From the NCBI GenBank assembly GCA_964467655.1, contig CAYXSN010000002.1, positions 27,327 to 91,326 of the forward strand: a stretch of 64,000 nucleotides of DNA, in the 5' to 3' direction. This document shows, in pieces, positions 1 through 64,000 of this stretch (the stretch's first letter is position 1; every line of letters begins with the position of its first letter). Below the pieces are notes generated by a model. That model ran no database searches, was not told where the DNA came from, and saw nothing but the letters and a program-made list of their open reading frames with translations. Origin of the DNA: an uncultured Candidatus Saccharimonadales bacterium (GTDB lineage: Bacteria; Patescibacteriota; Saccharimonadia; UBA4664). Position numbers and translations under genes: made by a program.

Positions 1-1
1 T

Positions 2-601
2 GTTGAGCGCACCTCGGTTTTGTTGCACCTTGTGGACGGTCTGGCCGCAGATGTAGTGGCCGACTGGGGGACGATAGCGGCGGAGCTCATATCTTATGGC
101 CGCGGCCTAGCCGACAAACCGCGCTTGACGATCCTCACCAAAAGCGATGGCTTGACGCCCTCAGATCTTGAGGCTAAACTCCAGGCCTTAACCACAGCGA
201 CGGGCGGGCAGGTATACACCATGAGCGCCCAGGCTCATCGCGGTCTCGATGAAATTCTAGACGCCGTCTGGCCGCTGGTAGAAACCGATAGAGCAGCCCG
301 TGAAGCCCACATTGCTGAAGCCGCCGCTACTATCACGCTGTCAGACCTCCCCGGTGCGGCTGAACGCTGGTCGGTGGTGAGTGAAGGTGAGCGGGCCTGG
401 CGTCTGCACGGTGAAAAGCTTGAGGGTTTCGCGCGCCGCACCAACTTTGAGTCAGAAGACGCAGTCCGCCGACTGCAAGACATTTTGCACAAAACGGGTG
501 TCAGCCGCCAGCTCAAAAAACTCGGTGCCCAGGACGGCGATAGGGTGTTCGTGGGCGACCATGCCGTAGAATGGTCCGACAGGTTGCCCGGTACTCGCTA
601 G
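2..601 (+). CDS. obg: GTPase Obg/CgtA, C-terminal portion (gene starts upstream of window)
   Basis: G4-like LTILTKSD motif, then a C-terminal OCT/TGS-like tail (TNFESEDAVRRLQDIL...GDRVFVGDHAVEW). The reading frame is open to the window edge. Confidence 0.7.
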   Translation, partial: VERTSVLLHLVDGLAADVVADWGTIAAELISYGRGLADKPRLTILTKSDGLTPSDLEAKLQALTTATGGQVYTMSAQAHRGLDEILDAVWPLVETDRAAREAHIAEAAATITLSDLPGAAERWSVVSEGERAWRLHGEKLEGFARRTNFESEDAVRRLQDILHKTGVSRQLKKLGAQDGDRVFVGDHAVEWSDRLPGTR

Positions 602-610
602 TCGGCTACA

Positions 611-1159
611 ATGAAGCCCATGGTTTCAACAAAGTCAGTTGTGTTGGTCACAATCAGCGCTGTACTCGCGGCCTGTCTCACTGGTGGCGTGGTCTACGCC
701 GTGATGCATCAAAAAGCCACCACCGACCAAGAAGAGCAATCTACCACTATTGCCAGTCTACGCCGTCAATTAGCGGAAGCTCGAAGCACTCCGACGCCGG
801 CGGCCACCCTGACACCGGCACCAACAGCCACGCCTGCTAGTGATGCTGCTACTATCGCCACCCAAACCAAGGCGTTCACTGCCAAGCTGGGAACCAACAC
901 CGAAAGCACCGTTACGACCCTGTTTACCCCTGCCTTCCAGAAGACGTACCAAGACCAGCACAGCGGTTCGCTCGCCAAGTTGCTGGGCATTCAGGACACT
1001 CCCGATCAGGGGTACATCTATGGCACACCCGCTATCAAGGGATCGGCGGCTGATATAACAGTCGGCTTCAAGTACAGTGGCTCGGGCACCACAAATTACA
1101 AATTCAGCTTTCAAAAGACCGGCACCACCTGGCTGATCAGCGGTATCGCCAAACAATAA
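611..1159 (+). CDS. hypothetical membrane-anchored protein with Thr/Pro/Ala-rich linker
   Basis: N-terminal TM helix (VVLVTISAVLAACLTGGVVYAV), low-complexity TPTPAATLTPAPTATPA linker, globular C-terminus. Confidence 0.45.
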   Translation: MKPMVSTKSVVLVTISAVLAACLTGGVVYAVMHQKATTDQEEQSTTIASLRRQLAEARSTPTPAATLTPAPTATPASDAATIATQTKAFTAKLGTNTESTVTTLFTPAFQKTYQDQHSGSLAKLLGIQDTPDQGYIYGTPAIKGSAADITVGFKYSGSGTTNYKFSFQKTGTTWLISGIAKQ

Positions 1160-1175
1160 CCAAAAACAGTCCATC

Positions 1176-2984
1176 ATGAGAAGACCCAAAACACCTCGCC
1201 AAACCCTGGCGCTTTACTGGCGCGCGACCCTCGGATACCGGGGGTGGCTTGTCATGCACATCGCCACCGTCACGTCGGCGGTACTGGCCCAAAGCATCCT
1301 GTCGCCTTACCTAGTATCCCAAGGGATCAACATCTTGTCGGCCGCCGTGAGTCGTCCCCAGGTGTCGTTTTGGGCGACCTTTGGCACGATCATTAGCTGG
1401 TATCTGGCGGCCCAATTGATGTCCTGGACAGCTTGGCGGTTATCTGGTTGGGCGGTTGTGAAGTTCGAAATCGGTGTGATGGCTAAGCTCGATCAATTGA
1501 GCTTTGAACACCTAGCTGGCCTCAGCTACCGGTTTTACACAAGTGCTTTTACTGGCTCGCTCGTCAACCAGTCCAATCGTTTGGCCCGGTCGTTTGAACG
1601 ACTCTACGACGTGTTGGCGTTCGACATCCTGACTCTGTTCCTCAAAGTCGGTTTTACCTCAACCATCCTGTTTACCATCCAGCCGGTGATCGCTCTAGCC
1701 TTGTTGGCGTTCTTTGCCCTCTACGCCGCCGCAGCCGTTGGTTTGGCGCTGTGGAAAATGCCTGCCAGTGCCGCCGCCGCAGCCGCCTCCAGTCGTCAAA
1801 CCGGACAGCTGGCCGACAAGCTGACCAACATCTCGGCTATCAAGTACTTTGCCCGTGAACCCGACGAAATCACCAGCTATCGCCAAACGGTTGCAACGAC
1901 CAAACAGGCCTTCACACGCGACTGGGTGACGCAAGAAATTATTAACGCCGTTCAGGCGGTTTTGCTAATTGCCTTTAGCGCCGGCTTCTTCATTGGATCG
2001 CTATATCTGGTATCTCAGGGCCGGATCAACTTCGGTCAATTCATTTTGGTGCAATCCTATGTGATGGTCATCTTTGATGCCCTCTGGGGGATTGGCCGGA
2101 TTGCCCGCAATATCGAACGGTCGCTCGCTGATGCCGCCGAAATGACTACCATTATGTCAACGCCAGCCGAAGTGCAAGACCGGCCGGATGCCGCGGCTGT
2201 CACCATCAGCACCGGTCGAGTCGATTTCGAAAGGGTCACCTTCGGTTATGATGGCCAAAAACGGCATCGGGTGTTTCAGGGGCTCGATCTGCACATCGAG
2301 CCGGGCGAAAAAATCGGTCTCGTTGGTACTTCCGGTGGTGGTAAGACGACTATCACCAAACTGTTACTCAGATTGCTCGACATTCAGGACGGCAGCATCT
2401 TGATTGATGGATATGATATCGCCAAATTGCGCCAAGCTGATGTCCGTCGGGCTATCAGCTATGTGCCGCAAGAGCCCCTACTGTTTCACCGCAGCCTGCA
2501 AGAGAACATTGCCTACGGCCGGCCCGAAGCTACCGTCCGCCAGATCAAACAAGCCGCCGCTCGGGCGCACGCCGCCGAGTTCATCGAACAGTTGCCGGAC
2601 GGCTACCAGACGCTGGTGGGCGAACGGGGCATCAAGTTGTCTGGCGGCCAGCGCCAACGCATCGCCATAGCCCGGGCTATGCTCAAAGATGCCCCGATCC
2701 TTATGCTCGATGAGGCCACCAGTGCCCTTGATTCCGAATCAGAAAAGCTCATTCAAGCCGCACTGGCCGACCTCATGCAGGGCCGCACCGCCATCGTCAT
2801 CGCCCACCGCCTCAGTACTATCCAACGACTCGATCGCATCGTCGTTCTGGAAGCCGGCCAAATCGTCGAGCAAGGCAACCACGCCGAGCTTCTCAGACTT
2901 GGTGGTGTCTATGCGGGTCTGTGGGCTCATCAATCTGGCGGCTTTATCGCTGAGGCCAAGACGGAAACCGCCCGCTCAAAGTAG
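1176..2984 (+). CDS. ABC transporter, fused permease/ATPase exporter (MsbA-like)
   Basis: Six-TM N-terminal half; Walker A GTSGGGKTT, ABC signature LSGGQRQRIAIARA, Walker B ILMLDEATSALD, H-loop AHRLST. Confidence 0.9.
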   Translation: MRRPKTPRQTLALYWRATLGYRGWLVMHIATVTSAVLAQSILSPYLVSQGINILSAAVSRPQVSFWATFGTIISWYLAAQLMSWTAWRLSGWAVVKFEIGVMAKLDQLSFEHLAGLSYRFYTSAFTGSLVNQSNRLARSFERLYDVLAFDILTLFLKVGFTSTILFTIQPVIALALLAFFALYAAAAVGLALWKMPASAAAAAASSRQTGQLADKLTNISAIKYFAREPDEITSYRQTVATTKQAFTRDWVTQEIINAVQAVLLIAFSAGFFIGSLYLVSQGRINFGQFILVQSYVMVIFDALWGIGRIARNIERSLADAAEMTTIMSTPAEVQDRPDAAAVTISTGRVDFERVTFGYDGQKRHRVFQGLDLHIEPGEKIGLVGTSGGGKTTITKLLLRLLDIQDGSILIDGYDIAKLRQADVRRAISYVPQEPLLFHRSLQENIAYGRPEATVRQIKQAAARAHAAEFIEQLPDGYQTLVGERGIKLSGGQRQRIAIARAMLKDAPILMLDEATSALDSESEKLIQAALADLMQGRTAIVIAHRLSTIQRLDRIVVLEAGQIVEQGNHAELLRLGGVYAGLWAHQSGGFIAEAKTETARSK

Positions 2985-3026
2985 CCGAAAATCTGGCTAC
3001 CTCGAACGGGCGGTTAGTATCGGGAA

Positions 3027-3494
3027 TCAGGACGATTCAAGCGAAGGCCGGTGTAGGGCGTAACCCACAGCGCCCACGAGCGCCGCAAACTCTGCTACCA
3101 AGGGCAGCCAGATCGGCCAGCTGAAGGGCACGTTCCGTGCCAGATACATAGTCAGCCACATAGTTGGCACTATACCCAAGGCTGCCCAGCTCAACAGAAC
3201 GTTTTTCAGATCATACTGCGCACAGCGGCAGAGCACCTGTGTGCGACAATTTTGTGCCTCGTGCCGCTCCCAGAAGATGGGCTGGCCCTCGCTGGTCGTG
3301 TCAGTTACCCAAGCCACGTACAGTGCCAGCATGACGCCTGAGCTTGCAGCGACACCGAGCAATGTATCGGCCTGTGGCACGGCGTGGCGGAGGCAAGACC
3401 AGTTGAGTAAGGGGGTAACCACGAGGCCACCCAAGAATCCCGCCAGCCTCATGCGGTGAGTTCGAACCATGGTCCTGTGATAGGTACGGCGCAT
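3027..3494 (-). CDS. hypothetical polytopic membrane protein
   Basis: 155 aa with about four predicted hydrophobic helices; no recognisable motif. Confidence 0.4.
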   Translation of the reverse strand: MRRTYHRTMVRTHRMRLAGFLGGLVVTPLLNWSCLRHAVPQADTLLGVAASSGVMLALYVAWVTDTTSEGQPIFWERHEAQNCRTQVLCRCAQYDLKNVLLSWAALGIVPTMWLTMYLARNVPFSWPIWLPLVAEFAALVGAVGYALHRPSLESS

Positions 3495-3620
3495 CGTTCT
3501 CTCTATTCGCTCGAAGGAAGTTGCCGATCGCTAACCACTATAAAAACACAAAGCACGCAAAAAGTCCAATACAACTTGACGCTTCAGTCGAAGCTTGCCA
3601 CAATGAACCAGTCCATGCTT

Positions 3621-3696
3621 GGGGCTGTAGCTCATCCGGTAGAGCGCTGCATTCGCATTGCAGAGGTAAGGGGTTCGAGTCCCCTCAGCTCCACCA
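3621..3696 (+). tRNA. tRNA-Ala (anticodon CGC), CCA encoded
   Basis: Cloverleaf GGGGCTGTAGCTCATCCGGTAGAGCGCTGCATTCGCATTGCAGAGGTAAGGGGTTCGAGTCCCCTCAGCTCCACCA. Anticodon loop TTCGCAT. G3:U70 alanine identity pair. GGTTCGA T-loop. Confidence 0.9.
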
Positions 3697-3776
3697 TAAA
3701 GTACACAAACGCTTTTTTAGCTCAATTTTAACCTTGTCTGATCTGTCAGTAGGGTCATTTTTGATGGTTTGGTTAT

Positions 3777-4286
3777 TCATTTTTGGCCTCCAGTTAATTT
3801 CTTCGTTTCTACGACATTCTTGGCGATAATTCCCGTAAAATCTGTGTACCCAACAGATAGGGAGCTGCCGTCCAAGACCATATTCTGAAAAAGTTTGGTT
3901 ATTATCAGACGCTTTTGCTGCGGCGTGCGTTTGGCATAAATTTCGGCAGCCCGTTGTGACAACTCAAGCAGCACCAAAGTCTGGTCGAGCCGATTGCCAG
4001 CCGATTTATCAATGGTCTGTAATTGCTCGTGCAACTTGGCTTTCTGCTCACGGAACTCGCCATGCTTGGCCACGTACTTTTCCTGGGATATTTCACCTGC
4101 CAGCTTGTCGGGGTTGCCAGCACTTGTCATGTACTGAATACCGCCCATCACCAAAAAGAACACCGCCGCCAGCGATGCCAGCCCGCAGAGCGTAGCAATC
4201 GCGGGCGTGATGAAGCCCTGCATCACTGAGGCAGCCGAAGATGCGTTAGCTAGGAATATGAACGGCATATCTGGAGTGAATGCCAT
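3777..4286 (-). CDS. VirB2/TrbC-like pilin family protein with C-terminal extension
   Basis: N-terminal hydrophobic helix (LCGLASLAAVFFLVMGGIQYMTSAGNP) resembles the neighbouring paralogue and T4SS pilin TrbC/VirB2. About 100 aa of unassigned C-terminal sequence follow. Confidence 0.4.
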   Translation of the reverse strand: MAFTPDMPFIFLANASSAASVMQGFITPAIATLCGLASLAAVFFLVMGGIQYMTSAGNPDKLAGEISQEKYVAKHGEFREQKAKLHEQLQTIDKSAGNRLDQTLVLLELSQRAAEIYAKRTPQQKRLIITKLFQNMVLDGSSLSVGYTDFTGIIAKNVVETKKLTGGQK

Positions 4287-4289
4287 TCG

Positions 4290-4628
4290 TTACTTCCCAA
4301 ATGCGCTCGTTGCTAAGTCGGTCACAATGTTACTGATGACAAAAGCCGCAATGACAATTGCCAGCCCAACACCCGACCAAATGACGGTCTGCCTGGACTT
4401 CTCCAGCCGTTCCGGATTGCCCGAGCTCGTGATGTAGCCCAAGCCACCAACCACAAAGAAACCGGTAGCTACCAGTCCGGCGAGGCCGGCCACCACCTTG
4501 ATAATACTGCGGATAAATGTTTCAACTTGGGTTATATTTCCGTCCGACGCAAATACCGGATGAGCGAGAACGAGGGGAAGACCCAAACTTAGTACTGCCA
4601 TGAATTTTATTGCTTTGGATCTTTGCAC
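4290..4628 (-). CDS. VirB2/TrbC-like pilin (conjugative/T4SS-type pilin subunit)
   Basis: Signal peptide (MAVLSLGLPLVLAHPVFA), two hydrophobic helices separated by SSGNPERLEKSR, about 110 aa. Topology is typical of TrbC/VirB2-family pilins common in CPR genomes. Confidence 0.5.
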   Translation of the reverse strand: MQRSKAIKFMAVLSLGLPLVLAHPVFASDGNITQVETFIRSIIKVVAGLAGLVATGFFVVGGLGYITSSGNPERLEKSRQTVIWSGVGLAIVIAAFVISNIVTDLATSAFGK

Positions 4629-4742
4629 TTGATCGCTCCTACGCCTTTACAAACACTTTTCTTGCCTTAGATATAACAGATGCTTTACATTAAGCAAACA
4701 AGATGTTAGAGCATAAGCAACATTGCTCATGCTAAAATTGGA

Positions 4743-5189
4743 TTGATGTACAAGAGAATGACTGAGAAATTCAAAGCCCTGGAGCCGAATAAACGGCGGA
4801 TCATTATTGGTTCTAGCCTCGCCATTTTGGCGCTCGTCGCGGTCGTAGGATATCGCATGATGGTGCCTGAGCGATCGGTCAGTGCCTACTGCAAAACTTT
4901 TGCCAGTGAGAAAACCAGGCTCGCCAAATACCCAGGCAACACCTACCCATCCGGGGTGTTCAACGACTCGCTAAGCGATGCTGGTCAGTTTGCGACATCA
5001 TTTGGCCGGCTAGAGCGCGTTGCGCCCAGCGACATTAAGCCTGACGTAACAACACTCAAATCCCTCTATCAGAAAATGCACGATGATCCATCATCAAGTT
5101 TTGCGGCAAGCTTGAGTGGCATTGGCGCAGAGAACAGCGTGAAGCAATGGACGGACAGCCATTGCAGCTCCGTAGAAAACGCAAAATAA
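4743..5189 (+). CDS. hypothetical membrane-anchored protein
   Basis: Single N-terminal TM (IIIGSSLAILALVAVVGY) followed by a soluble domain. Confidence 0.4.
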   Translation: MMYKRMTEKFKALEPNKRRIIIGSSLAILALVAVVGYRMMVPERSVSAYCKTFASEKTRLAKYPGNTYPSGVFNDSLSDAGQFATSFGRLERVAPSDIKPDVTTLKSLYQKMHDDPSSSFAASLSGIGAENSVKQWTDSHCSSVENAK

Positions 5190-5214
5190 GTTATCAGAAC
5201 TGGAGACGCGTGAA

Positions 5215-5529
5215 GTGACGATTCAAGAAGCCCAACAACAAGCCCTAGCCATCGCCGAAAAATATCGACACCAAAACGCCGCCCAGGGCAAAGAAACATG
5301 GGACGCATCGGCATATATGGCAGGCTTCGTCGGTGACGTCGGCGATCTATCTAAACTGATCATGGCAAGAGCCGGCTATCGCGACATTGAAAATCACGAC
5401 GCCAAAATTGCCCATGAACTGAGCGATTGCCTCTGGTCGGTACTGGTGCTGGCTCATGAACTTGGGGTTGACCTTGAATCTGAGTTTGCGAACACCATGC
5501 GCGAGCTCGACAAACACCTGGCAGAATAA
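5215..5529 (+). CDS. MazG-like nucleoside triphosphate pyrophosphohydrolase domain protein (GTG start)
   Basis: All-alpha, about 100 aa. Motif pattern EL.D.LW.VLVLAHELGVDLE matches the MazG/NTP-PPase family. GGAGA RBS upstream of GTG. Confidence 0.55.
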   Translation: MTIQEAQQQALAIAEKYRHQNAAQGKETWDASAYMAGFVGDVGDLSKLIMARAGYRDIENHDAKIAHELSDCLWSVLVLAHELGVDLESEFANTMRELDKHLAE

Positions 5530-5555
5530 CCAAAGTCCGGTACAATCACTAGAGC

Positions 5556-6158
5556 ATGCAAACCGAAATCGAAGCCAAATTTATCAATATCAAGCCATCG
5601 GCCATCCGCGCTCGACTAGAGGCGCTTGGCGCTACCCTCGTGCAACCTGAGCGGTTGATGCGCCGCCGTACCTTTGACTTCGCGGACACCCGCCTCAACC
5701 AAACCGGCAGTTGGGCCCGGGTTCGTGATGAAGGCGACAAGATCACCATGAGCTTCAAGCAAAACAAGGACGACACATTACATGGTACCGTTGAAATTAA
5801 CCTAACCGTGGACGACTTTGATACCGCCGCTGACTTCCTGAAGGCGCTCGGTCTAGTACAAAAATCATACCAAGAAACCAAGCGCGAAGCCTGGCTCTTG
5901 GACGGCACCGAAATCACTATCGATACCTGGCCGTGGATTGCTCCCTTCGTCGAAGTTGAAGGCCATTCAGAACAGGCCGTCCGGGAAACCGCAAGCAAAC
6001 TCGGCTTTGACTGGGCCAAAGCTATGCATGGAAGTGTAACCCCCGTCTACCAGCTTGACTACAATGTGACGGCGGCCGAAGTGAACGGTTGGGAAACCAT
6101 AACCTTTGAGCCCGTTCCGGCCTGGCTCGAACAGCGCCGGAAGCCACGCCATGACTAG
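5556..6158 (+). CDS. CYTH-domain protein (triphosphate tunnel metalloenzyme / class IV adenylyl cyclase-like)
   Basis: N-terminal ExExK signature (EIEAKF); about 200 aa with alternating beta-strand pattern and C-terminal acidic residues. Confidence 0.6.
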   Translation: MQTEIEAKFINIKPSAIRARLEALGATLVQPERLMRRRTFDFADTRLNQTGSWARVRDEGDKITMSFKQNKDDTLHGTVEINLTVDDFDTAADFLKALGLVQKSYQETKREAWLLDGTEITIDTWPWIAPFVEVEGHSEQAVRETASKLGFDWAKAMHGSVTPVYQLDYNVTAAEVNGWETITFEPVPAWLEQRRKPRHD

Positions 6159-6606
6159 GCGGATATCGGTTCGTGGCATTGTCCTGCACAAGGGCAAATT
6201 ACTTTGTGTGCGCCTCGGGCCCAGTCCGTCAGAAGGTCGAGTAGGCCCGTCAGATTATTGGTGTCTGCCCGGCGGTGGTCTTGAAGAAGGTGAATCCCTG
6301 CACACTGGACTTGAGCGTGAGATGATTGAGGAAACAGGCGTAAAACCGGCCATTGGCCAGCTCATGTACGTTCAGCAGTTCTCGATTGGCGACAAAGAAT
6401 ATCTGGATTTCTTCTTCCACGTCGCGAACCACCAAGATTATGTGAATATAGATTTGTCCAATACAACGCATGGCGAGATCGAGCTGGCCGAAATCTCATT
6501 TATCGACCCTGCCAGTAGTCATGTTATGCCAGAGTTCCTCACTCAGGAAGATTTACGGCAATTCGTCGAGAGTATCCAACCAACACGTGTGATCTCAAGA
6601 CTTTAA
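6151..6606 (+). CDS. NUDIX hydrolase
   Basis: Perfect Nudix box GGLEEGESLHTGLEREMIEETGV. Start overlaps the upstream stop by 8 nt. Confidence 0.8.
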   Translation: MTRRISVRGIVLHKGKLLCVRLGPSPSEGRVGPSDYWCLPGGGLEEGESLHTGLEREMIEETGVKPAIGQLMYVQQFSIGDKEYLDFFFHVANHQDYVNIDLSNTTHGEIELAEISFIDPASSHVMPEFLTQEDLRQFVESIQPTRVISRL

Positions 6607-6649
6607 TTGTGGCCCGCTCATTGGTGCCAAGGCTTAGATAGGATTTACC

Positions 6650-7168
6650 ATGACAAATCACGAGAACCTTATGTCTGCACCTATTGAAACGGAAATGAAT
6701 TTAATCATCACTGATAAATCTGGCCTACTTGAGTTCTTAAAAACGCAAGCTGACGTTAAGAAATCGCAAATACAATTTGATTATTATGGTAAGCCGGGAG
6801 ATAAATCGTTTTACGTCCGCATCGAGCAACGAACCGATGCTGCCGGCAACGTCACGAGGTTCGTAACTGCCAAGGGTTCCTTCGCCAACAATGACGGTAT
6901 CAACCAAAGAAAAGAGGCAACTCTAGCCATTCCTGATAATGCAGTATCGGATTATAAAGACTTTCTTGAAGTTGTTCAGCTCCAGTCTCGTGATACCAAG
7001 ACTAAAACCCGGCACGCTTTTAAGATCGACGGCCTCGATGTGACTGTCGACGAATGGGATACCCCCGAGCTAGGTGATCGTCTTGAGATTGAAGGCACCG
7101 ATATGGCGAAGATCAAGGATTTTGCCTCACGCGTATCGGCCTATTGCCAGTCCGAGCCCTCAGAATAA
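6650..7168 (+). CDS. CYTH-like domain protein (divergent)
   Basis: N-terminal IETEMNL (ExE) and C-terminal LEIEGTD motifs resemble a CYTH fold. Low certainty. Confidence 0.35.
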   Translation: MTNHENLMSAPIETEMNLIITDKSGLLEFLKTQADVKKSQIQFDYYGKPGDKSFYVRIEQRTDAAGNVTRFVTAKGSFANNDGINQRKEATLAIPDNAVSDYKDFLEVVQLQSRDTKTKTRHAFKIDGLDVTVDEWDTPELGDRLEIEGTDMAKIKDFASRVSAYCQSEPSE

Positions 7169-7185
7169 ACAAGCGGGTATGTCCT

Positions 7186-7228
7186 AAAAAAGCTCAGCCC
7201 AGATGACCATAGCCTCTTTGAGCTTTTT
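7186..7228 (+). terminator. putative rho-independent terminator after the CYTH-like gene
   Basis: aaaaagctca ... tgagcttttt inverted repeat with a T-run. The loop is large, so this is moderate. Confidence 0.35.
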
Positions 7229-7538
7229 CTAGTATTCGTCATATGTAGGAAGTTTCTGGGCAAGCTCAATATAGCAAGACTTGACGGTCGTCGCGGTCAG
7301 TTCAATCTTATCAACCCAGCTGGGAGTACAACTCAGCCGACGAGCTTGCACACAGCAAGATCAGCAAGAGCAAGTTCGCCCTGCGGGTAGACTTCGACCC
7401 CGAGCTACACCCACTTGGTATTGGCGATGGGGGAATCAACGCGTCCACTCTGGTGCCAAACGGGGCTGCGGCCCTGAGTTTGGCTGCCAATGCGGCAAGA
7501 CGGTTGATGGCGGTTGCGGCTACACCTTGAATAGGGTT

Positions 7539-7721
7539 TCAAACGCCGTAGGCGTTACTCATCACATTGGCAAGAGCGGCCGTTCCCGCTAGGATTAGTC
7601 CGCCAGCTACAAATAGCCAGAAGACCCAGTTACCGTGGTCCTTGGAACTAGAGAATTTCCACGCTGACACCGCTACAGCGACTGCGGCAGAAATTAGTAG
7701 GACGATGTAGGCGCTAACCAT
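7539..7721 (-). CDS. small two-TM membrane protein
   Basis: 60 aa, two hydrophobic helices. Confidence 0.3.
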   Translation of the reverse strand: MVSAYIVLLISAAVAVAVSAWKFSSSKDHGNWVFWLFVAGGLILAGTAALANVMSNAYGV

Positions 7722-7784
7722 GAGCTTGCTCTTGTTATTGAAATGCTATTCTGCTCCACATGTTAGAGGCCTAGTTACTCTATG

Positions 7785-8225
7785 TCAATTAGCCAACGAC
7801 CTCTTTAGGATAAGCTGTTGCAGTTCTAGCTGACCGAGGATGTTGGGGTGGAAACTCTGCTGCGGCGGGAGGCTAACGGCGTTGAAGAATGGCCGCTTAG
7901 TACATAGTTCGTGGCCTTTGAAGGCGTCGTACATGGGGACATAGGTAAACCCTGCCGCCTCCGCTTTGCTCTTGATCTGCAAATCCATGTTGAGTGTCCG
8001 GCTGCAAAGACGCCCCAGGAGCTCCACCATAAGAAACGCGACAATGTACGCCTCCGAGCCAAACCCGTAGTTGACGAAGCCTGGTATGATAGACCTATGA
8101 CTATTACTGTTCTCCAATGGAATACCTGGTACCAAGAAAACGTCCATCACATCGCCGGCTTTTTGGCTGAGCATCCGGCTGACATCCTGACGCTCCAAGA
8201 GCTCACCATCGGTGACCGGCTTCAA
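7785..8225 (-). pseudogene. possible truncated SGNH/GDSL-hydrolase C-terminal fragment
   Basis: C-terminal ...FTYVPMYDAFKGHELCT...SFHPN... resembles block V (DxxHP) of SGNH hydrolases. The 5-prime part overlaps the EEP gene on the other strand, so the full ORF is unlikely. Confidence 0.25.
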
Positions 8226-8840
8226 GACGTGCCCAACTCGCCGGATTTCTTGGCAGCATCATTGGGATACCATGCCCATTATAAAGATATGCCCTACGAG
8301 ACTGCCGACGGCACGACTGTTACGCTGGCGAGTACCATCTTGAGCAAGCACCCAATCGCCACAACCAGGGCCGAATGGTTCAGCCAGCCGGCGCCCAGCG
8401 ATGCCATTGCCGACCACTATCGGGCCTACGTTGAAGCCACCATCGATTTGCCCGATGGCAGCCAGATCACTGTTGGAACGGCCGCCGCTAGTTATACTGA
8501 CAGCTTTACTAACTCTGTCGCCAAGGACGCCGAGACCGAAAGGCTCATCAATACCATGGGCGCTCACCAGCAACGGTATATTTTTGGCGGCGATCTGGGT
8601 GCCACCCCACCTAGCCACACGTACGAAGATTTCTGTCAGATGCTCGAACCACGCGGACCCAACCTCGTACAGCCCACCTGGACGACCAAGCCGTTTGGCC
8701 GTAACCAATACGATATTCACGAGCTAGCCTGGCGGCTTGATTACATATTTAGCACCCCTGACGTCAAACAAATTGACGCTGCCGTTCTGGAAACACCGTA
8801 TTCGAGCCATTTGCCGATCGCGGCAACGTTTGAAGTGTAA
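8097..8840 (+). CDS. endonuclease/exonuclease/phosphatase (EEP) family protein
   Basis: TVLQWNTWY...ILTLQE start typical of EEP; conserved C-terminal DYIF and SDHLPI-like motifs. Confidence 0.7.
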   Translation: MTITVLQWNTWYQENVHHIAGFLAEHPADILTLQELTIGDRLQDVPNSPDFLAASLGYHAHYKDMPYETADGTTVTLASTILSKHPIATTRAEWFSQPAPSDAIADHYRAYVEATIDLPDGSQITVGTAAASYTDSFTNSVAKDAETERLINTMGAHQQRYIFGGDLGATPPSHTYEDFCQMLEPRGPNLVQPTWTTKPFGRNQYDIHELAWRLDYIFSTPDVKQIDAAVLETPYSSHLPIAATFEV

Positions 8841-9011
8841 AAAAATAAGGTCATAATAATTTACTAAATAGTAAAAAATATGCTAATATACTGTATATTT
8901 GTGAGTGACTGGTCGGTCATGGTCTGAACTTACGCGATCGTTGAAAACCAAATATTGTACAAACAATTTGTTCAATACCAGATAGCAGAACCTAGCGGAA
9001 GGAGATGCATC

Positions 9012-11309
9012 ATGGCGGCACATCGCCAGGCAACGCTTCTATTTGAGGAGCAAAGCTCCAGTTCACCGGCTTGCGTCGGAGGCAAGGGAGCCGGTCTGGC
9101 AGCAATGGTAGCTCTCGGGCTACCAGTGCCACCAGGCTTCACCATCCACACGGGCGTTTGCCGCGCCTACCTGCAACACAGTCGGCTGCCACGGCGGCTC
9201 GCTTGGCAGGTGACGCGCAGTCTGGCAAAGCTTGAGCAGGAAACTGGCCGCGAGTTTGGCGATAGTGTCGACCCACTGCTGGTGTCGGTTCGTTCTGGCG
9301 CAGCCGTGTCGATGCCCGGCATGATGGATACAGTCCTCAACCTCGGAATCAATCCCGAAGTTGTGTCTGCCCTCAGCCGTAGGTATGGCGAATGGTTTGC
9401 GTACGATACTTTCAGACGATTCCTCGCCATGTACGGCGAAGTCGTTATGGGTGTCGATGCCGGACTACTCAAGCTGCCCCATGAATTGGCCAAGCTCGAC
9501 GCCGGCGGTAACGCCGTGAGCGCCGATGCCTTGGAGATTGTCTGCGTCGAGATGCTTGAGCTCATCGAAATGGAAACCGGTTCGCCTGTTCCCGTCGATC
9601 CTCGTGAGCAGCTCGACAATGCGATTACTGCTGTGTTCAGGTCTTGGAACAGTGAGCGGGCCATTGCCTATCGGCAGGCCCACGGACTCAACCATGCCGC
9701 CGGCACTGCAGTGAATGTGCAGGCCATGGTGTATGGCAACCGCGATGAAGCTTCGGCTTCCGGCGTGGTCTTTAGCTCAAACCCCACCACCGGCCAGCCA
9801 GGTCTCTTCGGAGAATTTCTGGTACAGGCGCAGGGTGAGGATGTCGTAGCTGGAGCCAGTAAGCCTTTGCCAATTAGTCACTTGGCAGACTGGAATCAGC
9901 AGATCAGCACCGAGCTAGCTGCTCACGTCAGCCACTTGGCGACCTTGCATGGCGAAGTTGTCGACGTTGAGTTTACCGTCGAGTCTGGGCGTCTCTACAT
10001 CCTGCAGGTCAGGGCCGCCAAGCAAACCTTGGTGGCTCGGGTAACCCAAGCTGTCCACCGCGTGTGGTCGGGCGAAATTGCCCGCGAAGACGCCGTAAGC
10101 CTTTTTACTGCTGACGAGTTCATGCAACTCAAAGTCGCTTGCGTTGATAAGGATACGTTGAAGGACGTCCTCGTCGTGCTTGGCAACGGGATAGCTGTGT
10201 CTCCTGGCGCTGCTACAGGCGTTGTGGTCGACTCATCAGCAGATGCATGTGAACTGGCAGCCACGGGGCAATCAGTGGTGCTCGTGCGTTGTGAAACGAG
10301 CCCCGATGATTTACCAGGCATGTTGGTAGCCAGCGCCATCGTCACTTTTGCCGGCGGCACTACCTGCCATGCAGCAGTGGTGGCCAGAGAAATCGGGCGC
10401 CCATGTGTGGTAAATGCTCAGCTTCATCGGAGACTGCGTCCGGGCATGGCAGTAACTGTCGACGGCACCTCGGGATCTATTTACCGGGGCCGTTTACCAC
10501 TCACCAATGCCCGGCCGACCAAAGAAGTGGCCATCCTCATGAAGTGGAAGCAAGGCACGGCCTACCAGCCGCGACTCAACTTCGACTTGATGAAAGAGCA
10601 CCATTCAGTGAACCGCATGGCGACAGACTTCTACTCGGTCGACGCCATGTGGCAATGTAGCCGCGGAACCGCACTGGAAGACCTCTGCTATCAGAAGCGT
10701 CAAAAGGTCCACATTGATGCCGCTGAATTTTTGGCCACGTATGTGGCTGTAGCGGTAGCTGGTGAACTACGCCATTACGCACGATCGAACGACAATGTTG
10801 ACCTGGAAGCGCATCCGCACATCAGTCATCTCCGGCAGAAGTTCGGGTTGATTGCCGTGTCTGAGTGCCTTGGTGATGAAAGGGCACACAAGCGGCAATA
10901 CGCGCAAGAGCAAATTGCTAGCGCTTTAAGAACCATGGACGTAGCAAGTCAGATAGAGTTCTTTGAAACCGCGGTTTTGGCCTTCGAATCCAGGTTATTC
11001 GGGGGATCGTACGGTGGCGAGATGTGGGCTCAAATTGCTCGCGCTGGAGCCATGTTCCTGCGGGGCGAAATGCCGCCAACAGTGGCGGCTGACCACATCT
11101 TCGACCTGCGGCACAACTGCGGCCGCATCTTCGATAAGCATCCTATGGCGAGCGATTTGACGCGTGAGGGCGATTTGGGCCATCAGCTTGATTACAAGCG
11201 ATCAGTTCCTGACATCAAAGAGCTGTGGTCAAAACTCAATTTCTATGGTCGTGCAAGCGACCAAATCACTGAACTGTGGCACCATGGTCAGAGTTCTGAT
11301 CTATGGTAA
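9012..11309 (+). CDS. PEP-utilising enzyme family protein: PPDK-type N-terminal ATP-binding domain + phospho-His swivel domain + unassigned about 280-aa C-terminal domain
   Basis: N-terminus VGGKGAGLAAM...PVPPGF (PEP synthase / pyruvate phosphate dikinase nucleotide-binding domain). Central GGTTCHAAVVAREIGRPCVV mobile His domain. GGAAGGAG RBS before the ATG at 9012. Confidence 0.75.
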   Translation: MAAHRQATLLFEEQSSSSPACVGGKGAGLAAMVALGLPVPPGFTIHTGVCRAYLQHSRLPRRLAWQVTRSLAKLEQETGREFGDSVDPLLVSVRSGAAVSMPGMMDTVLNLGINPEVVSALSRRYGEWFAYDTFRRFLAMYGEVVMGVDAGLLKLPHELAKLDAGGNAVSADALEIVCVEMLELIEMETGSPVPVDPREQLDNAITAVFRSWNSERAIAYRQAHGLNHAAGTAVNVQAMVYGNRDEASASGVVFSSNPTTGQPGLFGEFLVQAQGEDVVAGASKPLPISHLADWNQQISTELAAHVSHLATLHGEVVDVEFTVESGRLYILQVRAAKQTLVARVTQAVHRVWSGEIAREDAVSLFTADEFMQLKVACVDKDTLKDVLVVLGNGIAVSPGAATGVVVDSSADACELAATGQSVVLVRCETSPDDLPGMLVASAIVTFAGGTTCHAAVVAREIGRPCVVNAQLHRRLRPGMAVTVDGTSGSIYRGRLPLTNARPTKEVAILMKWKQGTAYQPRLNFDLMKEHHSVNRMATDFYSVDAMWQCSRGTALEDLCYQKRQKVHIDAAEFLATYVAVAVAGELRHYARSNDNVDLEAHPHISHLRQKFGLIAVSECLGDERAHKRQYAQEQIASALRTMDVASQIEFFETAVLAFESRLFGGSYGGEMWAQIARAGAMFLRGEMPPTVAADHIFDLRHNCGRIFDKHPMASDLTREGDLGHQLDYKRSVPDIKELWSKLNFYGRASDQITELWHHGQSSDLW

Positions 11310-11337
11310 AACCCATCAAGTCTGCTTGGAGGCAGCC

Positions 11338-11964
11338 ATGACGAACAGGCGACCGCGCAGCGGAAACAACACAAGAAGGCGGAGCGGACCCTATAGTACG
11401 GGTCAGGTTATGCCTCGTAGTGCGATTGCGGATCAGCTCCTCGCCCTTCACGGCTGGCGCGACCACGAACCGCATCTGGGAGATAAGCCCGTTAGTATTG
11501 GCGGTCGCCATATTTGGGCCGCCGGAACCACTTATGGGGCACAGATGACCGGAGGAAGGTTGCCGCACTTTGACGCGTATGTCGCACTTGACAACGTAAG
11601 TGTAGTAGGTCATAATGAGACAGTTCTGGCATTTCCGCTGACTGATTTCGGCGGTGTGCCCGAGGGTTGGCTTGACTTACTCATGGCGGATATCGTTCCA
11701 GATATGAGGAACGGCTATAGGCTGTGCGTGTTCTGCGTTGGCGGCCATGGTCGGACCGGCACGGTACTGGCGTCGCTGATCGCCATTCTGGAATCGGAGT
11801 TCGACACTCCTGACCCCATTCAGGCAATCCGCGAGCGCTACTGTTATCGGGCAGTCGAAACCCTGGAGCAGGCTGAGGGCATCTTCGCCCTCCGTGGCCA
11901 GCAGCTGCCTGAGCGCTGGAGGAAAAGCCTCATGCCTCGACAGTCAATGCTTCCTAGGTACTAA
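11338..11964 (+). CDS. protein-tyrosine / dual-specificity phosphatase-like protein
   Basis: CX5R P-loop FCVGGHGRTG with an upstream acidic loop. GGAGG RBS 5 nt before the ATG. Confidence 0.6.
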   Translation: MTNRRPRSGNNTRRRSGPYSTGQVMPRSAIADQLLALHGWRDHEPHLGDKPVSIGGRHIWAAGTTYGAQMTGGRLPHFDAYVALDNVSVVGHNETVLAFPLTDFGGVPEGWLDLLMADIVPDMRNGYRLCVFCVGGHGRTGTVLASLIAILESEFDTPDPIQAIRERYCYRAVETLEQAEGIFALRGQQLPERWRKSLMPRQSMLPRY

Positions 11965-12089
11965 GTAGATCAGTTCGACGAGAACTGACACCCAACGGCG
12001 CCCACGCGCCGAACGTTTCACCCCCGACCATGCGTGGGCAACTTGGTCACGACCAATCATGTACGTTCACAAATTGTGAGGAGTGTCGC

Positions 12090-12710
12090 ATGACCGCTCA
12101 GACATTCGAGAATCCGTGGTTGATGGCTGGTACCGAAGGTACCGACAAGTACTACGTAGTCATCGCCACCGGCACCAAGCGCGTTGGCATTCGGGAGTAC
12201 GCTCCCGGCTACTTCCGCGTTCGCGTGGAGGTAGGCGACAAGTACAAGGGCCTGAGCGAGCGCCTCACGCGCGACACCGGCTGGAAGCAGCCGGGTGACA
12301 GCGGTGAGCAGCGCTTCTCGAAGACGACCTGCGCCGACGGCCTCGCCGCTGTGCTGGCCGAGGTCTTCGGGGCACTCAAGATCCAGCTCAATCCCAGGCT
12401 GGTGCCGGCCCTGGCCGCCGCGGCCCACGCCAAGGCGTTTGGAGTGCCGGAGGCGGAGGTTTCCGAGCCTCAGCCTCTGGTCGCCGAACCGGCTGCACCT
12501 GCCGCCGACGAGGCTCCCACCGAGGAGTCCGAGGTCCAGGAGCCGGCCGCAGCCACGGAGGCCACGCAGCTCGACGAGCTCGTCGAGCGCATGCTCGAAG
12601 GTATGGCGGCTGTTGCCACCGAAGCAACCGCCACGGCCGCCATGGTGCAGGACGTCTACCGGGCTGCCGTTGCTGCCGCCAAGGAGCGGCTGGACGCCTA
12701 CCGTTTCTGA
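12090..12710 (+). CDS. hypothetical protein (high-GC, Ala/Glu/Pro-rich C-terminus)
   Basis: GAGGAG RBS. GC is clearly higher than the flanks, and long ORFs on both strands are a typical high-GC artefact. No recognisable domain. Confidence 0.4.
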   Translation: MTAQTFENPWLMAGTEGTDKYYVVIATGTKRVGIREYAPGYFRVRVEVGDKYKGLSERLTRDTGWKQPGDSGEQRFSKTTCADGLAAVLAEVFGALKIQLNPRLVPALAAAAHAKAFGVPEAEVSEPQPLVAEPAAPAADEAPTEESEVQEPAAATEATQLDELVERMLEGMAAVATEATATAAMVQDVYRAAVAAAKERLDAYRF

Positions 12711-13307
12711 CAACACCAACCCATCGGATCTAAGGAGGTAGTCATATGACTGCCATGATCAATGGTCGGGCGCCGCCGGTTATCCCGGCCGGACGGGTCG
12801 GTGTACACTAGCCGAAGCAGCCAGCTTGGCTACGTGGTACATCACCTGAAAGGTCTCGGGACCGGCACTTGCAGTCTGCAGGACCGGTTCACGGCCGCGG
12901 CGGAGAGTGGTCGATAGATACCCATGTGAGCAATGGGACTCCGAATGGTGCTCGCCCTACAGCGAGACGGTATCCTGATCCGTGATCAGGCGTTACGGAG
13001 CAACTGTCAAGCGCCGTAATGATAGGGTTTGGATGCTCAATTCAAACCCCAATGCACGGGACTGGTCCTGTGTGAACACAAGTGGCGCCTTGCCAGCGCC
13101 CGCGGTGACAGGCAACGTTGCCATAGTTGCTTACGGAAGGCATCTGGCAATGCAAGTGGCAATTGGCCAGCAGACATGGATTGTTTGCTAGGCGGTGGCG
13201 CGTGTAATACTGGACTAGCCGGGACGCCGGACCCAGTAGAAGCGCCTGCCGCGACAGCGGTCAATACGACATTCCGACTATACTAATAGAGGGCTTCGGC
13301 TCTCGCG

Positions 13308-13363
13308 CCCCTCCGATGGAGGGGCCGGGGGTGCTGGTTATGCCAGCACCCCCATTTCTTTAT
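13308..13363. terminator. tandem GC-rich hairpins with flanking T-tract (bidirectional terminator candidate)
   Basis: cccctccgatggagggg followed by gggggtgctggttatgccagcaccccc and then atttctttattc. Lies between the photolyase 3-prime end and the upstream plus-strand genes. Confidence 0.45.
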
Positions 13364-13372
13364 TCACAGTCT

Positions 13373-14824
13373 TTAGCTTACCCGATACCGTTCAATAGCT
13401 GCCTGCCGGGCTAAGGCGTGGTCCACCACTGGCGCCGGATAATCACGCCCAATCACACAACCGGCCGCCTGCTGCACCTCAAGTGGCATCTCCCACGGCC
13501 TGGCCAAATACGCTAAGGGCACCCGGGCCAGCTCTGGCACATAGCGTCGTACATAGGCTCCTGTCGGGTCGTAACGTTCCTGCTGGGTCATAGGATTGTA
13601 CAGCCGCCGGAACATGGGCGCCGGATCCACTCCCACCGAGGCAATCCATTGCCAATTGCCGTTGTTGTTGGCCGTATCGCCGTCAATCAAATGCCTCATG
13701 AAATGAGCCTCGCCAATGCGCCAATCCAGACCCAAATCTTTGGTGAGAAACGAACCCACAATCAGCCGAGCCCGGTTGTGCATGTAGGCTTCAGTCAACA
13801 ATTGCCGCATAGCAGCATCGACGATAGGATACCCTGTGCGGCCCTCGCGCCAGGCTTCTGCCAGCCCGTCATCGGTTTCCCAGGCTAGCCTACGGTAGCG
13901 CTCCTGAAATTCGAGCTGAGCGTTATCTGGAAAATGCCCCAGTACATAATGATAAAAATCCCGCCACGCCAGTTGCCGCCGGAACGCTACGGCGCCGTCG
14001 GTCTTGTGTGGGTTGGCACCCGCTTCGAGAACGGCAGCCTCTATTTCGCGCGCCGACAGTACCCCAAAATGCAAATCGGCGGACAAGCGCGAAGTGGCAT
14101 CGGCCGCCAAATCATCGTGAAGCTCATGATATCGGCCAATCCGTTGCTCCAGGAATTGCCGCAGTCGGGCTGCGGCTGCCTGCCGACCACCGGCCGCCTG
14201 CTTGGCCGGAGCGCTCGACCCGGTAGCCGGATGAAGTGCCTTCAGTTTGCTCATACTGGCTACAGCTGCCGTTTGCCACGCAGCCGGCAGGCGTGGGAGT
14301 GATGGAATCGAAAGGACCGGCCGGCGGGGCTGGTTGAGCCAGGACTTGTAAAACGGCGTAAACACCTGGTACGGTCGGCCACTGCCGCTCATGAGCAGTT
14401 CAGGCTGGTCCACTATGAGCCGGCCTGGTAACCACCGGATGCCACCACCCGTTGAGCGAACAGCAGTGGCCACCGCTTCATCGCGCCGACGGGCAAACGG
14501 CGTGAAATCAGTGGACGCCAACACAATCTGGGCGCCGGTTTGGTGCATGAGTTCCGGCAACACCGCAGCGGGCCGGCCACTTCTGATAATGAGTCCGCTC
14601 CCACATGCGGCTAGGGCCGTATGCAATTCAATCAGACATTGGCGCAAGCACCGGTTACGATTGGCACTGGCCGAGGGTCCGGTGACCAATCGTTCATCCA
14701 AGATGAACACCGGATAAACCTCGTCGCCCAGATCACAGGCAGCCGAGAGAGCCGGTTGGTCGGCTAGTCGTAAGTCGTTTCGAAACCACACTATCGTTTT
14801 GGTCATATGAGCCATTGTAGCCAA
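13373..14824 (-). CDS. phr: deoxyribodipyrimidine photolyase
   Basis: N-terminal VWFRNDLRL alpha/beta domain; FAD-binding domain with DGDTANNNGNWQW and WREFY-like motifs. Confidence 0.85.
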   Translation of the reverse strand: MATMAHMTKTIVWFRNDLRLADQPALSAACDLGDEVYPVFILDERLVTGPSASANRNRCLRQCLIELHTALAACGSGLIIRSGRPAAVLPELMHQTGAQIVLASTDFTPFARRRDEAVATAVRSTGGGIRWLPGRLIVDQPELLMSGSGRPYQVFTPFYKSWLNQPRRPVLSIPSLPRLPAAWQTAAVASMSKLKALHPATGSSAPAKQAAGGRQAAAARLRQFLEQRIGRYHELHDDLAADATSRLSADLHFGVLSAREIEAAVLEAGANPHKTDGAVAFRRQLAWRDFYHYVLGHFPDNAQLEFQERYRRLAWETDDGLAEAWREGRTGYPIVDAAMRQLLTEAYMHNRARLIVGSFLTKDLGLDWRIGEAHFMRHLIDGDTANNNGNWQWIASVGVDPAPMFRRLYNPMTQQERYDPTGAYVRRYVPELARVPLAYLARPWEMPLEVQQAAGCVIGRDYPAPVVDHALARQAAIERYRVS

Positions 14825-14853
14825 AGCCGACCGGGCTCACTATACTGATATGT

Positions 14854-16977
14854 ATGAAAATACGTTGGATAGTACCGGTAATATTGGTAGTGGTGTGGCT
14901 CGGACTCGGCGGCTATGGCGGCCCGACATTTGGTAAACTCAAGAGTATCTCGAGCAATGATGAAGCCACGTTTCTACCTCAAAGTGCCGAGTCAACCAAG
15001 GTGCAAGACATCCAGAAACTGTTTGTAGGCGAGCAGACTCTGCCCGCTATTGTTTTGTTTGAATCAAATGACCAGATAGGTCAGGAAGCAACCACCAAAT
15101 TAGCTGGACTGGCAGTCAAATTGGGCACGATTCCCGGCGTGAAACCGGCGGCCGGGCCGGCGGCACCCACCAGCGTAGTCGGGCCAATTCCGTCGGCCGA
15201 TGGCAAAGCCGCTCAGCTCATCGTGCCGATAACCAATACCGATGAAGTCGCAGTCGTCGTCAAGGCAATCAGAGAAACAGTGAAAACAGATACTCCCGCA
15301 GGCTTGAAGACCTATGTTGCCGGCCCGGCTGGGTTTCTAGCCGACCTCACAGGGGCGTTCGGCGGCATTGACGGGCTACTGCTCGTTATAGCCTTGGTAG
15401 CCGTGTTGGTCATCCTGATCGTAGTCTACCGATCAATCATCCTCCCGTTTCTTGTCTTGCTTACGGCTATATTCGCGCTCTGTGCAGCCATTATTGTCAT
15501 CTATGTCCTCGGAAAAGCCGGCGTCATTACGCTCAACGGTCAGAGCCAGGGTATTCTGTCGATCCTGGTGATTGGTGCCGCTACCGATTACGCGCTGCTA
15601 TTTGTCGCCCGGTTCCGTGAAGCCCTCCATCACACGCCATCAGGTTGGGAAGCAGTCCGTCGGGCATGGCGGGCAGCCTTTGAACCGGTGACCGCTTCAG
15701 CTGCCACGGTGGCCGCTGCGCTCTTGTGTCTGTTGTTCTCCGATCTTGGCTCAAACCGTAGCCTCGGTCCGGTTGGGGCTATTGGCATTGTGGCCGCTTG
15801 GTTGGCCGCCGTCACCTTCTTGCCAGCCCTGCTAGCATTGCTCGGCCGGTCGGCTTTTTGGCCGGTGCGACCCAAGCTCATCGATGCCAAGAGCCAGACC
15901 GACGCCATCACTCCATTCTGGCAACGAGTCGGCCGGCTAATCGAAACTCAGCCACGCCGTACCTGGGTGGCCACCCTCGTTATCTTGCTAGCCGCCGCAA
16001 CCGCCGCTCCCATGTTGAAGGCGTCGGGTGTACCTGAGACTAAGCTTCTGTTGGGTGCCTCGGAAGCGGTTGATGGCCAAAGTGCCTTGAGTCGCCACTT
16101 TGACGCTGGCTCAGGCACGCCGGTGGTAATTATTGCCACGAGCAATCGGGCTGAAGCGGTTCGATTAGCTACTGCCGGCACCACTGGTATCAGCCGAGCA
16201 GAACTCTATACCGGCGTCTCAGGACTACCGCCGGCCCTGGCCCAAACCCTGCCCCCGATCGAAAAAGACGGCCAGGTGTTCATCAACGCTACGCTGGCAG
16301 ATGCACCAGATTCAGATGCAGCTGAGGCCACCATCGGTCGCTTGCGCGCTAATCTGCGGGATGTCGATGCCAAAGTTTTAGTGGGTGGTCGCACCGCTAT
16401 TGCCACCGATACCAACGCCACAGCCCAACATGACCTCAAGCTCATCATTCCGATAGTGTTGGCGGTCATACTGGTCATCCTCATGCTTTTGCTGCGGGCG
16501 GTGATAGCCCCGGTCTTGCTGATTGGTACTGTGGTGGTGAGCTATCTGGCGACGCTTGGCGTGTCGGCGCTGGTATTCAATAATGTCTTGGGTCATCCAG
16601 GCGCCGACCCCACAGTACCGCTGTTTGGTTTCGTTTTTCTGGTAGCACTGGGTATTGATTACAATATCTTCCTGATGACCCGGGTCCGCGAAGAAGCCCA
16701 GGCGCACGGTACGTCAGATGGCATCATTCAGGGACTTGGCAAGACGGGTGGCGTCATCACTTCAGCCGGCGTCGTGCTGGCGGCCACCTTTGCGGCCCTC
16801 GGTGTGATCCCGATATTGTTCTTGGTCCAACTGGCCTTCATTGTGGCCTTTGGTGTGTTGCTCGACACCGTTCTAGTCCGGTCGCTGCTGGTGCCAGCCC
16901 TGAGCTACGACATCGGCCGCTTTATCTGGTGGCCGTCGCGTTTGTCGCGCCCTGTGGTACCATCAAAGAACAAGTAG
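14854..16977 (+). CDS. MmpL-family RND membrane transporter
   Basis: About 700 aa, 12-TM topology with two periplasmic loops; GxxxDYxxF-type motifs (GAATDYALLF, GIDYNIFL). Confidence 0.8.
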   Translation: MKIRWIVPVILVVVWLGLGGYGGPTFGKLKSISSNDEATFLPQSAESTKVQDIQKLFVGEQTLPAIVLFESNDQIGQEATTKLAGLAVKLGTIPGVKPAAGPAAPTSVVGPIPSADGKAAQLIVPITNTDEVAVVVKAIRETVKTDTPAGLKTYVAGPAGFLADLTGAFGGIDGLLLVIALVAVLVILIVVYRSIILPFLVLLTAIFALCAAIIVIYVLGKAGVITLNGQSQGILSILVIGAATDYALLFVARFREALHHTPSGWEAVRRAWRAAFEPVTASAATVAAALLCLLFSDLGSNRSLGPVGAIGIVAAWLAAVTFLPALLALLGRSAFWPVRPKLIDAKSQTDAITPFWQRVGRLIETQPRRTWVATLVILLAAATAAPMLKASGVPETKLLLGASEAVDGQSALSRHFDAGSGTPVVIIATSNRAEAVRLATAGTTGISRAELYTGVSGLPPALAQTLPPIEKDGQVFINATLADAPDSDAAEATIGRLRANLRDVDAKVLVGGRTAIATDTNATAQHDLKLIIPIVLAVILVILMLLLRAVIAPVLLIGTVVVSYLATLGVSALVFNNVLGHPGADPTVPLFGFVFLVALGIDYNIFLMTRVREEAQAHGTSDGIIQGLGKTGGVITSAGVVLAATFAALGVIPILFLVQLAFIVAFGVLLDTVLVRSLLVPALSYDIGRFIWWPSRLSRPVVPSKNK

Positions 16978-16998
16978 CATAAGGATTTTAATAAACCA

Positions 16999-17256
16999 AT
17001 GGCTGACACGACTGAGTCGATGGAAAGTACCGCAACCGCTGTACCGGTAAATACCAAAACCAAAGCCAAACCAAAGCCCAAGTTTGAAGCCGAAGACAAT
17101 TTTCTATCTGAGGCCATAGCCCCGCCCCGCAAGCATCTCACGTATCAGGATGGTTTCAGGCTCGGCGTCGGCATGACGATAGGCTTTCTGTTTATCGCAG
17201 TCATCTTGGGCGGGCTGACGTTTGGGGCTGTCGTGGCACTACGTTTCTTGCAGTAA
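16999..17256 (+). CDS. small membrane protein downstream of mmpL
   Basis: 85 aa, Lys-rich N-terminus and one C-terminal TM helix. Confidence 0.35.
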   Translation: MADTTESMESTATAVPVNTKTKAKPKPKFEAEDNFLSEAIAPPRKHLTYQDGFRLGVGMTIGFLFIAVILGGLTFGAVVALRFLQ

Positions 17257-17308
17257 CCTTGCGCAACACTGGCAAATTTGCTAGATTATGTTCTGTTAGT
17301 TTCATTGC

Positions 17309-18921
<1,613 letters not shown>

Positions 18922-19250
18922 TCAATTCCTTCCAGATTGCAAACACAAACATTACCCATCACGCCGCTCCAAGTCGAGCTTTTTGCGCCTTTGGGCCTCA
19001 AACATGTCGAATAGCATGGCTGCTAGTTTATCGAGCGCCTGCTGTTCAGCCTCACTTACTTGTTTGGCGGCTTTACCGCTCAATTAGGATCTCCCAGCTA
19101 AGTGCTGTTCAATCCCTTCCAGAATGTTCCTATTATCTCAAGCTGTGCTTACTCGATCCAGCCTTGTATTTGTTTGCTGGCCTGGTGAAAAGATGTCGTT
19201 ATGCTACCACCTTGCCATCCTCCCCAACCTAAGCTAAAACACAACACGCT

Positions 19251-19673
19251 ATGCCTGAGGTTTACGAGAACACCAACAACATCGCCGCTTCGATTTGCTT
19301 TCGTCTACGGCCTATTTTGGGCCACGGCAGCGTGGTAATTGTGTGCGACGCGCCAGATAGGTTGATACCCGAAGTAAGGCGTTTGTGGGGTCGCCTGACG
19401 CGCCTGGAGCAGGATCAGCGCCGCCGTACCGACGACGTGTTGATGATCACAAAGCTCACCGATGAAATCGTAGCAATGCAGCATCTTTGGTTCGGGACTG
19501 ACGAGCTGGATTGCCCAGTGCGCTTCATGACCGTCGAGCAGTTTCGGGAGCAGCCATACCTAGCCCGCACTTTGTTTGTTGCGTGTGATCTGGATAGGGA
19601 AGCATTGGATGATCTAGTTGGGTACATGCCGCCGAAGTCACTCGTCGTAGCCTTTGGTGCGCGACGTGGCTAG
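19251..19673 (+). CDS. hypothetical protein (element-encoded)
   Basis: 140 aa, no motif recognised. Confidence 0.35.
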   Translation: MPEVYENTNNIAASICFRLRPILGHGSVVIVCDAPDRLIPEVRRLWGRLTRLEQDQRRRTDDVLMITKLTDEIVAMQHLWFGTDELDCPVRFMTVEQFREQPYLARTLFVACDLDREALDDLVGYMPPKSLVVAFGARRG

Positions 19674-20101
19674 TGAAGCCGCCCCATCAAAAGATCGGAT
19701 AAAGCTGGCTCGGAAACTAGCTGCCGTATATGTGGCGGCTGTAGCATTACAATCGGCTCTTGAAGAAGTTGAAGGCCAAATGCCGGATGTTTCAGTCGAA
19801 CTTAAGGGCAGTACATTTAGCGTTCGGGCTGGGAATATTCGTTATGGCAGCAAGTTTGATGGGATATAACACATGGAAATAAGACTCACCAAGAAAGAAC
19901 TCGACCTCCTCCGGCTCGGTCTATCTTGCATCTCAATCGTCTCCACGAACTGGACGGCGGCCGAGAAACTCTCCGCGAAATTGCTCAAAGCCAAACAATC
20001 AGGTGTCACTAATAAGCGACGCGCATCCGAATCTGAGGCGAAACTTTGATTTGGCCCTATATGGGGCTAGAATGTCATTATTTACTGGAAGGATACTCAT
20101 A

Positions 20102-20632
20102 ATGCCTGAAACTACACCGGAACCTGTTAAGAAGAAAAGCTGGTTTGCCCGTCATAAAGTACTCACAGTTCTCGGAGCGCTCTTCATCATCGGAATTATT
20201 GGCAATATGGGCAATAAAGATGCCACTAAAACAGCCTCAAATGCGACTCCCGCACCCAGCGCTGCTGTAGCTGGAGCAGCTACTCAGTCGGCCCAAACCC
20301 CAACCGCAACCCCTACACCCAAAGTCCCCGCCGAATATGTATCCGCTCTGGCTCAAGCTGAGACTTACTCAGGCACGATGCACCTATCTAAGGCTGGCAT
20401 TTACGATCAACTCACCTCGGAATATGGCGGCAAGTTCACCGCTCCTGCAGCCCAATACGCAATCGACACCGTGAAGGCTGATTGGAAGGCAAACGCGCTG
20501 GCTCAGGCGAAGACTTACCAGAATACTATGCACTTATCGCCAGCCGCTGTTCGCGATCAACTGGTATCCGATGCCGGTGGTAAATTCTTGCCAGCCGAGG
20601 CGGACTACGCAGTCGCTCACCTTAACGATTAG
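20102..20632 (+). CDS. Ltp-family host-cell-surface lipoprotein (superinfection exclusion-like), two Ltp repeats
   Basis: N-terminal TM/signal anchor. Two repeats: A..AQAETYSGTMHLSKAGIYDQLTSEYGGKFTAPAAQYAIDTV and ALAQAKTYQNTMHLSPAAVRDQLVSDAGGKFLPAEADYAVAHL. GGAAGGA RBS. Confidence 0.6.
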   Translation: MPETTPEPVKKKSWFARHKVLTVLGALFIIGIIGNMGNKDATKTASNATPAPSAAVAGAATQSAQTPTATPTPKVPAEYVSALAQAETYSGTMHLSKAGIYDQLTSEYGGKFTAPAAQYAIDTVKADWKANALAQAKTYQNTMHLSPAAVRDQLVSDAGGKFLPAEADYAVAHLND

Positions 20633-20643
20633 AGGAGGTCGCT

Positions 20644-20919
20644 ATGAATTGGATACTCTCACTCCTGATCGGAATAGGTGTCGGCTGGTTCGTTGCCTGG
20701 CAATACTACACTCGCAAAACCGCAGAGCTGCTCGGTGATGGGTTCAAGGAAATGACCGAGGATTTCTTCAGCGCTCATCAGGAATGGGCTGAGCAAGAGG
20801 CTGACACGGTTTTACTCCGCCAGAGTCGGCCTGACTTGTCATTTCGTCCACATGAGCTACACGCTCAGGCGTTCGTTAATGCAGCCGCCAAAGCTCGGCA
20901 TCGGCGCGAGAACGGCTAG
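20644..20919 (+). CDS. small membrane protein
   Basis: N-terminal TM (ILSLLIGIGVGWFVAWQYY); 91 aa. Confidence 0.35.
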   Translation: MNWILSLLIGIGVGWFVAWQYYTRKTAELLGDGFKEMTEDFFSAHQEWAEQEADTVLLRQSRPDLSFRPHELHAQAFVNAAAKARHRRENG

Positions 20920-20959
20920 AGTTACTGGACATTAGCTGTATACCGCTTAAGATAGGGGC

Positions 20960-21331
20960 ATGAAGAAACCCAACTCATGGCTTGCGCTCTGCCGCCGCCT
21001 CGGAACACCGCCAAATGGCTTCCAACTTGCCTGGAGCCGTCATGTCGTGTTTAACGATGACCTGATCTGGTTTGCGAATTGTCTCTGGGGGCTATTTGAT
21101 ATCAATTTGTCCGAGGGCAAGAACGAAATGGTGCTGCGCGATATGGTCGCCAGCCACGGCAAAGTTCGAACTGCTCAGTTTTTTGTTTGGTGGCGCGATA
21201 ATCTAGGTGATCGCACAAGTCTTGAGCAAATGCAGGGTTCCGGCTTTATCGAGCATTTCGACGGCCGAGACGCATTAACGCTTGATTCCGATGAAGAACT
21301 GGCCAACATTCTGGCCTCGCACGGAATGTAG
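20960..21331 (+). CDS. hypothetical protein
   Basis: 123 aa; no motif. Confidence 0.35.
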   Translation: MKKPNSWLALCRRLGTPPNGFQLAWSRHVVFNDDLIWFANCLWGLFDINLSEGKNEMVLRDMVASHGKVRTAQFFVWWRDNLGDRTSLEQMQGSGFIEHFDGRDALTLDSDEELANILASHGM

Positions 21332-21359
21332 GTTTATGGCTATTAGCCAACAGATATAA

Positions 21360-21640
21360 ACGCGTTGATTTGAACCTAATTTGAGCGTAAGCTTGATATA
21401 AGACTTCCGAAGACCTATAACATCTCGGAGTCAGATCATTACTACTAAATATCTGACATCGCAGCGGGTACGTACCGCTTTATAAATCGGCTTGGAGTAA
21501 CAGACACAAGTAAAAACTGGCAGGTGTCGCTGACTTGAGAGAACTAATGTTCGAAGCTATAATGGAATAGTTATAGGTCTTCGGACAAAAGTCGTCTCAA
21601 TGAGGCGGCTTTTTCGTTTAGCCGCCTCGGAAGGAAATCC
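21360..21640. promoter_or_regulatory. AT-rich intergenic control region with multiple dyad symmetries
   Basis: 14-bp perfect inverted repeat CCGAAGACCTATAA (21407) / TTATAGGTCTTCGG (21575). Internal hairpin gtcagat...atctgac. Palindrome GGTACGTACC. Confidence 0.3.
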
Positions 21641-21645
21641 GAGCA

Positions 21646-22560
21646 ATGTCCGACACGACCAACAGCCTGGCGAGTTTCACGCCAGTCACTATCACTGCCG
21701 AAACAATCGGCATTCTGCGCCAGCAAAAACACTTCGCCGACCTGTTGGCGCTCTATATGGCCTACGCAGAAGTCTCCGTATGGCAGAAGACTACCACCGT
21801 AAGATCTACAACTGGATTCATGGCGGATCGTATGGGCTGGGAGGAGAAGAAGCTCCGCAGCCGGAAGGCTGAGCTGCGTGAGTTAGGCCTGATTAAAGAC
21901 GTCACTCGCTATGACGATAAGCGTCGCGCGACTGGCTGGTACGTCCAAGTGAACTATGTCGTTAATCCCGAGAATATCCACCCCTCCGATTTTGGTGTGG
22001 GTGGAAATAGCCACAGGGTGGAATCTCCTACCCCAAGTGCTGTTAATACAAGTTTAAGTACTGTTGATTCAAAGCTAAGTACTGAACCTTCAGATAAATC
22101 TGAAGTATTACCTAAAGTAACCTCGCCAATCGCTGCGCGATCTGTCGAGGACACTCATTGGAATGATGGTGACGATATCTTTGAGCTTCGCCCTAATGAC
22201 GTCGCATATGCGCAGCGCACTCTTGAACGGATTTTCGGATTCGGGATCATCGAGGCGGATTCGGATATCGCTTTGCTCCGCACCTTAGTGGCCAGACATG
22301 GGCGCAAGGCAGTATTGGCAGGGTTCCGTGCCGTCAGGAAAGATGGAGCCGAATTTGACCTGTCCGCGTTCGTAGGCGAATGCGATAGAGATTGTGGGCA
22401 AGGCGGTAATGGTGAGGGGTGTTTCTTCACTGACACGCAGGGGAGCAGCAATGGTGACGAAGCATGGGCGATGGAAGCGGCTGCGGAGATATTGGCCGAG
22501 CTTGATGCCAATAAGGGGGCGCGGCACGTAAGTGCAGGCGTACAGGCTAATGTGTATTGA
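21646..22560 (+). CDS. hypothetical protein, possible replication/DNA-binding function (winged-helix-like N-terminus)
   Basis: 304 aa; conserved-looking N-terminal 120 aa, then a low-complexity Ser/Thr linker and an acidic C-terminus. Function inferred only from position after the control region. Confidence 0.3.
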   Translation: MSDTTNSLASFTPVTITAETIGILRQQKHFADLLALYMAYAEVSVWQKTTTVRSTTGFMADRMGWEEKKLRSRKAELRELGLIKDVTRYDDKRRATGWYVQVNYVVNPENIHPSDFGVGGNSHRVESPTPSAVNTSLSTVDSKLSTEPSDKSEVLPKVTSPIAARSVEDTHWNDGDDIFELRPNDVAYAQRTLERIFGFGIIEADSDIALLRTLVARHGRKAVLAGFRAVRKDGAEFDLSAFVGECDRDCGQGGNGEGCFFTDTQGSSNGDEAWAMEAAAEILAELDANKGARHVSAGVQANVY

Positions 22561-22639
22561 GGCGACGTTCCATCCGAGTAATCTTCTAATTTTATATCTG
22601 GTGCTACAATCCGCTTAAGATTGTTTGTGAGGTTAAACA

Positions 22640-23119
22640 ATGGCGAGTCGAAACTCGACTAATACACGTGATCTAGCGTCATTCTCCGTACTTAATGGCC
22701 CGGATAGATTAGCGGTAATGCTAAAAGCCGAAGGCAAAAGCGCCGAGCAAATCGCTACGGGCATATATTCCGAATTTGGCACCACACGTTCGAAACGGAC
22801 AGTTCAAGAATGGTTTATACCTGGCGGGCGGCTCGAACAGGCCTATCTCGAGTGGTCAGAAGTTTTGGCCAGCGAGAGTGTGCGTGATGCTCAAATTCTG
22901 GCGCGCCGTGCTGCTCGGGGTGCGGTCGGTAAGCTGATCTCATTGTCCGAGCGAGCTGATGACGCAATAGCTTTACGCGCTGCTACGGCTCTCGCAGCTA
23001 AGTACCTCGCCCCCGGCAAGTCAGGTGGCGGCTTCGAGGAAGAAGAATTGCCTCCGCAGCTTGAAGACGATGTGCTGATTTCGATTGATTTTGAGCTTGG
23101 AAAGATGCGGGGTGAGTAG
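22640..23119 (+). CDS. putative HTH DNA-binding protein (small-terminase-like or regulator)
   Basis: N-terminal helix-turn-helix-like KSAEQIATGIYSEF...RTVQEW; 159 aa. Confidence 0.3.
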   Translation: MASRNSTNTRDLASFSVLNGPDRLAVMLKAEGKSAEQIATGIYSEFGTTRSKRTVQEWFIPGGRLEQAYLEWSEVLASESVRDAQILARRAARGAVGKLISLSERADDAIALRAATALAAKYLAPGKSGGGFEEEELPPQLEDDVLISIDFELGKMRGE

Positions 23120-23263
23120 TGACCACAGAGGAACAGCTGCGACGATGCTTACCGATGCACGAGATTCTCTGCCCAATTTTTCGCGGCAAGGAGTGTGATT
23201 GTGGCCGGGAGCAATTACGGGCGAACATTTTGAAGCTGATTAAGGACGTGAGAAAAGAAGAAC

Positions 23264-23536
23264 GTGGACGATATTATTCATGACGAAGATGAAAAGGGTT
23301 TAGATTTAGGCCCAGAGTTCGAGGTTGAGGTTAGTGACGAACCGAAAACCAAAGATCTGACCTGGAGCGAAATGGGTACGGCGATGTTCAACCCAAATAC
23401 CCGCCAGAAGAAGGCTCCGCCCGAAGATTTCAGCATGCCAAAGCCGGGGGTATTCGGCTCCCCATTCAGGCCAAGCATCGGGCCAAATGGTGAGCTGATC
23501 CCAGCTATCGTCCCCTTAGAAGGGAAGAAGCGATGA
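23264..23536 (+). CDS. hypothetical protein
   Basis: 90 aa, acidic N-terminus. Confidence 0.3.
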   Translation: MDDIIHDEDEKGLDLGPEFEVEVSDEPKTKDLTWSEMGTAMFNPNTRQKKAPPEDFSMPKPGVFGSPFRPSIGPNGELIPAIVPLEGKKR

Positions 23537-23904
23537 AGGCCATTCCGCAGTTCACGCCGCGCAAAGCTGACGACTATACACCTCTCTGGGGCGAGTGCCG
23601 TATTGTAGGTTTTTGCTTGCCGGATTGCGGATTATGCGCCTCAATAGCGGAGAGCTATTCGTTAAGCCAGAAAGCGGTTCAACAGACGGAGCCTCGGAAG
23701 TTTTCGCAGTTGCGTCCTGATCAGCAATTAACCATTCGTATGTTTCATGACGGCTGCGCATACGATGAGATATCTGCAGCGCTTGCCGAAATCGGGGTCG
23801 CCAGATCCCGGCGCGGAATCCAACTTATGATGAGCAATCCATTCGTCAAACATGCATTAGCCGAGTACAAAGCCACAAATGAGACCCCCGGAGTTACTAA
23901 ATAG
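23533..23904 (+). CDS. hypothetical protein with C-terminal sigma-region-4/LuxR-like HTH
   Basis: LTIRMFHDGCAYDEISAALAEIGVARSRRGIQ resembles region-4-type HTH. Start overlaps the upstream stop (ATGA). Confidence 0.3.
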   Translation: MKAIPQFTPRKADDYTPLWGECRIVGFCLPDCGLCASIAESYSLSQKAVQQTEPRKFSQLRPDQQLTIRMFHDGCAYDEISAALAEIGVARSRRGIQLMMSNPFVKHALAEYKATNETPGVTK

Positions 23905-24096
23905 TTACTCTGTAACAATATACTTGATACGTCAAGCATTACCAGATATAGTGGACTCAGATTAAGGGGGAGACTCTCATGACACAGCCAGGACTAGAAC
24001 TTCTGATTCGGAAGCTATCGAATGATGTTGAGCAATTGCAGCTCGGATTAAAAATGCTTAACGAGCATCTAGCTGAGTTGATGGTGGAGGCGGATC

Positions 24097-24738
24097 GTGG
24101 TTAGCCCTACCGTTTTCGAACCAAGCGATGACTTTCAGGCAAAGCGTCAAAACGACCGCGACCGCGCCCAAGACGACCGCCTACGCGAAGAGTCAGGCAA
24201 AGTCCAGTTGCCGCGTTATAACGGGCTGCCATTCGATGCCACCGAGCTACCGACCGAAGTTAATGGCATGCGTGTCGAGGTTACCGACAAACCTGAGCTG
24301 ACTGTGAAGGCGTTTTATCGTTCGCAACTTCGTGATCCTGAATTTTACCGAGCCAATAAGCCAGCGATTCTGGAGGCTCAGCGCCACAATCTGATCATCG
24401 ATGATGTCACTGACCCAAAGGTGGCAGAAGCGCTCAAAGCTCAGCGTAAAGAAGCCGAGAACGCGCTCAGCGCCAGCAACGAAGCCATCATGCTGCCAAT
24501 CGCCTTGCGCGACGCTCGGGCCGAAGCCGACAAGCTGTATGTAGCGTACAAGGCAGCCGAAGCCGAGAACCAACGTTATCTGTCCACGCATGGAATCATG
24601 GGTGACGATGAGGTGCGCCGGGCAACTGCTCGCGTCGTCTTCAAAGCCAAAGAAGATTGGGAGGCTGCATCGGCTCGCATCCAGGAGCTGGTTCAGAAGA
24701 ACAACGAAATGTGTCAGCGTCGGGCGCAAGGTAAATAG
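24097..24738 (+). CDS. hypothetical coiled-coil protein
   Basis: 213 aa, charged heptad-rich C-terminal half. Confidence 0.35.
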   Translation: MVSPTVFEPSDDFQAKRQNDRDRAQDDRLREESGKVQLPRYNGLPFDATELPTEVNGMRVEVTDKPELTVKAFYRSQLRDPEFYRANKPAILEAQRHNLIIDDVTDPKVAEALKAQRKEAENALSASNEAIMLPIALRDARAEADKLYVAYKAAEAENQRYLSTHGIMGDDEVRRATARVVFKAKEDWEAASARIQELVQKNNEMCQRRAQGK

Positions 24739-24747
24739 GAGTCCATC

Positions 24748-24945
24748 ATGCCCGCTACGAATAATCAAACAATAATCTTGCAAATTAACCTTGACGCTGC
24801 AAATAGCGGGAAGGCTCTGCTAAGCCGAGACACTGAAGGCTTTACTCGTATAGTTGAACTCATCAAGGAAGGTTACGAGATTGATTACATTATCAGCGAT
24901 GGCTTCAGCTCAATAGCCGTATCTGTAATTCGCGAGTCGAACTAG
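24748..24945 (+). CDS. small hypothetical protein
   Basis: 65 aa. Confidence 0.25.
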   Translation: MPATNNQTIILQINLDAANSGKALLSRDTEGFTRIVELIKEGYEIDYIISDGFSSIAVSVIRESN

Positions 24946-25099
24946 CCGCTCCCCGGCGGCTTCGGACGGCTGTAACCCCCTTATGGCTGTCCGAAGCTGC
25001 TTAGGCAGCAACCCCCTCCTTACACGCATGGGTTTACGGTCCCCATGCGTTCTATCCCGGCCGGAAGCGGTCGGGGCGCAATTATTAGAGAAATATCAA

Positions 25100-25900
25100 A
25101 TGCCAGCAAACAACCCACCAGCAGATTTTCCAACTTCGCTACATGAGCGCACAAATGTTGTCGCCTTTAACGGTACGCCACTAGGCGATTCAACCCCAAC
25201 ACAGACCGATATCATGGGTAAAGTTGAAGAAGAGATTTACCAAATCCAGCGCAAGATTGGGATCGGTGAATCGTCTGCGGAATCTGCTCTTGCTGGCGAA
25301 ATTTGGACTGCTGATGGTCTTGGCGGCTCTAGCTGGCAAGCTCCTGGCGCTCCCGGCGACATTGATGCCGGTATCTTGGAAGCTCTAACCGAGAAAGTCG
25401 GTGGCGGCACACCAACAACGCCTAACGCTGGCGAGTTCCTGGTTGGCACCGACACCGGCGAGTCGGCCTGGCGCGCAGCAACATCGGCCGATGTCGGCCT
25501 TGATCAGGTGGACAATACCGCCGACGCCGATAAGCCCATTAGTGACGCCACGCAAACCGCCCTCGACGGCAAAGAGGATGTCGCAACCCCCGTAACCCTG
25601 ACCGATGCCGCCACAATCGCCGTAAACGCCGCACTCGGCCGTGAATTCCGAGTGACGCTCACAGCCTCCCGCACGATGGGCAATCCATCCAATCTTGTTG
25701 ACGGCCAGCGCCTCTTATTCCGCATTGAGCAAGGCGGTTCAGGCTCATACACGGTCACATGGTCGAGCAAATACCGCTTCAGCACCGATGTCCCATCGCC
25801 GACACTTTCAACGACGGTCGGGGCCGCTGACTTTGTATTCTTCAACTACAACGCCGGTGACGACAAGCTCGACTGCTTGGGCTGGGCGCGGGGCTACTAA
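25100..25900 (+). CDS. putative tail fibre / receptor-binding protein
   Basis: GLDQVDNTADADKPISDATQTALDGK motif, which I recall from prophage tail-fibre proteins of Gram-positive hosts (from memory, not checked). Immediately precedes the Gly-rich fibre gene. True start probably the internal Met (ORF opens at 24983). Confidence 0.4.
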   Translation: MPANNPPADFPTSLHERTNVVAFNGTPLGDSTPTQTDIMGKVEEEIYQIQRKIGIGESSAESALAGEIWTADGLGGSSWQAPGAPGDIDAGILEALTEKVGGGTPTTPNAGEFLVGTDTGESAWRAATSADVGLDQVDNTADADKPISDATQTALDGKEDVATPVTLTDAATIAVNAALGREFRVTLTASRTMGNPSNLVDGQRLLFRIEQGGSGSYTVTWSSKYRFSTDVPSPTLSTTVGAADFVFFNYNAGDDKLDCLGWARGY

Positions 25901-26583
25901 TGCCAACCGATACCTTCACAGCTTCCGGCTCATGGGTTTGCCCGGCTAGCGTCGTAAGCGTTGATGTTGAGTGCTGGGGCGCAGGAGGTGGCGGCGGCGG
26001 AGCTTTATACGATGGCATTAACGGCCACGGCGGTGGTGGAGGTGGCGGTGGCGCTTATAGCAAGAAAACCCAAATCGCCGTCACTCCCGGCAGTTCGTAT
26101 ACCGTAACAGTCGGCACCGGCGGTTCTGCTGGCGCCAGTGGCGGTGGCTCTGGAACCGCTGGCGGTGATTCGTCATTTATAAACTCATCGACCGTCATGG
26201 CTAAAGGCGGATCGCCGGGTGGCACCAGCGGCAAAGGTACGGGCGGCGCTGCCGCTTCAGGTGTTGGAAGCATCAAGTTCTCTGGTGGTGATGGTGGTAA
26301 CGGCCAGCCAAACGCAGCGGGCATTGGCGGCGGGGGAGGCGGCGGAGCCGGAACAACGGCCGCAGGCGGCAATGGCTCCAGCGCAACGGCCGGAACCGGA
26401 GGCAGCGTCGGCGGCGGGAATGGTGGTACTGGCGGCTCATCAACGGGTTCGGCGGGCAATACAATCGGCGGTGGCGCGTCAGGTGGTGGAGCTAGTGGCG
26501 GCAACTCTGCCGGTGGTGTCGGCGCTCGTGGTGAGGTTCGGATATCGTACATTCGCGTGTCGTCACTCGTCGGCCTGTTTTAG
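25900..26583 (+). CDS. glycine-rich domain protein (phage tail-fibre associated)
   Basis: N-terminus FTASGSWVCPASVVSVDVECWGAGGGGGG is the signature start of the glycine-rich-domain family seen in phage fibres; long GGxGG tracts. Confidence 0.55.
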   Translation: MPTDTFTASGSWVCPASVVSVDVECWGAGGGGGGALYDGINGHGGGGGGGGAYSKKTQIAVTPGSSYTVTVGTGGSAGASGGGSGTAGGDSSFINSSTVMAKGGSPGGTSGKGTGGAAASGVGSIKFSGGDGGNGQPNAAGIGGGGGGGAGTTAAGGNGSSATAGTGGSVGGGNGGTGGSSTGSAGNTIGGGASGGGASGGNSAGGVGARGEVRISYIRVSSLVGLF

Positions 26584-26831
26584 TCGCAAAATCATCTTGC
26601 TTAACGCCCAAAACCTTACGGAACTGGGCGTTTTTGCGTTTGGCTGAAAATAAAGGCTTGGCAGCGCTAACGTCGCAAGCCATATAATGTGCGACTGATT
26701 GCGTCGAATACTGCACTTTTTCGCTTCACGAGGTCATAAAGTTGCAATGAGAGTTACTTTTATGTTATAAACTTATTTCACGCAATCCCGCGTGAGAAGT
26801 ACCTCACATCTCGACCAGGACGGATCTATTC

Positions 26832-27479
26832 ATGCCGCGCGACCACGAGCTTGACCGGCTCCGCACCGAAATGAACGGTGCATGGGATGCCATGAAGTAC
26901 GCCGAGCAGCAGATGAACGATGCATGGGAGGAGCTTCAGCGGCTTCAAGACCGCTACGGCCCCCAGATCGACAGTCTCAAGGCAGAACACCAGCGGTTGT
27001 ACGACCGCACCCAAGACCTGTCACGAGACATCGACAGCGCGTTCAACTACGGCAACCGCGACGAAGGCTTCCGCCTCATCGAAGAGGTCAAGGAAGTCCG
27101 TGCGGAGATGGCCGACCTGCCTCCTCAGTGGCGGAGCATGATCGACGAGATCAACCCCGCCAGAGAGCGCTGGTCGTACGCCCGCGACATCTACAAGGAC
27201 AAGAAGCACGAGCATCGCCTCGCAAAGGAGCGATTCGACGACCGTAAGGCCGAACTCGAAGGCGCTCGGCGCGATTCCGCCATCCGTGCCGGTGTTCCGG
27301 CGCACTACGGCGACGAGGTGAAGGTCGTGAACGAGCCTGGCGGCAACACCAGCGTCTACTTCGGAGGCGTTGGCAAGCCGGACGGCCCCGGCCATGCCCA
27401 CTACGTTGTCGACCAGTTCGGCAATCTGACCTGGCGGCGTGAGCCGTTCGAGGATCGCGGGCCGCACAACGCTCGCTGA
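26832..27479 (+). CDS. hypothetical protein (high-GC moron)
   Basis: 215 aa; coiled-coil N-terminus; C-terminus VYFGGVGKPDGPGHAHYVVDQFGNLTW. GC well above the rest of the element. Confidence 0.4.
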   Translation: MPRDHELDRLRTEMNGAWDAMKYAEQQMNDAWEELQRLQDRYGPQIDSLKAEHQRLYDRTQDLSRDIDSAFNYGNRDEGFRLIEEVKEVRAEMADLPPQWRSMIDEINPARERWSYARDIYKDKKHEHRLAKERFDDRKAELEGARRDSAIRAGVPAHYGDEVKVVNEPGGNTSVYFGGVGKPDGPGHAHYVVDQFGNLTWRREPFEDRGPHNAR

Positions 27480-27554
27480 GTTCAACCTGTTCATGTTGCG
27501 GGGGCTGGCATTCGCTGGCCCTCGCAACGACACGGATTTATTATTAGAAGTATT

Positions 27555-27911
27555 ATGGCAACCAACCGACATCAGGCGAATCTACCTATCCGACCAGAGC
27601 TTCAGGGCATTTTAGACGCGCCTAAAGCAGACAAGCCGCGCTTGTTCTTTGAATACTGCCGTAAAGTGATCAAAGACAAAAATAGGGGCGAAATCACGCT
27701 TGAAGATGCTGGCTATCAAATTGCTGGTGCTATGTTCATTCATGAACTCGATGAGCCATTGTTCGAGGAAATTACCCTGCTTGCTGGTAGACTAGAGCTG
27801 CCGAGTCATGTACTGGGTACCGATCCCACTACCGAGTGGAAGCAACTTGTCGCCCTAGTTGAAGAGTACGGGGCAATGGTCAGATCAAACAAACCTGACA
27901 GCTCAAGCTGA
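27555..27911 (+). CDS. hypothetical protein
   Basis: 118 aa. Confidence 0.3.
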   Translation: MATNRHQANLPIRPELQGILDAPKADKPRLFFEYCRKVIKDKNRGEITLEDAGYQIAGAMFIHELDEPLFEEITLLAGRLELPSHVLGTDPTTEWKQLVALVEEYGAMVRSNKPDSSS

Positions 27912-27951
27912 CCGAAGCACCAGCCATCGTCGAGTCTCTCGGAGGTATAAA

Positions 27952-28329
27952 ATGCCGAGCAACACGCCCTTGTCTACCGAGACGATGACCGCCGGTCATC
28001 GTCTCTACCAAGTGCTGTATGGCCCAGTCAGCGAAGGGGTGAGGCTGACCATCGCTCAAGTTCAAGCGGAGATCGACCTGCTGACATCTCAGGAAATTCC
28101 GAGGCGTGACCTCATCCGTGCGGCAATGGCACAGGCCGACTATCGCTTCCGTGAGGCCTATGACGACGAGAGGTCGCAAACGGCCGAGGACGCCATTGCG
28201 GAGCCTGCGGGCCGGATGAATGCCAACGCCGATGTGGTGAGCCTACTTCAGGACACCCAAATCGAATACTGGAATGTCCAGGCCGCACAATGGGATGCCG
28301 AAGACGCACTTCGCGCGGCTTCCCTGTAG
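27952..28329 (+). CDS. hypothetical protein
   Basis: GGAGG RBS before the ATG at 27952; 125 aa. Confidence 0.3.
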   Translation: MPSNTPLSTETMTAGHRLYQVLYGPVSEGVRLTIAQVQAEIDLLTSQEIPRRDLIRAAMAQADYRFREAYDDERSQTAEDAIAEPAGRMNANADVVSLLQDTQIEYWNVQAAQWDAEDALRAASL

Positions 28330-28533
28330 TACCCGCCCCCGGTTGGCCACGTGCTTGACCGGGGGCAAGCCATATCTGGTTTTAATTACACCTGTGCGGA
28401 AATTATCCGTAATAGCCACGCTGCGCCAGCCGCTGAAGAAGTTTTGGAAATAACTCCACCACGGTGCCGCATCCCGCACATTGATAGCACCGGCGGCCTG
28501 TCACTACACGAGCTAGCTGGCCGGACGCATCGA

Positions 28534-29004
28534 TTAATCAATCGTAATCCCATGAGTGATAGTGAGCGTGTCGTTGCTAGTCTTGGTTCGAGAGATATTG
28601 AGCCTAGCGTACAACGTACCCGAGTCCACAACAGCATCTGCGCTATCGCCAAACAATCCGATTTCTCGCAGGACACCATTGGCTTCAGTCTGGTTGAAGA
28701 AGGTTTTGAATGAGGCCGTCTTGCCGGAGGAGCTACGAATAGAGACCTGTTTGCGGGCAATCTCGGTTTGAAGCTTTACGTCGCCCGCCGTTGGACTGGC
28801 TGAGCCAGTGCCGACCGCAGCAAAGGTAATAACGCCCCGACCGTTTTGTAGATTGCCGCGCAAGGCATCCGCAATAGCGGCCCTTCCGGAGTCCACGACC
28901 AAATTGCTGATCACATCGCGGCTTTTGAGTTTGCCGGTCAGCGCATCGTGAATTTCGACAATTACTTTGCCATAAACATTTACATGTTCGTTTGCGTGAG
29001 TCAT
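28534..29004 (-). CDS. phage tail component (downstream of tape-measure)
   Basis: 156 aa beta-rich protein immediately following the TMP gene, in a distal-tail-like position. Confidence 0.35.
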   Translation of the reverse strand: MTHANEHVNVYGKVIVEIHDALTGKLKSRDVISNLVVDSGRAAIADALRGNLQNGRGVITFAAVGTGSASPTAGDVKLQTEIARKQVSIRSSSGKTASFKTFFNQTEANGVLREIGLFGDSADAVVDSGTLYARLNISRTKTSNDTLTITHGITID

Positions 29005-29016
29005 TAGCGTATCCCC

Positions 29017-31173
29017 TTAGCGATTAATCCTGGTCTGGCCCATCAAGCGTCGGATGATCCCGTCACCGATCTGCTCGGCATATTTGTCCGCAACCAATGG
29101 GCTTGTGATGTTCGCGCCGTCTAGGTTGACGGTAACTTGTGTGCCGCCACCGCTACCAGCCGTGCTAACCCGGCCAGCCACCATCTTAGAAGTCTCGTAG
29201 GTGTTGTACACATTTGAGCCACTTGGCAACGAGATAAGCTCTGGCCCATGCTCACCGACCATAGCCAGACCTCCTGCGAAGCCACGAACACCCGATGCAA
29301 AGCCGGGGATATGCAGGTTGTGCAACAGGTTCGCATTTGGCAGGTTAAGTAATTTCGCACCATAATCCGCAATTTTGCCAATCAGACCGCTCCAGCTATT
29401 CGCGGAATCGTTCACCTTACGCTTAGATTCGTCGAGCTTGGCGTTCAGGTTGTTCTGAGCGTTGGCGACCTTGTCGGAAGAGTCCTTAACTTGGTTCTGA
29501 GCGTCTTTTACAGCGTTGTTGGCATCTTTTAGCCGGTTGTTGGCACCCTCGAGATTGTAGGCCGCCTGACGTGCTTCAAGGCTGGTAGGGCCATACTGAC
29601 GTACTGCTTCATTGTAGCTACGCTGAGCTTGTTCGACCGCCAGTGACGCACCCTGCTCGTCATATTGGGCATTCTTCAGCCTATCGCTGGCCTCTTTCGC
29701 CTCATCCATTGCGCGAGCTAAGTCACGCTTGGCATCAGCGGTCTGCTTGGCCTGCATTGCGTTGCTGAATAATGCCTGTGTCAGCGTACCAACCACGCCA
29801 ACTACCGGGTATGCGGCACCCAAGAATGTCACAACGCTCTTGCCCCACGTGTCCCAATGCTGGACTGCAAGCACCATGATCGCCACCAGCGCACCAATTG
29901 CCGCACCGATTGCCAATACCGGCCATGTCGCCGCAACAGTTGCCACTGCCGCAGGGATGGCAGCCGCCGCCCACGCGACGAAGGATGGTACGAGCGTTGA
30001 AAGAACGGCGGCGGCAAATGCACCGATTCCGGCTGCCAACGGGATAATGACCGCCTGTAAAACGTTCGCTTTATCGGCCATCAGTTTGATAATGGCACCC
30101 ACGGCGGCACCGGCGGCTATGAACGGGATGAGGGGAGCCAAAGCCGTCCAAACCGATACGCCTAGTGCTGCGAACGCGGGGACAAGACCACCGACTATTG
30201 CGCCGACGATGATGGGCGCGTTGTTCTTCATCCAGCCAAATGCCGCCATGATCTTTGGCTCCAGTTCGGAGAGCTTCTGGGTAATGACCGGGATCATTCG
30301 GCTCATCGAATCAAATAATCCACCCGGTTTGACGACTAAGCCAAGCTGCGGATCGACCTGAACGCCCAATAATCGACGGCCAAATTCCATCACGCTATCT
30401 TTTAGCGTACTTAGGCGGCCATTAAATGTCTCCGCCAGCTTAGTTGTACCTTGAAAGGCAAATTGACCGCTCTGGCCTGCTTTCTCGAACGCCTTATTGA
30501 ACACTTCAAGACTAATGCCTCCGCTTGCCCAGATGTCCTGTAGCTTGGAGGTGTCTACGCCGACGTTTTTAAGCATTTTGCCAATCGGCACCCCCATATC
30601 AATCAACTGGTTAAAGTTCTCGGCCTGCAAGCGTCCGGCACCAGTCACTTGGCCGAATACCACGGCTAGATTCTTCAACGGGCTTCCAGTGACGGCGGCG
30701 ATGTCGCCCAACTGTCGCATTTTGCCCATAACTAGATCTTCATTGATGCCGAATCCTAGTAGGTTTTTGCCAGCGGCTGCGATTTCCGGAAACTCAAAAG
30801 GCGTGTTATTAGCGTATGCAGCGAGCTGTCCGAATAATTTATTGGCTCGGTCGGTGTTGCCGATCAACACCTTGAACGAGTCGCTGGTCTGCTGCAGGTC
30901 GGCCGCACTCTTTACCGCAACGCCGCCCAGCGCTGCAGCCGAACCGACGACAACGGTTAAGATGCCTGCAAGCTTTTGGCTGCTATCGATTGCCGCCGCC
31001 ATGCTTTTCTGCATGTGAGCGGTTGCGCCCTCAACCTGATTCGCAAAATTCTGAACGGACGCTAGACCAGTTTTTAGTCCGTCTGTTTTTGCCACGAGCG
31101 AGACGATTATTGAACCTAAGTTGAACGCCATACTACACCTCCTGAAGCGGAGGAATTGAGCGCACAAACACAA
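29017..31173 (-). CDS. phage tail tape-measure protein
   Basis: About 700 aa. N-terminal TP901-type TMP core region. Central hydrophobic/Gly-Ala-rich segment. C-terminal coiled coil (NAVKDAQNQVKDSSDKVANAQNNLNAKLDESKRK). Likely true start is MAFNLGS at 31131. Confidence 0.8.
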   Translation of the reverse strand: MCLCAQFLRFRRCSMAFNLGSIIVSLVAKTDGLKTGLASVQNFANQVEGATAHMQKSMAAAIDSSQKLAGILTVVVGSAAALGGVAVKSAADLQQTSDSFKVLIGNTDRANKLFGQLAAYANNTPFEFPEIAAAGKNLLGFGINEDLVMGKMRQLGDIAAVTGSPLKNLAVVFGQVTGAGRLQAENFNQLIDMGVPIGKMLKNVGVDTSKLQDIWASGGISLEVFNKAFEKAGQSGQFAFQGTTKLAETFNGRLSTLKDSVMEFGRRLLGVQVDPQLGLVVKPGGLFDSMSRMIPVITQKLSELEPKIMAAFGWMKNNAPIIVGAIVGGLVPAFAALGVSVWTALAPLIPFIAAGAAVGAIIKLMADKANVLQAVIIPLAAGIGAFAAAVLSTLVPSFVAWAAAAIPAAVATVAATWPVLAIGAAIGALVAIMVLAVQHWDTWGKSVVTFLGAAYPVVGVVGTLTQALFSNAMQAKQTADAKRDLARAMDEAKEASDRLKNAQYDEQGASLAVEQAQRSYNEAVRQYGPTSLEARQAAYNLEGANNRLKDANNAVKDAQNQVKDSSDKVANAQNNLNAKLDESKRKVNDSANSWSGLIGKIADYGAKLLNLPNANLLHNLHIPGFASGVRGFAGGLAMVGEHGPELISLPSGSNVYNTYETSKMVAGRVSTAGSGGGTQVTVNLDGANITSPLVADKYAEQIGDGIIRRLMGQTRINR

Positions 31174-31253
31174 AGAAAGGCCTTGAGCGATGTGCGCTCA
31201 ATTCCTTCCAGATATATCTATTATACCGCTTTCGCTATCTGTTGGACAGGAGC

Positions 31254-31592
31254 TTAGTCAACCCGTTCGGCAGGGATGAGGTGGATCATGACCTCGCTCA
31301 CACGGTTTGTGAGAGTCGTATCGGCGTATATGGCGCTGCGGAATATCTCAAGGCCATCGTCAAGATCTAAACCTTGAGCTTCGGTGATAGTCATCCCCGT
31401 GACATTTGCAATCATTTCTGGCATCACCTCTAGGGCCGCCACGTATACATTGTTTAGGAAGCCCTCAAAGACCGTGCGGGTTGTCGGGTCGGAAAAGTCT
31501 GCGCGTTTTAGTTCACGATGAGGGTCGATCTTGGCCCCGGCCGAATGCAAGATCGTGGCTATCTCGGCTGCGTTAAATGGTCGTACTGTCAT
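31254..31592 (-). CDS. possible tail assembly chaperone
   Basis: 112 aa acidic protein immediately upstream of the TMP on the same strand. Confidence 0.3.
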   Translation of the reverse strand: MTVRPFNAAEIATILHSAGAKIDPHRELKRADFSDPTTRTVFEGFLNNVYVAALEVMPEMIANVTGMTITEAQGLDLDDGLEIFRSAIYADTTLTNRVSEVMIHLIPAERVD

Positions 31593-31676
31593 GCCATCCC
31601 CCTTGTTCTCTCAAACATACCCTGAAGTATGCCTCGCCATCTAGTGATTTCATCCATTAGAGTGTTCCAACTAATA

Positions 31677-31693
31677 CCCTGTAGCTCCACCAT
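31677..31693. repeat. attR core, CCCTGTAGCTCCACCAT
   Basis: Exact 17-bp copy of the tRNA-Ala(GGC) 3-prime end. Confidence 0.6.
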
Positions 31694-31909
31694 TTAGATA
31701 ATTCCTATACTAAGCCAAAAATAGCGCTCGTCTTATGAAAAAGATAGGCGCTATTTGCGAATTATGGCCCCGCAAAGGTAAAAAGCGCAGTTCGAATCCC
31801 TTTTGACCTACATCCGAAATTACATATTTAGGTTCATGGGAAATCGTAAGCCAGCCGTAGTAGGCTACGGCCAATCATCTGGACGGAGCACATCTGATAC
31901 AATTTACTT

Positions 31910-32875
31910 ATGACTGAATCTGAGCAATTCTCTCCCGATCATGCTAGATCCAATTTTGAATTATCGACGTCTGATATTCCACCTGAGGTGCATCCACAGG
32001 TGGAAGCTGTCGGCCCTAACCGTGATGTGACAGGTGGCCGAGAGGAAATGGCGCGGTCTTTTTTGACACAGATGAGGGAAAGTCGGGACGCGCTCGGGCA
32101 AATACCGGGTGAAATTGAAAAAACTCCTGAGCAAATTGCGGAAATCCTTCGTATTCACACTGCAGTCATCCAGCTTGGAGACGAACTAGGCGTAAACGTG
32201 CGAGACCGGCTTCCTGAAATAAGGCATTACCATCTCTTTGGCAGTCATGAGGCGTACGTACAAGGTGCGGGCATGGTTGGCAGTGAGCAGCCAACAGAGA
32301 CTGGTGGAATGTCCGATATATCGAGGGGCATATTTTGTGAGACAAGAGACGACCCCGTGCGCGATAGAACAGGCTTTGCGCACGAGATCACCCACTTTAT
32401 CGCTCGTGGCATCTTCTACCCCACAGTACACTACGATGAAGATGGTACTGGTCACCTGGGAGGCAATTACACACATGGCTTCAGCCCGCAGTCACATGCG
32501 CTAGAAGAGTGGACGAGTGACATCGGCATGCGAATAATTCTTAGGAGAGCTGGCTACGAGGACGGCGACTGGGGCGAAAGTTATCGTCCGCTAAACATGA
32601 TAGGGGACGCGCTGGTGGCTGAAACCGCGGCAGCCAACGCTGAAAGTATCGAGGCAGTAGAAAAACTATTGGTGCGAGGAAAGTTTACTGGCGATATGGA
32701 TGGGCCCCGATTAATGACCCGCGCGATTGGCCATGACCGGATGCAGCGATTTATGCAACTCCACGAGTGGTCCGATCCAGCTACTCTAGCCGAAGCCGCA
32801 ACCCAGATGTTACTGCCTGAGGTAGCCGAGAGGATTCGCACCATGTATCCCGATTCATCGTCGCACACGGAATAG
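31910..32875 (+). CDS. hypothetical protein with HExxH (FAHEITHF) zinc-metallopeptidase-like motif
   Basis: 321 aa. Single HEITH motif with a downstream Glu-rich region. Sits between attR and the third tRNA-like repeat. Confidence 0.35.
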   Translation: MTESEQFSPDHARSNFELSTSDIPPEVHPQVEAVGPNRDVTGGREEMARSFLTQMRESRDALGQIPGEIEKTPEQIAEILRIHTAVIQLGDELGVNVRDRLPEIRHYHLFGSHEAYVQGAGMVGSEQPTETGGMSDISRGIFCETRDDPVRDRTGFAHEITHFIARGIFYPTVHYDEDGTGHLGGNYTHGFSPQSHALEEWTSDIGMRIILRRAGYEDGDWGESYRPLNMIGDALVAETAAANAESIEAVEKLLVRGKFTGDMDGPRLMTRAIGHDRMQRFMQLHEWSDPATLAEAATQMLLPEVAERIRTMYPDSSSHTE

Positions 32876-32978
32876 ACCGGTAACGATAATATGGCCGGGG
32901 CAACCCGGCGGCACTAACGTTTGCGCATATATCGACGAAAGATGAATTAAAGAAACCCCTGCAATTTAACGAAATCTA

Positions 32979-33200
32979 TCATTTGCTGAGCCAACACTCA
33001 CGACTTCTCATTTTCTTGAAAATGGGAAGTAAACTAGCAACTCTGTTGCTAGTTATAAACGGGCTCTCGATTACGGCCTCATTCATGCAATTGTTTAGAT
33101 CTCGCATAAAGGCCTTATAAAACGTCCGCTCATCGTATAGTCGGGAGGTAAGCAAGTCTGACGAGCTTGTTTTGAAGCGATTGAAGAATCGGGGTATCAT
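32979..33200 (-). CDS. small hypothetical protein
   Basis: 73 aa, AT-rich context. Confidence 0.2.
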   Translation of the reverse strand: MIPRFFNRFKTSSSDLLTSRLYDERTFYKAFMRDLNNCMNEAVIESPFITSNRVASLLPIFKKMRSRECWLSK

Positions 33201-33305
33201 AACTTTGACTCCCCATCGTCTGCATTTTCGGATTCATCCAATAGCTCTCGGATTTCTTTGATTTCCCCCTCAGGGTCATCACTCAAAGTTACATTACCGT
33301 ACCTA

Positions 33306-33319
33306 CAGCTCCACCATAA
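33306..33319. repeat. third tRNA-Ala 3-prime-end-like repeat, CAGCTCCACCATAA
   Basis: Identical 14-mer to 3686..3699, the 3-prime end of tRNA-Ala(CGC) plus 3 nt. Also 15/17 identical to the attL/attR core. Confidence 0.45.
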
Positions 33320-33405
33320 TAAAAACCCGAATAATAACTGCCCTGCGAGTCAACAGAAGATCTTTTGACGAACTGAGTAACTCCATTGTAGGGTATTATG
33401 TTGTT

Positions 33406-34797
33406 ATGAAACTCAAATCAACGAATCCCGCCTGTAATTACGAACTGATCGGTTCAGTGGATGTGTCAACTGATGCTGAAATCGCCACCAAGGTGGCTCG
33501 CGCCCAGGCTGTCAAGACTGCCTGGAAAGAGCTTGGGGTGAGTGCCCGTGTTCAATTACTAACTCCGATTCGCGATGAATTCCTGGCTCGCTCACAGGAG
33601 TTCGCCGAGCTCATCAGCCGTGAAACTGGCAAAGCACTCGCCGAAAGTAAGTCGGAAATGGATCGGTATGTTGGTAGCGAACTCACATGGTTTCTAGAAA
33701 ATGGCGAACGAGCGTTGGCCGATCAAATCACAGTAAAAGACGACGAATCACTGCACCGCATAGTTTTTGAACCGTATGGCGTTGCGGCCGTTATTTCACC
33801 CTGGAATTTCCCGGTTGGCATGGCGGTTTGGGGTATATTCCCCAATTTAATAGCCGGCAATCCAGTAGTGTTTAAGACGTCTGAAGAATGTCCGCTCACC
33901 GGTAAGCTTATGGAAGAAGTGATCCTAAACCACAATCTGCCCGACGGAGTGTTCTCTGAGGTCTATGGCTCGGGGGATGTTGGACAAAAGCTGGCACAGA
34001 GCAATGTGAACATACTGTGGTTTACGGGTAGTACCGGCACAGGCAAAAAATTATACAAAATTGCCGCCGATAAGTTTATAAAAGCCGTGCTTGAGATGGG
34101 CGGCTCCAACCCGTGTATCGTATTTGATGATGTTGATATCGCTGCCTCAGTGCCGATTATATTTAACGGGCGATATCGCAACAATGGCCAGTTCTGTAGT
34201 GCTTTGAAGCGCCTTATTATTCACGAGGATATTGCTGAAGAGTTGATTGTCAAACTTAGTAAAATCATTGAAAGCCAAAATGTAACTGAACCATTTGATC
34301 CTCAAGCCGATCATGGTAGCCTTGTCGCGAAACGACAACTGGAGTTATTGCAGGGCCAATATCAAGATGCGCTCGATAAGGGCGCCGTTGTCAGGGCTCA
34401 GACGAAACTACGATCGGGGCTCAATGGAGCATACTTTCCGCCCACGTTATTGAGTAATATCTCCAAGGACATGCGGGTTTGGCATGAGGAAGTATTTGGT
34501 CCGGTGCTTCCAGTGATGACATTCAAGACCGAGGATGAGGCCATCAAACTGGCAAATGACACGCCATTTGGTCTGGGTGCACGTGTGATGTCGGGTAGTC
34601 GAACACGAGCGAATAGGATCGCCTCCAAGATCGACGCAGGGTCGATACTGCTCAATCTAGAGACACGTCTCATCGCTGCGAATCCATTTGGAGGGTATAA
34701 ACTGTCGGGCCTAGGGAGAGAGCGAGGCGTTCACGGACTACAGGAATTATGTCAGATTAAAGCCATTCAGGATCGATCCGACCCATTCTACGGCTAG
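33406..34797 (+). CDS. aldehyde dehydrogenase family protein
   Basis: ISPWNFP motif, Glu active site LEMGGSNP, catalytic Cys FNGRYRNNGQFCSA, GSTGTG NAD-binding motif. Confidence 0.85.
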   Translation: MKLKSTNPACNYELIGSVDVSTDAEIATKVARAQAVKTAWKELGVSARVQLLTPIRDEFLARSQEFAELISRETGKALAESKSEMDRYVGSELTWFLENGERALADQITVKDDESLHRIVFEPYGVAAVISPWNFPVGMAVWGIFPNLIAGNPVVFKTSEECPLTGKLMEEVILNHNLPDGVFSEVYGSGDVGQKLAQSNVNILWFTGSTGTGKKLYKIAADKFIKAVLEMGGSNPCIVFDDVDIAASVPIIFNGRYRNNGQFCSALKRLIIHEDIAEELIVKLSKIIESQNVTEPFDPQADHGSLVAKRQLELLQGQYQDALDKGAVVRAQTKLRSGLNGAYFPPTLLSNISKDMRVWHEEVFGPVLPVMTFKTEDEAIKLANDTPFGLGARVMSGSRTRANRIASKIDAGSILLNLETRLIAANPFGGYKLSGLGRERGVHGLQELCQIKAIQDRSDPFYG

Positions 34798-34835
34798 ATC
34801 TCTGGCTCTACTGTGCTAGACAATGCGCCCTAAGC

Positions 34836-36974
34836 TCATTCGCCCAAATTTGCCCGATCTACAAACCGCTTCACAAAGCCTGGTGCCCACCAATTAGCCC
34901 GGCCCAAAATCTCCATAGTTGCCGGCACGAGTATCATCCTCACAATCGTGGCGTCAATCAGTACTGCCGCCGCCAATCCGATGCCTACCTGCTGGATGAT
35001 CGAGATTTTACTGGTCGCAAACAGCCCGATAACCACCACCAACATAACGGCCGCCGAAGTAATGATGCCTGCGGTGTGCTCCACGCCCTCAGCCACAGCC
35101 GTAGCGTTGTTGCCGGTACGGTCGTAAGCTTCTTTGATGCGCGACAACAAAAATAGCTCGTAGTCCATGGCGAGCCCAAAAGCAATCGCAAAGATCAGCA
35201 CCGGCTGGTTGGCGTCTAGGGTGCCGGTAGCGTTCAAATGCAGCAGGCCGGCCAGATGCTTATCCTGAAACAGCCACACGAGCAGTCCAAAAGCCGCCGA
35301 CAATGACAGGACGTTCAAAATCATTGCCTTGATCGGTATAACCACGCTGCCCAACATGAGTACAAACAAGATAAATGTGGTTTCGGCGATGATCAGGAGA
35401 GCCCAAGGGAGCTGCCGCTGGGTACCGCTCAGGACATCCACCAGTTCGGCCGTGGGGCCGCCCACAAATAATTGCCAGCCTCCCGGCACCGGTAGGCCTC
35501 GTACGCGGGCAATGGTGTCACGAGCTGCTTGGGATTGGGCTTCGTTGGTCTCGGGCGCTTGGATGTATACATAGTTGCCCTCGACACCCGCAACCCGGGC
35601 CGTACCAATGCCGTCTACCGCCGACAGTTTATCGAGGTATTGGCTCAGTGGTTGCTGGCGGCTGGCGTCACGAGCGGCCCCATCGGCCTGCAGCACTACC
35701 GTGACGGCACTACCACCGCTCGAGTTGAAATTGTGTTGTAAGGCATCGGTAACATACCGACTCGATAAGTTGGTAGGTACGGCCGTGCCGCCGGGCAGAC
35801 TAAATTGCACCCTCAAGAATGAAGAGCCCACTGCCAGCAATAAGCCCAAAGCCAACACCAGCATAATGACCGGCCGCCTCATCACGATATGGCTGTAGCG
35901 GTACCAAAAACCGTGCTCCACTTGGCGCGACACATGAGCATGCAAACCCGGCAGGGCCCATGAGTTGATGCGCCGTCCCAGCAATCTGAGCACCGCCATC
36001 ATGAAGGTTAAGGCCAGTACCGCTGTGGCTGCCACCACGGCTGCGCCGCCGTAGCCCATGCTTTGGAGGAAATTCTGAGGAAAGACAGTCAGGCCGAGTA
36101 GGCACAAGATAACCGTCAGAGCGCTAAAGCCCACCGTCCGGCCAGCCGTGCGCAGTGTGGTCGTCGTGGCCACCGGAACCGTCGCCCCGCCTGCTAGCTC
36201 TTCCCGGAACCGGCTGACCAAAAACAGGCTATAATCAATGGCCAAGCCTAAGCCCATGAACGTAATCACATTGATGGCGTACACCGATACATCGGTCACC
36301 GTAGTAATCAGTCGGGTCAGAGCAAACGCTACCACAATGCTGAGCGCCCCCAGCCCCAGGGGCACCAGTGCCGCCACGACGCTCCTGAAGACCAGTACCA
36401 GGAGCACTGCCAATATTGGAAAACTCAAGACTTCCGCTTTCTTGAGGTCTTCAGAGATCTGATTACTAATCTGCTGGTTGATGGTAGTTGAGCCGCCGAA
36501 ATACAATTTGACGCCGGCAACATTGTCTGGCCAACGGTCCTGGAGTGCAGCGAGGGTTTTGAGCTGTTCGCCGTCCAGCGTCCCTGCCAGGGCCAGGGCA
36601 GCAAAGGTCTGCCGGCCGTCCTGAGACACAAAGAGCGGCGAGTTGGTCGAAAAGTAACTACTTACCCTGTCGACACCACTGGTTTTGGCCACCTCGTCTA
36701 AGATGCGCTGAGCAGTCTTGGCATTGTCGCCGGTTGTCATAGTCGACCCGCCGGCCGATTCAAGCAGCAATACAACATCGGTGCGCTGGCCGCCAAATTC
36801 GCGCTCCAAGATTTGTTGGGTTTGCCATGACTCCGAAGACGGGTCGGCATATCCGCCTGAGCTTAAGTGGTCAAACACTTGGAGGCCGTATATGGCGGCA
36901 ACGAGGGTCGCCACCAGACCCAGGCTGGCTGTGAGTGCCGGGAACCGGTTAACAACTTTAGCAATACTATTCAT
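34836..36974 (-). CDS. MmpL-family RND membrane transporter (second paralogue)
   Basis: 712 aa, same architecture as 14854..16977 (GLAIDYSLF, GLAMDYELF motifs). Confidence 0.8.
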   Translation of the reverse strand: MNSIAKVVNRFPALTASLGLVATLVAAIYGLQVFDHLSSGGYADPSSESWQTQQILEREFGGQRTDVVLLLESAGGSTMTTGDNAKTAQRILDEVAKTSGVDRVSSYFSTNSPLFVSQDGRQTFAALALAGTLDGEQLKTLAALQDRWPDNVAGVKLYFGGSTTINQQISNQISEDLKKAEVLSFPILAVLLVLVFRSVVAALVPLGLGALSIVVAFALTRLITTVTDVSVYAINVITFMGLGLAIDYSLFLVSRFREELAGGATVPVATTTTLRTAGRTVGFSALTVILCLLGLTVFPQNFLQSMGYGGAAVVAATAVLALTFMMAVLRLLGRRINSWALPGLHAHVSRQVEHGFWYRYSHIVMRRPVIMLVLALGLLLAVGSSFLRVQFSLPGGTAVPTNLSSRYVTDALQHNFNSSGGSAVTVVLQADGAARDASRQQPLSQYLDKLSAVDGIGTARVAGVEGNYVYIQAPETNEAQSQAARDTIARVRGLPVPGGWQLFVGGPTAELVDVLSGTQRQLPWALLIIAETTFILFVLMLGSVVIPIKAMILNVLSLSAAFGLLVWLFQDKHLAGLLHLNATGTLDANQPVLIFAIAFGLAMDYELFLLSRIKEAYDRTGNNATAVAEGVEHTAGIITSAAVMLVVVIGLFATSKISIIQQVGIGLAAAVLIDATIVRMILVPATMEILGRANWWAPGFVKRFVDRANLGE

Positions 36975-37071
36975 AGCGCCATCATAACCTGGGAGCCGCT
37001 ATCCGGCCAGCTTTACACAAGACGCGGCTTCAGGCACTATACCATTAAGCTAAACAGGAATATAACTTTCA

Positions 37072-37359
37072 GTGAATTACGTACGCAACCAACGCGGCGT
37101 TGCCTTCATCTTGGAGCTCGTCGCCGTAGCTGTGGTTCTGGTTGTGGTTGGGTTCGCCGTATACAACGCCGTATCCAATCGCCAGACCGCCAAAGATACC
37201 AGCCCGGCTGGCCTAGCCGCCACCGCCGGCAGTATTGCCGACCAAGACGCCACCGCTGACGCCGACGTCAGTACTGCCGCCGACAGCATTAGTGGCCAAG
37301 TGTTGGCGGCCGACGCTGATTTGAGTGATTTGGGGGGCACGAGCGATGTCGATTTCTAA
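37072..37359 (+). CDS. small secreted/pilin-like protein with acidic C-terminus
   Basis: N-terminus RNQRGVAFILELVAVAVVLVVVG resembles a class-III (type IV prepilin) signal, with Glu at about +6. C-terminal Asp/Ala-rich tail. Confidence 0.3.
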   Translation: MNYVRNQRGVAFILELVAVAVVLVVVGFAVYNAVSNRQTAKDTSPAGLAATAGSIADQDATADADVSTAADSISGQVLAADADLSDLGGTSDVDF

Positions 37360-38239
37360 GCAGCCTGTGTTCGGCAAATTGTTCCAAGCAATATCATTGG
37401 TAGCCGTCTTGCTCGTGCCGGCCACCAGTCTGGCGCAAGGTGGCAATAGCGGCCCCGGCGGTGGGGGATCAGATGATACGAAAGTAGAGTTCCGCACGCC
37501 TCGATTTGAGTCAATTGAGGCCACTCGCACGCCTCGGCCGAGCAAAAGCCCGCGCCCGACGGTGGCCACCGGCCAGTTTTGTAACCGCTTCACCGATGCC
37601 AACTCGACGCTCTCGGAGGACGTTACGAGCCGCTTCAACGATCTTCAATCCAAATTCAAAGAACGCTCAGATAAAATCAAATCCGATTTTACCGACGTCA
37701 CCGACACTCAAACGACCAACCGTAAAACTGCCGACGATAAGCTGAACGCCAAATTAACCGATCTGGCCGCCAAAGCCACTACCGACGATCAAAAAGCGGC
37801 CGTCACTGAGTTTGCCGCTGCCGTGAGAGCGGCTGTTTCCGTCCGCCGCACAGCCGTTGACGCCGCCAATGCGGCCTTCAAACAGGGCTTGCTCGAAGCC
37901 AACTCGGGTCGTCAGACCACCCTCAAAGCTGCCGCCGATGAGTACAAAGCAGCAGTCGCTACAGCTCTAGCGGCCGCCAAAACCTCCTGCGCCGCCGGTA
38001 CCGATTCGGCCGCCGTCAGGCAAGCCCTCAAAGCTGCCTTAGTCGACGCCAAAACCAAGCTTGAGACTGCCCGCAAGTCGGTCACTGGCCAAGATGCCAA
38101 AGTCCAACAGTTGAAGAGCACGCGCAAAGCCGCCGTCGAGGCTGCCAACGCCACCTTCAATGCCGCCATGAAAGCCGCCCTCGACAAATTCAAAAGTGTC
38201 GTTGGTACCCCGGCACCGACAGCCACTCCCTCAACCTAA
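37346..38239 (+). CDS. secreted Ala/Lys/Thr-rich amphipathic-helix repeat protein
   Basis: Signal peptide (VAVLLVPATSLAQG); repeated about 22-aa units such as KAAVEAANATFNAAMKAALDKFK. Confidence 0.45.
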   Translation: MSISKQPVFGKLFQAISLVAVLLVPATSLAQGGNSGPGGGGSDDTKVEFRTPRFESIEATRTPRPSKSPRPTVATGQFCNRFTDANSTLSEDVTSRFNDLQSKFKERSDKIKSDFTDVTDTQTTNRKTADDKLNAKLTDLAAKATTDDQKAAVTEFAAAVRAAVSVRRTAVDAANAAFKQGLLEANSGRQTTLKAAADEYKAAVATALAAAKTSCAAGTDSAAVRQALKAALVDAKTKLETARKSVTGQDAKVQQLKSTRKAAVEAANATFNAAMKAALDKFKSVVGTPAPTATPST

Positions 38240-38468
38240 AGTATCAAATTAAAAATATCCCGGACCAACTACCACTCAGGTGGTTGGTCCGGGATTGGCA
38301 TGACGCCACCAGTCTGACTCAGCCCAACGACTGTTGCCGGTATTCCTCGTTGATCTTGCGCAAGTGCCTGAATCCACCGGCTCCGATGTACCAGATCAGA
38401 CCAGCCGCTAGGCCGCTGACTGCTCCCAGCGCGAAAAGGCGTTTGTACATGTTGTGCTCCTTACATAG

Positions 38469-38825
38469 TCAGTGGCGACTCACCCAGGCCCGACAGCTTT
38501 GCCTAAACGCCTTGATCCTGGCGACGGGCCCAGTTCGAAGTGTTGCTGCTAGCTGGTCCACAAGATAGTTGCCATCAGCTGCTCTGATCGCTTGTACATG
38601 AACTACCAGGATATCTCCTGAGAGCAGCTTGATATGAAGAGTTGTCAAATCCTTGGGGGCTGTGCCAACCGCAGCATCCATAATTGCTACGAATGCCCCG
38701 AGAAACCAATTGATGATGGTGGTCTTATCTGGCGCTGTGCTGCCACTGGCAAAGCCATCGAGCCGCTCTGCAACAGTAGGCGTCAGTTGAATGGTGATCT
38801 CTTGATTACTCATTACCGCCCTCAT
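38469..38825 (-). CDS. hypothetical protein
   Basis: 118 aa; no motif. Confidence 0.3.
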   Translation of the reverse strand: MRAVMSNQEITIQLTPTVAERLDGFASGSTAPDKTTIINWFLGAFVAIMDAAVGTAPKDLTTLHIKLLSGDILVVHVQAIRAADGNYLVDQLAATLRTGPVARIKAFRQSCRAWVSRH

Positions 38826-38952
38826 CTCTCAGAGAATGAAGCTAGCCAGTAAATGACCATTACCTATTGTGGGCAGGCAACATATGATAGATAATAACGT
38901 ACTTTATTGACATACGTCAAATAAAGTACCACATCAAGCAATCATCTGAGCA

Positions 38953-40290
38953 TTACTCCAGCGTGAAGTCGGCGCCTAAAGCCCGCAACTTCTGCCACAA
39001 TCCTTCATACCCGCGCTCCAGGTGATGCACGCCGGTGAGTACGCTCTGGCCTTCCGCTACACATGCGGCAATCACTTGGGCCATGCCGGCCCTGATGTCG
39101 GGTACTTCAATCGTGGTCGCGACCAGCGGTGTCGGGCCCTTGATAACCGCCGAGTGCCGCAAACTCCTGTTACGCCAACGGCAAGGTATCTCGCCGAGGC
39201 ATTTGCTAAACACGCCAATATCGGCGCCCATGCGGTTGAGATCTTGAGTGTAGCCGAACCGGTCTTCGTACACCGATTCGTGGACTACCGACATGCCTTT
39301 AGCCTGCGTGAGTGTCACGACAGTTGGCTGCTGCCAGTCAGTCATAAATCCAGGATAGGTATCAGTTTCCAGCTCGATACCCTTGAGCCCGGCCGCCCCA
39401 CGCCGGAACGTAATGCCATCGTCATCGGCCGTAAAATCACCGCCCAGCCGTCGCACGGTGTTGAGGAATGTGCCCATATCTTGCTGGCGAGCGTCATCCA
39501 CTCGGATCTCGCCACCAGTGGCCAGCGCCATATTTGCCCACGAAGCTGCCTCCATGCGGTCGGGCATGACCCGGTACGTCACTCCATGGAGCCGCTCAAC
39601 GCCGTCAATCGTGATGATCCGGCCGGCACCAAACTCAATGATTGCTCCCATTTGCTGGAGCATCTTGACGATATCACCGATCTCCGGCTCGGTGGCGGCA
39701 TTTTCGATGCGAGTACGCCCTTTGGCCATCACGGCAGCAAAGATGATGTTCTCTGTGGCCCCCACCGATGGATAGGGGAGGGCAATGAGGGCACCGTGCA
39801 ACCCATGCTGCGCCGTGGCCTCATAAGTATGATCGCGCTCAACGATCTTGGCGCCCATTTGCTCAAGTGCTTGGATGTGAAAGTCGACGGGCCGCGGCCC
39901 GATGGCATCACCACCCACCCGTGGCACTTCGGCCTCGCCGTGGCGTTGCAACAGTGGTCCCAAGGCGAGAATTGAAATCCGGTTAGTCCGGCTCAATTTA
40001 CTCACCCGGGCCGAAATGATGCGTGGCGTCGTCAATCGCACTTTAGTGCCCTCGCGCGTGACATGAGCACCTACCGCGGCGCAGATCTCTGTGGTAATCG
40101 AAATCTCCTCAATATCCGGGCAATTCTCGAGCACCACCTCGTCAGCCGTCAAGAGGCTAGCAATCATCATCTTGGAAGCGGCGTTTTTGGCGCCGGCCAC
40201 CCGCACGGAGCCTGATAATGGTTTGCCGCCGCGAATCCGGACCAGTTTGGAACTCATGGAGATTTCATTTCCTGTTTCGTCCTTCATCAT
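38953..40290 (-). CDS. murA: UDP-N-acetylglucosamine 1-carboxyvinyltransferase
   Basis: EPSP-synthase fold signatures: N-terminal KLVRIRGGKPLSGSVRVAGAKNAA, catalytic-loop Cys region, C-terminal GADFTLE-like end. Confidence 0.8.
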   Translation of the reverse strand: MMKDETGNEISMSSKLVRIRGGKPLSGSVRVAGAKNAASKMMIASLLTADEVVLENCPDIEEISITTEICAAVGAHVTREGTKVRLTTPRIISARVSKLSRTNRISILALGPLLQRHGEAEVPRVGGDAIGPRPVDFHIQALEQMGAKIVERDHTYEATAQHGLHGALIALPYPSVGATENIIFAAVMAKGRTRIENAATEPEIGDIVKMLQQMGAIIEFGAGRIITIDGVERLHGVTYRVMPDRMEAASWANMALATGGEIRVDDARQQDMGTFLNTVRRLGGDFTADDDGITFRRGAAGLKGIELETDTYPGFMTDWQQPTVVTLTQAKGMSVVHESVYEDRFGYTQDLNRMGADIGVFSKCLGEIPCRWRNRSLRHSAVIKGPTPLVATTIEVPDIRAGMAQVIAACVAEGQSVLTGVHHLERGYEGLWQKLRALGADFTLE

Positions 40291-40314
40291 ACTACAATGA
40301 GGCTATGAAAGCTC

Positions 40315-41612
40315 AGTTTCGACGGCTTGTCGCCGGCTATTTCGAGTGGTTGACTGTCTATACCATCAAACGCTACCGCCTCAAGGTAGTGGCTATCGTG
40401 GGTTCAATTGGTAAAACTTCCACCAAAATGGCCGTCGCTGCAGTGCTGGGCCAAAAATATCGCGTACTGGTGCATCAAGGTAATTACAATTCCGAAATTG
40501 GCTTGCCGCTCTCGGTGTTTGAGTTAACAGTACCGCGTACACTCTTCAATCCGGTGGCTTGGCTCCTCAAAATGATTCAGGCCTGGTGGCGGTCGCGTCG
40601 GTACAAGTATGAGGTATTAGTGTTAGAGCTGGGTACCGACACGCCCGGCGACCTGGCCAAGTTCTGGCGATATCTACAACCCGATATCGGGGTTGTCACG
40701 GCTGTTGCGCCAGAACATATGGCCAATTTCCCTGACGGCCTTGATGAGGTGGCGGCCGAAGAATTGTCGATTGGCGATCATTGTGCCAGGCTCATAGCCG
40801 CCCACGACGAGATCCCCGAAACCTATCGCCGGCGTTACATTGCCCACCTTAAGCATCACACCTACTACGGCCAGAATGTTGAAAGTGGGTATAGTTACCG
40901 GTCCAAACTCACAGCCGAGGGTTCACAACTGTCGATTAAGGATAATGGTTCATTCGTCCTGCAGAACCACTCAGTGGCATTGTTGGGGCCAACTGCCGCC
41001 CAATCGTTGGTGGCTGCCTGGGCTGTCGGCCAGGCATTGGGGCTAACTCAACACCAGCTCACCAAGGGCCTAGCGACTGTACGGCCTGTGGCTGGCCGTC
41101 TCAATCCGCTGGCTGGCATCAACGATGCGCGCCTCATCGACGATACCTACAATTCAAGCCCACAGGCAGTCCGCGAAGCGCTTGCCCTCTTGGCGCTGTC
41201 GCCCGTCGCCGACGCCGGCCGGCGAATTGCAGTTTTGGGCTCCATGAATGAACTAGGCGCCAACGCCCACATGTATCACGAAGAAGTTGGACAGGAAGCA
41301 GCCGGCGTTGATCTGTTGGTGACCATCGGTGATCTGGCTGAGCGCTGGCTGGGTCCGGCAGCAGTGGCAGCCGGCCTCGACCCAACCCGCTATAAGCCGG
41401 CTGATTCACCATATGCGGCGGGTGCCTTCTTGCGGACGACATTGCGTGCTGGCGATGTTGTCCTGATCAAAGGCTCCCAAAACGGGGTCTTTGCCGAGGA
41501 ATGCACGAAGCTACTCTTGGCCGACCCCGCCGACGTCGCCCAGCTGGTACGCCAATCACCAGAGTGGTTACAGATCAAAAAACGCCAATTTACGGATCGA
41601 GTGAGCACATGA
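40315..41612 (+). CDS. murF: Mur ligase family protein, most likely UDP-MurNAc-tripeptide--D-Ala-D-Ala ligase
   Basis: Mur ligase P-loop GSIGKTSTK, central and C-terminal Mur ligase domains; divergent from murA. Confidence 0.6.
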
Positions 41613-42037
41613 ATTTGCCGATTGTGAATCGCAGCCATCATCCGCTACCGGCCTATCAGACGACCGGCGCTGCCGGGTTTGATCTAACGGCCAACCTTGA
41701 AACACCCATCAGCTTGGCGCCTCTCGAGCGAGCCGTGATAGACACGGGCCTGTACTTTGGTATTCCTGAAGGTTTTGAGCTTCAAATCCGACCCCGCAGC
41801 GGTCTGGCGGCCAAATTCGGCCTGACAGTCCTCAATGCGCCAGGTACTATCGATGCCGATTATCGTGGTGAACTCAAGGTTATCATGGTTAATCTGTCGG
41901 CTCAGGCCTACACCATTCATGATGGCGACAGAATTGCCCAGGCAGTGCTGGGGCCCTCCACCAGGGCCAACCTTACAGTAGTTGACACCCTCGACGAGAC
42001 TGTCAGAGGTGAGGGCAGATTCGGCCACACCGGCTAA
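41609..42037 (+). CDS. dut: dUTP diphosphatase
   Basis: dUTPase motifs AAGFDL, RPRSGLA, GTIDADYRGE, RGEGGFGHTG-like C-terminus. ATGA overlap with the murF stop. Confidence 0.85.
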   Translation: MNLPIVNRSHHPLPAYQTTGAAGFDLTANLETPISLAPLERAVIDTGLYFGIPEGFELQIRPRSGLAAKFGLTVLNAPGTIDADYRGELKVIMVNLSAQAYTIHDGDRIAQAVLGPSTRANLTVVDTLDETVRGEGRFGHTG

Positions 42038-42056
42038 ATCCTGATATGCTACTCCT

Positions 42057-42785
42057 ATGAAACGTACTCCTCTCCAGACCGCCCGCTCGGTTTCGCAACT
42101 ACTCCGCCGCCATTCCGATCCGTTGCGTGCCATACTCTCTGGGCGCTACTTCAAAACCGGTCCCGGACAGTATGCCGAAGGCGATAGGTTTATAGGTGTT
42201 ACCGTTCCCAGGCAACGCTTGGTGGCCGCCAAATACCGGCAGCTGCCACTCGCTGAGATCAAGCGATTGATCACCAGCAAGATTCACGAAGAGCGTTTGA
42301 CTGCACTGCTGGTATTAGTTTATCAGTACGAGAACGGTACACCCGAGGAACGCAACACCATCTATAAGTTTTATTTGCAGCACACGCACCACATTAATAA
42401 TTGGGATCTGGTTGATACCTCGGCGCCCTACATTATCGGGCCATGGCTGGAGCATGACCCCGAGGCACAGTCAAAACTGCAGAAACTGGCCGCCTCCAAG
42501 CTGATCTGGGAGCGGCGGATTGCTGTATTGGCGACGTTCTACTTCATCAAAGCCGGCCAGTACCGTATCTCGCTTGAGCTCGCCGAGCAACTATTGTCAG
42601 ATCCGCACGATCTCATCCACAAAGCCGTCGGTTGGATGCTCAGAGAGATCGGCAAACGCGACGTTACCACCTTGCGCCAATTTTTGGCCACCCACTATCG
42701 TAGGATGCCCCGAATCATGCTGCGTTATGCCATTGAACACTTTGAGGCGGCCGAGAGGCAACGTTATCTCAAAGGCCAGCTCTAA
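42057..42785 (+). CDS. DNA alkylation repair enzyme (AlkD/AlkC-like HEAT-repeat glycosylase family)
   Basis: Family pattern W.RR.AV......KAVGWMLREIGKRD. Confidence 0.6.
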   Translation: MKRTPLQTARSVSQLLRRHSDPLRAILSGRYFKTGPGQYAEGDRFIGVTVPRQRLVAAKYRQLPLAEIKRLITSKIHEERLTALLVLVYQYENGTPEERNTIYKFYLQHTHHINNWDLVDTSAPYIIGPWLEHDPEAQSKLQKLAASKLIWERRIAVLATFYFIKAGQYRISLELAEQLLSDPHDLIHKAVGWMLREIGKRDVTTLRQFLATHYRRMPRIMLRYAIEHFEAAERQRYLKGQL

Positions 42786-43133
42786 AGATATCAGTACAAA
42801 AAATGCCCGTTCTCGATTTGCGATGGATCGAGAACGGGCAGGGTGGGCTACACTTCATTGAGAGTGTGCCGCCGTGGGTCATGCCACGTTACTCCCGGCG
42901 CCGTCTGCGTCGGCCCATATAGCGCAGGTGGCCGAGCACGTCTCGGGCTGCCTCGGTATTACCGGCGTCCAAGGCTTTCCGCATATCCCTGAGGACCTCA
43001 TCGCCCTCCTGCTTGCCAAGGCCGGCTAGGCCAATCTCTTCATCGGTAGGCTCCGGCTCTGGCTTCCATCCGCGCATCGCACCACTGCCTTTCTTTGACT
43101 GGTTGGCTGAGGGTTCGTTGGTATAATGGGCTT

Positions 43134-43466
43134 ATGGCCACATCTCAGGACACAATCGATTTTCTGCTCGAACAGCTGGCGGAGCTGTCAGACCGTCTGA
43201 CTACCTGTCGGATGTTTGGCGAATATTGCCTGTATGTAGACGGCAAACCGACGGCATTCATTTGTGACGATCAGCTATTTTTGAAAATCACGACCGTCAG
43301 CCGCCAATATCTCGACGAGTCGTATAACGGTCAGGCCTACCCGGGTTCGAAGCCCTATCTGCGAATCACTCAAGATATATGGGAAGATCGGGATTGGCTG
43401 ACCAAAGTAGTAGCCGGTACTGCCGATAGCCTGCCCGCGCCAAAGCCCAAGCCGGGCCGGCGCTAG
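43134..43466 (+). CDS. TfoX/Sxy N-terminal-domain-like protein
   Basis: TIDFLLEQLAELSDRLTTCRMFGEYCLYVDGKPTAFICDDQLFLK matches the TfoX N-domain pattern. Confidence 0.4.
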   Translation: MATSQDTIDFLLEQLAELSDRLTTCRMFGEYCLYVDGKPTAFICDDQLFLKITTVSRQYLDESYNGQAYPGSKPYLRITQDIWEDRDWLTKVVAGTADSLPAPKPKPGRR

Positions 43467-43705
43467 TCCAACTTCCCCCACGACCATAGCCACCAGGCCA
43501 GGCCGACGAAACTGATGACGAGGCCCCATCCGCCGATAAAGAGTCCTACGACAAACAGGACCGGGCCTAGAAAGACGAGAGCCAAGCCGACGAGACCGAT
43601 CAGGAACTCATCAATATCCATGATGCTGTCCTCTCAAGGTACAGTGACACCGAAGCATCATTAAACCACAAACAAGTCAGATTGGCTAGATCGGCATCTA
43701 ATCAG

Positions 43706-43765
43706 CCTCAACTATGAACAAATATGATCCTCACGCCCTCGAACCCAAACGGCAGCAAGTTTGGG
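43706..43765 (+). repeat. copy A of leuS promoter-proximal / 5-prime coding segment
   Basis: About 90% identical over 60 bp to 46474..46533. Encodes MNKYDPHALEPK..., a truncated LeuS N-terminus ending after 35 codons. Confidence 0.6.
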
Positions 43766-43813
43766 TTAGCTCAGTTTTGACGACCATCTATCCTTCGTCT
43801 AGACTGGAAGAAC

Positions 43814-44134
43814 ATGAGTGAAATGACCTCGCCGCCAGACTTTCGAGAACAAGAGATTGGTTCTTCGGATTTGGTTGTGCCAGGCAATCCTGAGCGGCCA
43901 TTAAATATATCTGAACCGCGTACACTTGAGGATGTTCCCCCGCCAGATGGTTTTATAGTCACCGATTCTGGCTTGGTTGCACCCAAACCGCCATCAACCA
44001 ATGAATCGCCAGAAGATCCGCCAAAACACCTCATCTTACCAGGCGCATCGGATGTGAGGCGGGTCACTGGCACGGTAGAGGCAGAGCCGACTTACGATGC
44101 GGCATATCTGTGGCTTGTCCACTTGCAGGTTTGA
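43814..44134 (+). CDS. hypothetical protein (possibly 5-prime part of a frameshifted gene with 44110..45636)
   Basis: 106 aa, Pro-rich; overlaps the next ORF in another frame. Confidence 0.25.
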   Translation: MSEMTSPPDFREQEIGSSDLVVPGNPERPLNISEPRTLEDVPPPDGFIVTDSGLVAPKPPSTNESPEDPPKHLILPGASDVRRVTGTVEAEPTYDAAYLWLVHLQV

Positions 44135-45636
44135 ACCGTTCGGTTGCCCATGCAAGTTTGGATCATCTCAGGGCAACCTTCGGAGATTTGCATCGCTATA
44201 CTGAAAACGACCCCGAATCGCGCGATGCAGTACTTGAGACCGTAAGGAGTATTTGCTCACCCGAAGAAACGCAAGCACTTCTGGCAGAATTCCATAAATT
44301 GACTGAGACTCTATCTGAGACGTTACCCGACAAAGCTATAGACGATGCGACGTTGTGGTCGTCACTAACCCTCATAGCAGACACAATTAGTATCAACCAA
44401 GATATGGCCGATATACCGCAGACAGAAGGATTACATCAGCTTTGCTTACGCGCTCTTAGTCACGAAGCCCCGTCTACTCAGGTTCTAGATTTTATATCTC
44501 GTTGCGAAATTACGAATGAGTTAGCCGACGCCTTGCTCGACAGAATAGATATCCATCCGAGTCATCCTCTTTACTGGATAGTGGCCGATAAGCGACCTGC
44601 CCATCCCAGGGTTCAGCGCCAGCGAGAGATGGTTCTACGGCTACAAGATCAAGACTCGTTCAGGCCAACCATGGATGACATCTATGAGTTTGGAAAACTT
44701 GTCCCACTGGGAAGCCTAATGAGCAGGCAATGGCCCCGATCTGGCTTAGAGATTGAGACAACGGTTTTTGGTGGGCCGGCAAAAGTACCCGATGGAGCCG
44801 TTATGGGTACAGATGTAGCTCGTCATGGAAATATCCTAGAACTACGCCTCGACCATGGAGGGCATCCCGAAGTGCTCACCTATGACGCAGCATGGCGGCG
44901 GAGGTATTTTGAGATCTGGCGTTGGGGGCGTGTCTCGAGGAGCGTGAATACTTCGATTCACTTGCATTCTGAAGGTGTTCTCAAGATAGGAAACGCCCAA
45001 GTGATGTTTGGCAGCGACACTGATGATTGCCGAATCAATAATCATGGGACAATCGAAGTACGAACTGTCCTCGAGGGCTACAAAGGCGGACAGGGCTATC
45101 CGGAGCTTCCTTCACCAATACTATTGGAGTTGCTACATAGCCTTGATATGTCTGACCCGGTGCTGCCACGCATCGCCGAGATGTACCTAAAAACAGGCGT
45201 GTATGGAAGCCGACTCAGTAGATCTACCAACGAGCTTGTTACCGCTCGTGACGGCTTAGCGTATTTACTGGAACGCGGCAGTGAGCACGAGCTTGAGACT
45301 TTGGCATATAATCTGGCAACGATCCCAGCCGAACATCAAGCCGAGGTGATAACTGTGATACTGAAACGCGGCAGTGATTCCGGACTCGAGGCGCTGGCTC
45401 GCAATCTGGCAACGATCCCAGCCGAGCATCAAACAAGGGTGATAACTGCGTTGTTGGAAAGAGACAACTCGCGTGGACTTGAGGTGCTGGCTCGCAATCT
45501 GGCAACGATCCCAGCCGAACATCAAGCCAGGGTAGTAGCCGCAGTATCGGAACGGGGATGTATTGTACCTGAATTATACAATTCTTCTAGGCGTTCACTA
45601 ACTATCGGAGCTAGCTCCAAAAATGGCGTTGCATGA
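44110..45636 (+). CDS. hypothetical protein with three C-terminal 31-aa HEAT-like tandem repeats
   Basis: Repeats LE.LA.NLATIPAEHQ..VI. encoded by three 93-bp tandem DNA repeats. Confidence 0.4.
   Translation: MACPLAGLNRSVAHASLDHLRATFGDLHRYTENDPESRDAVLETVRSICSPEETQALLAEFHKLTETLSETLPDKAIDDATLWSSLTLIADTISINQDMADIPQTEGLHQLCLRALSHEAPSTQVLDFISRCEITNELADALLDRIDIHPSHPLYWIVADKRPAHPRVQRQREMVLRLQDQDSFRPTMDDIYEFGKLVPLGSLMSRQWPRSGLEIETTVFGGPAKVPDGAVMGTDVARHGNILELRLDHGGHPEVLTYDAAWRRRYFEIWRWGRVSRSVNTSIHLHSEGVLKIGNAQVMFGSDTDDCRINNHGTIEVRTVLEGYKGGQGYPELPSPILLELLHSLDMSDPVLPRIAEMYLKTGVYGSRLSRSTNELVTARDGLAYLLERGSEHELETLAYNLATIPAEHQAEVITVILKRGSDSGLEALARNLATIPAEHQTRVITALLERDNSRGLEVLARNLATIPAEHQARVVAAVSERGCIVPELYNSSRRSLTIGASSKNGVA
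45271..45549 (+). repeat. 3 x 93-bp tandem repeat inside the 44110..45636 CDS
   Basis: Units beginning gaacgcggcagtga / aaacgcggcagtga / gaaagagacaactc all share ctggctcgcaatctggcaacgatcccagccga.catcaa. Confidence 0.6.
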
Positions 45637-45777
45637 AATCATTCATCCCTCATTTGTCTACATAAACAACTTCGCTTATGGACGTGTCAGTTAGGCGACC
45701 TGTCTCCAAGATCTAGCCAATCCTCGATATGTTTTTCTACTCTAGCCCTATATCTGATAGCGGGTTATAATTGAGGC

Positions 45778-45816
45778 CAACTATGAACAAATATGATCCT
45801 CACGCCCTCGAGGCCG
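45778..45816 (+). repeat. copy B of leuS promoter-proximal / 5-prime coding segment
   Basis: ccaactatgaacaaatatgatcctcacgccctcgagg preceded by a TATAAT box, as at leuS. Encodes a 29-codon MNKYDPHALE... peptide. Confidence 0.6.
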
Positions 45817-45825
45817 AGACGATCA

Positions 45826-46389
45826 TTAATCCTCGGCAGTATCTCCATGCGGCTGCATATCGTGGGCGGTAAGAACCTGATCGAGAATCCGCCTTCCGCC
45901 AGCAGTTGGTGGCCGTACGCCCATCTGGACGCTGTGAGGGTCATAACCACTAGTCCAGGGTATAATAATGGCCTCAACGCGATCATTCGTTGTGCCAAGC
46001 GGCGAGACCCAGGGCTCACCAATAGTCACATCAAACAGGGGACTAGCCAATTGCTCCGGAGTGAGGAGGCCGCTTCTCTGCTGTACTAAATCAGCAATCG
46101 CTTCAGAATCAAATACAATCTGACCAGGATGACCAGAAGCATCGCTTCTTTCTGTCTGTATCACGACTGATCCTATCTCATGGGCTAAAGGATCAGCTAT
46201 AGCGCGCGCTAGCGCCTCCATCGACGCAGTCCCGGATCTAAATATGCGTTCAACCTGACCATCGGGATATTGACGTAGCTCCTCTTGACCAAGCGGTGGA
46301 CTCAGTCGATTAAGATCTGTACGATCAGGGTCTACAATCTCAACTGGTGGTCGATTGTTATCTGGTTGATACTGCTCTATGTAGCTCAT
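45826..46389 (-). CDS. hypothetical protein
   Basis: 187 aa; no motif. Confidence 0.35.
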   Translation of the reverse strand: MSYIEQYQPDNNRPPVEIVDPDRTDLNRLSPPLGQEELRQYPDGQVERIFRSGTASMEALARAIADPLAHEIGSVVIQTERSDASGHPGQIVFDSEAIADLVQQRSGLLTPEQLASPLFDVTIGEPWVSPLGTTNDRVEAIIIPWTSGYDPHSVQMGVRPPTAGGRRILDQVLTAHDMQPHGDTAED

Positions 46390-46481
46390 GCGAATAGTTT
46401 ACCACATGTCTACAGCTATAAACTACGAGTCTACACTGTGCTAGCCCACTATCTCATATGGCGCTATAATACAGCTCAACT

Positions 46482-49400
46482 ATGAACAAATACGATCCTC
46501 ACGCCCTCGAGCCTAAATGGCAGCAAGTTTGGGCCGACACCAACCTGTACGCCGCCACCGATGACGACCACACCCGCCAAAAATACTACTACCTAGTGGA
46601 GTTTCCGTACCCCAGCGGCGACGGTCTGCATGTCGGCCACGTCCTTAGCTACACGGCGCTCGACATCATGGCCCGCCACAAGCGCATGCAAGGCTACAAC
46701 GTGCTCTACCCCATGGGCTTCGACGAATTTGGCTTGCCCACCGAAAACTATGCCATCAAACACAAAATTGCCCCCCAGGTTGCCACGCAAGCAAATGTGG
46801 CCAACTTCCGCCGCCAACTAAAGTCACTTGGCCTAAGCTTCGACTGGAACCGCGAAGTGCGCACTTCCGACCCCAACTATTACAAGTGGACGCAGTGGAT
46901 CTTCCTCAAGCTGCTCGAAAAAGGCCTAGCTTATCAGGCCGAGCTGCCCATCAACTGGTGCCCGTTCTGTAAAACTGGCCTGGCGAATGAAGAAGTGGTT
47001 GACGGCAAGCACGAGCGCTGTGGCACCCCAGTCGAAAAGAAGCTGCTCACCCAGTGGATGCTTAAAATTACCGCCTACGCCGACCGCCTGGCCGAAGACC
47101 TCAAAACCGTCGATTACCTCGACAGGATCGCTACCCAGCAGATCAACTGGATCGGGCGAAGCGAAGGGGCGGAGATTGACTTTACGCTAGCCGATCACGA
47201 TTACGACGTGGCCGACAGCCTGAAGTTCACGCCTGAGCTGACCAAACTAGTACAGGCTGGCACCAAGACTAACACCATCCGGCTTGAGCCCAAGAATCTC
47301 AAGGTTGGCGATTATACCCGCCTCATCACCCGCTATGATGCTGATCGCACACAAAGCTTTGCCATCGCCAAGATCACCAAGGTTGAAAAGCACGCGTTAT
47401 CTGATATTCCCGTTGATTTGGGTGGTCACGAGCCGTTCGCCAACAAGGCCGAGCAACTTGCCAGCTACCGCAAATACTACGGCGACGCCGTTACCGCCGA
47501 AACTGAATTCACCATTTATTACTTTGAAACTGTTGCCAATACCGTTACCGTCTACACCACCCGCCCCGATACCATCTTTGGCGCTACCTTCCTGGTGGTG
47601 TCGCCCGAAGTGGCCAAAACCTGGATCGACAGCGGTTGGAAAGCCCCCAAACCGGCCGCCGAGTACATCGATGCCGCTCTCAAGGCCAGCGAGCTGTCGC
47701 GCCAGGAAGAGTCAAAAGTCAAAACCGGTGTCGATACCGGCATCACAGCCATCCATCCACTGACCGGCAATCCAGTGCCCGTCTGGGTGGCCGATTACGT
47801 CCTAGGCTCCTATGGCACCGGCGCCATCATGGCCGTGCCCGCCCACGACGAACGCGATTACGAGTTTGCCAAGGCCTTTGATTTACCTGTCACATATGTA
47901 GTTGAGCCTCGTACGGGCACCGGCCCCGATGCGCCTGTACAGCGGCCCAGCATCGTTGCCGTACTACTTGATCAATCTGGTGAACGGGTAGTAAGTATGG
48001 ACCACCACGGACGCCATGATAATTGGGGCGGCCATTTACTCATTGGCGGTGGCATAGACCAGGGTGAACAGCCAATTGACACGGCCCGTCGCGAAATAAT
48101 CGAAGAAACCGGCTACACTGATTTTGAGCTGGTCGAACAAGCTCCATTTCAGATCCATCATCAGTATTTCTCGGCTGAGAAGAAGATCAATCGGCTGGCG
48201 GTTACAACCGGTTTTCTCTTCAAGCTTACCAGTGACCAAAGAGCTGAGCTAAAGCTGACAGACAGCGAAAAACGCAATAGCGTTGAACCGGTCTGGCTGC
48301 CCATTACCGATGCTTTAACGAGCGTAAAAGACGAAATGCATTCGTTGTGGCTACGCTTTTTCACACAAGGCACAAGCTTTGCTGCCAACGGCCCCCTCAT
48401 CAACTCCGGCGAGTTCAACGGCTTGTCTGGCACCGAGGCCAAGCGCGCCATCATCAAGGCATTGTTCGACAAAGGCGCTGGCCGCGGCGCCACCAAATAC
48501 CGCCTGCGCGACTGGATCTTTAGCCGCCAGCACTACTGGGGTGAGCCGATCCCGGTGGTGCATTGCCCCAAAGACGGCGTCGTACCCGTACCCGTCGACC
48601 AACTACCCATCGAGCTGCCCAAAGTCGACCACTACGAGCCGACAGACACCGGCGAGTCGCCGCTGGCCGCCATCACCGACTGGGTGAACACCACGTGCCC
48701 CAAGTGTGGTGGGCCCGCCAAGCGCGAAACCGACACCATGCCCAACTGGGCCGGTTCAAGTTGGTACTTCTTGCGCTACACCGACCCGCACAACGCCAAA
48801 GAGTTTGCGAGTGCCGAAAACCTCAAGTACTGGACCCCTGTCGACCTCTACAACGGCGGCATGGAGCACACCACGCTCCACTTGCTCTACAGCCGCTTCT
48901 GGCACAAATTCCTCTACGACGAAGGCCTCGTGCCCACATCAGAGCCCTACGCCCGGCGCCGCAGTCACGGCATGATACTCGGACCCGACGGCCAAAAGAT
49001 GAGCAAATCCAAGGGCAACGTGATTAATCCAGACAGCGTGGTAGCGCAGTACGGCGCCGACACCATCAGGCTCTACGAAATGTTTATGGGCCCGTTTGAT
49101 GAGGTCAAAGCCTGGAGCGAAGACCATCTCAATGGTGTATCGCGCTTCATGTACCGGGTCTGGACCTGGCTGGACGACCTCACCGACGACGCCGAAACTC
49201 TTGCCGGATCAGTCGGCTACGAAAACGACCTTGGCGCCTTTACCGTGGCCACCGACAGGATCGTCCACAAAACGCTCAAGAAAGTGCACCACGACATCGA
49301 AGACATGCATTTCAACACCGCCGTGTCGGCCATGATGGAGCTGGTCAATTATCTAACGAGCGCCGACGTCAAACGCAAACTCCGCCAGGCCAATGCCGCC

Positions 49401-49748
49401 GACCTCAGGGCGCGCACGGTCCGCACCCTCGTGCTCATGCTGGCGCCCTTCGTGCCGCATCTGGCCGAAGAAATCTGGCACGAGCGACTGGGCCAAGAGG
49501 GGAGTGTCCACCGAGCACCATGGCCCAAATATGATCCAGAACTCATCAAAGACAACATTGTTACGGTAATCGTGCAGATCAATGGTAAATTGCGCGGTGA
49601 GCTGGTGGTGGCAGCCGATGCCACCGAGGACGACGTCAAGCAAGCCGCCCAAACCGATCCCAATGTGGCGCAGCACCTCGAAGGCAAAACCATTAGCAAG
49701 ACCATTGTGGTGCCCCGTAAGATCGTCAACTTTGTGGTGAAGCCCTAG
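46482..49748 (+). CDS. leuS: leucine--tRNA ligase with inserted ASCH/PUA-like and NUDIX domains
   Basis: Class-I HIGH (PYPSGDGLHVGHV) and KMSKS motifs; CP1 editing domain (TRPDTIFGATF, AHDERDYEFA); anticodon-binding C-terminus. 1088 aa versus the usual roughly 800-860. TATAAT 13 nt upstream. Confidence 0.9.
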   Translation: MNKYDPHALEPKWQQVWADTNLYAATDDDHTRQKYYYLVEFPYPSGDGLHVGHVLSYTALDIMARHKRMQGYNVLYPMGFDEFGLPTENYAIKHKIAPQVATQANVANFRRQLKSLGLSFDWNREVRTSDPNYYKWTQWIFLKLLEKGLAYQAELPINWCPFCKTGLANEEVVDGKHERCGTPVEKKLLTQWMLKITAYADRLAEDLKTVDYLDRIATQQINWIGRSEGAEIDFTLADHDYDVADSLKFTPELTKLVQAGTKTNTIRLEPKNLKVGDYTRLITRYDADRTQSFAIAKITKVEKHALSDIPVDLGGHEPFANKAEQLASYRKYYGDAVTAETEFTIYYFETVANTVTVYTTRPDTIFGATFLVVSPEVAKTWIDSGWKAPKPAAEYIDAALKASELSRQEESKVKTGVDTGITAIHPLTGNPVPVWVADYVLGSYGTGAIMAVPAHDERDYEFAKAFDLPVTYVVEPRTGTGPDAPVQRPSIVAVLLDQSGERVVSMDHHGRHDNWGGHLLIGGGIDQGEQPIDTARREIIEETGYTDFELVEQAPFQIHHQYFSAEKKINRLAVTTGFLFKLTSDQRAELKLTDSEKRNSVEPVWLPITDALTSVKDEMHSLWLRFFTQGTSFAANGPLINSGEFNGLSGTEAKRAIIKALFDKGAGRGATKYRLRDWIFSRQHYWGEPIPVVHCPKDGVVPVPVDQLPIELPKVDHYEPTDTGESPLAAITDWVNTTCPKCGGPAKRETDTMPNWAGSSWYFLRYTDPHNAKEFASAENLKYWTPVDLYNGGMEHTTLHLLYSRFWHKFLYDEGLVPTSEPYARRRSHGMILGPDGQKMSKSKGNVINPDSVVAQYGADTIRLYEMFMGPFDEVKAWSEDHLNGVSRFMYRVWTWLDDLTDDAETLAGSVGYENDLGAFTVATDRIVHKTLKKVHHDIEDMHFNTAVSAMMELVNYLTSADVKRKLRQANAADLRARTVRTLVLMLAPFVPHLAEEIWHERLGQEGSVHRAPWPKYDPELIKDNIVTVIVQINGKLRGELVVAADATEDDVKQAAQTDPNVAQHLEGKTISKTIVVPRKIVNFVVKP

Positions 49749-49753
49749 CTAAC

Positions 49754-50353
49754 ATGACGCGCCACGAAACACCAGATCCCCGAGAAGTTGATGGATTCGA
49801 AGCCGCCCAAAAACAAGGCCTCCTGCCATTAGTTTCGGACACAGCACCCACGCTAGAAATCCAGCCTCCAGCCGGTGCCATGCTAGATACTCACATTATT
49901 TCATCAGTAATTGGTTTTTTTGCTTGCGTCGTCGGTATCTTACTGATTGATAAATTTCTAAAACCACCTGACATCGTTTTTATAGGTCAGGTGGTGATTA
50001 CAGGCTCATTGATGTTCTGGTATTGGCTATGGAAAACAGCCAAAATCGGCGAAGTGGCCGTCAGTGAATTCAGTCGAGGCTATACCACTATTCAGAGATT
50101 AGTATTCGGTAACTTTTGGCTTGGATCATCCCGGACATCATGGTGGAATGATGATCGGATAGGATGGGACTTTACCGGTTTGTGGCGACTTGATCCCAAG
50201 AGTGGAGCTGTAATAGCAGCACCCAACAGAACTGTAACACCTCCCGGATTCTATCCATCACCATTCAAATCGGGCAAGTTTCAGCAATGGACAGGCAGTG
50301 AGTGGATATCAGTGTACCGTGACGCCAATAAAAAAATGGGAGAGTCCTTCTAG
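49754..50353 (+). CDS. membrane protein with C-terminal DUF2510-like motif
   Basis: Two TM helices; C-terminal PPGFYPSPFKSGKFQQWTGSEW resembles the GWYPDP...RWWDG..WT motif. Confidence 0.35.
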   Translation: MTRHETPDPREVDGFEAAQKQGLLPLVSDTAPTLEIQPPAGAMLDTHIISSVIGFFACVVGILLIDKFLKPPDIVFIGQVVITGSLMFWYWLWKTAKIGEVAVSEFSRGYTTIQRLVFGNFWLGSSRTSWWNDDRIGWDFTGLWRLDPKSGAVIAAPNRTVTPPGFYPSPFKSGKFQQWTGSEWISVYRDANKKMGESF

Positions 50354-50400
50354 CCTGCCGGGCGATTGAACCACACAAAGTCACTCTCGATCTTACGGTA

Positions 50401-50949
50401 GTGATCGGCTATTATAGCGATACATGCGGCGAGAGTGTCAGCGTCAAACTTCACTTACGACAAGCGGCAGCATATTCATTTCGAGTAGCCGTGGCCGGAA
50501 TCCCTGGAGATAACTGGCTTAGCTTAGCCCTACTGGTGGGGCGCGCTGCCAACTGGTGCGACGACATGCGCATCGTCTTCGACCCGCAGATAGTGAGTGA
50601 AGTGCTGCGTGCGCGCGGTTTTCTGCCCCTTCAACCGGGCGAAACCATGCCAGAAGAAGGCTACCTCGAGAAGCTAGCCTATGTAATTCGTTTTGCAGCT
50701 CATGGCGGTGAATGCGGCTACCTGCATCCCGACACCGGCATGACCGTCGCATCCATCGCTCAAGATCACAGAGTACAGCCACTTGTCGGACGATTCTATC
50801 AGGATGGTGAACTCAATCCGGGGTCGAATGATGTAGTGCTGAACTTGTTATTTGTGCAAACTGCGCAGGTGGAAGACGCCCAGCGCAATGAGGAGTGCCA
50901 TTACGGCAGCTGCCCCAAAGAACACATACATAGCGTACTGAGCGATTAG
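50401..50949 (+). CDS. hypothetical protein
   Basis: 182 aa; its 3-prime 100 nt overlap the convergent ORF 50848..51402, so one of the two may be shorter or spurious. Confidence 0.3.
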   Translation: MIGYYSDTCGESVSVKLHLRQAAAYSFRVAVAGIPGDNWLSLALLVGRAANWCDDMRIVFDPQIVSEVLRARGFLPLQPGETMPEEGYLEKLAYVIRFAAHGGECGYLHPDTGMTVASIAQDHRVQPLVGRFYQDGELNPGSNDVVLNLLFVQTAQVEDAQRNEECHYGSCPKEHIHSVLSD

Positions 50950-51402
50950 GCCAAAGCGCGAAAAGGCATAGGCAGTAAGCAAGCTCGACCTGAGCATATC
51001 ACCCTGGAATAAGGTGGTTTTCTGGCCAGCCAGCTTCTGGTCGGTCGGGTTGGCCCGGGACAGCTCACTCACTTCGGAATAAGTTTTACCGTCGGCGATC
51101 TTCATCATGTGCACCCAAATGAATTCATCGGCATAGGCTTTGGCCTTATCGCCGTTATCCACTTGCTGGCCGGCATATTTTTGGAGGCCAGGGAACTCTT
51201 TGGGGTCAAGCGCAGCGCTCCCGGCTGGCGGGAAGAACACCTTTTCCTGGACAAGCTGACTCTTAATCTGGTCATCGGCAAACCGGTTAGCCCATTGCGC
51301 CAGAAAGCCACCACCGGTAAGGGCGACAAACACAATGACGCCGAGTCCTATTAATACCTTATCAAGCTGTTTACGACTGCTTTGCTTCACGTTGCGTTCC
51401 AA
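50848..51402 (-). CDS. hypothetical membrane protein (N- and C-terminal TM helices)
   Basis: 184 aa; TM helices at both ends. Confidence 0.4.
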   Translation of the reverse strand: MERNVKQSSRKQLDKVLIGLGVIVFVALTGGGFLAQWANRFADDQIKSQLVQEKVFFPPAGSAALDPKEFPGLQKYAGQQVDNGDKAKAYADEFIWVHMMKIADGKTYSEVSELSRANPTDQKLAGQKTTLFQGDMLRSSLLTAYAFSRFGLIAQYAMYVFFGAAAVMALLIALGVFHLRSLHK

Positions 51403-51456
51403 TTTTTATATACCTATTTCATAGCATAAGCAGTATAAAATAGCTATCATACTACT

Positions 51457-52140
51457 ATGCCTATTGGCCACGACGACCCCTTTATCGATTATTATCATGT
51501 ATTAGGTGTGCCTCCGGCAGCCTCAGGCGAGGAGGTCAAACAGGCTTATCGCCAAGCCGCCAAAAAAGCCCATCCAGATGCGGGCGGCAGCTCGGCAGCC
51601 ATGGATAGCCTCAACCAGGCCTATGCCGTACTGGGTGATCCAGCCAAGCGGGCGATATTTGATCAAGAGCGCCAGCTTCATGATGCCCCGCCGCCGGTCC
51701 AGCCATCTGCGTCTGCTGCCGCATCTTCGCCGGTCCAATCCGACGCTCAGCTCCACGCCGCCCGCCAGGAATTGCGTCGCCTCAGGGTGGCCTACGCCCG
51801 CCATTCAGGCCTGGAAATCATTCGGTGGTCGCTGGTAGCCGGCGCCGGCCTGGGAGCCCTGATGTGGCTGTTTGGCGGCTTGATTACCGGTGGTGTTGTC
51901 CGGGCAATACTCTTGGTGGGCTTGGGCGGCAGTGGCTTTGGCCTGGTCTTTGGCATCACCTGTCTGACGGATCCCGATCACCGTTTGGTATTGTTCGACC
52001 TGTCTTGGCGGCACCGTCAATTTCCGGACAGGCAGTGGTGGCTCATCACGGCAGCCCAGTTTGTGACAGGAGTTTTACTTGGCGCTGGTCTTGGCTGGTG
52101 GCTATTGTCTCAGGCTCCTTCCAGTCTTTTTGGAGCTTGA
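51457..52140 (+). CDS. DnaJ (J-domain) membrane protein
   Basis: J domain DYYHVLGV...AYRQAAKKAHPD with HPD tripeptide; Ala/Pro linker; C-terminal TM helices. Confidence 0.65.
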   Translation: MPIGHDDPFIDYYHVLGVPPAASGEEVKQAYRQAAKKAHPDAGGSSAAMDSLNQAYAVLGDPAKRAIFDQERQLHDAPPPVQPSASAAASSPVQSDAQLHAARQELRRLRVAYARHSGLEIIRWSLVAGAGLGALMWLFGGLITGGVVRAILLVGLGGSGFGLVFGITCLTDPDHRLVLFDLSWRHRQFPDRQWWLITAAQFVTGVLLGAGLGWWLLSQAPSSLFGA

Positions 52141-52192
52141 GCGGGTTGCATATCCAAGAGGCATCTGGCAATGTAAGACCAGTCGGTACCTT

Positions 52193-53332
52193 ATGCCTCA
52201 TTCCAAAGTCCTCGTCATCCTTCCTACCTATAACGAAGCCAGGAATGTCGAACCGCTCCTTGCCCAGATCTTTGCCATCGGCGATACCATGCCCGGTTGG
52301 CACTTTGATGTCCTGGTCATGGACGACACGTCACCTGACGGCACCGCCCGGATTGTCCGCCGATTAGCCGACAATCAATACCCGGGACGGCTGTTTCTTC
52401 AGTCTGGCCCAAAAGAGGGGCTGGGCCGGGCCTTGCAACGGGCGTTTGACGAAGCCCTCAAGCGCGACCACGATGTCGTGCTGACGATGGATGCCGACTT
52501 TTCTCATAGCCCCCAAGACATCCCGGCTCTCATGGCCGCCGTCGACAGCGGTGCCGATGTCGCCGTGGGCTCACGTTATGTTGAGGGTGGCCTCATCCCC
52601 GGTAACTGGCCGCTGCGCCTCATCATCCGCACCCGGTTGGCCACAGCCATGGCCCACTGGCTGGGCGGCGTCAGTCATGACCTGCATGAGCTCACAACCA
52701 ACTTTCGCGCCATCCGCCGGCCGGTCTTGGAGGCCATCCCGTACAACCAAATCCAGGCCAATGGTTATGGTATCCAGATCTTTCTAGCAAATGCCATCAC
52801 CGACGGGCCTTATAAGGTCGCCGAGGTCCCCATTACCTTCAGGAGCCGGGCTCATGGCAATTCCAAAGCCAAACTCGGTGATGTTATCGAATTCTTGCGT
52901 ATAGCCTATCAGCTCAATCCTGATTCGCCGGCCAAACAAGCCCTGAGGTTTGTGGCTGTGGGTACGAGTGGCACCATAGTGAACTTGCTGGCCCTGTGGC
53001 AGTTTCAGAAGCTCACAGGTAGTACGCTGCCGTATATCTCATTGATGGCCATCCAGGTCAGTGTTATCTGGAACTTTCTATTGCATAACTTATTTACGTT
53101 CCGTGAGCCGTCGGGCCGGCACCATCAATCAAACGTCATCATGAGGTTTTTTAAATACGAAGGAGCTGTTCTATTATCGCAAACGCTCATGCTTGGCATG
53201 TATAGTTTGCTCACCTGGTTTGGGCTACAATTTCTGGTCGCCCAGCTGATCGGCATTGTAACGGCCTTTGTCGTCAACTATCATCTGTCGATTACGTATA
53301 TTTGGAACAAACCAGGTGATCATGCTGAGTGA
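52193..53332 (+). CDS. polyprenol-phosphate sugar synthase (GT2, DPM1/GtrB-like) fused to GtrA-like flippase domain
   Basis: ILPTYNEARN, MDDTSPDGT and TMDADFSH (DxD) motifs of Dpm1/GtrB-type GT2. C-terminal about 120 aa with GtrA-family pattern (FVAVGTSGTIVNLLALW...NFLLHNLFTF). Confidence 0.75.
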   Translation: MPHSKVLVILPTYNEARNVEPLLAQIFAIGDTMPGWHFDVLVMDDTSPDGTARIVRRLADNQYPGRLFLQSGPKEGLGRALQRAFDEALKRDHDVVLTMDADFSHSPQDIPALMAAVDSGADVAVGSRYVEGGLIPGNWPLRLIIRTRLATAMAHWLGGVSHDLHELTTNFRAIRRPVLEAIPYNQIQANGYGIQIFLANAITDGPYKVAEVPITFRSRAHGNSKAKLGDVIEFLRIAYQLNPDSPAKQALRFVAVGTSGTIVNLLALWQFQKLTGSTLPYISLMAIQVSVIWNFLLHNLFTFREPSGRHHQSNVIMRFFKYEGAVLLSQTLMLGMYSLLTWFGLQFLVAQLIGIVTAFVVNYHLSITYIWNKPGDHAE

Positions 53333-54593
53333 CTTACAGACATGGCTGCTGACCGTCTTTGCTGCCATGCTGACGGTACATGGTTTTGTAAACTTATATT
53401 TAACGCTGTATGCTTGGGCGGATCCAGCCCGTATCGACCAGGCCCGTGCACCCAAGACCTTCAGGCCGCCGTTGTTTGGCTTTAGCCTGTTGCTGCCAAG
53501 TCGCCACGAGCACCAGGTGATTGGCGAAACGCTCCGCCGGTTGGCGACGATCAACTATCCCGTCCACAAATTCGAGCTCATCGTCCTGTGTACACCTGAC
53601 GATCAGGCGACGATCAACGCCGCCCGAGCCAGTATTGCGCGTTACCGCATTGGCAACGCCCGCGTGGTTGTCTTCGATCCTCCCAGCGGCAAAGCCCGGG
53701 CCATGAATATCGGCTTGGCAGCCGCTCGCCATGAACTGGTCACAATTTTTGATGCCGAAGACGATGTCAGCCCCGATATCCTCAATATTGCCAACACGCT
53801 GTATCATAATCAGGCTATTGATATCCTCCAGGGCGGAGTTCAGTTGATGAACTTTGACAGCCAGTGGTTTAGTGCTGCCAACGTGCTGGAATATTTCTTT
53901 TGGTTTAAGTCACGGATGCACTATTACGCCCGATCAGGCATCGTGCCCTTGGGAGGCAATACGGTATTTTTTAAAAAGCGCGATGTATTGCACGTTGGCG
54001 GTTGGGACGAGAAGTGTCTAACCGAAGATGCCGACATTGGCATCCGTCTGAGTCTGGCCGGTAAGCGGTTTGGCGTGATGTATGATGCCGCTCATGTCAC
54101 CAGAGAGGAAACGCCGGCCACCGTGGCTGCCTTCATCAAGCAACGGACTCGCTGGAACCAGGGATTTCTACAGATCACCGGCAAAGGCGACTGGCGACGG
54201 TTATCCAGGATCAAACAGATCAGTCTGGTACTGTATATCCTAGAGAGTCCTAGTTTTATGGCCTGGGTGCTCGCTTTGGCGCCGGTTACCTTGTTTCTTG
54301 GTTGGTACGTGCAAGCCAACATCCTGGTAAGCCTGTTGTCATTCATGCCATTAATCCTCAGCGTGCTCAATATAGTAGTGAGCCTGGTCGGCCTCTATGA
54401 ATTTGGTCAAGAGCAAGTGTGTCGCATCAGATGGCGCCATTACTTCAAATTCTTACTGGCCTACCTGCCGTATCAGTTGATGCTAGCTGCTGCCTCCTGG
54501 AGAGCCCTCTGGCGGCATTATCGAGGCCAGCATGCTTGGGAAAAAACTGCCCACTTCGGGGCGCATCGACCGGCCGGAGGGAGTTCGCTATGA
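53322..54593 (+). CDS. processive family-2 glycosyltransferase (cellulose/chitin-synthase-like)
   Basis: DAEDDV (DxD), TED, and Q(R)TRWNQG QxxRW motif; N- and C-terminal TM helices. Confidence 0.75.
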   Translation: MLSDLQTWLLTVFAAMLTVHGFVNLYLTLYAWADPARIDQARAPKTFRPPLFGFSLLLPSRHEHQVIGETLRRLATINYPVHKFELIVLCTPDDQATINAARASIARYRIGNARVVVFDPPSGKARAMNIGLAAARHELVTIFDAEDDVSPDILNIANTLYHNQAIDILQGGVQLMNFDSQWFSAANVLEYFFWFKSRMHYYARSGIVPLGGNTVFFKKRDVLHVGGWDEKCLTEDADIGIRLSLAGKRFGVMYDAAHVTREETPATVAAFIKQRTRWNQGFLQITGKGDWRRLSRIKQISLVLYILESPSFMAWVLALAPVTLFLGWYVQANILVSLLSFMPLILSVLNIVVSLVGLYEFGQEQVCRIRWRHYFKFLLAYLPYQLMLAAASWRALWRHYRGQHAWEKTAHFGAHRPAGGSSL

Positions 54594-57184
54594 AGCGGCT
54601 GGTAAGCCTACTCAAGCGCCCTGAGACCTGGCTGGTGGTAGGACTGTTGGTGGTAGCTGGCCTGATACAAGGCTGGAATCTATCAGGTTACCCCTACATC
54701 GAAAACGATGAAGCCACCTATGTCTCTCGAGGATGGCATTTTATCACCACCGGCCAGCTTGATGTTTATACGTACCGCTATGATCACGCCCCCTTGGGTT
54801 GGATGACAATCGGCGCCTGGCTCTGGCTGACAGGGGGGACCAACAATTGGTTTGGTTCACTCGTGATGAGCGGCCGGGTGTTTATGCTGGTCATCCATGT
54901 ATTGTCGTGCCTGCTTTTATACAGCGTAACGAAGCGGCTCACTCACGGCAGCCGGGCCGCGGCAGCCGGCGCCGTCATCATCTTCAGCCTGACGCCTCTG
55001 GGGATCTACTTCCAGAGACGGGTGCTGCTGGATAACCTGATGACATGTTGGGTGCTCCTGAGCCTGTGGTGGGCCACCCGACCGGCACACCAGCTCAAAC
55101 ATTATATCTGGAGCGCAGTCTGGCTGGGTATAGCGGTGCTCACCAAACTCAACGCCATCTTTTTTGTACCGGCTTTCTGGTTTCTCATCTGGAAGAAGGC
55201 CGACCCCGGTCACCGGCTGCACGCCTTGCTGTATTGGACATTTGTGGTCGGAGCCATTATTTTCAATTTCTTCCTCTATGCCACCCTCAAAGGCGAACTC
55301 TTGCCGGCACCTCACGACGCGGCCGGCAACCCCACTCACGTGAGCGTGGTGGAGACCTTCCAGCTACAATTGGGGCGCGGTGATTTTGCTTGGCCATGGC
55401 AGCCCCAAAGTAGTTTTTGGCAAAATATCCAGGGCTGGGGTCTCAAAGACCCGTTCTTGTTGTTGGCGGGAGCCTTAGGTTTGACTGGTTTGAGCGTACT
55501 GGCCATCTGGCGCCGCCGGCACTACCCGTATTTACTAACCCTGGTACTGGCCACCTGGCTCTATATAGCATTTCTGGCTCGTGGCAAAATCGTGATTGAC
55601 CTGTACATTGTGCCACTTGTGCCGTTGCTTGCGGCCACAGTAGCCGGTTTTTGGGCTGTGCTCGGTCAAACGCTCTGGCCCCGCCGCTGGCGCTTCTTCA
55701 GGTGGCTGCACTTGGCCGTCGGGCTGGCGTTGTGTCTTACCACTGTCTGGGGGATGGGCGCCAAACCGTACACCGTCAACGAAACGCATAACCAGCTGGC
55801 GGCGCTTGATTGGGTGAAAGCTCGGTTGCCCAAAAACTCGCAGATCGTCACCGACAATTACGCCTACCCGTACCTGGCACAGGAGCAAGGCTACCAAAAC
55901 GTCAATTATTTCTTTAATGCCGAATACGACCCTGAAGTCAGGCGCATCTATGGAGATGACTGGCGCAATCTCAATTACCTGGTGCTCAGTCACGAGATTG
56001 TCAGTCAGATCAAAGCCGGTACCACGCCGCGCCTCAAGCAGATTCTCGACCATAGCCGATTAATAGCCGATTTTAGTGATCGCACTACAAGCTTTGTCGA
56101 CCTCAAGAATTACATTTCCACAAATGGTGACTGGGTACAGGTCTATCAGATAAAAGACCGCAACGAGATAGTATTACAAGATGCGTGGACTTATTTCAAG
56201 CAACATTTCATCACAGGGTACGGCCAGGTGATCGATCCGAACAACCAGGGGCTGACCACTTCGACAGCCCAGACCCAAACCATGGCCAGAGCGGTGGCCG
56301 AAAATGATCAGAAGACCTTCGAGGGAGTGTGGCAATGGACGCAGGATCATTTGAGGCATCGCCAGAGTGACGTGCTGCTGTCATGGAAATGGACTGCCTC
56401 GGTGAGTGGTAGCTACAGTCTAGCTGACGCCAATAACGTCTGCGCAGCCGATCAACAAGCCGCCGCTGCCCTCTATGCCGCCAATGACAAATGGCCGGGC
56501 TTTGGCTATCATATCGCCGCCGCCCGTCAGACAGCTGATTGGTGGGCCAAATGCGTTTTTAAAGCCGGCGGCCGGTATTTTGTTGATTCTTCAGCCGACG
56601 GCAGCCGCAATCCGCATCTGGTGAATCCGGGATACTTCGACCCTGCCTTATATGCTTATCTGGCCACCAAACAACCTTCATACGAATGGTCCCAGCTGAT
56701 GAGCGACGGCTACCAAACTACCAGCAGTCTATTGGATAAGGGCCCTCTACCCGACTGGATACTTGTGAGTGCCAACGGTGAAGTTACTTCAGCCCGCAGT
56801 GTTATGGGAGCGACGGCCGATGCCTTTGGGTATGATAGTCTCGACCTGGTCTACCACTTAGCTCAAGAAAGCCTGGCGGCCGATGAGCTGAGGGCTGCCG
56901 CCGCCCGTCAGGTGCTCGACCGGCTGGCCGCGCCATTACGAGAATTCAGAACTCGGACCGACTCGCCGCCCGCCGATATCGCCTGGCTGATACACGCCCA
57001 GACAGCGCAGCCAGCAGACAAACAGCAGCTTCAAACCCTGTACGCCTACGAAATATTTGACCAGTACCATCAGGGAGAAGGGTTCTGGGGGGATGGGCGC
57101 AGCTATCAGGACCAACTGTGGTACTGGCAATGGCATGATTTGCAGAGACATCTGCCGGCGGCCTCTCGATTGGAGCTTAAGTGA
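54590..57184 (+). CDS. GT-C-fold glycosyltransferase (PMT/GT39- or ArnT-like) fused to C-terminal GH8-like (alpha/alpha)6 domain
   Basis: N-terminal about 470 aa polytopic with loop-1 ENDEATY (DE motif) as in PMT/ArnT. The C-terminal about 400 aa soluble domain resembles BcsZ-type GH8 proteins (assignment is inference). ATGA overlap with the upstream gene. Confidence 0.5.
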   Translation: MKRLVSLLKRPETWLVVGLLVVAGLIQGWNLSGYPYIENDEATYVSRGWHFITTGQLDVYTYRYDHAPLGWMTIGAWLWLTGGTNNWFGSLVMSGRVFMLVIHVLSCLLLYSVTKRLTHGSRAAAAGAVIIFSLTPLGIYFQRRVLLDNLMTCWVLLSLWWATRPAHQLKHYIWSAVWLGIAVLTKLNAIFFVPAFWFLIWKKADPGHRLHALLYWTFVVGAIIFNFFLYATLKGELLPAPHDAAGNPTHVSVVETFQLQLGRGDFAWPWQPQSSFWQNIQGWGLKDPFLLLAGALGLTGLSVLAIWRRRHYPYLLTLVLATWLYIAFLARGKIVIDLYIVPLVPLLAATVAGFWAVLGQTLWPRRWRFFRWLHLAVGLALCLTTVWGMGAKPYTVNETHNQLAALDWVKARLPKNSQIVTDNYAYPYLAQEQGYQNVNYFFNAEYDPEVRRIYGDDWRNLNYLVLSHEIVSQIKAGTTPRLKQILDHSRLIADFSDRTTSFVDLKNYISTNGDWVQVYQIKDRNEIVLQDAWTYFKQHFITGYGQVIDPNNQGLTTSTAQTQTMARAVAENDQKTFEGVWQWTQDHLRHRQSDVLLSWKWTASVSGSYSLADANNVCAADQQAAAALYAANDKWPGFGYHIAAARQTADWWAKCVFKAGGRYFVDSSADGSRNPHLVNPGYFDPALYAYLATKQPSYEWSQLMSDGYQTTSSLLDKGPLPDWILVSANGEVTSARSVMGATADAFGYDSLDLVYHLAQESLAADELRAAAARQVLDRLAAPLREFRTRTDSPPADIAWLIHAQTAQPADKQQLQTLYAYEIFDQYHQGEGFWGDGRSYQDQLWYWQWHDLQRHLPAASRLELK

Positions 57185-58341
57185 TTAAAAACTGTTGCTC
57201 GTTACGAACCTGGCTCTGGCTGGCAGCTCTCGGGGCTACTATTGCCCTCGGTGGCACGGTTCTGCTACTGAGTCAGCTCGAAGGCACTGACTGGCTGCCA
57301 CAGCCAGCCAGTCCCCGGGTCAGCAATGAGGTCGAAAGAATTGCCGTGAACCAGCTCGATGATTATCTACGCTGGTTAACCGAAAACCAGGCCTCGGGTT
57401 ACATCGGCGAAACCGGCTGGCCTGTTGGCACCGATCATTCCCGCTGGAACGCTGTGGCTGATGTCTGGTTTCAGGCAGCCAAACCACACGACATCTGGGT
57501 GACAGGCTGGGCGGCCGGCAGCCATTGGGGTGACTACCAATTATTACTCTATGGCTCCCGTAATGGCCATAGCCTCGACACTGCCAGTCCAGCCGCCGGC
57601 AGTCTGGAGGCTGCTCTGCGCCAGCCCCACCAGGGACGCTATGGCGTCAACCTAGCCGGCCTGGAGTTTGGTAATGCTACCAGCCAAAATCCTGGCCAGC
57701 CCGGTGTCGACTATTTTCCTGAACCGGCCGCCAGCTACAACTATCTGGCAAGTCGGGGCATTAAGCTAATCCGTTTGCCGGTGCGGTGGGAGCGACTCCA
57801 GCCTGAGCTAGGTGAGCCGCTCAAGGGTACTGAAGTGGCTGCCCTACGAACTCAACTTGACCAGGCCGCCGCCGCCGGTTTGTCTGTGGTGCTCGACTTG
57901 CACAACTATGGTCGCTACCGTACCGGCGCAAATGAATTAGTACTAGGCACCAGTCAACTGACTGCCGGCCATGTAAGCGATTTTTGGATCAGGCTGACGC
58001 AAGAATTGGGTAACCATCAGGCGGTTATCGCCATAGGACTCATGAATGAACCACATGATCTGCCGGCCGCCGAGGGCTCCACCAGCGCCCAAACCTGGGA
58101 AGATATCAGCCAGACAGTGGTCAACGAGGTACGCCGATCAGGATTTCATAAGACCATCACGGTGGCCGGCTACGATTGGTCAAGCCTGGCCCGCTGGCGC
58201 TCAAATCATCCTCGGGCCTGGATCCAAGATCCCGATGCCAATATCAGGTATGAAGCCCATCATTATTGGGATGCCGATGGCAGTGGCAAGTATATCCAGT
58301 CGTTCGACGGAGAACTATCGGCCTCCAGTCTGCGGCAATAA
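57181..58341 (+). CDS. glycoside hydrolase family 5 (cellulase-like), membrane anchored
   Basis: N-terminal TM; LIRLPVRWERLQP and catalytic NEP (IGLMNEPHD) motifs of GH5. Confidence 0.7.
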   Translation: MIKNCCSLRTWLWLAALGATIALGGTVLLLSQLEGTDWLPQPASPRVSNEVERIAVNQLDDYLRWLTENQASGYIGETGWPVGTDHSRWNAVADVWFQAAKPHDIWVTGWAAGSHWGDYQLLLYGSRNGHSLDTASPAAGSLEAALRQPHQGRYGVNLAGLEFGNATSQNPGQPGVDYFPEPAASYNYLASRGIKLIRLPVRWERLQPELGEPLKGTEVAALRTQLDQAAAAGLSVVLDLHNYGRYRTGANELVLGTSQLTAGHVSDFWIRLTQELGNHQAVIAIGLMNEPHDLPAAEGSTSAQTWEDISQTVVNEVRRSGFHKTITVAGYDWSSLARWRSNHPRAWIQDPDANIRYEAHHYWDADGSGKYIQSFDGELSASSLRQ

Positions 58342-58431
58342 AGACGTCGAGCCCGCCGTCTCGCCGCGCCCACTCGCGCTACAGGTTGCCAAAGAGTCAT
58401 CGGATCTGGTATAATCTGCTCCAAGAGTGCG

Positions 58432-58827
58432 ATGCACATCAATGTACGAGACATTTTAGCGCAGGATATCGGCTACCGCCGGGCCTTTACTATATCAGAT
58501 GAACATCCTGATTTGGTTGAAGTTGACCTGGTAGAGCCAATCAGCGGATCGCTTACCCTGACGAAAACGGCCGCCCAGGCTGTGGCTGCCAAAGGAGTAA
58601 TCCAAACTGTTATCAAGCTAGAATGTCACAGGTGCTTGCGCCCTTTTGACCATCAGGTGAACGTATCGATCAAACAGGTCTACGCGACAAAACCTGTAGA
58701 TGATGAGCAGGCTATCGTCAAAGACGAGATCAGCCTCGATGAAGTTATCCAGCAGGAAATCGTGCTGAGTTTACCCATCAAAATTCTCGATCGTCCCGAT
58801 TGCCCTGGCCTTGATTGGTCAAATTAA
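58432..58827 (+). CDS. yceD: YceD/DUF177 family protein (23S rRNA accumulation protein)
   Basis: CHRCLRP...DCPG cysteine pattern; conserved position immediately upstream of rpmF. Confidence 0.7.
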   Translation: MHINVRDILAQDIGYRRAFTISDEHPDLVEVDLVEPISGSLTLTKTAAQAVAAKGVIQTVIKLECHRCLRPFDHQVNVSIKQVYATKPVDDEQAIVKDEISLDEVIQQEIVLSLPIKILDRPDCPGLDWSN

Positions 58828-58857
58828 GCCACTAGCTCTAACGAAAGGTAACATATC

Positions 58858-59016
58858 ATGGCAGTACCCAAAAAACGCACCACTCGTGGCGCGCAAGGCC
58901 AGCGCCGGTCGCATCTAGCGCTCAAAGCCGCCCAACTCGTGCGCACCACAGCTGGTGGCCTGGTCCCACGTCGGCTCAAAAAGGCGGTTGAGCTGGGACT
59001 TATCAAGCGTGGCTAG
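58858..59016 (+). CDS. rpmF: 50S ribosomal protein L32
   Basis: [19 protein letters not shown]..., 52 aa; AAAGG RBS. Confidence 0.85.
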
Positions 59017-59497
59017 CAATCGCCATCTTGGCCGCATCGTGGCTATGCAGACGCTGTACGAACATGATTTCCGGGGCGGTGAAGCCTCAGGACTCAAGTT
59101 ACCGGCTATCCTCGAGCGCAACCTTGATGAGTTTAGGTCAAACATCGAAGACACCAATTTTGTCCAAGATGTAGTTGATGGTGTGTCGGCTCACCAAGCG
59201 GACATCGACGCCATTATCGGCCCGGCGGCCCCCGAATGGCCGGTCGATCAAATTGCCAAGATCGATAAAATCATTCTGAGGATCGGCGTGTACGAACTGA
59301 TTATCAAGCGCGAAGTACCTCCCAAAGTAGCTATCAACGAAGCCGTCGAACTGGCCAAAACCTTTGGCGGCGAAAACTCAAGTAAATTTATCAATGGTGT
59401 CTTGGGCACCATTTACCGCTCAAGCGATTTTTATGAACCAGAACCAGACCCCGAATCCCAACCAACCGAAAACCCAACGGAAGCCAATCAAGCGTAA
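59009..59497 (+). CDS. nusB: transcription antitermination factor NusB (with acidic C-terminal tail)
   Basis: [18 protein letters not shown]-terminus and NusB helical core. Start uncertain: GTG at 59009 or ATG at 59039. Confidence 0.7.
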
Positions 59498-60014
59498 GCA
59501 GTTCCATCGCCCCGGAGGTAAAAATAGTAAAACTCCCGGCCGCATCAGGGCGACCAGGGAGTATACGGCCGGTGGCGTGGTATTTCGAAGACAAGCAGAT
59601 AGTATCGAGATCCTCATGATTCAGGACCGTCAGGGCCGCTGGAGTATCCCCAAAGGCCATGTCGAGCCAGGTGAATCTATCGAGCAGACAGCCGTGCGCG
59701 AGGTCGCCGAAGAAACCGGCTTGAATCATTTGAAACTGGGTGACAAGTTGGACAAACTGCACTTTTTCTACCGTCGCGAGGGCAAGCTTATTTTTATGAC
59801 GACCCATGTTTTTCTGATGGAAGCCTTGGGCGACACCGATAACATCGTAGCCGAAAATTCGGAAGGTATTGTTGACGCCCGGTGGTTTGACGCGAGCAAA
59901 GCCTTGGGCTTGATCGAATACCGGGATACCGAAAGGCTGTTCAGGATGGCCTTGGGCAGGCTAAACCATCCTCTGGAAACTGCTGCGCGAAGCGGCAAAA
60001 CTGGAGTATCATAA
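59433..60014 (+). CDS. NUDIX hydrolase (start uncertain)
   Basis: Nudix box [23 protein letters not shown]. No in-frame ATG/GTG between the nusB stop and the first beta-strand, despite a GGAGG at 59512. The annotated start at 59433 overlaps nusB. Confidence 0.65.
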
Positions 60015-60022
60015 GTACTAAG

Positions 60023-60724
60023 ATGTCGGATGCCACGAATTTACAAGATTTTCAAAACCAGATTAGGTTTACATTTCGCGACCAGTCGCTGCTCGAGCGA
60101 GCGTTTATCCATAGGTCATACCTCAATGAGCACAGCGGCCACGGTTTAGAGCACAACGAAAGGCTTGAGTTTTTGGGTGACGCCGTTTTGGAGTTGGCCG
60201 TCACCGACCATTTGTACCGTCACTACCCCAATCCCGAAGGCGACCTCACAAACTGGCGCTCGGCGCTCGTTAAAACTGAATCACTGGCTGAGGTAGCCGC
60301 TCGCCTAGGTATCGCCCAGTTTTTCAAACTGTCTCGGGGAGAAGCCAAGGGGAACGCCCGGTCCCACGCGCTCATCTCAGCCAATGCTGTGGAAGCGCTC
60401 ATTGGGGCAATTTACCTCGACCAGGGCTACGCACCCGCCAGGCAGTTTATTGCCGATCATATCATTGCCCGCCTCGATAGCATTTTGGCGGACGGCAGCT
60501 GGATGGATGCCAAAAGCCGGTTCCAGGAAATGGCCCAAGAGCAATTTGGCCTGACCCCCGTCTACAAGGTATTAGCCGAAGAAGGTCCCGATCACGACAA
60601 AACATTCACCATTGGTGCGTTTGTCGGCGATAAGCAATTTGGCAGCGGTATGGGCTCAAGCAAACAAGCCGGCCAACAAGCCGCCGCCGCTGATGCCTTG
60701 ATGCAACTGCAAGCTGCGGCTTAG
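60023..60724 (+). CDS. rnc: ribonuclease III
   Basis: ERLEFLGDAVL catalytic signature; C-terminal dsRBD. Confidence 0.9.
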   Translation: MSDATNLQDFQNQIRFTFRDQSLLERAFIHRSYLNEHSGHGLEHNERLEFLGDAVLELAVTDHLYRHYPNPEGDLTNWRSALVKTESLAEVAARLGIAQFFKLSRGEAKGNARSHALISANAVEALIGAIYLDQGYAPARQFIADHIIARLDSILADGSWMDAKSRFQEMAQEQFGLTPVYKVLAEEGPDHDKTFTIGAFVGDKQFGSGMGSSKQAGQQAAAADALMQLQAAA

Positions 60725-61377
60725 CGCTTAATTTCGACACCACCCATGATGACAGTACCGTCTAGGTAGATCACTGGAGCTTTCACGGCATCGGCCGGGT
60801 TAGTTTTGTCTTCAACGCCGCCAAGGATGCAAACAGCCTTCGATTTAACGATAACGTTTTCAGGTACCCTGAGTTCCAGCCCGCCCATGAGGACAAATAC
60901 GTCGATGACAGCCTCGTGAGCTACGGTGGCCTTGCTTAAGTCGAGCTCCACGCCGCCCATGACAGCTGTGAGCTCACAACCCCGGTAATCGTCGCTGGTA
61001 TTGCGATGGGTCACGCCCGACAGTACGGCCGTAATATCCTCATTCGACGACTGGACTCCCGCCGTCCGTAATCGGTTCCTCATGAGTACCGAGGTGCCAA
61101 TGGCAATAATAACACCGGGCACAATCAGGTCACCGACATCCACCTGGGCAATATTGAGGGTCTTGAGGAGGAGCACCGTACCAATACCGGTCACCAGAAA
61201 AGCCCACACGTAGTTGCGGCTATCGTTGAGATATAAGAGCAGGCCGGTGACAATCACAATGATTGGCCACCAGCTCGCCAGCAATCCTTGCATACCCCAG
61301 ATATTGAGGTTGGCCAGTAATAAAACAATACCGAGCAAGACCAGGGCTGTGCCAGTGAGTGTGCGATTCATAGCTGC
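60721..61377 (-). CDS. LiaF-like / DUF2154 cell-envelope stress membrane protein
   Basis: N-terminal TM helices, then repeated beta-strand units VMGGVELDL / VLMGGLELRV / VIMGGVEIK. The ORF's upstream extension to 61734 overlaps the smc start region and is rejected. Confidence 0.45.
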   Translation of the reverse strand, partial: AAMNRTLTGTALVLLGIVLLLANLNIWGMQGLLASWWPIIVIVTGLLLYLNDSRNYVWAFLVTGIGTVLLLKTLNIAQVDVGDLIVPGVIIAIGTSVLMRNRLRTAGVQSSNEDITAVLSGVTHRNTSDDYRGCELTAVMGGVELDLSKATVAHEAVIDVFVLMGGLELRVPENVIVKSKAVCILGGVEDKTNPADAVKAPVIYLDGTVIMGGVEIKR

Positions 61378-61423
61378 ATAGTACTCCCATCGCGAGAGTA
61401 ATTCTAGTAGCCTGATACAATAG

Positions 61424-63907
61424 GTGACAATGATTAAGCGCCTGACGGTTACCGGATTTAAATCATTTGCCAAGCAAACCTCTCTCGAATTTACCGCTGG
61501 GTTGACGGCTGTAGTTGGGCCCAACGGTTCTGGCAAGAGCAACTTGGCTGATGCCATGAGGTGGGTCATGGGCGAGCAAAGCAAGGCCAAGCTGAGGTTA
61601 GACGAGCGCGACGACATCATTTTTGCTGGTGCTGACGGCCGGCCGCGGGCGGGCGTCGCGGAGGTGACAATGGTGCTCTCGGGTTTGCCCGAAAGTCTCA
61701 TGCAAGGCCGCGCTGAGCTGGCAATTACCCGCAAGCTATACCGTGACGGCGGGTCTCAGTATCTGGTTTCAGGCCAAGTAGTTAAGTTAGCAGATCTGCA
61801 AGTACTCTTGGCGGCGGCTGCCATTAGCGCCGGAGGCTACAGTGTAATTGGCCAAGGTGCTATCGACGAACTGCTTATGGCTTCGCCGTCGGATCGTAAA
61901 AGTTTGTTTGCCGACGCCGCCGGTATCCGGGAGCCCGAACTCAGCCGGGCATCGGCTTTGCGTCAATTGGAGCAGGCCCGTCAAAATTGTGACCGCCTGC
62001 AAGATATTGCAACAGAGTTGGAGCCACGCTTGCAGAGCTTGGCCAAAACTGTCGCGGCGGCCCAAGCTGCCGTAAACCTGCAAAGCCAAAGAGCCACATT
62101 GCGCCAGCAGCTTGTGGATGCCCGGACAGTTGCCGCCACAACTGCTTTACGGGAGGCCCGCCAGAGACAAACTGAACTCCAACAAGCACAGCAGTCGCTC
62201 GAACAATCTATAGCCCAAACCGAAGCCCAATTGGTTGCTGGTCGGCGGCACAGGCAGGAGATAGCCAGTCGTCGCGACCAGCTTGAGGCCGACATTGCCG
62301 CGAGCTTATCCAAACAGCGCAGTCAAATGGCCCAAGTCCATGAAACCAAGTTGAAGCTTGAGGCCACCCAGCAATACCTCGCCGCTCTCGAAGATGTGCG
62401 CAAAGCTCAAAAGACTCTCGAACAAAAACAAGCGGCCGCCAAACAGCTACTTGAAAGCCTCAGGGCCGATCAGGCGGCCGCACAAGCCGCTGCCACTCGG
62501 GCGGCTGACACGCTTGTCGAAACCGCTCAGTCAGTTGCCGCAGCCCAGGAAATTCTCAAAAAGCTGCGCCGATCCCAGGCGGAAGGTACCAGGGATCAGT
62601 ATGTGAATCACGCCCTCGACGTCATGAGAACGCTGGCGAGCGGTTTACACAAGCGGGACCTGCCGGCCGATCAAGTAAAGTTGCTCGTTCATAAGGCCGG
62701 CCGCCTACTCAGTCACGCGGCCAGCCGCCAATCTGGCAGCATCATAGCCCAGCTCCAGGCGGCCCAAACAACGCTTGAAACGGCCATGCACCGGCGCGAA
62801 ACCGCCACCGAGCACCAGACCAACATCACCATTACACTCAGATCTTTGGAAATTGATCTCAAACACCAAACCGAACTCGTGAAGCAATATCAGGCTGAGT
62901 TGACACAGCTTGAAGAGACGCAAACTAAACTGCAGTCACAAACCGAGAAACTCGATCAATATACACGACACCATACTGAGGCCACCAGAAGGTTGGCTCA
63001 GTTTGACGAAGAGCTCAAAGCTTTGCGAACAAAACTGGCGACTCCCGACAGCCTGAATGATGACCAAGCCGAAACCACGGCTGCCGTAGCTCTAGCCAAG
63101 CTTGAAGGTCGGCTCCAGACGGTCAGTGCTAGTCTGCCAGCGGTAGCCACCAGCTTCGCCCAGGCCGAGCAGGATTTGGCCGACGCCAGGGTGCTGGCTG
63201 CATCCTGGGGCCTACGTCTCAACTCGGAAGCTGAGCCGGCTGATGCGGCCGCCATTGCCACCGAACTCACCGCCACTGAGGCCAAGCTTGAGGCCCTGGT
63301 GCAAATATCATCTGATCGTCAGGCTGAATATGAGGAAGTCAGTACTCGATACCATCAATTAACAGGCCAGATTACTGATCTAACCCAGGCCCAATCTGAC
63401 CTGACGAAATTGATTGACCGCCTCGACGGCCTGATTCGCCGGCGATTCCAACAAAACTTTGGCGTCTTGGCCGACCAGTTTGCCCTCACCTGTCAGAAGT
63501 TGCTGTCCGGCTCACAAGGTCGCCTATCGCTAAAAGCTGATGGAGCAGATTATGGCGTCGATATCACGGTCGCACCCCGAGGCGGCCGCCCGGTCGGTAT
63601 TCAGGCTCTATCTGGCGGTGAGCGTACCTTGGCCGGTATTGCCTTATTGGGCGCCATAATTCAGACAAATCCCAGCCCATTTGTCGTACTAGACGAAATT
63701 GATGCGGCGCTTGATGAAACCAACTCAGGAGTGGTAGCTACTATGCTGGAAGAGTTGGCAACCCACAGCCAAGTAATCATTGTCACCCACAACCGTCAAA
63801 CCATGCAGGCGGCTAACACGCTTTACGGGGTAACGCTCACCGGTACCCATCTGTCGACTGTTGTGTCGATGCGACTAGAGCAAGCCACGGCGTTAGCCGC
63901 CCGGTAA
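61424..63907 (+). CDS. smc: SMC-family chromosome partition ATPase, unusually short (827 aa)
   Basis: N-terminus [13 protein letters not shown]...[24 protein letters not shown] (Walker A). C-terminus [14 protein letters not shown] signature and [11 protein letters not shown] Walker B. Long Gln/Ala-rich coiled coil with no obvious globular hinge. Confidence 0.7.
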   Translation: [827 protein letters not shown]

Positions 63908-64000
63908 AAGTTGACATTTCTGCTATAAAAAGCTACACTCTAATCCGTTGTAATAACTTATTATCAGGAATCTTCCATTGCTCGTACTGCGATTGGCCCG

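Follow-up and report, generated by a model that had tools for sequence, protein, structure and literature searches.

The leuS gene in the window, i.e., the whole 64,000-nucleotide stretch of DNA analysed here from an uncultured Candidatus Saccharimonadales bacterium, was shown to encode a functional-looking bacterial leucyl-tRNA synthetase (LeuRS) that carries two autonomous, separately folding modules, an ASCH domain and a Nudix domain, in surface hairpins of its CP1 editing domain. This protein is one member of a large and widespread LeuRS family in Patescibacteria that spans many lineages of this group (CPR). The open reading frame (46482–49748; this and all features below lie on the forward strand) codes for 1088 amino acids in one uninterrupted frame, the length given in the initial annotation, and its product was confirmed as a genuine LeuRS by the profile TIGR00396 leuS_bact (980.7 bits, cut-off 548) and by a match of 741 bits to 1H3N. 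The class I catalytic core bears the HIGH signature as HVGH (residues 50–53; 46629–46640), and the KMSKS signature is found in the translation at residues 839–843 (48996–49010). The CP1 editing domain (residues ~223–650; 47148–48431) is recognised by PF13603 in three stretches, best over residues 350–482, is interrupted by both inserts and aligns to Thermus thermophilus residues 243–375 and then from 378 onward; its T-rich motif TTRPDT (residues 359–364; 47556–47573) and the editing-site motif AHDERD with the conserved Asp (residues 454–459; 47841–47858) are intact. The anticodon-binding domain follows at residues 928–1048 (49263–49625; PF08264, 91 bits). Thus the protein shares with the LeuRSs of T. 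thermophilus (1H3N/2BYT) and Escherichia coli (4AQ7) the class Ia core with HIGH and KMSKS, CP1 with its T-rich and AHDxRD motifs, and the anticodon-binding and C-terminal domains, but it differs from them in nesting two whole extra enzyme domains in CP1 hairpins, and from the T. thermophilus enzyme also in lacking the leucine-specific domain (T. thermophilus ~580–637), residues 580–637 having no counterpart in the alignment to 1H3N. A gene for a TfoX competence regulator is located directly upstream of leuS.

Alignment to T. thermophilus LeuRS placed the inserts in two CP1 hairpin loops, at residues 237–242 and ~363–378 of that protein, so that both lie inside the editing domain and not, as initially proposed, at the editing/catalytic junctions. 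The extents had been drawn well: the first insert, located by the initial annotation at about nt 47200–47530, corresponds to 318 extra nt (106 codons) that leave the frame intact, a clean indel at 47207–47540 relative to the syntenic orthologue without ASCH in CP064960.1, the limits of the second (~47907–48389 relative to plain LeuRS) were essentially right, and the ~20 residues assumed for ordinary LeuRS at the second site agree with the 16–30 found in plain relatives.

The site-1 insert (residues ~237–355, Pfam limits 247–349; 47190–47546) scored above the Pfam cut-off for ASCH (PF04266; 31 bits in the full protein and 35.6 bits for the insert alone, cut-off 21.2) and, modelled alone, folded with a pLDDT of 91.4. 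Its Foldseek neighbours were EF3133, YqfB (9KYF; TM 0.68/0.78, rmsd 2.8 Å) and ZmASCH, the best superposition being with the ac4C amidohydrolase YqfB. The fold is therefore that of the ASCH/PUA-like barrel first proposed; it is not merely a barrel, since it contains a predicted catalytic octapeptide of the YqfB 'GKTR' type, G-T-K-T-N-T-I-R (residues 260–267; 47259–47282). In ten ASCH inserts of LeuRS the G, T and R of the octapeptide were found in every case and the K in nine. The corresponding residues of YqfB are Lys21/Thr24/Arg26, the octapeptide Lys plus Thr/Glu have been reported to be essential in ASCH proteins, and all 19 of 19 ASCH proteins assayed removed ac4C from tRNA (preprint 10.64898/2026.02.27.708502). 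The insert thus resembles E. coli YqfB and the prokaryotic ASCH amidohydrolases, proposed tRNA ac4C erasers, in fold, in size (~105–120 aa) and in the octapeptide G-x-K-x-x-T-x-R. It differs from YqfB in sitting in-frame within a domain of another enzyme, in being only ~20% identical to it, with an activity that is predicted, and in that a putative equivalent of Glu74 is not conserved across the inserts. Free-standing ASCH proteins with 35–61% identity to the insert form a large family in CPR genomes; the closest (P0123, 61%) lies amid tiny ORFs, two of them with PHROG matches, and is possibly phage-borne. No linkage to aminoacyl-tRNA synthetase (aaRS) genes was seen in the three free-standing contexts examined. 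Identity of the ASCH cassette correlated with that of the LeuRS backbone (rho 0.62), which points mostly to vertical inheritance with repeated loss.

The site-2 insert (residues ~476–636, Pfam limits 488–612; 47907–48389) matched PF00293 NUDIX with 51–54 bits (cut-off 21.1), and its Nudix box, GGGIDQGEQPIDTARREIIEETGY (residues 522–545; 48045–48116), fits GX5EX7REUXEEXGU exactly, so that the perfect box noted at the outset was borne out; among 68 homologous inserts, almost all retain REx2EE. Modelled alone, it reached a pLDDT of 92.0 and a pTM of 0.88. Its dN/dS of 0.063, compared with 0.04–0.10 for the LeuRS core, indicates strong purifying selection. A true LeuRS hence houses both a genuine domain of the ASCH fold and a canonical Nudix domain, the latter predicted to be catalytically intact. 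The residue 17 positions past the box is Tyr562 (48165–48167), at the X-loop position that specifies ApnA hydrolases, and is followed by KxxNR (K567...R571). Tyr at +16–18 was found in 80 of 93 members of the subfamily and the Pro of ADP-ribose enzymes in none of the 93 (X-loop rule: Tyr for ApnA, Pro for ADP-ribose; PMC5389931). The domain belongs to a subfamily of its own, marked by the motif [FY]xxxxKxxNR and by an invariant Lys and Trp. The top PDB sequence match was lupin Ap4A hydrolase (1F3Y, E 2e-6), profile matches were AvrM14, 2AZW, NudB and 1F3Y, and the best NCBIfam models were those of RppH, at 25–30 bits far below their cut-offs of 116–118. Foldseek returned 2AZW, many E. coli RppH entries including an Ap4A-bound form, and Ap4A/Ap6A hydrolases, with TM-scores of only 0.6–0.7 in a fold whose members all resemble each other. 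RppH/NudH and the ApnA hydrolases (4S2X/7SP3, lupin 1F3Y, Aquifex 3I7U, Thermus Ndx1 1VC8; also AvrM14 8DP8 and Enterococcus faecalis 2AZW) are accordingly the best sequence and structure neighbours, sharing the Nudix box and a Tyr ~17 residues downstream; the window Nudix differs from them in being only 15–22% identical, in its own subfamily and in that members of this subfamily mostly lie within aaRSs or share an operon with an aaRS gene. Such similarity suggests a substrate only weakly. From the list of substrates in the initial annotation, Ap4A fits the relatives and the X-loop Tyr, while misactivated aminoacyl-adenylates find no direct support, both features indicating dinucleoside-polyphosphate or RNA-5'-end pyrophosphohydrolases of the RppH/Ap4A type.

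LeuRS proteins account for 115 of the 150 best representatives of this Nudix subfamily, which was located inside LeuRS at 76 of 80 GTDB loci. It is also inserted in a ProRS (P0354) and in an M17 aminopeptidase that bears two GNAT domains, one of the RimL/MccE-like PF13302 type. Free-standing copies precede a plain leuS (L010) and another leuS, each by 2 nt, and a ValS-like gene by 5 nt, and one overlaps pth (L061); an aminoacyl-tRNA enzyme is thus the neighbour in four of the six free-standing contexts examined, and no aaRS neighbour was present in the other two.

LeuRS proteins of the family have three insertion hotspots and carry up to five inserted domains, in many combinations of Nudix (one to three copies), ASCH and a PF06821 alpha/beta serine hydrolase. 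According to the architecture table and the backbone tree, the inserts are present or absent in a mosaic among close relatives, many of which have none. The Nudix cassettes fall into about 11 types with a mean identity of ~33%, and their identity is uncorrelated with that of the backbone (Spearman −0.003). In a single swap example, two contigs (L004 and L005) that are 100% identical in DNA over 7.3 kb, both ending 40–90 nt upstream of leuS, have Nudix cassettes only 51–67% identical and differ by a serine-hydrolase indel of ~530 nt. Close relatives gain, lose and swap modules, and Nudix cassettes move from one LeuRS backbone to another, probably through recombination via the highly conserved leuS flanks. 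Other aaRSs with appended domains (the IleRS of NF040702; eukaryotic aaRSs) are likewise essential synthetases that gained a separately folding domain, but there the domains are terminal, whereas those of CPR LeuRS are nested within the editing domain, vary at three sites and are exchanged between near-identical backbones. Inteins and homing elements show a similar sporadic, mosaic presence at fixed sites of a conserved essential gene, incongruent with the phylogeny of the host gene; unlike them, the LeuRS inserts lack Hint/intein and endonuclease domains, are not removed from the mature protein, where they persist as conserved enzymes subject to purifying selection, and presumably spread by ordinary homologous recombination.

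The retention of HIGH, KMSKS, the CP1 editing motifs, the Nudix box and the ASCH K/T/R predicts catalytic competence of synthetase and modules. We favour, at somewhat less than even probability for the explanation as a whole, a two-module CPR LeuRS whose Nudix and ASCH domains act in cis with the synthetase. Dinucleoside polyphosphates would form from Leu-AMP in the synthetic site and ATP or another NTP; the Nudix domain may hydrolyse these (Ap4A and similar molecules) or adenylylated by-products closely related to them, and clearance would thereby be coupled to the synthetase that produces them. The ASCH domain would be an N4-acyl-cytidine (ac4C-type) amidohydrolase and/or an RNA-binding module, brought to tRNA(Leu) as the latter docks on CP1. 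Ap4A clearance does not account for the diversity and rapid exchange of the Nudix cassettes, for the stacking of up to three of them per protein, or for serine-hydrolase and ASCH modules at the same sites. Against the mechanism we also count the M17 aminopeptidase with its GNATs, the two free-standing Nudix copies lacking an aaRS neighbour, the three free-standing ASCH contexts lacking an aaRS link, and the presence of a Glu74 equivalent in only ~6 of 10 ASCH inserts. To our knowledge, ac4C is not known on bacterial tRNA(Leu), which counts against the ASCH part.

Very fast cassette turnover among highly diverse Nudix types, each yet under strong purifying selection, and several hydrolase chemistries at shared sites, at times stacked, would be expected if the inserted hydrolases (Nudix, serine hydrolase and ASCH, with GNAT in related proteins) were to detoxify natural aaRS inhibitors. 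The inhibitors in question would be 'Trojan-horse' antibiotics built as aminoacyl-nucleotides or -nucleosides, in the manner of microcin C, agrocin 84 or phosmidosine, and produced by hosts or competitors; placement on the target would give local protection, and an arms race would drive diversity and swapping. Microcin C is processed by peptidases of the PepA type and detoxified by GNATs of the RimL/MccE type, and one fusion partner of the Nudix subfamily is an M17 leucyl aminopeptidase with two GNATs; NCBIfam moreover holds a model for an IleRS with N-acetyltransferase domain. Natural adenylate mimics exist for LeuRS and for ProRS, both among the proteins that carry the insert. For RBBP9, a PF06821 member, a reference cited in PMC7730578 describes hydrolysis of a nucleoside analogue's aminoacyl ester. 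We nevertheless regard this explanation as unlikely. No such inhibitor is known from the habitats concerned, cleavage of acyl-phosphoramidate or sulfamoyl linkages is not known for Nudix enzymes, and no defence-family match for the Nudix, ASCH or serine-hydrolase cassettes was obtained with PADLOC and others, a library that covers phage defence and not antibiotic resistance. The co-divergence of the ASCH cassette with the backbone, too, is not arms-race behaviour.

It is also doubtful that the modules are housekeeping enzymes of nucleotide sanitation and ac4C nucleoside salvage, parked without mechanistic coupling in permissive loops of a gene that is essential and highly expressed, and spread because bacteria with reduced genomes and natural competence can use the conserved leuS flanks as homology arms. 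The abundance of free-standing Nudix and ASCH homologues in CPR genomes, the mosaic distribution, the insertion in unrelated hosts such as the M17 peptidase, the location in distal hairpin loops tolerant of insertions, the possibly phage-borne P0123 and the nearby TfoX gene would all suit it. However, the Nudix subfamily occurs overwhelmingly in or beside aminoacyl-tRNA enzymes, and this bias, together with the 'Rosetta-stone' arrangement at L010, would be surprising in the absence of any link in function or co-expression; moreover, the same three families turn up repeatedly at different sites, whereas random parking would be expected to draw on more.

The additional proofreading suggested by the initial annotation, in which the Nudix domain would destroy misactivated aminoacyl-adenylates (pre-transfer editing) and the other hydrolases would serve post-transfer editing or tRNA 3'-end hygiene on CP1, appears improbable. 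CP1, where both inserts sit, does receive the tRNA 3' end, an alternative cassette at the same sites is a serine esterase of the family of RBBP9, which by the same indirect account cleaves an aminoacyl-nucleoside ester, and the Nudix subfamily is tied to editing class Ia synthetases (LeuRS, ValS-like), ProRS and Pth, enzymes that all act on esters of the aminoacyl or peptidyl kind. The intact CP1 motifs, however, leave no editing deficit to compensate, the inserts are wholly absent from many close relatives, and the X-loop signature indicates ApnA-type substrates. An aminoacyl-adenylate is a mixed acyl-phosphate anhydride and not a nucleoside diphosphate-X, and we know of no Nudix enzyme that hydrolyses one. 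An assembly chimera or mis-called ORF, which the metagenomic origin and the contig ends in the swap example might suggest, can be dismissed for the window protein with near certainty because the identical 1088-aa protein was called on four independently assembled contigs (ENA, Logan), the frame is continuous, both inserts fold confidently, the Nudix dN/dS is low, and the ASCH+Nudix architecture recurs in P0002, P0004, P0005, P0007 and P0087, from different sources, as the modular architecture does in many assemblies and 76 GTDB genomes.

No earlier description of such LeuRS proteins was found in the literature, and a LeuRS family with swappable inserted hydrolases is apparently undescribed so far. 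We agree that the window protein represents an unusual adaptation; it is not the singular case for which it was first taken, being one combination in a recombining cassette system whose reach extends to ProRS, a ValS-like synthetase, Pth and an M17 peptidase.

The leucyl-tRNA synthetase (LeuRS) of the window proved to be a real and conserved multi-enzyme LeuRS carrying an intact-looking YqfB-type ASCH domain and an ApnA/RppH-like Nudix domain, and it belongs to a widespread system of recombining cassettes, that is, of exchangeable inserted domains. Its gene, leuS, is a single unbroken open reading frame (46482..49748, + strand) for a protein of 1088 aa. The TIGR00396 leuS_bact model matched with 980.7 bits, against a curated equivalog cut-off of 548.4, the match being split into three stretches around the two inserts, and the alignment to the T. 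thermophilus LeuRS (Tt; structure 1H3N) scored 741 bits. Both class I signatures, HIGH (as HVGH, residues 50-53) and KMSKS (residues 839-843), are intact, and so are two motifs of the CP1 editing domain that were aligned to 1H3N, the T-rich TTRPDT (residues 359-364) and AHDERD (residues 454-459; AHDxRD type, with the conserved Asp). The leucine-specific domain of the T. thermophilus enzyme (Tt ~580-637) has no counterpart in the window LeuRS, since the alignment leaps from Tt 580 to Tt 637 across four residues (window 48990-49000, residues ~835-839).

The first insert (site 1, ASCH) is located between Tt 236 and 243, in the turn of the first CP1 beta-hairpin and a few residues ahead of the T-rich motif, and the second (site 2, Nudix) between Tt ~363 and 378, in the hairpin following the AHDxRDYEFA helix. 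Both therefore lie inside the editing domain, and not at the junctions of CP1 and catalytic core where the initial annotation had placed them. Its assignment of the two domains was borne out by Pfam, in which ASCH and NUDIX both exceeded the gathering cut-offs. For this reason, and because plain LeuRS of ~810-830 aa among the close relatives have only a basal 6-14 residues at site 1 and 16-30 at site 2, the idea that the inserts are ordinary LeuRS subdomains was rejected. Assembly chimerism, the other artefact that had been considered, is excluded by the identical 1088-aa product called on four independently assembled contigs; the unbroken frame, the confident folds of the inserts and the dN/dS of the Nudix insert likewise speak against a chimera or a reading frame artefact. 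Between the window and the orthologue of the complete 1.32-Mb genome CP064960.1 (L001), dN/dS was 0.063 for the Nudix insert and 0.041, 0.099 and 0.053 for three segments of the LeuRS core, which places the insert under the same level of constraint as the enzyme that carries it. Pfam searches with the whole protein and with the isolated inserts returned ASCH and NUDIX only, with no Hint domain or endonuclease of an intein or homing element.

The position of leuS in the window is syntenic with that of the single leuS seen in CP064960.1. The orthologue there has the Nudix and lacks the ASCH insert; a sharply bounded indel of 318 nt, or 106 codons in frame (window 47207-47540), separates the two genes at this place, and DNA identity is ~80% in the backbone and 76-79% in the Nudix region. 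The CP064960.1 gene, the closest orthologue from a complete genome, is broken into open reading frames of 733 and 249 aa by a 1-nt deletion exactly at the KMSKS codons (12199-12202, corresponding to window 48998). Either a homopolymer was misread in sequencing or this essential gene truly has a frameshift.

The Pfam ASCH family (PF04266) matched residues 247-349 with 31 bits in the whole protein and 35.6 bits in the excised segment (cut-off 21.2). Sequence searches of the PDB with this insert gave almost no matches. Modelled alone (pLDDT 91.4, pTM 0.81), it found ASCH proteins as all top matches in Foldseek, with the best superposition on E. coli YqfB (9KYF; TM 0.68/0.78, rmsd 2.8 Å), followed by EF3133, ZmASCH and PH0355. 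The octapeptide G260-T-K262-T-N-T265-I-R267 is of the YqfB 'GKTR' type, with the equivalents of Gly, Lys21, Thr24 and Arg26 all present; in ten LeuRS ASCH inserts the G, T and R were conserved throughout and the K in nine. MAFFT alignment with what we take to be the YqfB sequence pairs E74, in a region of uncertain alignment, with the Glu of 'GHE' (residues ~317-319), which the window protein has and which about six of the ten inserts retain. The numbering K21/T24/R26/E74 agrees with that of a 2026 preprint, in which all 19 ASCH proteins assayed, the window protein not being among them, removed ac4C from tRNA, and in which the Lys and the Thr/Glu of the octapeptide were essential for activity (10.64898/2026.02.27.708502). 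The insert shares its fold and GKTR octapeptide with E. coli YqfB, an ac4C amidohydrolase, and it may have the same activity.

Genomes of Patescibacteria (CPR) are rich in free-standing ASCH proteins related to the insert, with 205 matches of mostly 105-120 aa and 35-61% identity; the three gene contexts examined showed no linkage to aminoacyl-tRNA synthetases (aaRSs). In the closest relative (P0123, 61% identity) the similarity reaches the very edges of the insert. Its gene (1075-1425) is on a 2-kb contig (L007) with six tiny ORFs, two of which match PHROG families of unknown function, and the ASCH module may therefore travel on phage or mobile DNA as well. Nudix genes were also seen near free-standing ASCH genes (L008, L092); they are not of the LeuS type and so provide no operon link between ASCH and this Nudix.

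The Pfam NUDIX family (PF00293) matched residues 488-612 with 51-54 bits (cut-off 21.1). The perfect Nudix box reported in the initial annotation is indeed there: GGGIDQGEQPIDTARREIIEETGY (residues 523-545) conforms exactly to GX5EX7REUXEEXGU, and the metal-binding REx2EE is nearly invariant among 68 homologous site-2 inserts. The insert modelled alone with AF2 (pLDDT 92.0, pTM 0.88) adopts the alpha/beta/alpha Nudix fold and gave 545 Nudix matches in the PDB at E<=1e-3 (Foldseek), its neighbours including 2AZW, many E. coli RppH entries (Ap4A- and RNA-bound ones among them), mycobacterial MutT1/Rv2985, and the ApnA hydrolases of Aquifex, Thermus and Chlamydia. By sequence, the top PDB match was the lupin Ap4A hydrolase 1F3Y (E 2e-6), and a profile built from the Nudix inserts matched AvrM14-A/B, 2AZW, NudB and 1F3Y. 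The best NCBIfam matches were RppH models, far under their cut-offs (NF001936, 25.9-30 vs 118 bits; NF001938, 24-28 vs 116), which implies resemblance to the RppH group and not orthology to RppH/NudH. A Tyr located ~16-18 residues past the Nudix box is the sign of an ApnA hydrolase (rule of Dunn et al., 1999, as given by PMC5389931). The window protein has Tyr562 in this X-loop, at +17, and among 93 members of the subfamily the +16-18 position held Tyr in 80, Tyr or Phe in 92, and in none the Pro that marks ADP-ribose diphosphatases. The subfamily also has a motif of its own, [FY]xxxxKxxNR, with invariant Lys and Trp. From weak Nudix similarity and this one specificity rule, we infer that the insert is ApnA/RppH-like in its substrates. 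Searching a word-indexed 5.8-billion set with the Nudix insert alone gave two matches and was uninformative apart from the homologue P0121. A free-standing Nudix gene of the window (59364-60014), located between nusB and rnc in a position kept on the related contigs L002, L004 and L005, was considered as a LeuS-type copy and rejected; with only ~30% identity to the LeuS-type inserts, it shows that two or more separate lineages of Nudix coexist in the genome.

Like insertions were found in the LeuS orthologues of related genomes, where the initial annotation had suggested looking for them. An alignment of the 120 closest LeuRS homologues (source names Saccharimonadia, Patescibacteria, Parcubacteria and Doudnabacteria) revealed three insertion hotspots. 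Site 1 is filled by Nudix, by ASCH (~120 aa) or by a serine hydrolase of the PF06821 family (~170-190 aa). At site 2 there are one, two or three Nudix domains, a decayed Nudix, or again the serine hydrolase. Site 3, following the HCPxC knuckle, holds a putative ASCH-like domain of ~130 aa in relatives and not in the window protein; the Pfam evidence is marginal, ASCH reaching 19.2 bits (cut-off 21.2) in P0003 and giving no match in P0027 and P0059. Besides this site-3 domain, the 1616-aa homologue P0003 has three Nudix domains and one serine hydrolase. Site 2 of P0014 (116 aa) contains a truncated Nudix remnant with a destroyed Nudix box, an apparent intermediate of cassette decay or loss.

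A profile search of 1.84 billion representatives detected at least 150 clusters of the Nudix subfamily at E<=1e-30, and LeuRS accounted for 115 of the best 150. When GTDB species representatives were scanned with a tight Nudix alignment, the domain was found within LeuRS at site 2 in 76 of 80 loci, the hosts being Saccharibacteria, Paceibacterota, Taylor-, Kaiser-, Berkel-, Peri-, Moran-, Magasanik-, Buchanan-, Adler- and Gracilibacteria. Some LeuRS genes with Nudix at site 2 come from MAGs that bear the labels Bacilli (rabbit gut 'Lapin'), Erysipelotrichaceae, Muribaculaceae, Gammaproteobacteria, Woesearchaeota and Methanosarcinales (loci in such MAGs: L073, L075, L076, L078, L081, L082, L087-L091, L016, L037, L040, L050, L074, L080, L083); either these are mis-binned CPR contigs or the architecture has spread beyond Patescibacteria. 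In MAGs labelled Clostridia/Clostridiales, stand-alone proteins of ~286 aa (L021 3701-4564 and L058 3686-4546; also P0361 and P0382) consist of a degenerate C-terminal CP1 piece with a Nudix inserted where site 2 would be; in place of the AHDxRD Asp motif they have LHVKEH or AHIPEH. They may represent a detached CP1-Nudix module.

The tree of the LeuRS backbones, with inserts masked, showed mosaic architectures in which presence and absence of inserts switch between nearest neighbours. The Nudix inserts group into ~11 types, and their pairwise identities (mean 33%) are unrelated to those of the backbones (mean 65%; Spearman -0.003). The plainest example is the pair of homologues P0008 and P0012. 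From the 3' edge of the Nudix insert onwards, the DNA of their contigs (L004 and L005) agrees to 100% over 7.3 kb, yet their Nudix cassettes are only 51-67% identical, the 5' leuS backbone is 89-100% identical, and a ~530-nt serine-hydrolase cassette is present in one only. Here recombination has replaced cassettes inside what is essentially a single population; for this pair alone a strain-switch assembly artefact is possible, because both contigs stop just upstream of leuS, but such an artefact would not explain the overall lack of correlation between Nudix inserts and backbones. The ASCH cassette is of one type and its divergence follows the backbone (rho 0.62, p 5e-6), which points to inheritance that is largely vertical, the cassette having been lost several times. 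Such loss would explain why ASCH is absent from the closest relatives of the window, a recent gain in the window lineage being less parsimonious.

Blocks of hypothetical genes are located on both sides of leuS, upstream at window 43814-46389 (three to four genes) and downstream at 49754-51402 (three genes), none of them with a Pfam match on record; the C-terminal end of a 508-aa ORF (44110-45636) consists of three ~33-aa repeats (...LARNLATIPAEHQ...). Both blocks are absent from the syntenic region of CP064960.1, where a TfoX_N gene adjoins leuS and leuS adjoins a DnaJ-domain gene, and the surroundings of leuS seem to be a local hotspot for changes in gene content. In the window ~3 kb separate leuS from the TfoX_N competence-regulator homologue upstream of it (~43133-43465; L002 6653-6985), whose presence is compatible with natural transformation as a route of cassette exchange.

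LeuS-type Nudix domains were also found in a class II ProRS (P0354, 643 aa), inserted between HGTP_anticodon and ProRS-C_1, and in an M17 leucyl aminopeptidase (P0352, 1318 aa) together with two GNAT domains, one of them RimL/MccE-like (PF13302). About 24 of the best 150 Nudix-subfamily representatives are free-standing (150-207 aa). Gene contexts were inspected for six free-standing genes (four representatives and the GTDB loci L061 and L066). One (L010) precedes, by 2 nt, a leuS that has no inserts at all, as is typical of the unfused counterpart of a fusion protein; another is located 2 nt upstream of a leuS with its own Nudix, and a further one follows tsaD, 5 nt upstream of a ValS-like gene. 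At L061 the gene overlaps the end of pth, with hisS close by, and two of the six contexts had no aminoacyl-tRNA-enzyme neighbour. There is no tRNA-Leu near leuS in the 64-kb window, the RNA genes detected being two tRNA-Ala only (anticodons CGC, 3621-3696, and GGC, 17309-17384).

The production of Ap4A by aaRSs is established. It seems to us quite possible, if somewhat short of probable, that the inserted modules work in cis with LeuRS, the Nudix on dinucleoside polyphosphates or by-products and the ASCH domain on tRNA(Leu). The Nudix would clear dinucleoside polyphosphates or related adenylylated by-products arising from Leu-AMP, and the ASCH domain would be an N4-acyl-cytidine amidohydrolase and/or an RNA-binding module delivered to tRNA(Leu). 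Clearance in cis leaves unaccounted for the diversity of the cassettes, their stacking and fast exchange, and the serine-hydrolase and GNAT alternatives. All of these features would fit an arms race in which the cassettes are antidotes countering aaRS-directed aminoacyl-nucleotide inhibitors, which we regard as unlikely; the Nudix, ASCH and serine-hydrolase cassettes gave no match to known phage-defence families (PADLOC-DB HMMs) at E<=0.01. Neutral passenger cassettes would fit the same diversity, stacking, exchange and alternative modules, and we consider them no likelier than antidotes. Proofreading of aminoacyl-adenylates by the Nudix, the idea of the initial annotation, is the least probable of these, since no chemical precedent for it is known among Nudix enzymes and the canonical editing site is intact.

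Action in cis might also be part of a broader scheme, which we put forward with considerable doubt: CPR leuS, and less so other genes for the handling of aminoacyl-tRNA, might constitute a protein-level 'cassette platform', with self-folding Nudix, ASCH, serine-hydrolase and GNAT domains placed in frame in surface hairpins, recombined between lineages through conserved flanks and selected for in-cis action on LeuRS ligands. The cassettes would then be, for example, antidotes or repair enzymes against agents attacking the synthetase or tRNA(Leu).

Domain accretion by aaRSs is a known phenomenon, and an extra domain on another aaRS is already catalogued in the NCBIfam model of IleRS with GNAT. 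Compared with such known accretion, the nesting within CP1, the combinatorial fillings and the exchange at population level are unusual. Within the full-text literature that could be searched, LeuRS and other CPR aaRSs are nowhere described with inserted Nudix, ASCH or hydrolase domains; the sole hint in databases is automatic product names, such as the JGI 'leucyl-tRNA synthetase/8-oxo-dGTP pyrophosphatase MutT.../predicted alpha/beta hydrolase'. The finding also matters for annotation, since such genes are sometimes named merely 'class I tRNA ligase family protein', and the tolerance of CP1 for domain insertion is of use for engineering.

The aaRSs rank among the most conserved enzymes, and the architecture of bacterial LeuRS has been regarded as settled. 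Our work describes a large bacterial radiation with up to five extra enzyme domains nested in the LeuRS editing domain, which behave as exchangeable cassettes, and this bears on how genome-reduced symbionts gain and trade functions. If the modules act in cis, a synthetase would be coupled to the removal of the alarmone-like by-products that it makes itself (Ap4A), a tRNA-modification eraser would be aimed at one tRNA by fusion, and resistance to synthetase inhibitors would possibly be built in. If leuS is a cassette platform, bacteria would have a hitherto unrecognised way of exchanging accessory functions, and aaRSs one of quality control or of defending themselves.

Follow-up and report, generated by a model that had tools for sequence, protein, structure and literature searches.

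Gene content and organization

The window (the whole 64,000-nucleotide stretch of an uncultured Candidatus Saccharimonadales bacterium that was analysed, and to which all positions refer) carries four overlapping plus-strand genes, g1 to g4, at 52193-58341 (Table 1). Their arrangement, first read in an earlier note on this DNA, was confirmed from the open reading frames and the junctions, with an 11-nt overlap between g1 and g2 (ATGCTGAGTGA), an ATGA overlap between g2 and g3 and a GTGA overlap between g3 and g4. The 921 aa given for g3 in that note correspond to the maximal reading frame from GTG 54419 and are corrected here to 864 aa from ATG 54590, because homologues (~860-890 aa) align from residue 1-2 and this ATG yields the ATGA overlap. 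All Pfam matches reported for the four proteins exceed the gathering score. Most likely, g1 to g4 are a single operon devoted to a glycan of the cell surface.

Table 1. Genes, domains and motifs of the cluster, in window positions
Feature	Residues	Position	Strand	Assignment
g1		52193..53332	+	polyprenyl-phosphate hexose synthase, archaeal DPMS type, with C-terminal four-helix GtrA-like membrane domain
GtrA/DPMS transmembrane domain of g1	252-371	52946..53305	+	PF04138; aligns with 5mlz transmembrane domain
g2		53322..54593	+	minimal membrane GT2, cellulose/hyaluronan-synthase type
g3	1-864	54590..57184	+	GT-C / alpha/beta / GH8-like fusion
GT-C domain of g3	1-391
ENDE motif of g3	38-41	54701..54712	+	start of first extracytoplasmic loop of GT-C
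alpha/beta domain of g3	~392-523
GH8-like domain of g3	~524-864	56159..57181	+	(alpha/alpha)6; extracytoplasmic by topology, predicted non-hydrolytic
TSTAQ, for TSEGQ	557-561	56258..56272	+	T559 at proton-donor Glu site (CelA E95)
AADQQ, for DADxD	619-623	56444..56458	+	mapped on 1cem
Base Asp	D749	56834-56836	+	retained (CelA D278)
g4		57181..58341	+	membrane-anchored GH5 endoglucanase, circular permutant
g4 barrel strands 7-8	53-123	57337..57549	+	aligns to 4ee9 residues 221-289
g4 barrel strands 1-6	154-373	57640..58299	+	aligns to 4ee9 residues 5-212

Glycosyltransferases

g1 matches PF00535 (GT2, 83.7 bits) and PF04138 (GtrA_DPMS_TM, 62.8 bits, cutoff 26.1) and aligns over its full length with Pyrococcus furiosus DPMS (5mlz; phmmer E 7e-53, aa 4-371 to 23-372), both in the catalytic domain, which keeps the DAD motif (aa 100-102), and in the four-helix transmembrane domain, where hydropathy gives four C-terminal hydrophobic segments. 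It is thus, as first described, a Dpm1/GtrB-type synthase fused to a GtrA-like domain; against NCBIfam equivalogs it scores far under every cutoff. Unlike the P. furiosus enzyme, g1 is bacterial and sits in an operon alongside a synthase and a GT-C. A predicted GT-A for polyprenyl-phosphate-sugar and a GtrA-type domain are shared with the multi-component transmembrane glycosylation systems GtrA/GtrB/GtrV, CsbB/GtcA/YfhO, GacI/GacL and CsdCD, whereas here the two are one polypeptide of archaeal DPMS type.

The description of g2 as a membrane GT2 with DxD, TED and QxxRW motifs holds: it carries DAEDD (aa 144-148), TED (234-236), QRTRW (274-278) and a WEKT (406-409) that is invariant in the homologue alignment, and matches PF13641 (127.5 bits) and PF13632 (86.4 bits). 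Its closest solved sequence is BcsA (E 2e-6, spanning TED and QxxRW), and Foldseek with its AF2 model (pLDDT 92.4) returns BcsA 4p00 (TMq 0.72), HAS (0.67) and PcManGT (TMt 0.75). QxxRW and gating-loop-like WEKT motifs are typically found in synthases that themselves move their product across the membrane. Hydropathy and the model give g2 ~four helices, one N-terminal and three long C-terminal. With so few membrane helices and with PcManGT, a non-processive archaeal mannosyltransferase, structurally as near as BcsA, there are points against processivity and self-sufficient export, which are therefore predictions only. As Gandini et al. reportedly found in 2020, PcManGT works on lipid-linked acceptors. 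g2 could accordingly be a glycolipid or short-oligosaccharide transferase (PcManGT-, NodC- or ceramide-glucosyltransferase-like) in a cluster that builds a glycolipid or lipoglycan anchor extended outside by the GT-C; the few helices, an additional PF13506 (Glyco_transf_21) match and the top rank of PcManGT by TM-score on target are in its favour. We hold this to be quite unlikely, since BcsA and HAS come first both by sequence and by query-normalised structural comparison, two endoglucanase-type modules are difficult to account for if no polymer is made, and the source annotation of such proteins is 'cellulose synthase/PNAG synthase-like', although that naming is automated only.

g3 matches PF13231 (PMT_2, 40.8 bits, cutoff 26.1) and PF01270 (GH8, 92.9 bits, cutoff 24), and its AF2 model has pLDDT 93.8 and pTM 0.89. 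Foldseek pairs the N-terminal part with ArnT (TMt 0.57), AglB and Stt3, while at sequence level it matches no solved GT-C, PMTs included. Together with the ENDE motif, these matches bear out a PMT/ArnT-like GT-C with a DE loop. D40 and E41 do not vary across 121 sequences; RRxLLDN and K, E and R residues are likewise invariant (59-121 sequences), and the GT-C is likely to be active, judging from this conservation; a DxD-like loop motif has a role in GT-C enzymes (PMC8035078). Another feature in common with the multi-component systems is the PMT_2-type GT-C and its acidic loop motif, and AftD likewise combines a large GT-C with an extracellular carbohydrate-binding domain; in the window, by contrast, the partner of the GT-C is a synthase-type GT2 rather than a teichoic-acid or Wzx/Wzy pathway, and the acceptor-binding module is predicted to be a decayed glycoside hydrolase.

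The fusion of GT-C and GH8 had been called unusual, which is so only in comparison with characterised proteins. By homologue counts (>325 with this architecture; at least 780 aa in 79 of the 150 best family representatives), it is a large uncharacterised family of Patescibacteria and some Actinobacteria, and is not rare.

Hydrolase-like modules

The GH8 relationship of the g3 C-terminus is secured by Pfam, by a profile match to BcsZ and CelA across the whole domain (E 1e-39 to 1e-42) and by fold (Foldseek, BcsZ-type enzymes, TMt 0.75-0.79). Because the membrane part of the model has eleven helices (~10 segments by hydropathy), the C-terminus would lie on the DE-loop side, in agreement with the proposed extracytoplasmic location. 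Alignment to solved GH8 enzymes bears out TSTAQ in place of TSEGQ and finds no canonical catalytic Glu in the domain. In AADQQ, A619 and Q623 take the positions of CelA D152 and D156 and D621 is kept; the equivalent of R281 is Asp. Ten active-site positions are at least 91% conserved in the clade that keeps the Glu and variable in the clade that lacks it, and throughout the Saccharimonadia/Actinobacteria clade the Glu is gone, together with several further active-site residues. Cleft W and Y, D621 and the base D749 are still conserved, and the domain as such retains a mean pairwise identity of 38%. In many relatives without the Glu, Asp or Glu stands one position further downstream (TTSxDQ), so an altered activity may persist in some of them; neither residue is present in the TSTAQ of the window. 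The window domain is predicted to be non-hydrolytic, with catalytic residues lost and the fold retained. The same loss of the proton-donor Glu with fold and cleft aromatics kept is found in a substrate-trapping mutant of BcsZ (3qxq, by its title a cellopentaose complex), which we take to carry E55Q; in the window the loss is natural, clade-wide, accompanied by that of two further Asp and set in a transferase-fused domain.

g4 matches PF00150 (GH5, 98.4 bits) only over profile positions 25-204 of 272, and aligns with 4ee9 and relatives in two phmmer stretches (E 7e-41) whose order is reversed. The first holds the nucleophile motif IGETG (GETG at 57406-57417), and the second the acid/base NEP (aa 289-291, 58045-58053) with DLHNY and AHHY; both catalytic Glu are present. 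Strands 7-8 precede strands 1-6 in 118 of 120 homologues, and by this order g4 is a natural circular permutant of GH5. The membrane-anchored GH5 with NEP of the earlier note thus stands (single N-terminal hydrophobic segment, aa 12-30, by hydropathy), with the permutation missed. Clostridial cellulose operons have a membrane-tethered GH5, CcsZ, in place of the GH8 BcsZ (PMC7710045). g4 differs from CcsZ in being permuted and closest to fungal and bacterial endoglucanases such as 4ee9 and 3qr3.

Conservation of the cluster

In 66 of 69 loci the gene immediately upstream of the fusion codes for a g2-like GT2, and in 36 of 60 a g1-like gene in turn directly precedes that GT2, but not in the other 24. 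In P0338 a g2-like synthase is naturally fused to a GT2 domain of the g1 kind, and the same cluster is seen in Microcella, Demequina, Marisediminicola and Saccharimonadia. From these overlaps, synteny, fusion and recurrence, we conclude that the genes work as a unit. The g1-g2-g3 order also lends support to a GtrA/GtrB/GT-C logic, as does the full-length alignment of g1 with P. furiosus DPMS. A GH5 occurs within 10 kb at 19 of 24 loci with the degenerate GH8 motif versus 1 of 23 with the canonical one (Fisher p 1e-7, kinship ignored); loss of the acid goes with a clustered GH5 in at least three separate clades, the GH5s of the other clades being non-permuted. The idea of a pseudo-enzyme gains strength from the clade-wide losses and from a clustered GH5 that the clade nearly always has. 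A role in feeding, in which GH5 and GH8 would break down cellulose or beta-glucan from the environment or a host beside unrelated transferases, is very improbable: g4 is indeed close to secreted endo-beta-1,4-glucanases, but the catalytic acid of the GH8 domain is missing, each hydrolase module is tethered to the membrane, the genes overlap and keep their synteny with transferases, and the cluster contains no sugar transporters or downstream glycosidases.

Protein O-mannosylation is an unlikely function. Here g1 and the GT-C would be a Ppm1/Pmt-like pair such as Actinobacteria use, acting on secreted or surface proteins and merely sharing an operon with g2, the GH8-like domain and the GH5, which would handle glucan separately. 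The nearest solved relative of g1 is a Dol-P-Man synthase, the DE loop is PMT-like and many g3 homologues also match PF02366 (PMT); g3 of the window, however, has no PF02366 match above cutoff, and its GT-C has none to solved PMTs in sequence. In most members the GT-C is covalently joined to a glucan-binding fold, and it is nearly always translationally coupled to a synthase-type GT2; a glycan acceptor is therefore favoured.

A rather unlikely, though possible, pathway has g1 prime polyprenyl phosphate with a hexose, g2 extend it to a lipid-linked beta-glucan (oligomer or polymer), GtrA-type domains flip it and the GT-C, acting like an OST or ligase, transfer it en bloc to wall, lipid, protein or growing glucan while GH8 holds the chain. 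Such a pathway would bring up to date the old model in which Agrobacterium makes cellulose through lipid intermediates; the lipid-linked primer idea is reviewed elsewhere (PMC8892547). The P0338 fusion, the conserved gene order and the small, PcManGT-like g2 fit it, and a GtrA plus HpnE-like flavoenzyme pair, absent from the window, is present in the closest relatives, where the HpnE/CrtI-like enzyme could modify the polyprenol carrier. AglB (archaeal OST) entries are the lowest-E Foldseek matches of the GT-C part, but at rmsd 14-17 A and TM 0.36; ArnT outranks them by TM-score on target, and the Pfam assignment of the GT-C is PMT_2, in which the characterised enzymes hand over a single sugar taken from a monophosphate carrier (PMC8035078). 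QxxRW and WEKT in g2, and the neighbouring g1 missing at many loci, also count against it.

Proposed function

We favour, at about even confidence, an operon whose products make a cellulose-like polymer for the cell surface, decorate it with sugar and trim it; in this scheme the dead GH8 would hold the chain and the GH5 cut it. With BcsA-BcsB-BcsZ and clostridial CcsA-CcsB-CcsZ the cluster shares a membrane GT2 with D, DxD, TED and QxxRW (BcsA being the best solved match), a BcsZ-type GH8 module and, as in CcsZ, a membrane-tethered GH5. It differs in that g2 is half as large as BcsA and lacks a PilZ domain by Pfam, the GH8 is catalytically degenerate and joined to a GT-C, and there is an additional module for a lipid-phosphate-sugar. 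Reading frames and Pfam reveal neither a BcsB nor a CcsB homologue in the cluster; like the missing PilZ domain and the 24 loci that have no g1-like gene directly upstream of the GT2, this counts against the cellulose-like reading. PMT_2-type GT-Cs act in the multi-component glycosylation systems of Gram-positive bacteria, where they decorate polysaccharides of the wall, and large GT-Cs, e.g. AftD, have extracellular carbohydrate-binding domains for the acceptor (PMC8035078).

The earlier suggestion of beta-glycan synthesis and trimming, or glycosylation of surface proteins or lipids, is supported by domains and synteny; polymer, donor and acceptor are what we infer. In the cellulose-like reading, g1 would produce a polyprenyl-phosphate-hexose (mannose or glucose) at the cytoplasmic face, and its GtrA-like domain would help to move this to the outer face. 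g2 would polymerise and extrude a beta-linked glycan, most likely beta-1,4-glucan-like because the hydrolase modules are of BcsZ-type GH8 and endo-beta-1,4-glucanase-type GH5 lineages. Outside the membrane, the GT-C of g3 would add the g1-derived sugar to the emerging polymer, held as acceptor by the disabled GH8 domain as a glucan-binding module, and g4 would have taken over the BcsZ/CcsZ-like cutting and release of the chain.

Results

The interval from 52193 to 58341 is filled by four ORFs, g1 to g4, all on the + strand and encoding in order a dolichol-phosphate mannose synthase (DPMS)-type enzyme, a synthase-type GT2, a GT-C–GH8 fusion and a GH5 (coordinates in the table of features). Neighboring genes overlap by 11 nt (g1/g2), ATGA (g2/g3) and GTGA (g3/g4), the only strong promoter-like site lies downstream of g4, and the four genes look like a single operon. 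In the composition profile the cluster does not stand out by its GC content, and Rfam and tRNA scans of the window detected only two tRNA-Ala genes, both distant from it. Proteins 99–100% identical to g4 and g2 are found on short JGI metagenome contigs (P0121, P0241), whereas looking up the exact sequence of g3 gave no contig. NCBIfam has an equivalog for none of the four proteins. The 921 residues given to g3 in an earlier note correspond to the maximal ORF from GTG 54419; since homologues are about 860–890 aa long with alignments starting at residue 1–2, and ATG 54590 yields the ATGA overlap, the true length of g3 is 864 aa, and its residues are numbered here from ATG 54590.

Features of the gene cluster and its upstream neighborhood (window coordinates)
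Feature	Coordinates	Strand	Annotation
Leucyl-tRNA synthetase	46482-49748	+	1088 aa
Three ORFs without Pfam match	49754-51402		199, 182 and 184 aa (184-aa ORF on - strand)
DnaJ-domain membrane gene	51457-52140
g1	52193-53332	+	Pfam GT2 and GtrA_DPMS_TM
g2	53322-54593	+	Motifs DAEDD, TED and QRTRW
g3	54590-57184	+	Pfam PMT_2 and GH8
g4	57181-58341	+	Pfam GH5 (PF00150, 98.4 bits)
Junction relative to locus L004	57181-57230
Promoter-like site, strong	58386-58415

Protein g1 aligns over its full length, membrane domain included, to the dolichol-phosphate mannose synthase of Pyrococcus furiosus (5mlz, E 7e-53), carries a DAD motif, and has a GtrA-family component as its C-terminal domain (PF04138, 62.8 bits). 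Matches to ArnC (E 1e-9 to 1e-10) and AglJ are weaker, the former far weaker. The earlier description of g1 as a GtrB–GtrA fusion is thus correct, but this arrangement of domains is that of the archaeal DPMS type, known before. By homology, g1 is a putative GT-A enzyme making a polyprenyl-phosphate sugar; all NCBIfam equivalogs score far under cutoff, and the sequence gives no sugar specificity.

The complete BcsA-type GT2 motif set (D, DxD, TED, QxxRW) is present in g2, and BcsA is its best match by two measures: by sequence among solved structures (E 2e-6, in an alignment running through TED and QxxRW), and by fold (TMq 0.72, ahead of hyaluronan synthases at 0.67). The AF2 model (pLDDT 92.4), with one N-terminal helix and three long C-terminal helices, also matches PcManGT (TMt 0.75), an archaeal mannosyltransferase described as "minimal cellulose-synthase-like". 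An invariant WEKT..H motif following the last helix presumably recalls the gating-loop motifs of BcsA, chitin synthases and hyaluronan synthases. Whereas the synthase of the Bcs operon has a C-terminal PilZ domain, g2 ends at aa 423, directly past its last membrane helix, with no Pfam match to PilZ, and no ORF for a BcsB/CcsB co-polymerase was found in or beside the cluster or in related loci. With neither PilZ nor BcsB/CcsB, a canonical Bcs/Ccs operon was rejected.

The AF2 model of g3 is confident (pLDDT 93.8, pTM 0.89) and divides into a membrane part of eleven helices, an alpha/beta domain spanning about aa 392–523 and an (alpha/alpha)6 domain spanning about aa 524–864. Foldseek places the N-terminal part in the GT-C fold (ArnT 5f15, TMt 0.57; AglB; Stt3), and Pfam matches it to PMT_2 (PF13231, 40.8 bits against a cutoff of 26.1); for PF02366 (PMT), many homologues reach the cutoff and g3 of the window falls below it. 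No PDB match to solved GT-C relatives (PMT, ArnT) was obtained at E up to 1 with either the single sequence or the family profile, and no NCBIfam model covers this part. The first extracytoplasmic loop holds an acidic motif, ENDE (aa 38–41), in which D40 and E41 are invariant across 121 sequences; YDH, RRxLLDN and single K, E and R residues of the GT-C part are likewise invariant (59–121 sequences compared). From this conservation the GT-C part looks active.

The C-terminal part of g3 had been proposed in the earlier note to be a GH8 domain without its catalytic Glu, and both points hold. PF01270 matches at 92.9 bits against a cutoff of 24, the family profile of the domain matches BcsZ and CelA at E 1e-39 to 1e-42, and Foldseek returns the cellulose-synthase-associated endoglucanases of P. 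putida (4q2b) and E. coli (BcsZ) and CMCax (TMt 0.75–0.79). In alignment to solved GH8s, TSTAQ replaces TSEGQ, with T559 at the position of the proton-donor Glu. We take E95 and D278 of CelA (1cem) to be the acid and base, and D152 to be functionally important; D749, in GYDS, corresponds to the Asp of YKYDATR (YDAxR motif) in 1cem and is one of only two of the six positions kept (see the table of active-site residues).

GH8 active-site positions in CelA and in g3 of the window
CelA residue	g3 residue	State
E95 (presumed acid)	T559	Lost
D152 (DADxD motif)	A619	Lost
D154	D621	Kept
D156	Q623	Lost
D278 (presumed base)	D749	Kept
R281	D752	Lost

Across the family, TSEGQ is kept in 55 of 121 members and the Glu is absent in the other 66. 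Nine further positions of the domain (Y563, D613, D619, D623, D695, Y746, R756, F782, F847) show conservation of 91% or more in the Glu group and vary in the Glu-less group; the aromatic residues of the cleft (W583, W635, W652, W700, Y708, W723) and several Asp/Arg residues are conserved in both. Mean pairwise identity goes from 0.48 in the Glu group to 0.38 in the Glu-less group for the GH8 domain, against 0.50 and 0.47 for GT-C. As read from the alignments, this is the pattern of a GH8 domain that has lost catalysis yet is still maintained. Position 560 is Asp in many Glu-less relatives and Glu in one clade (TTSxDQA, TTAGEQG), which could be a shifted catalytic acid; neither residue occupies it in the window (TSTAQ) or its nearest relatives (TSYSQ).

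The Pfam GH5 match in g4 spans only positions 25–204 of the 272-position profile, and the alignment to solved GH5 endo-beta-1,4-glucanases (4ee9 and relatives, E 7e-41) falls into two stretches, with aa 154–373 of g4 corresponding to residues 5–212 of a 4ee9-type chain and aa 53–123 to residues 221–289. From this order, barrel strands 7–8, with the IGETG nucleophile, would precede strands 1–6, with NEP, and by its alignments g4 is a natural circular permutant of GH5. The catalytic pair is present as NEP (289–291, acid/base) and GETG (76–79, nucleophile), together with DLHNY, AHHY and the conserved GH5 R, H, H-x-Y and W, and a single N-terminal membrane anchor (aa 12–30) lies ahead of the permuted barrel. 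The permuted order recurs in 118 of the 120 best g4 homologues, and NEP is present in every one of the 120. At E 1e-5 the search gave at least 691 homologue clusters, from Actinomycetota and Saccharibacteria and annotated merely as "GH5/cellulase"; no description of a permuted GH5 was found in the literature.

Loss of the GH8 motif goes together with the presence of a GH5. Among loci with adequate flanks, a GH5 lies within 10 kb in 19 of 24 with a degenerate GH8 motif and in 1 of 23 with a canonical S-E-[GA]-Q motif (Fisher p 1e-7, without phylogenetic correction). A neighbor-joining tree places the Glu-less, GH5-bearing members in at least 3 separate clades. In the two minor clades the GH5 strand order seems canonical, which argues for independent recruitment of GH5 in those clades.

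More than 325 homologue clusters of the fusion were found, and it occurs in 124 species-representative genomes, for the most part of Patescibacteria (Saccharimonadia, Woese-, Shapiro-, Roizman-, Levy- and Pacebacteria, and others), with the remainder in Demequina, Microcella, Marisediminicola and one Chloroflexi MAG. The GT-C module alone gives 416 representative clusters at E 1e-30 or better; in the top 150, 79 are at least 780 aa long (fused) and 56 are 480–700 aa. Public annotation of the fusion reads "glycosyl hydrolase family 8" or "endoglucanase Y / ArnT-like", and we found no study of the fusion or of the gene cluster in the literature. A g2-like GT2 lies immediately 5' of the fusion on the same strand in 66 of the 69 loci with enough flank, and a g1-like gene immediately 5' of that GT2 in 36 of 60 (17 with a GtrA-like part, 19 with the catalytic domain only). 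In some Patescibacteria such domains are fused: the 702-aa homologue P0338, from the source contig of locus L019, carries a g1-like catalytic domain without the GtrA part N-terminal to a g2-like synthase, and several other homologues of 702–726 aa probably have the same DPMS-like GT2–synthase fusion.

The closest relatives of the window are loci L004 (73% identity), syntenic with it from LeuRS to SMC, and L006 (CP064960.1, a complete 1.32-Mb MAG genome; 77%). L004, L002 and the actinobacterial loci have six genes: g1, g2, g3, a small GtrA (126–160 aa in relatives), an HpnE/CrtI/protoporphyrinogen-oxidase-like flavoenzyme (NCBIfam NF005560, 407 bits) and GH5. The window lacks exactly the GtrA and flavoenzyme segment (L004 12592–14283), its homology to L004 ending at the g3 stop codon and restarting within the GH5 N-terminus, and neither gene was found elsewhere within the 64 kb. 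The window is one member, in a reduced four-gene form, of a sizeable uncharacterized family. The flavoenzyme recurs beside the system in distant Patescibacteria also; our guess at its role is polyprenol modification.

Upstream, the DnaJ-domain gene was rejected as a cluster member, because it adjoins the cluster in the closest relative alone; in neither Microcella nor L002 is it adjacent. In L004 it directly follows LeuRS with no intervening ORFs. In LeuRS of the window the CP1 editing domain is flanked by two additional domains, ASCH (aa 247–349, E 4e-7) and NUDIX (aa 488–612, E 2e-13); that of L004 (982 aa) has NUDIX listed and ASCH not.

In the neighbor-joining tree, the actinobacterial copies of the fusion (Microcella, Demequina, Marisediminicola and a Microbacteriaceae MAG; loci L001, L007-L010, L012, L071 and L083) form one clade nested in Saccharimonadia, which suggests horizontal transfer of the cluster between Saccharibacteria epibionts and their host phylum. 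Patescibacteria-type fusions also occur in many MAG records titled "uncultured Gammaproteobacteria", "Pseudomonadales" or "Bdellovibrionales" (L021-L023, L025, L027, L033, L034, L053, L054, L066, L070 and others, some of them 1.0–1.6 Mb contigs or chromosomes), and these taxonomic labels look doubtful.

Discussion

The data show which parts are present, how they are coupled and what state the active sites are in, and from these we infer a mechanism. A beta-linked chain, probably beta-1,4-glucan-like, would be made by g2; it is the lineage of the GH8 and GH5 modules that suggests a beta-1,4-glucan. A polyprenyl-phosphate-hexose would be provided by g1, and the fold of the GT-C part and the adjacent DPMS-like gene point to a polyprenyl-phosphate-linked sugar as its donor. 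The GT-C of g3 would then decorate the chain outside the membrane, with synteny and the fused GH8 fold pointing to the g2 product as acceptor. Characterized PMT_2 GT-Cs (GacL, CsdD, GtsC and others) decorate wall polysaccharides outside the membrane, and large GT-Cs such as AftD have carbohydrate-binding domains for the acceptor (PMC8035078). The dead GH8 domain would serve as the acceptor-binding module, and the tethered GH5 would do the job of BcsZ/CcsZ, the hydrolases of cellulose operons (PMC7710045; PMC8892547).

As the main alternative, a lipid-linked glucan route would have the GT-C transfer chains en bloc, echoing an old lipid-intermediate proposal for Agrobacterium (cited in PMC8892547). 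The g1–g2 fusion in P0338 and the small size and PcManGT-like fold of g2 speak for this route, which we consider unlikely. The cluster can also be set against known systems. With Gtr-type systems it shares a putative GT-A polyprenyl-phosphate-sugar enzyme and a GtrA-family component, both found in g1, but its coupling with a synthase and the decayed hydrolase that would be its acceptor module set it apart from a plain Gtr system. The dead GH8, the membrane tethering and the transferase coupling led us to reject a catabolic cellulase cluster, and the Actinoplanes gsf cluster, without GT-C or GH8, was rejected as a described counterpart.

We tentatively propose, as a possibility short of an even chance, that the minimal synthase-type GT2 and the GT-C–GH8 fusion constitute an undescribed glycan assembly system widespread in Patescibacteria, in which a cytoplasmic-face synthase and an outer-face, lipid-sugar-dependent GT-C would act on the same nascent chain. 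The product might be cellulose-like and branched, or it might be a glucan primed on a lipid and passed on by the GT-C, and the hydrolase domain would have been repeatedly turned into a non-catalytic chain holder after recruitment of a GH5, the permuted one in the clade of the window. Exchange between Saccharibacteria and the Actinobacteria they live on would hint at a role at the epibiont–host surface. The model is open to genetics, since cultured Actinobacteria (Demequina, Microcella, Marisediminicola) have the same cluster.

If the proposal is true, extracytoplasmic glycosylation that depends on a lipid carrier would here be coupled to a synthase-dependent polysaccharide, and this would be the first such case. 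The GH8 domain would also illustrate cleanly, in nature, how a glycoside hydrolase turns into a binding module while a second hydrolase takes over, and g4 brings to light a large family of GH5 proteins with a circular permutation that standard annotation simply calls "cellulase". Patescibacteria/CPR have tiny genomes and poorly understood envelopes, and few of their multi-enzyme envelope systems are conserved in many classes, as this cluster is; its products may take part in host attachment.
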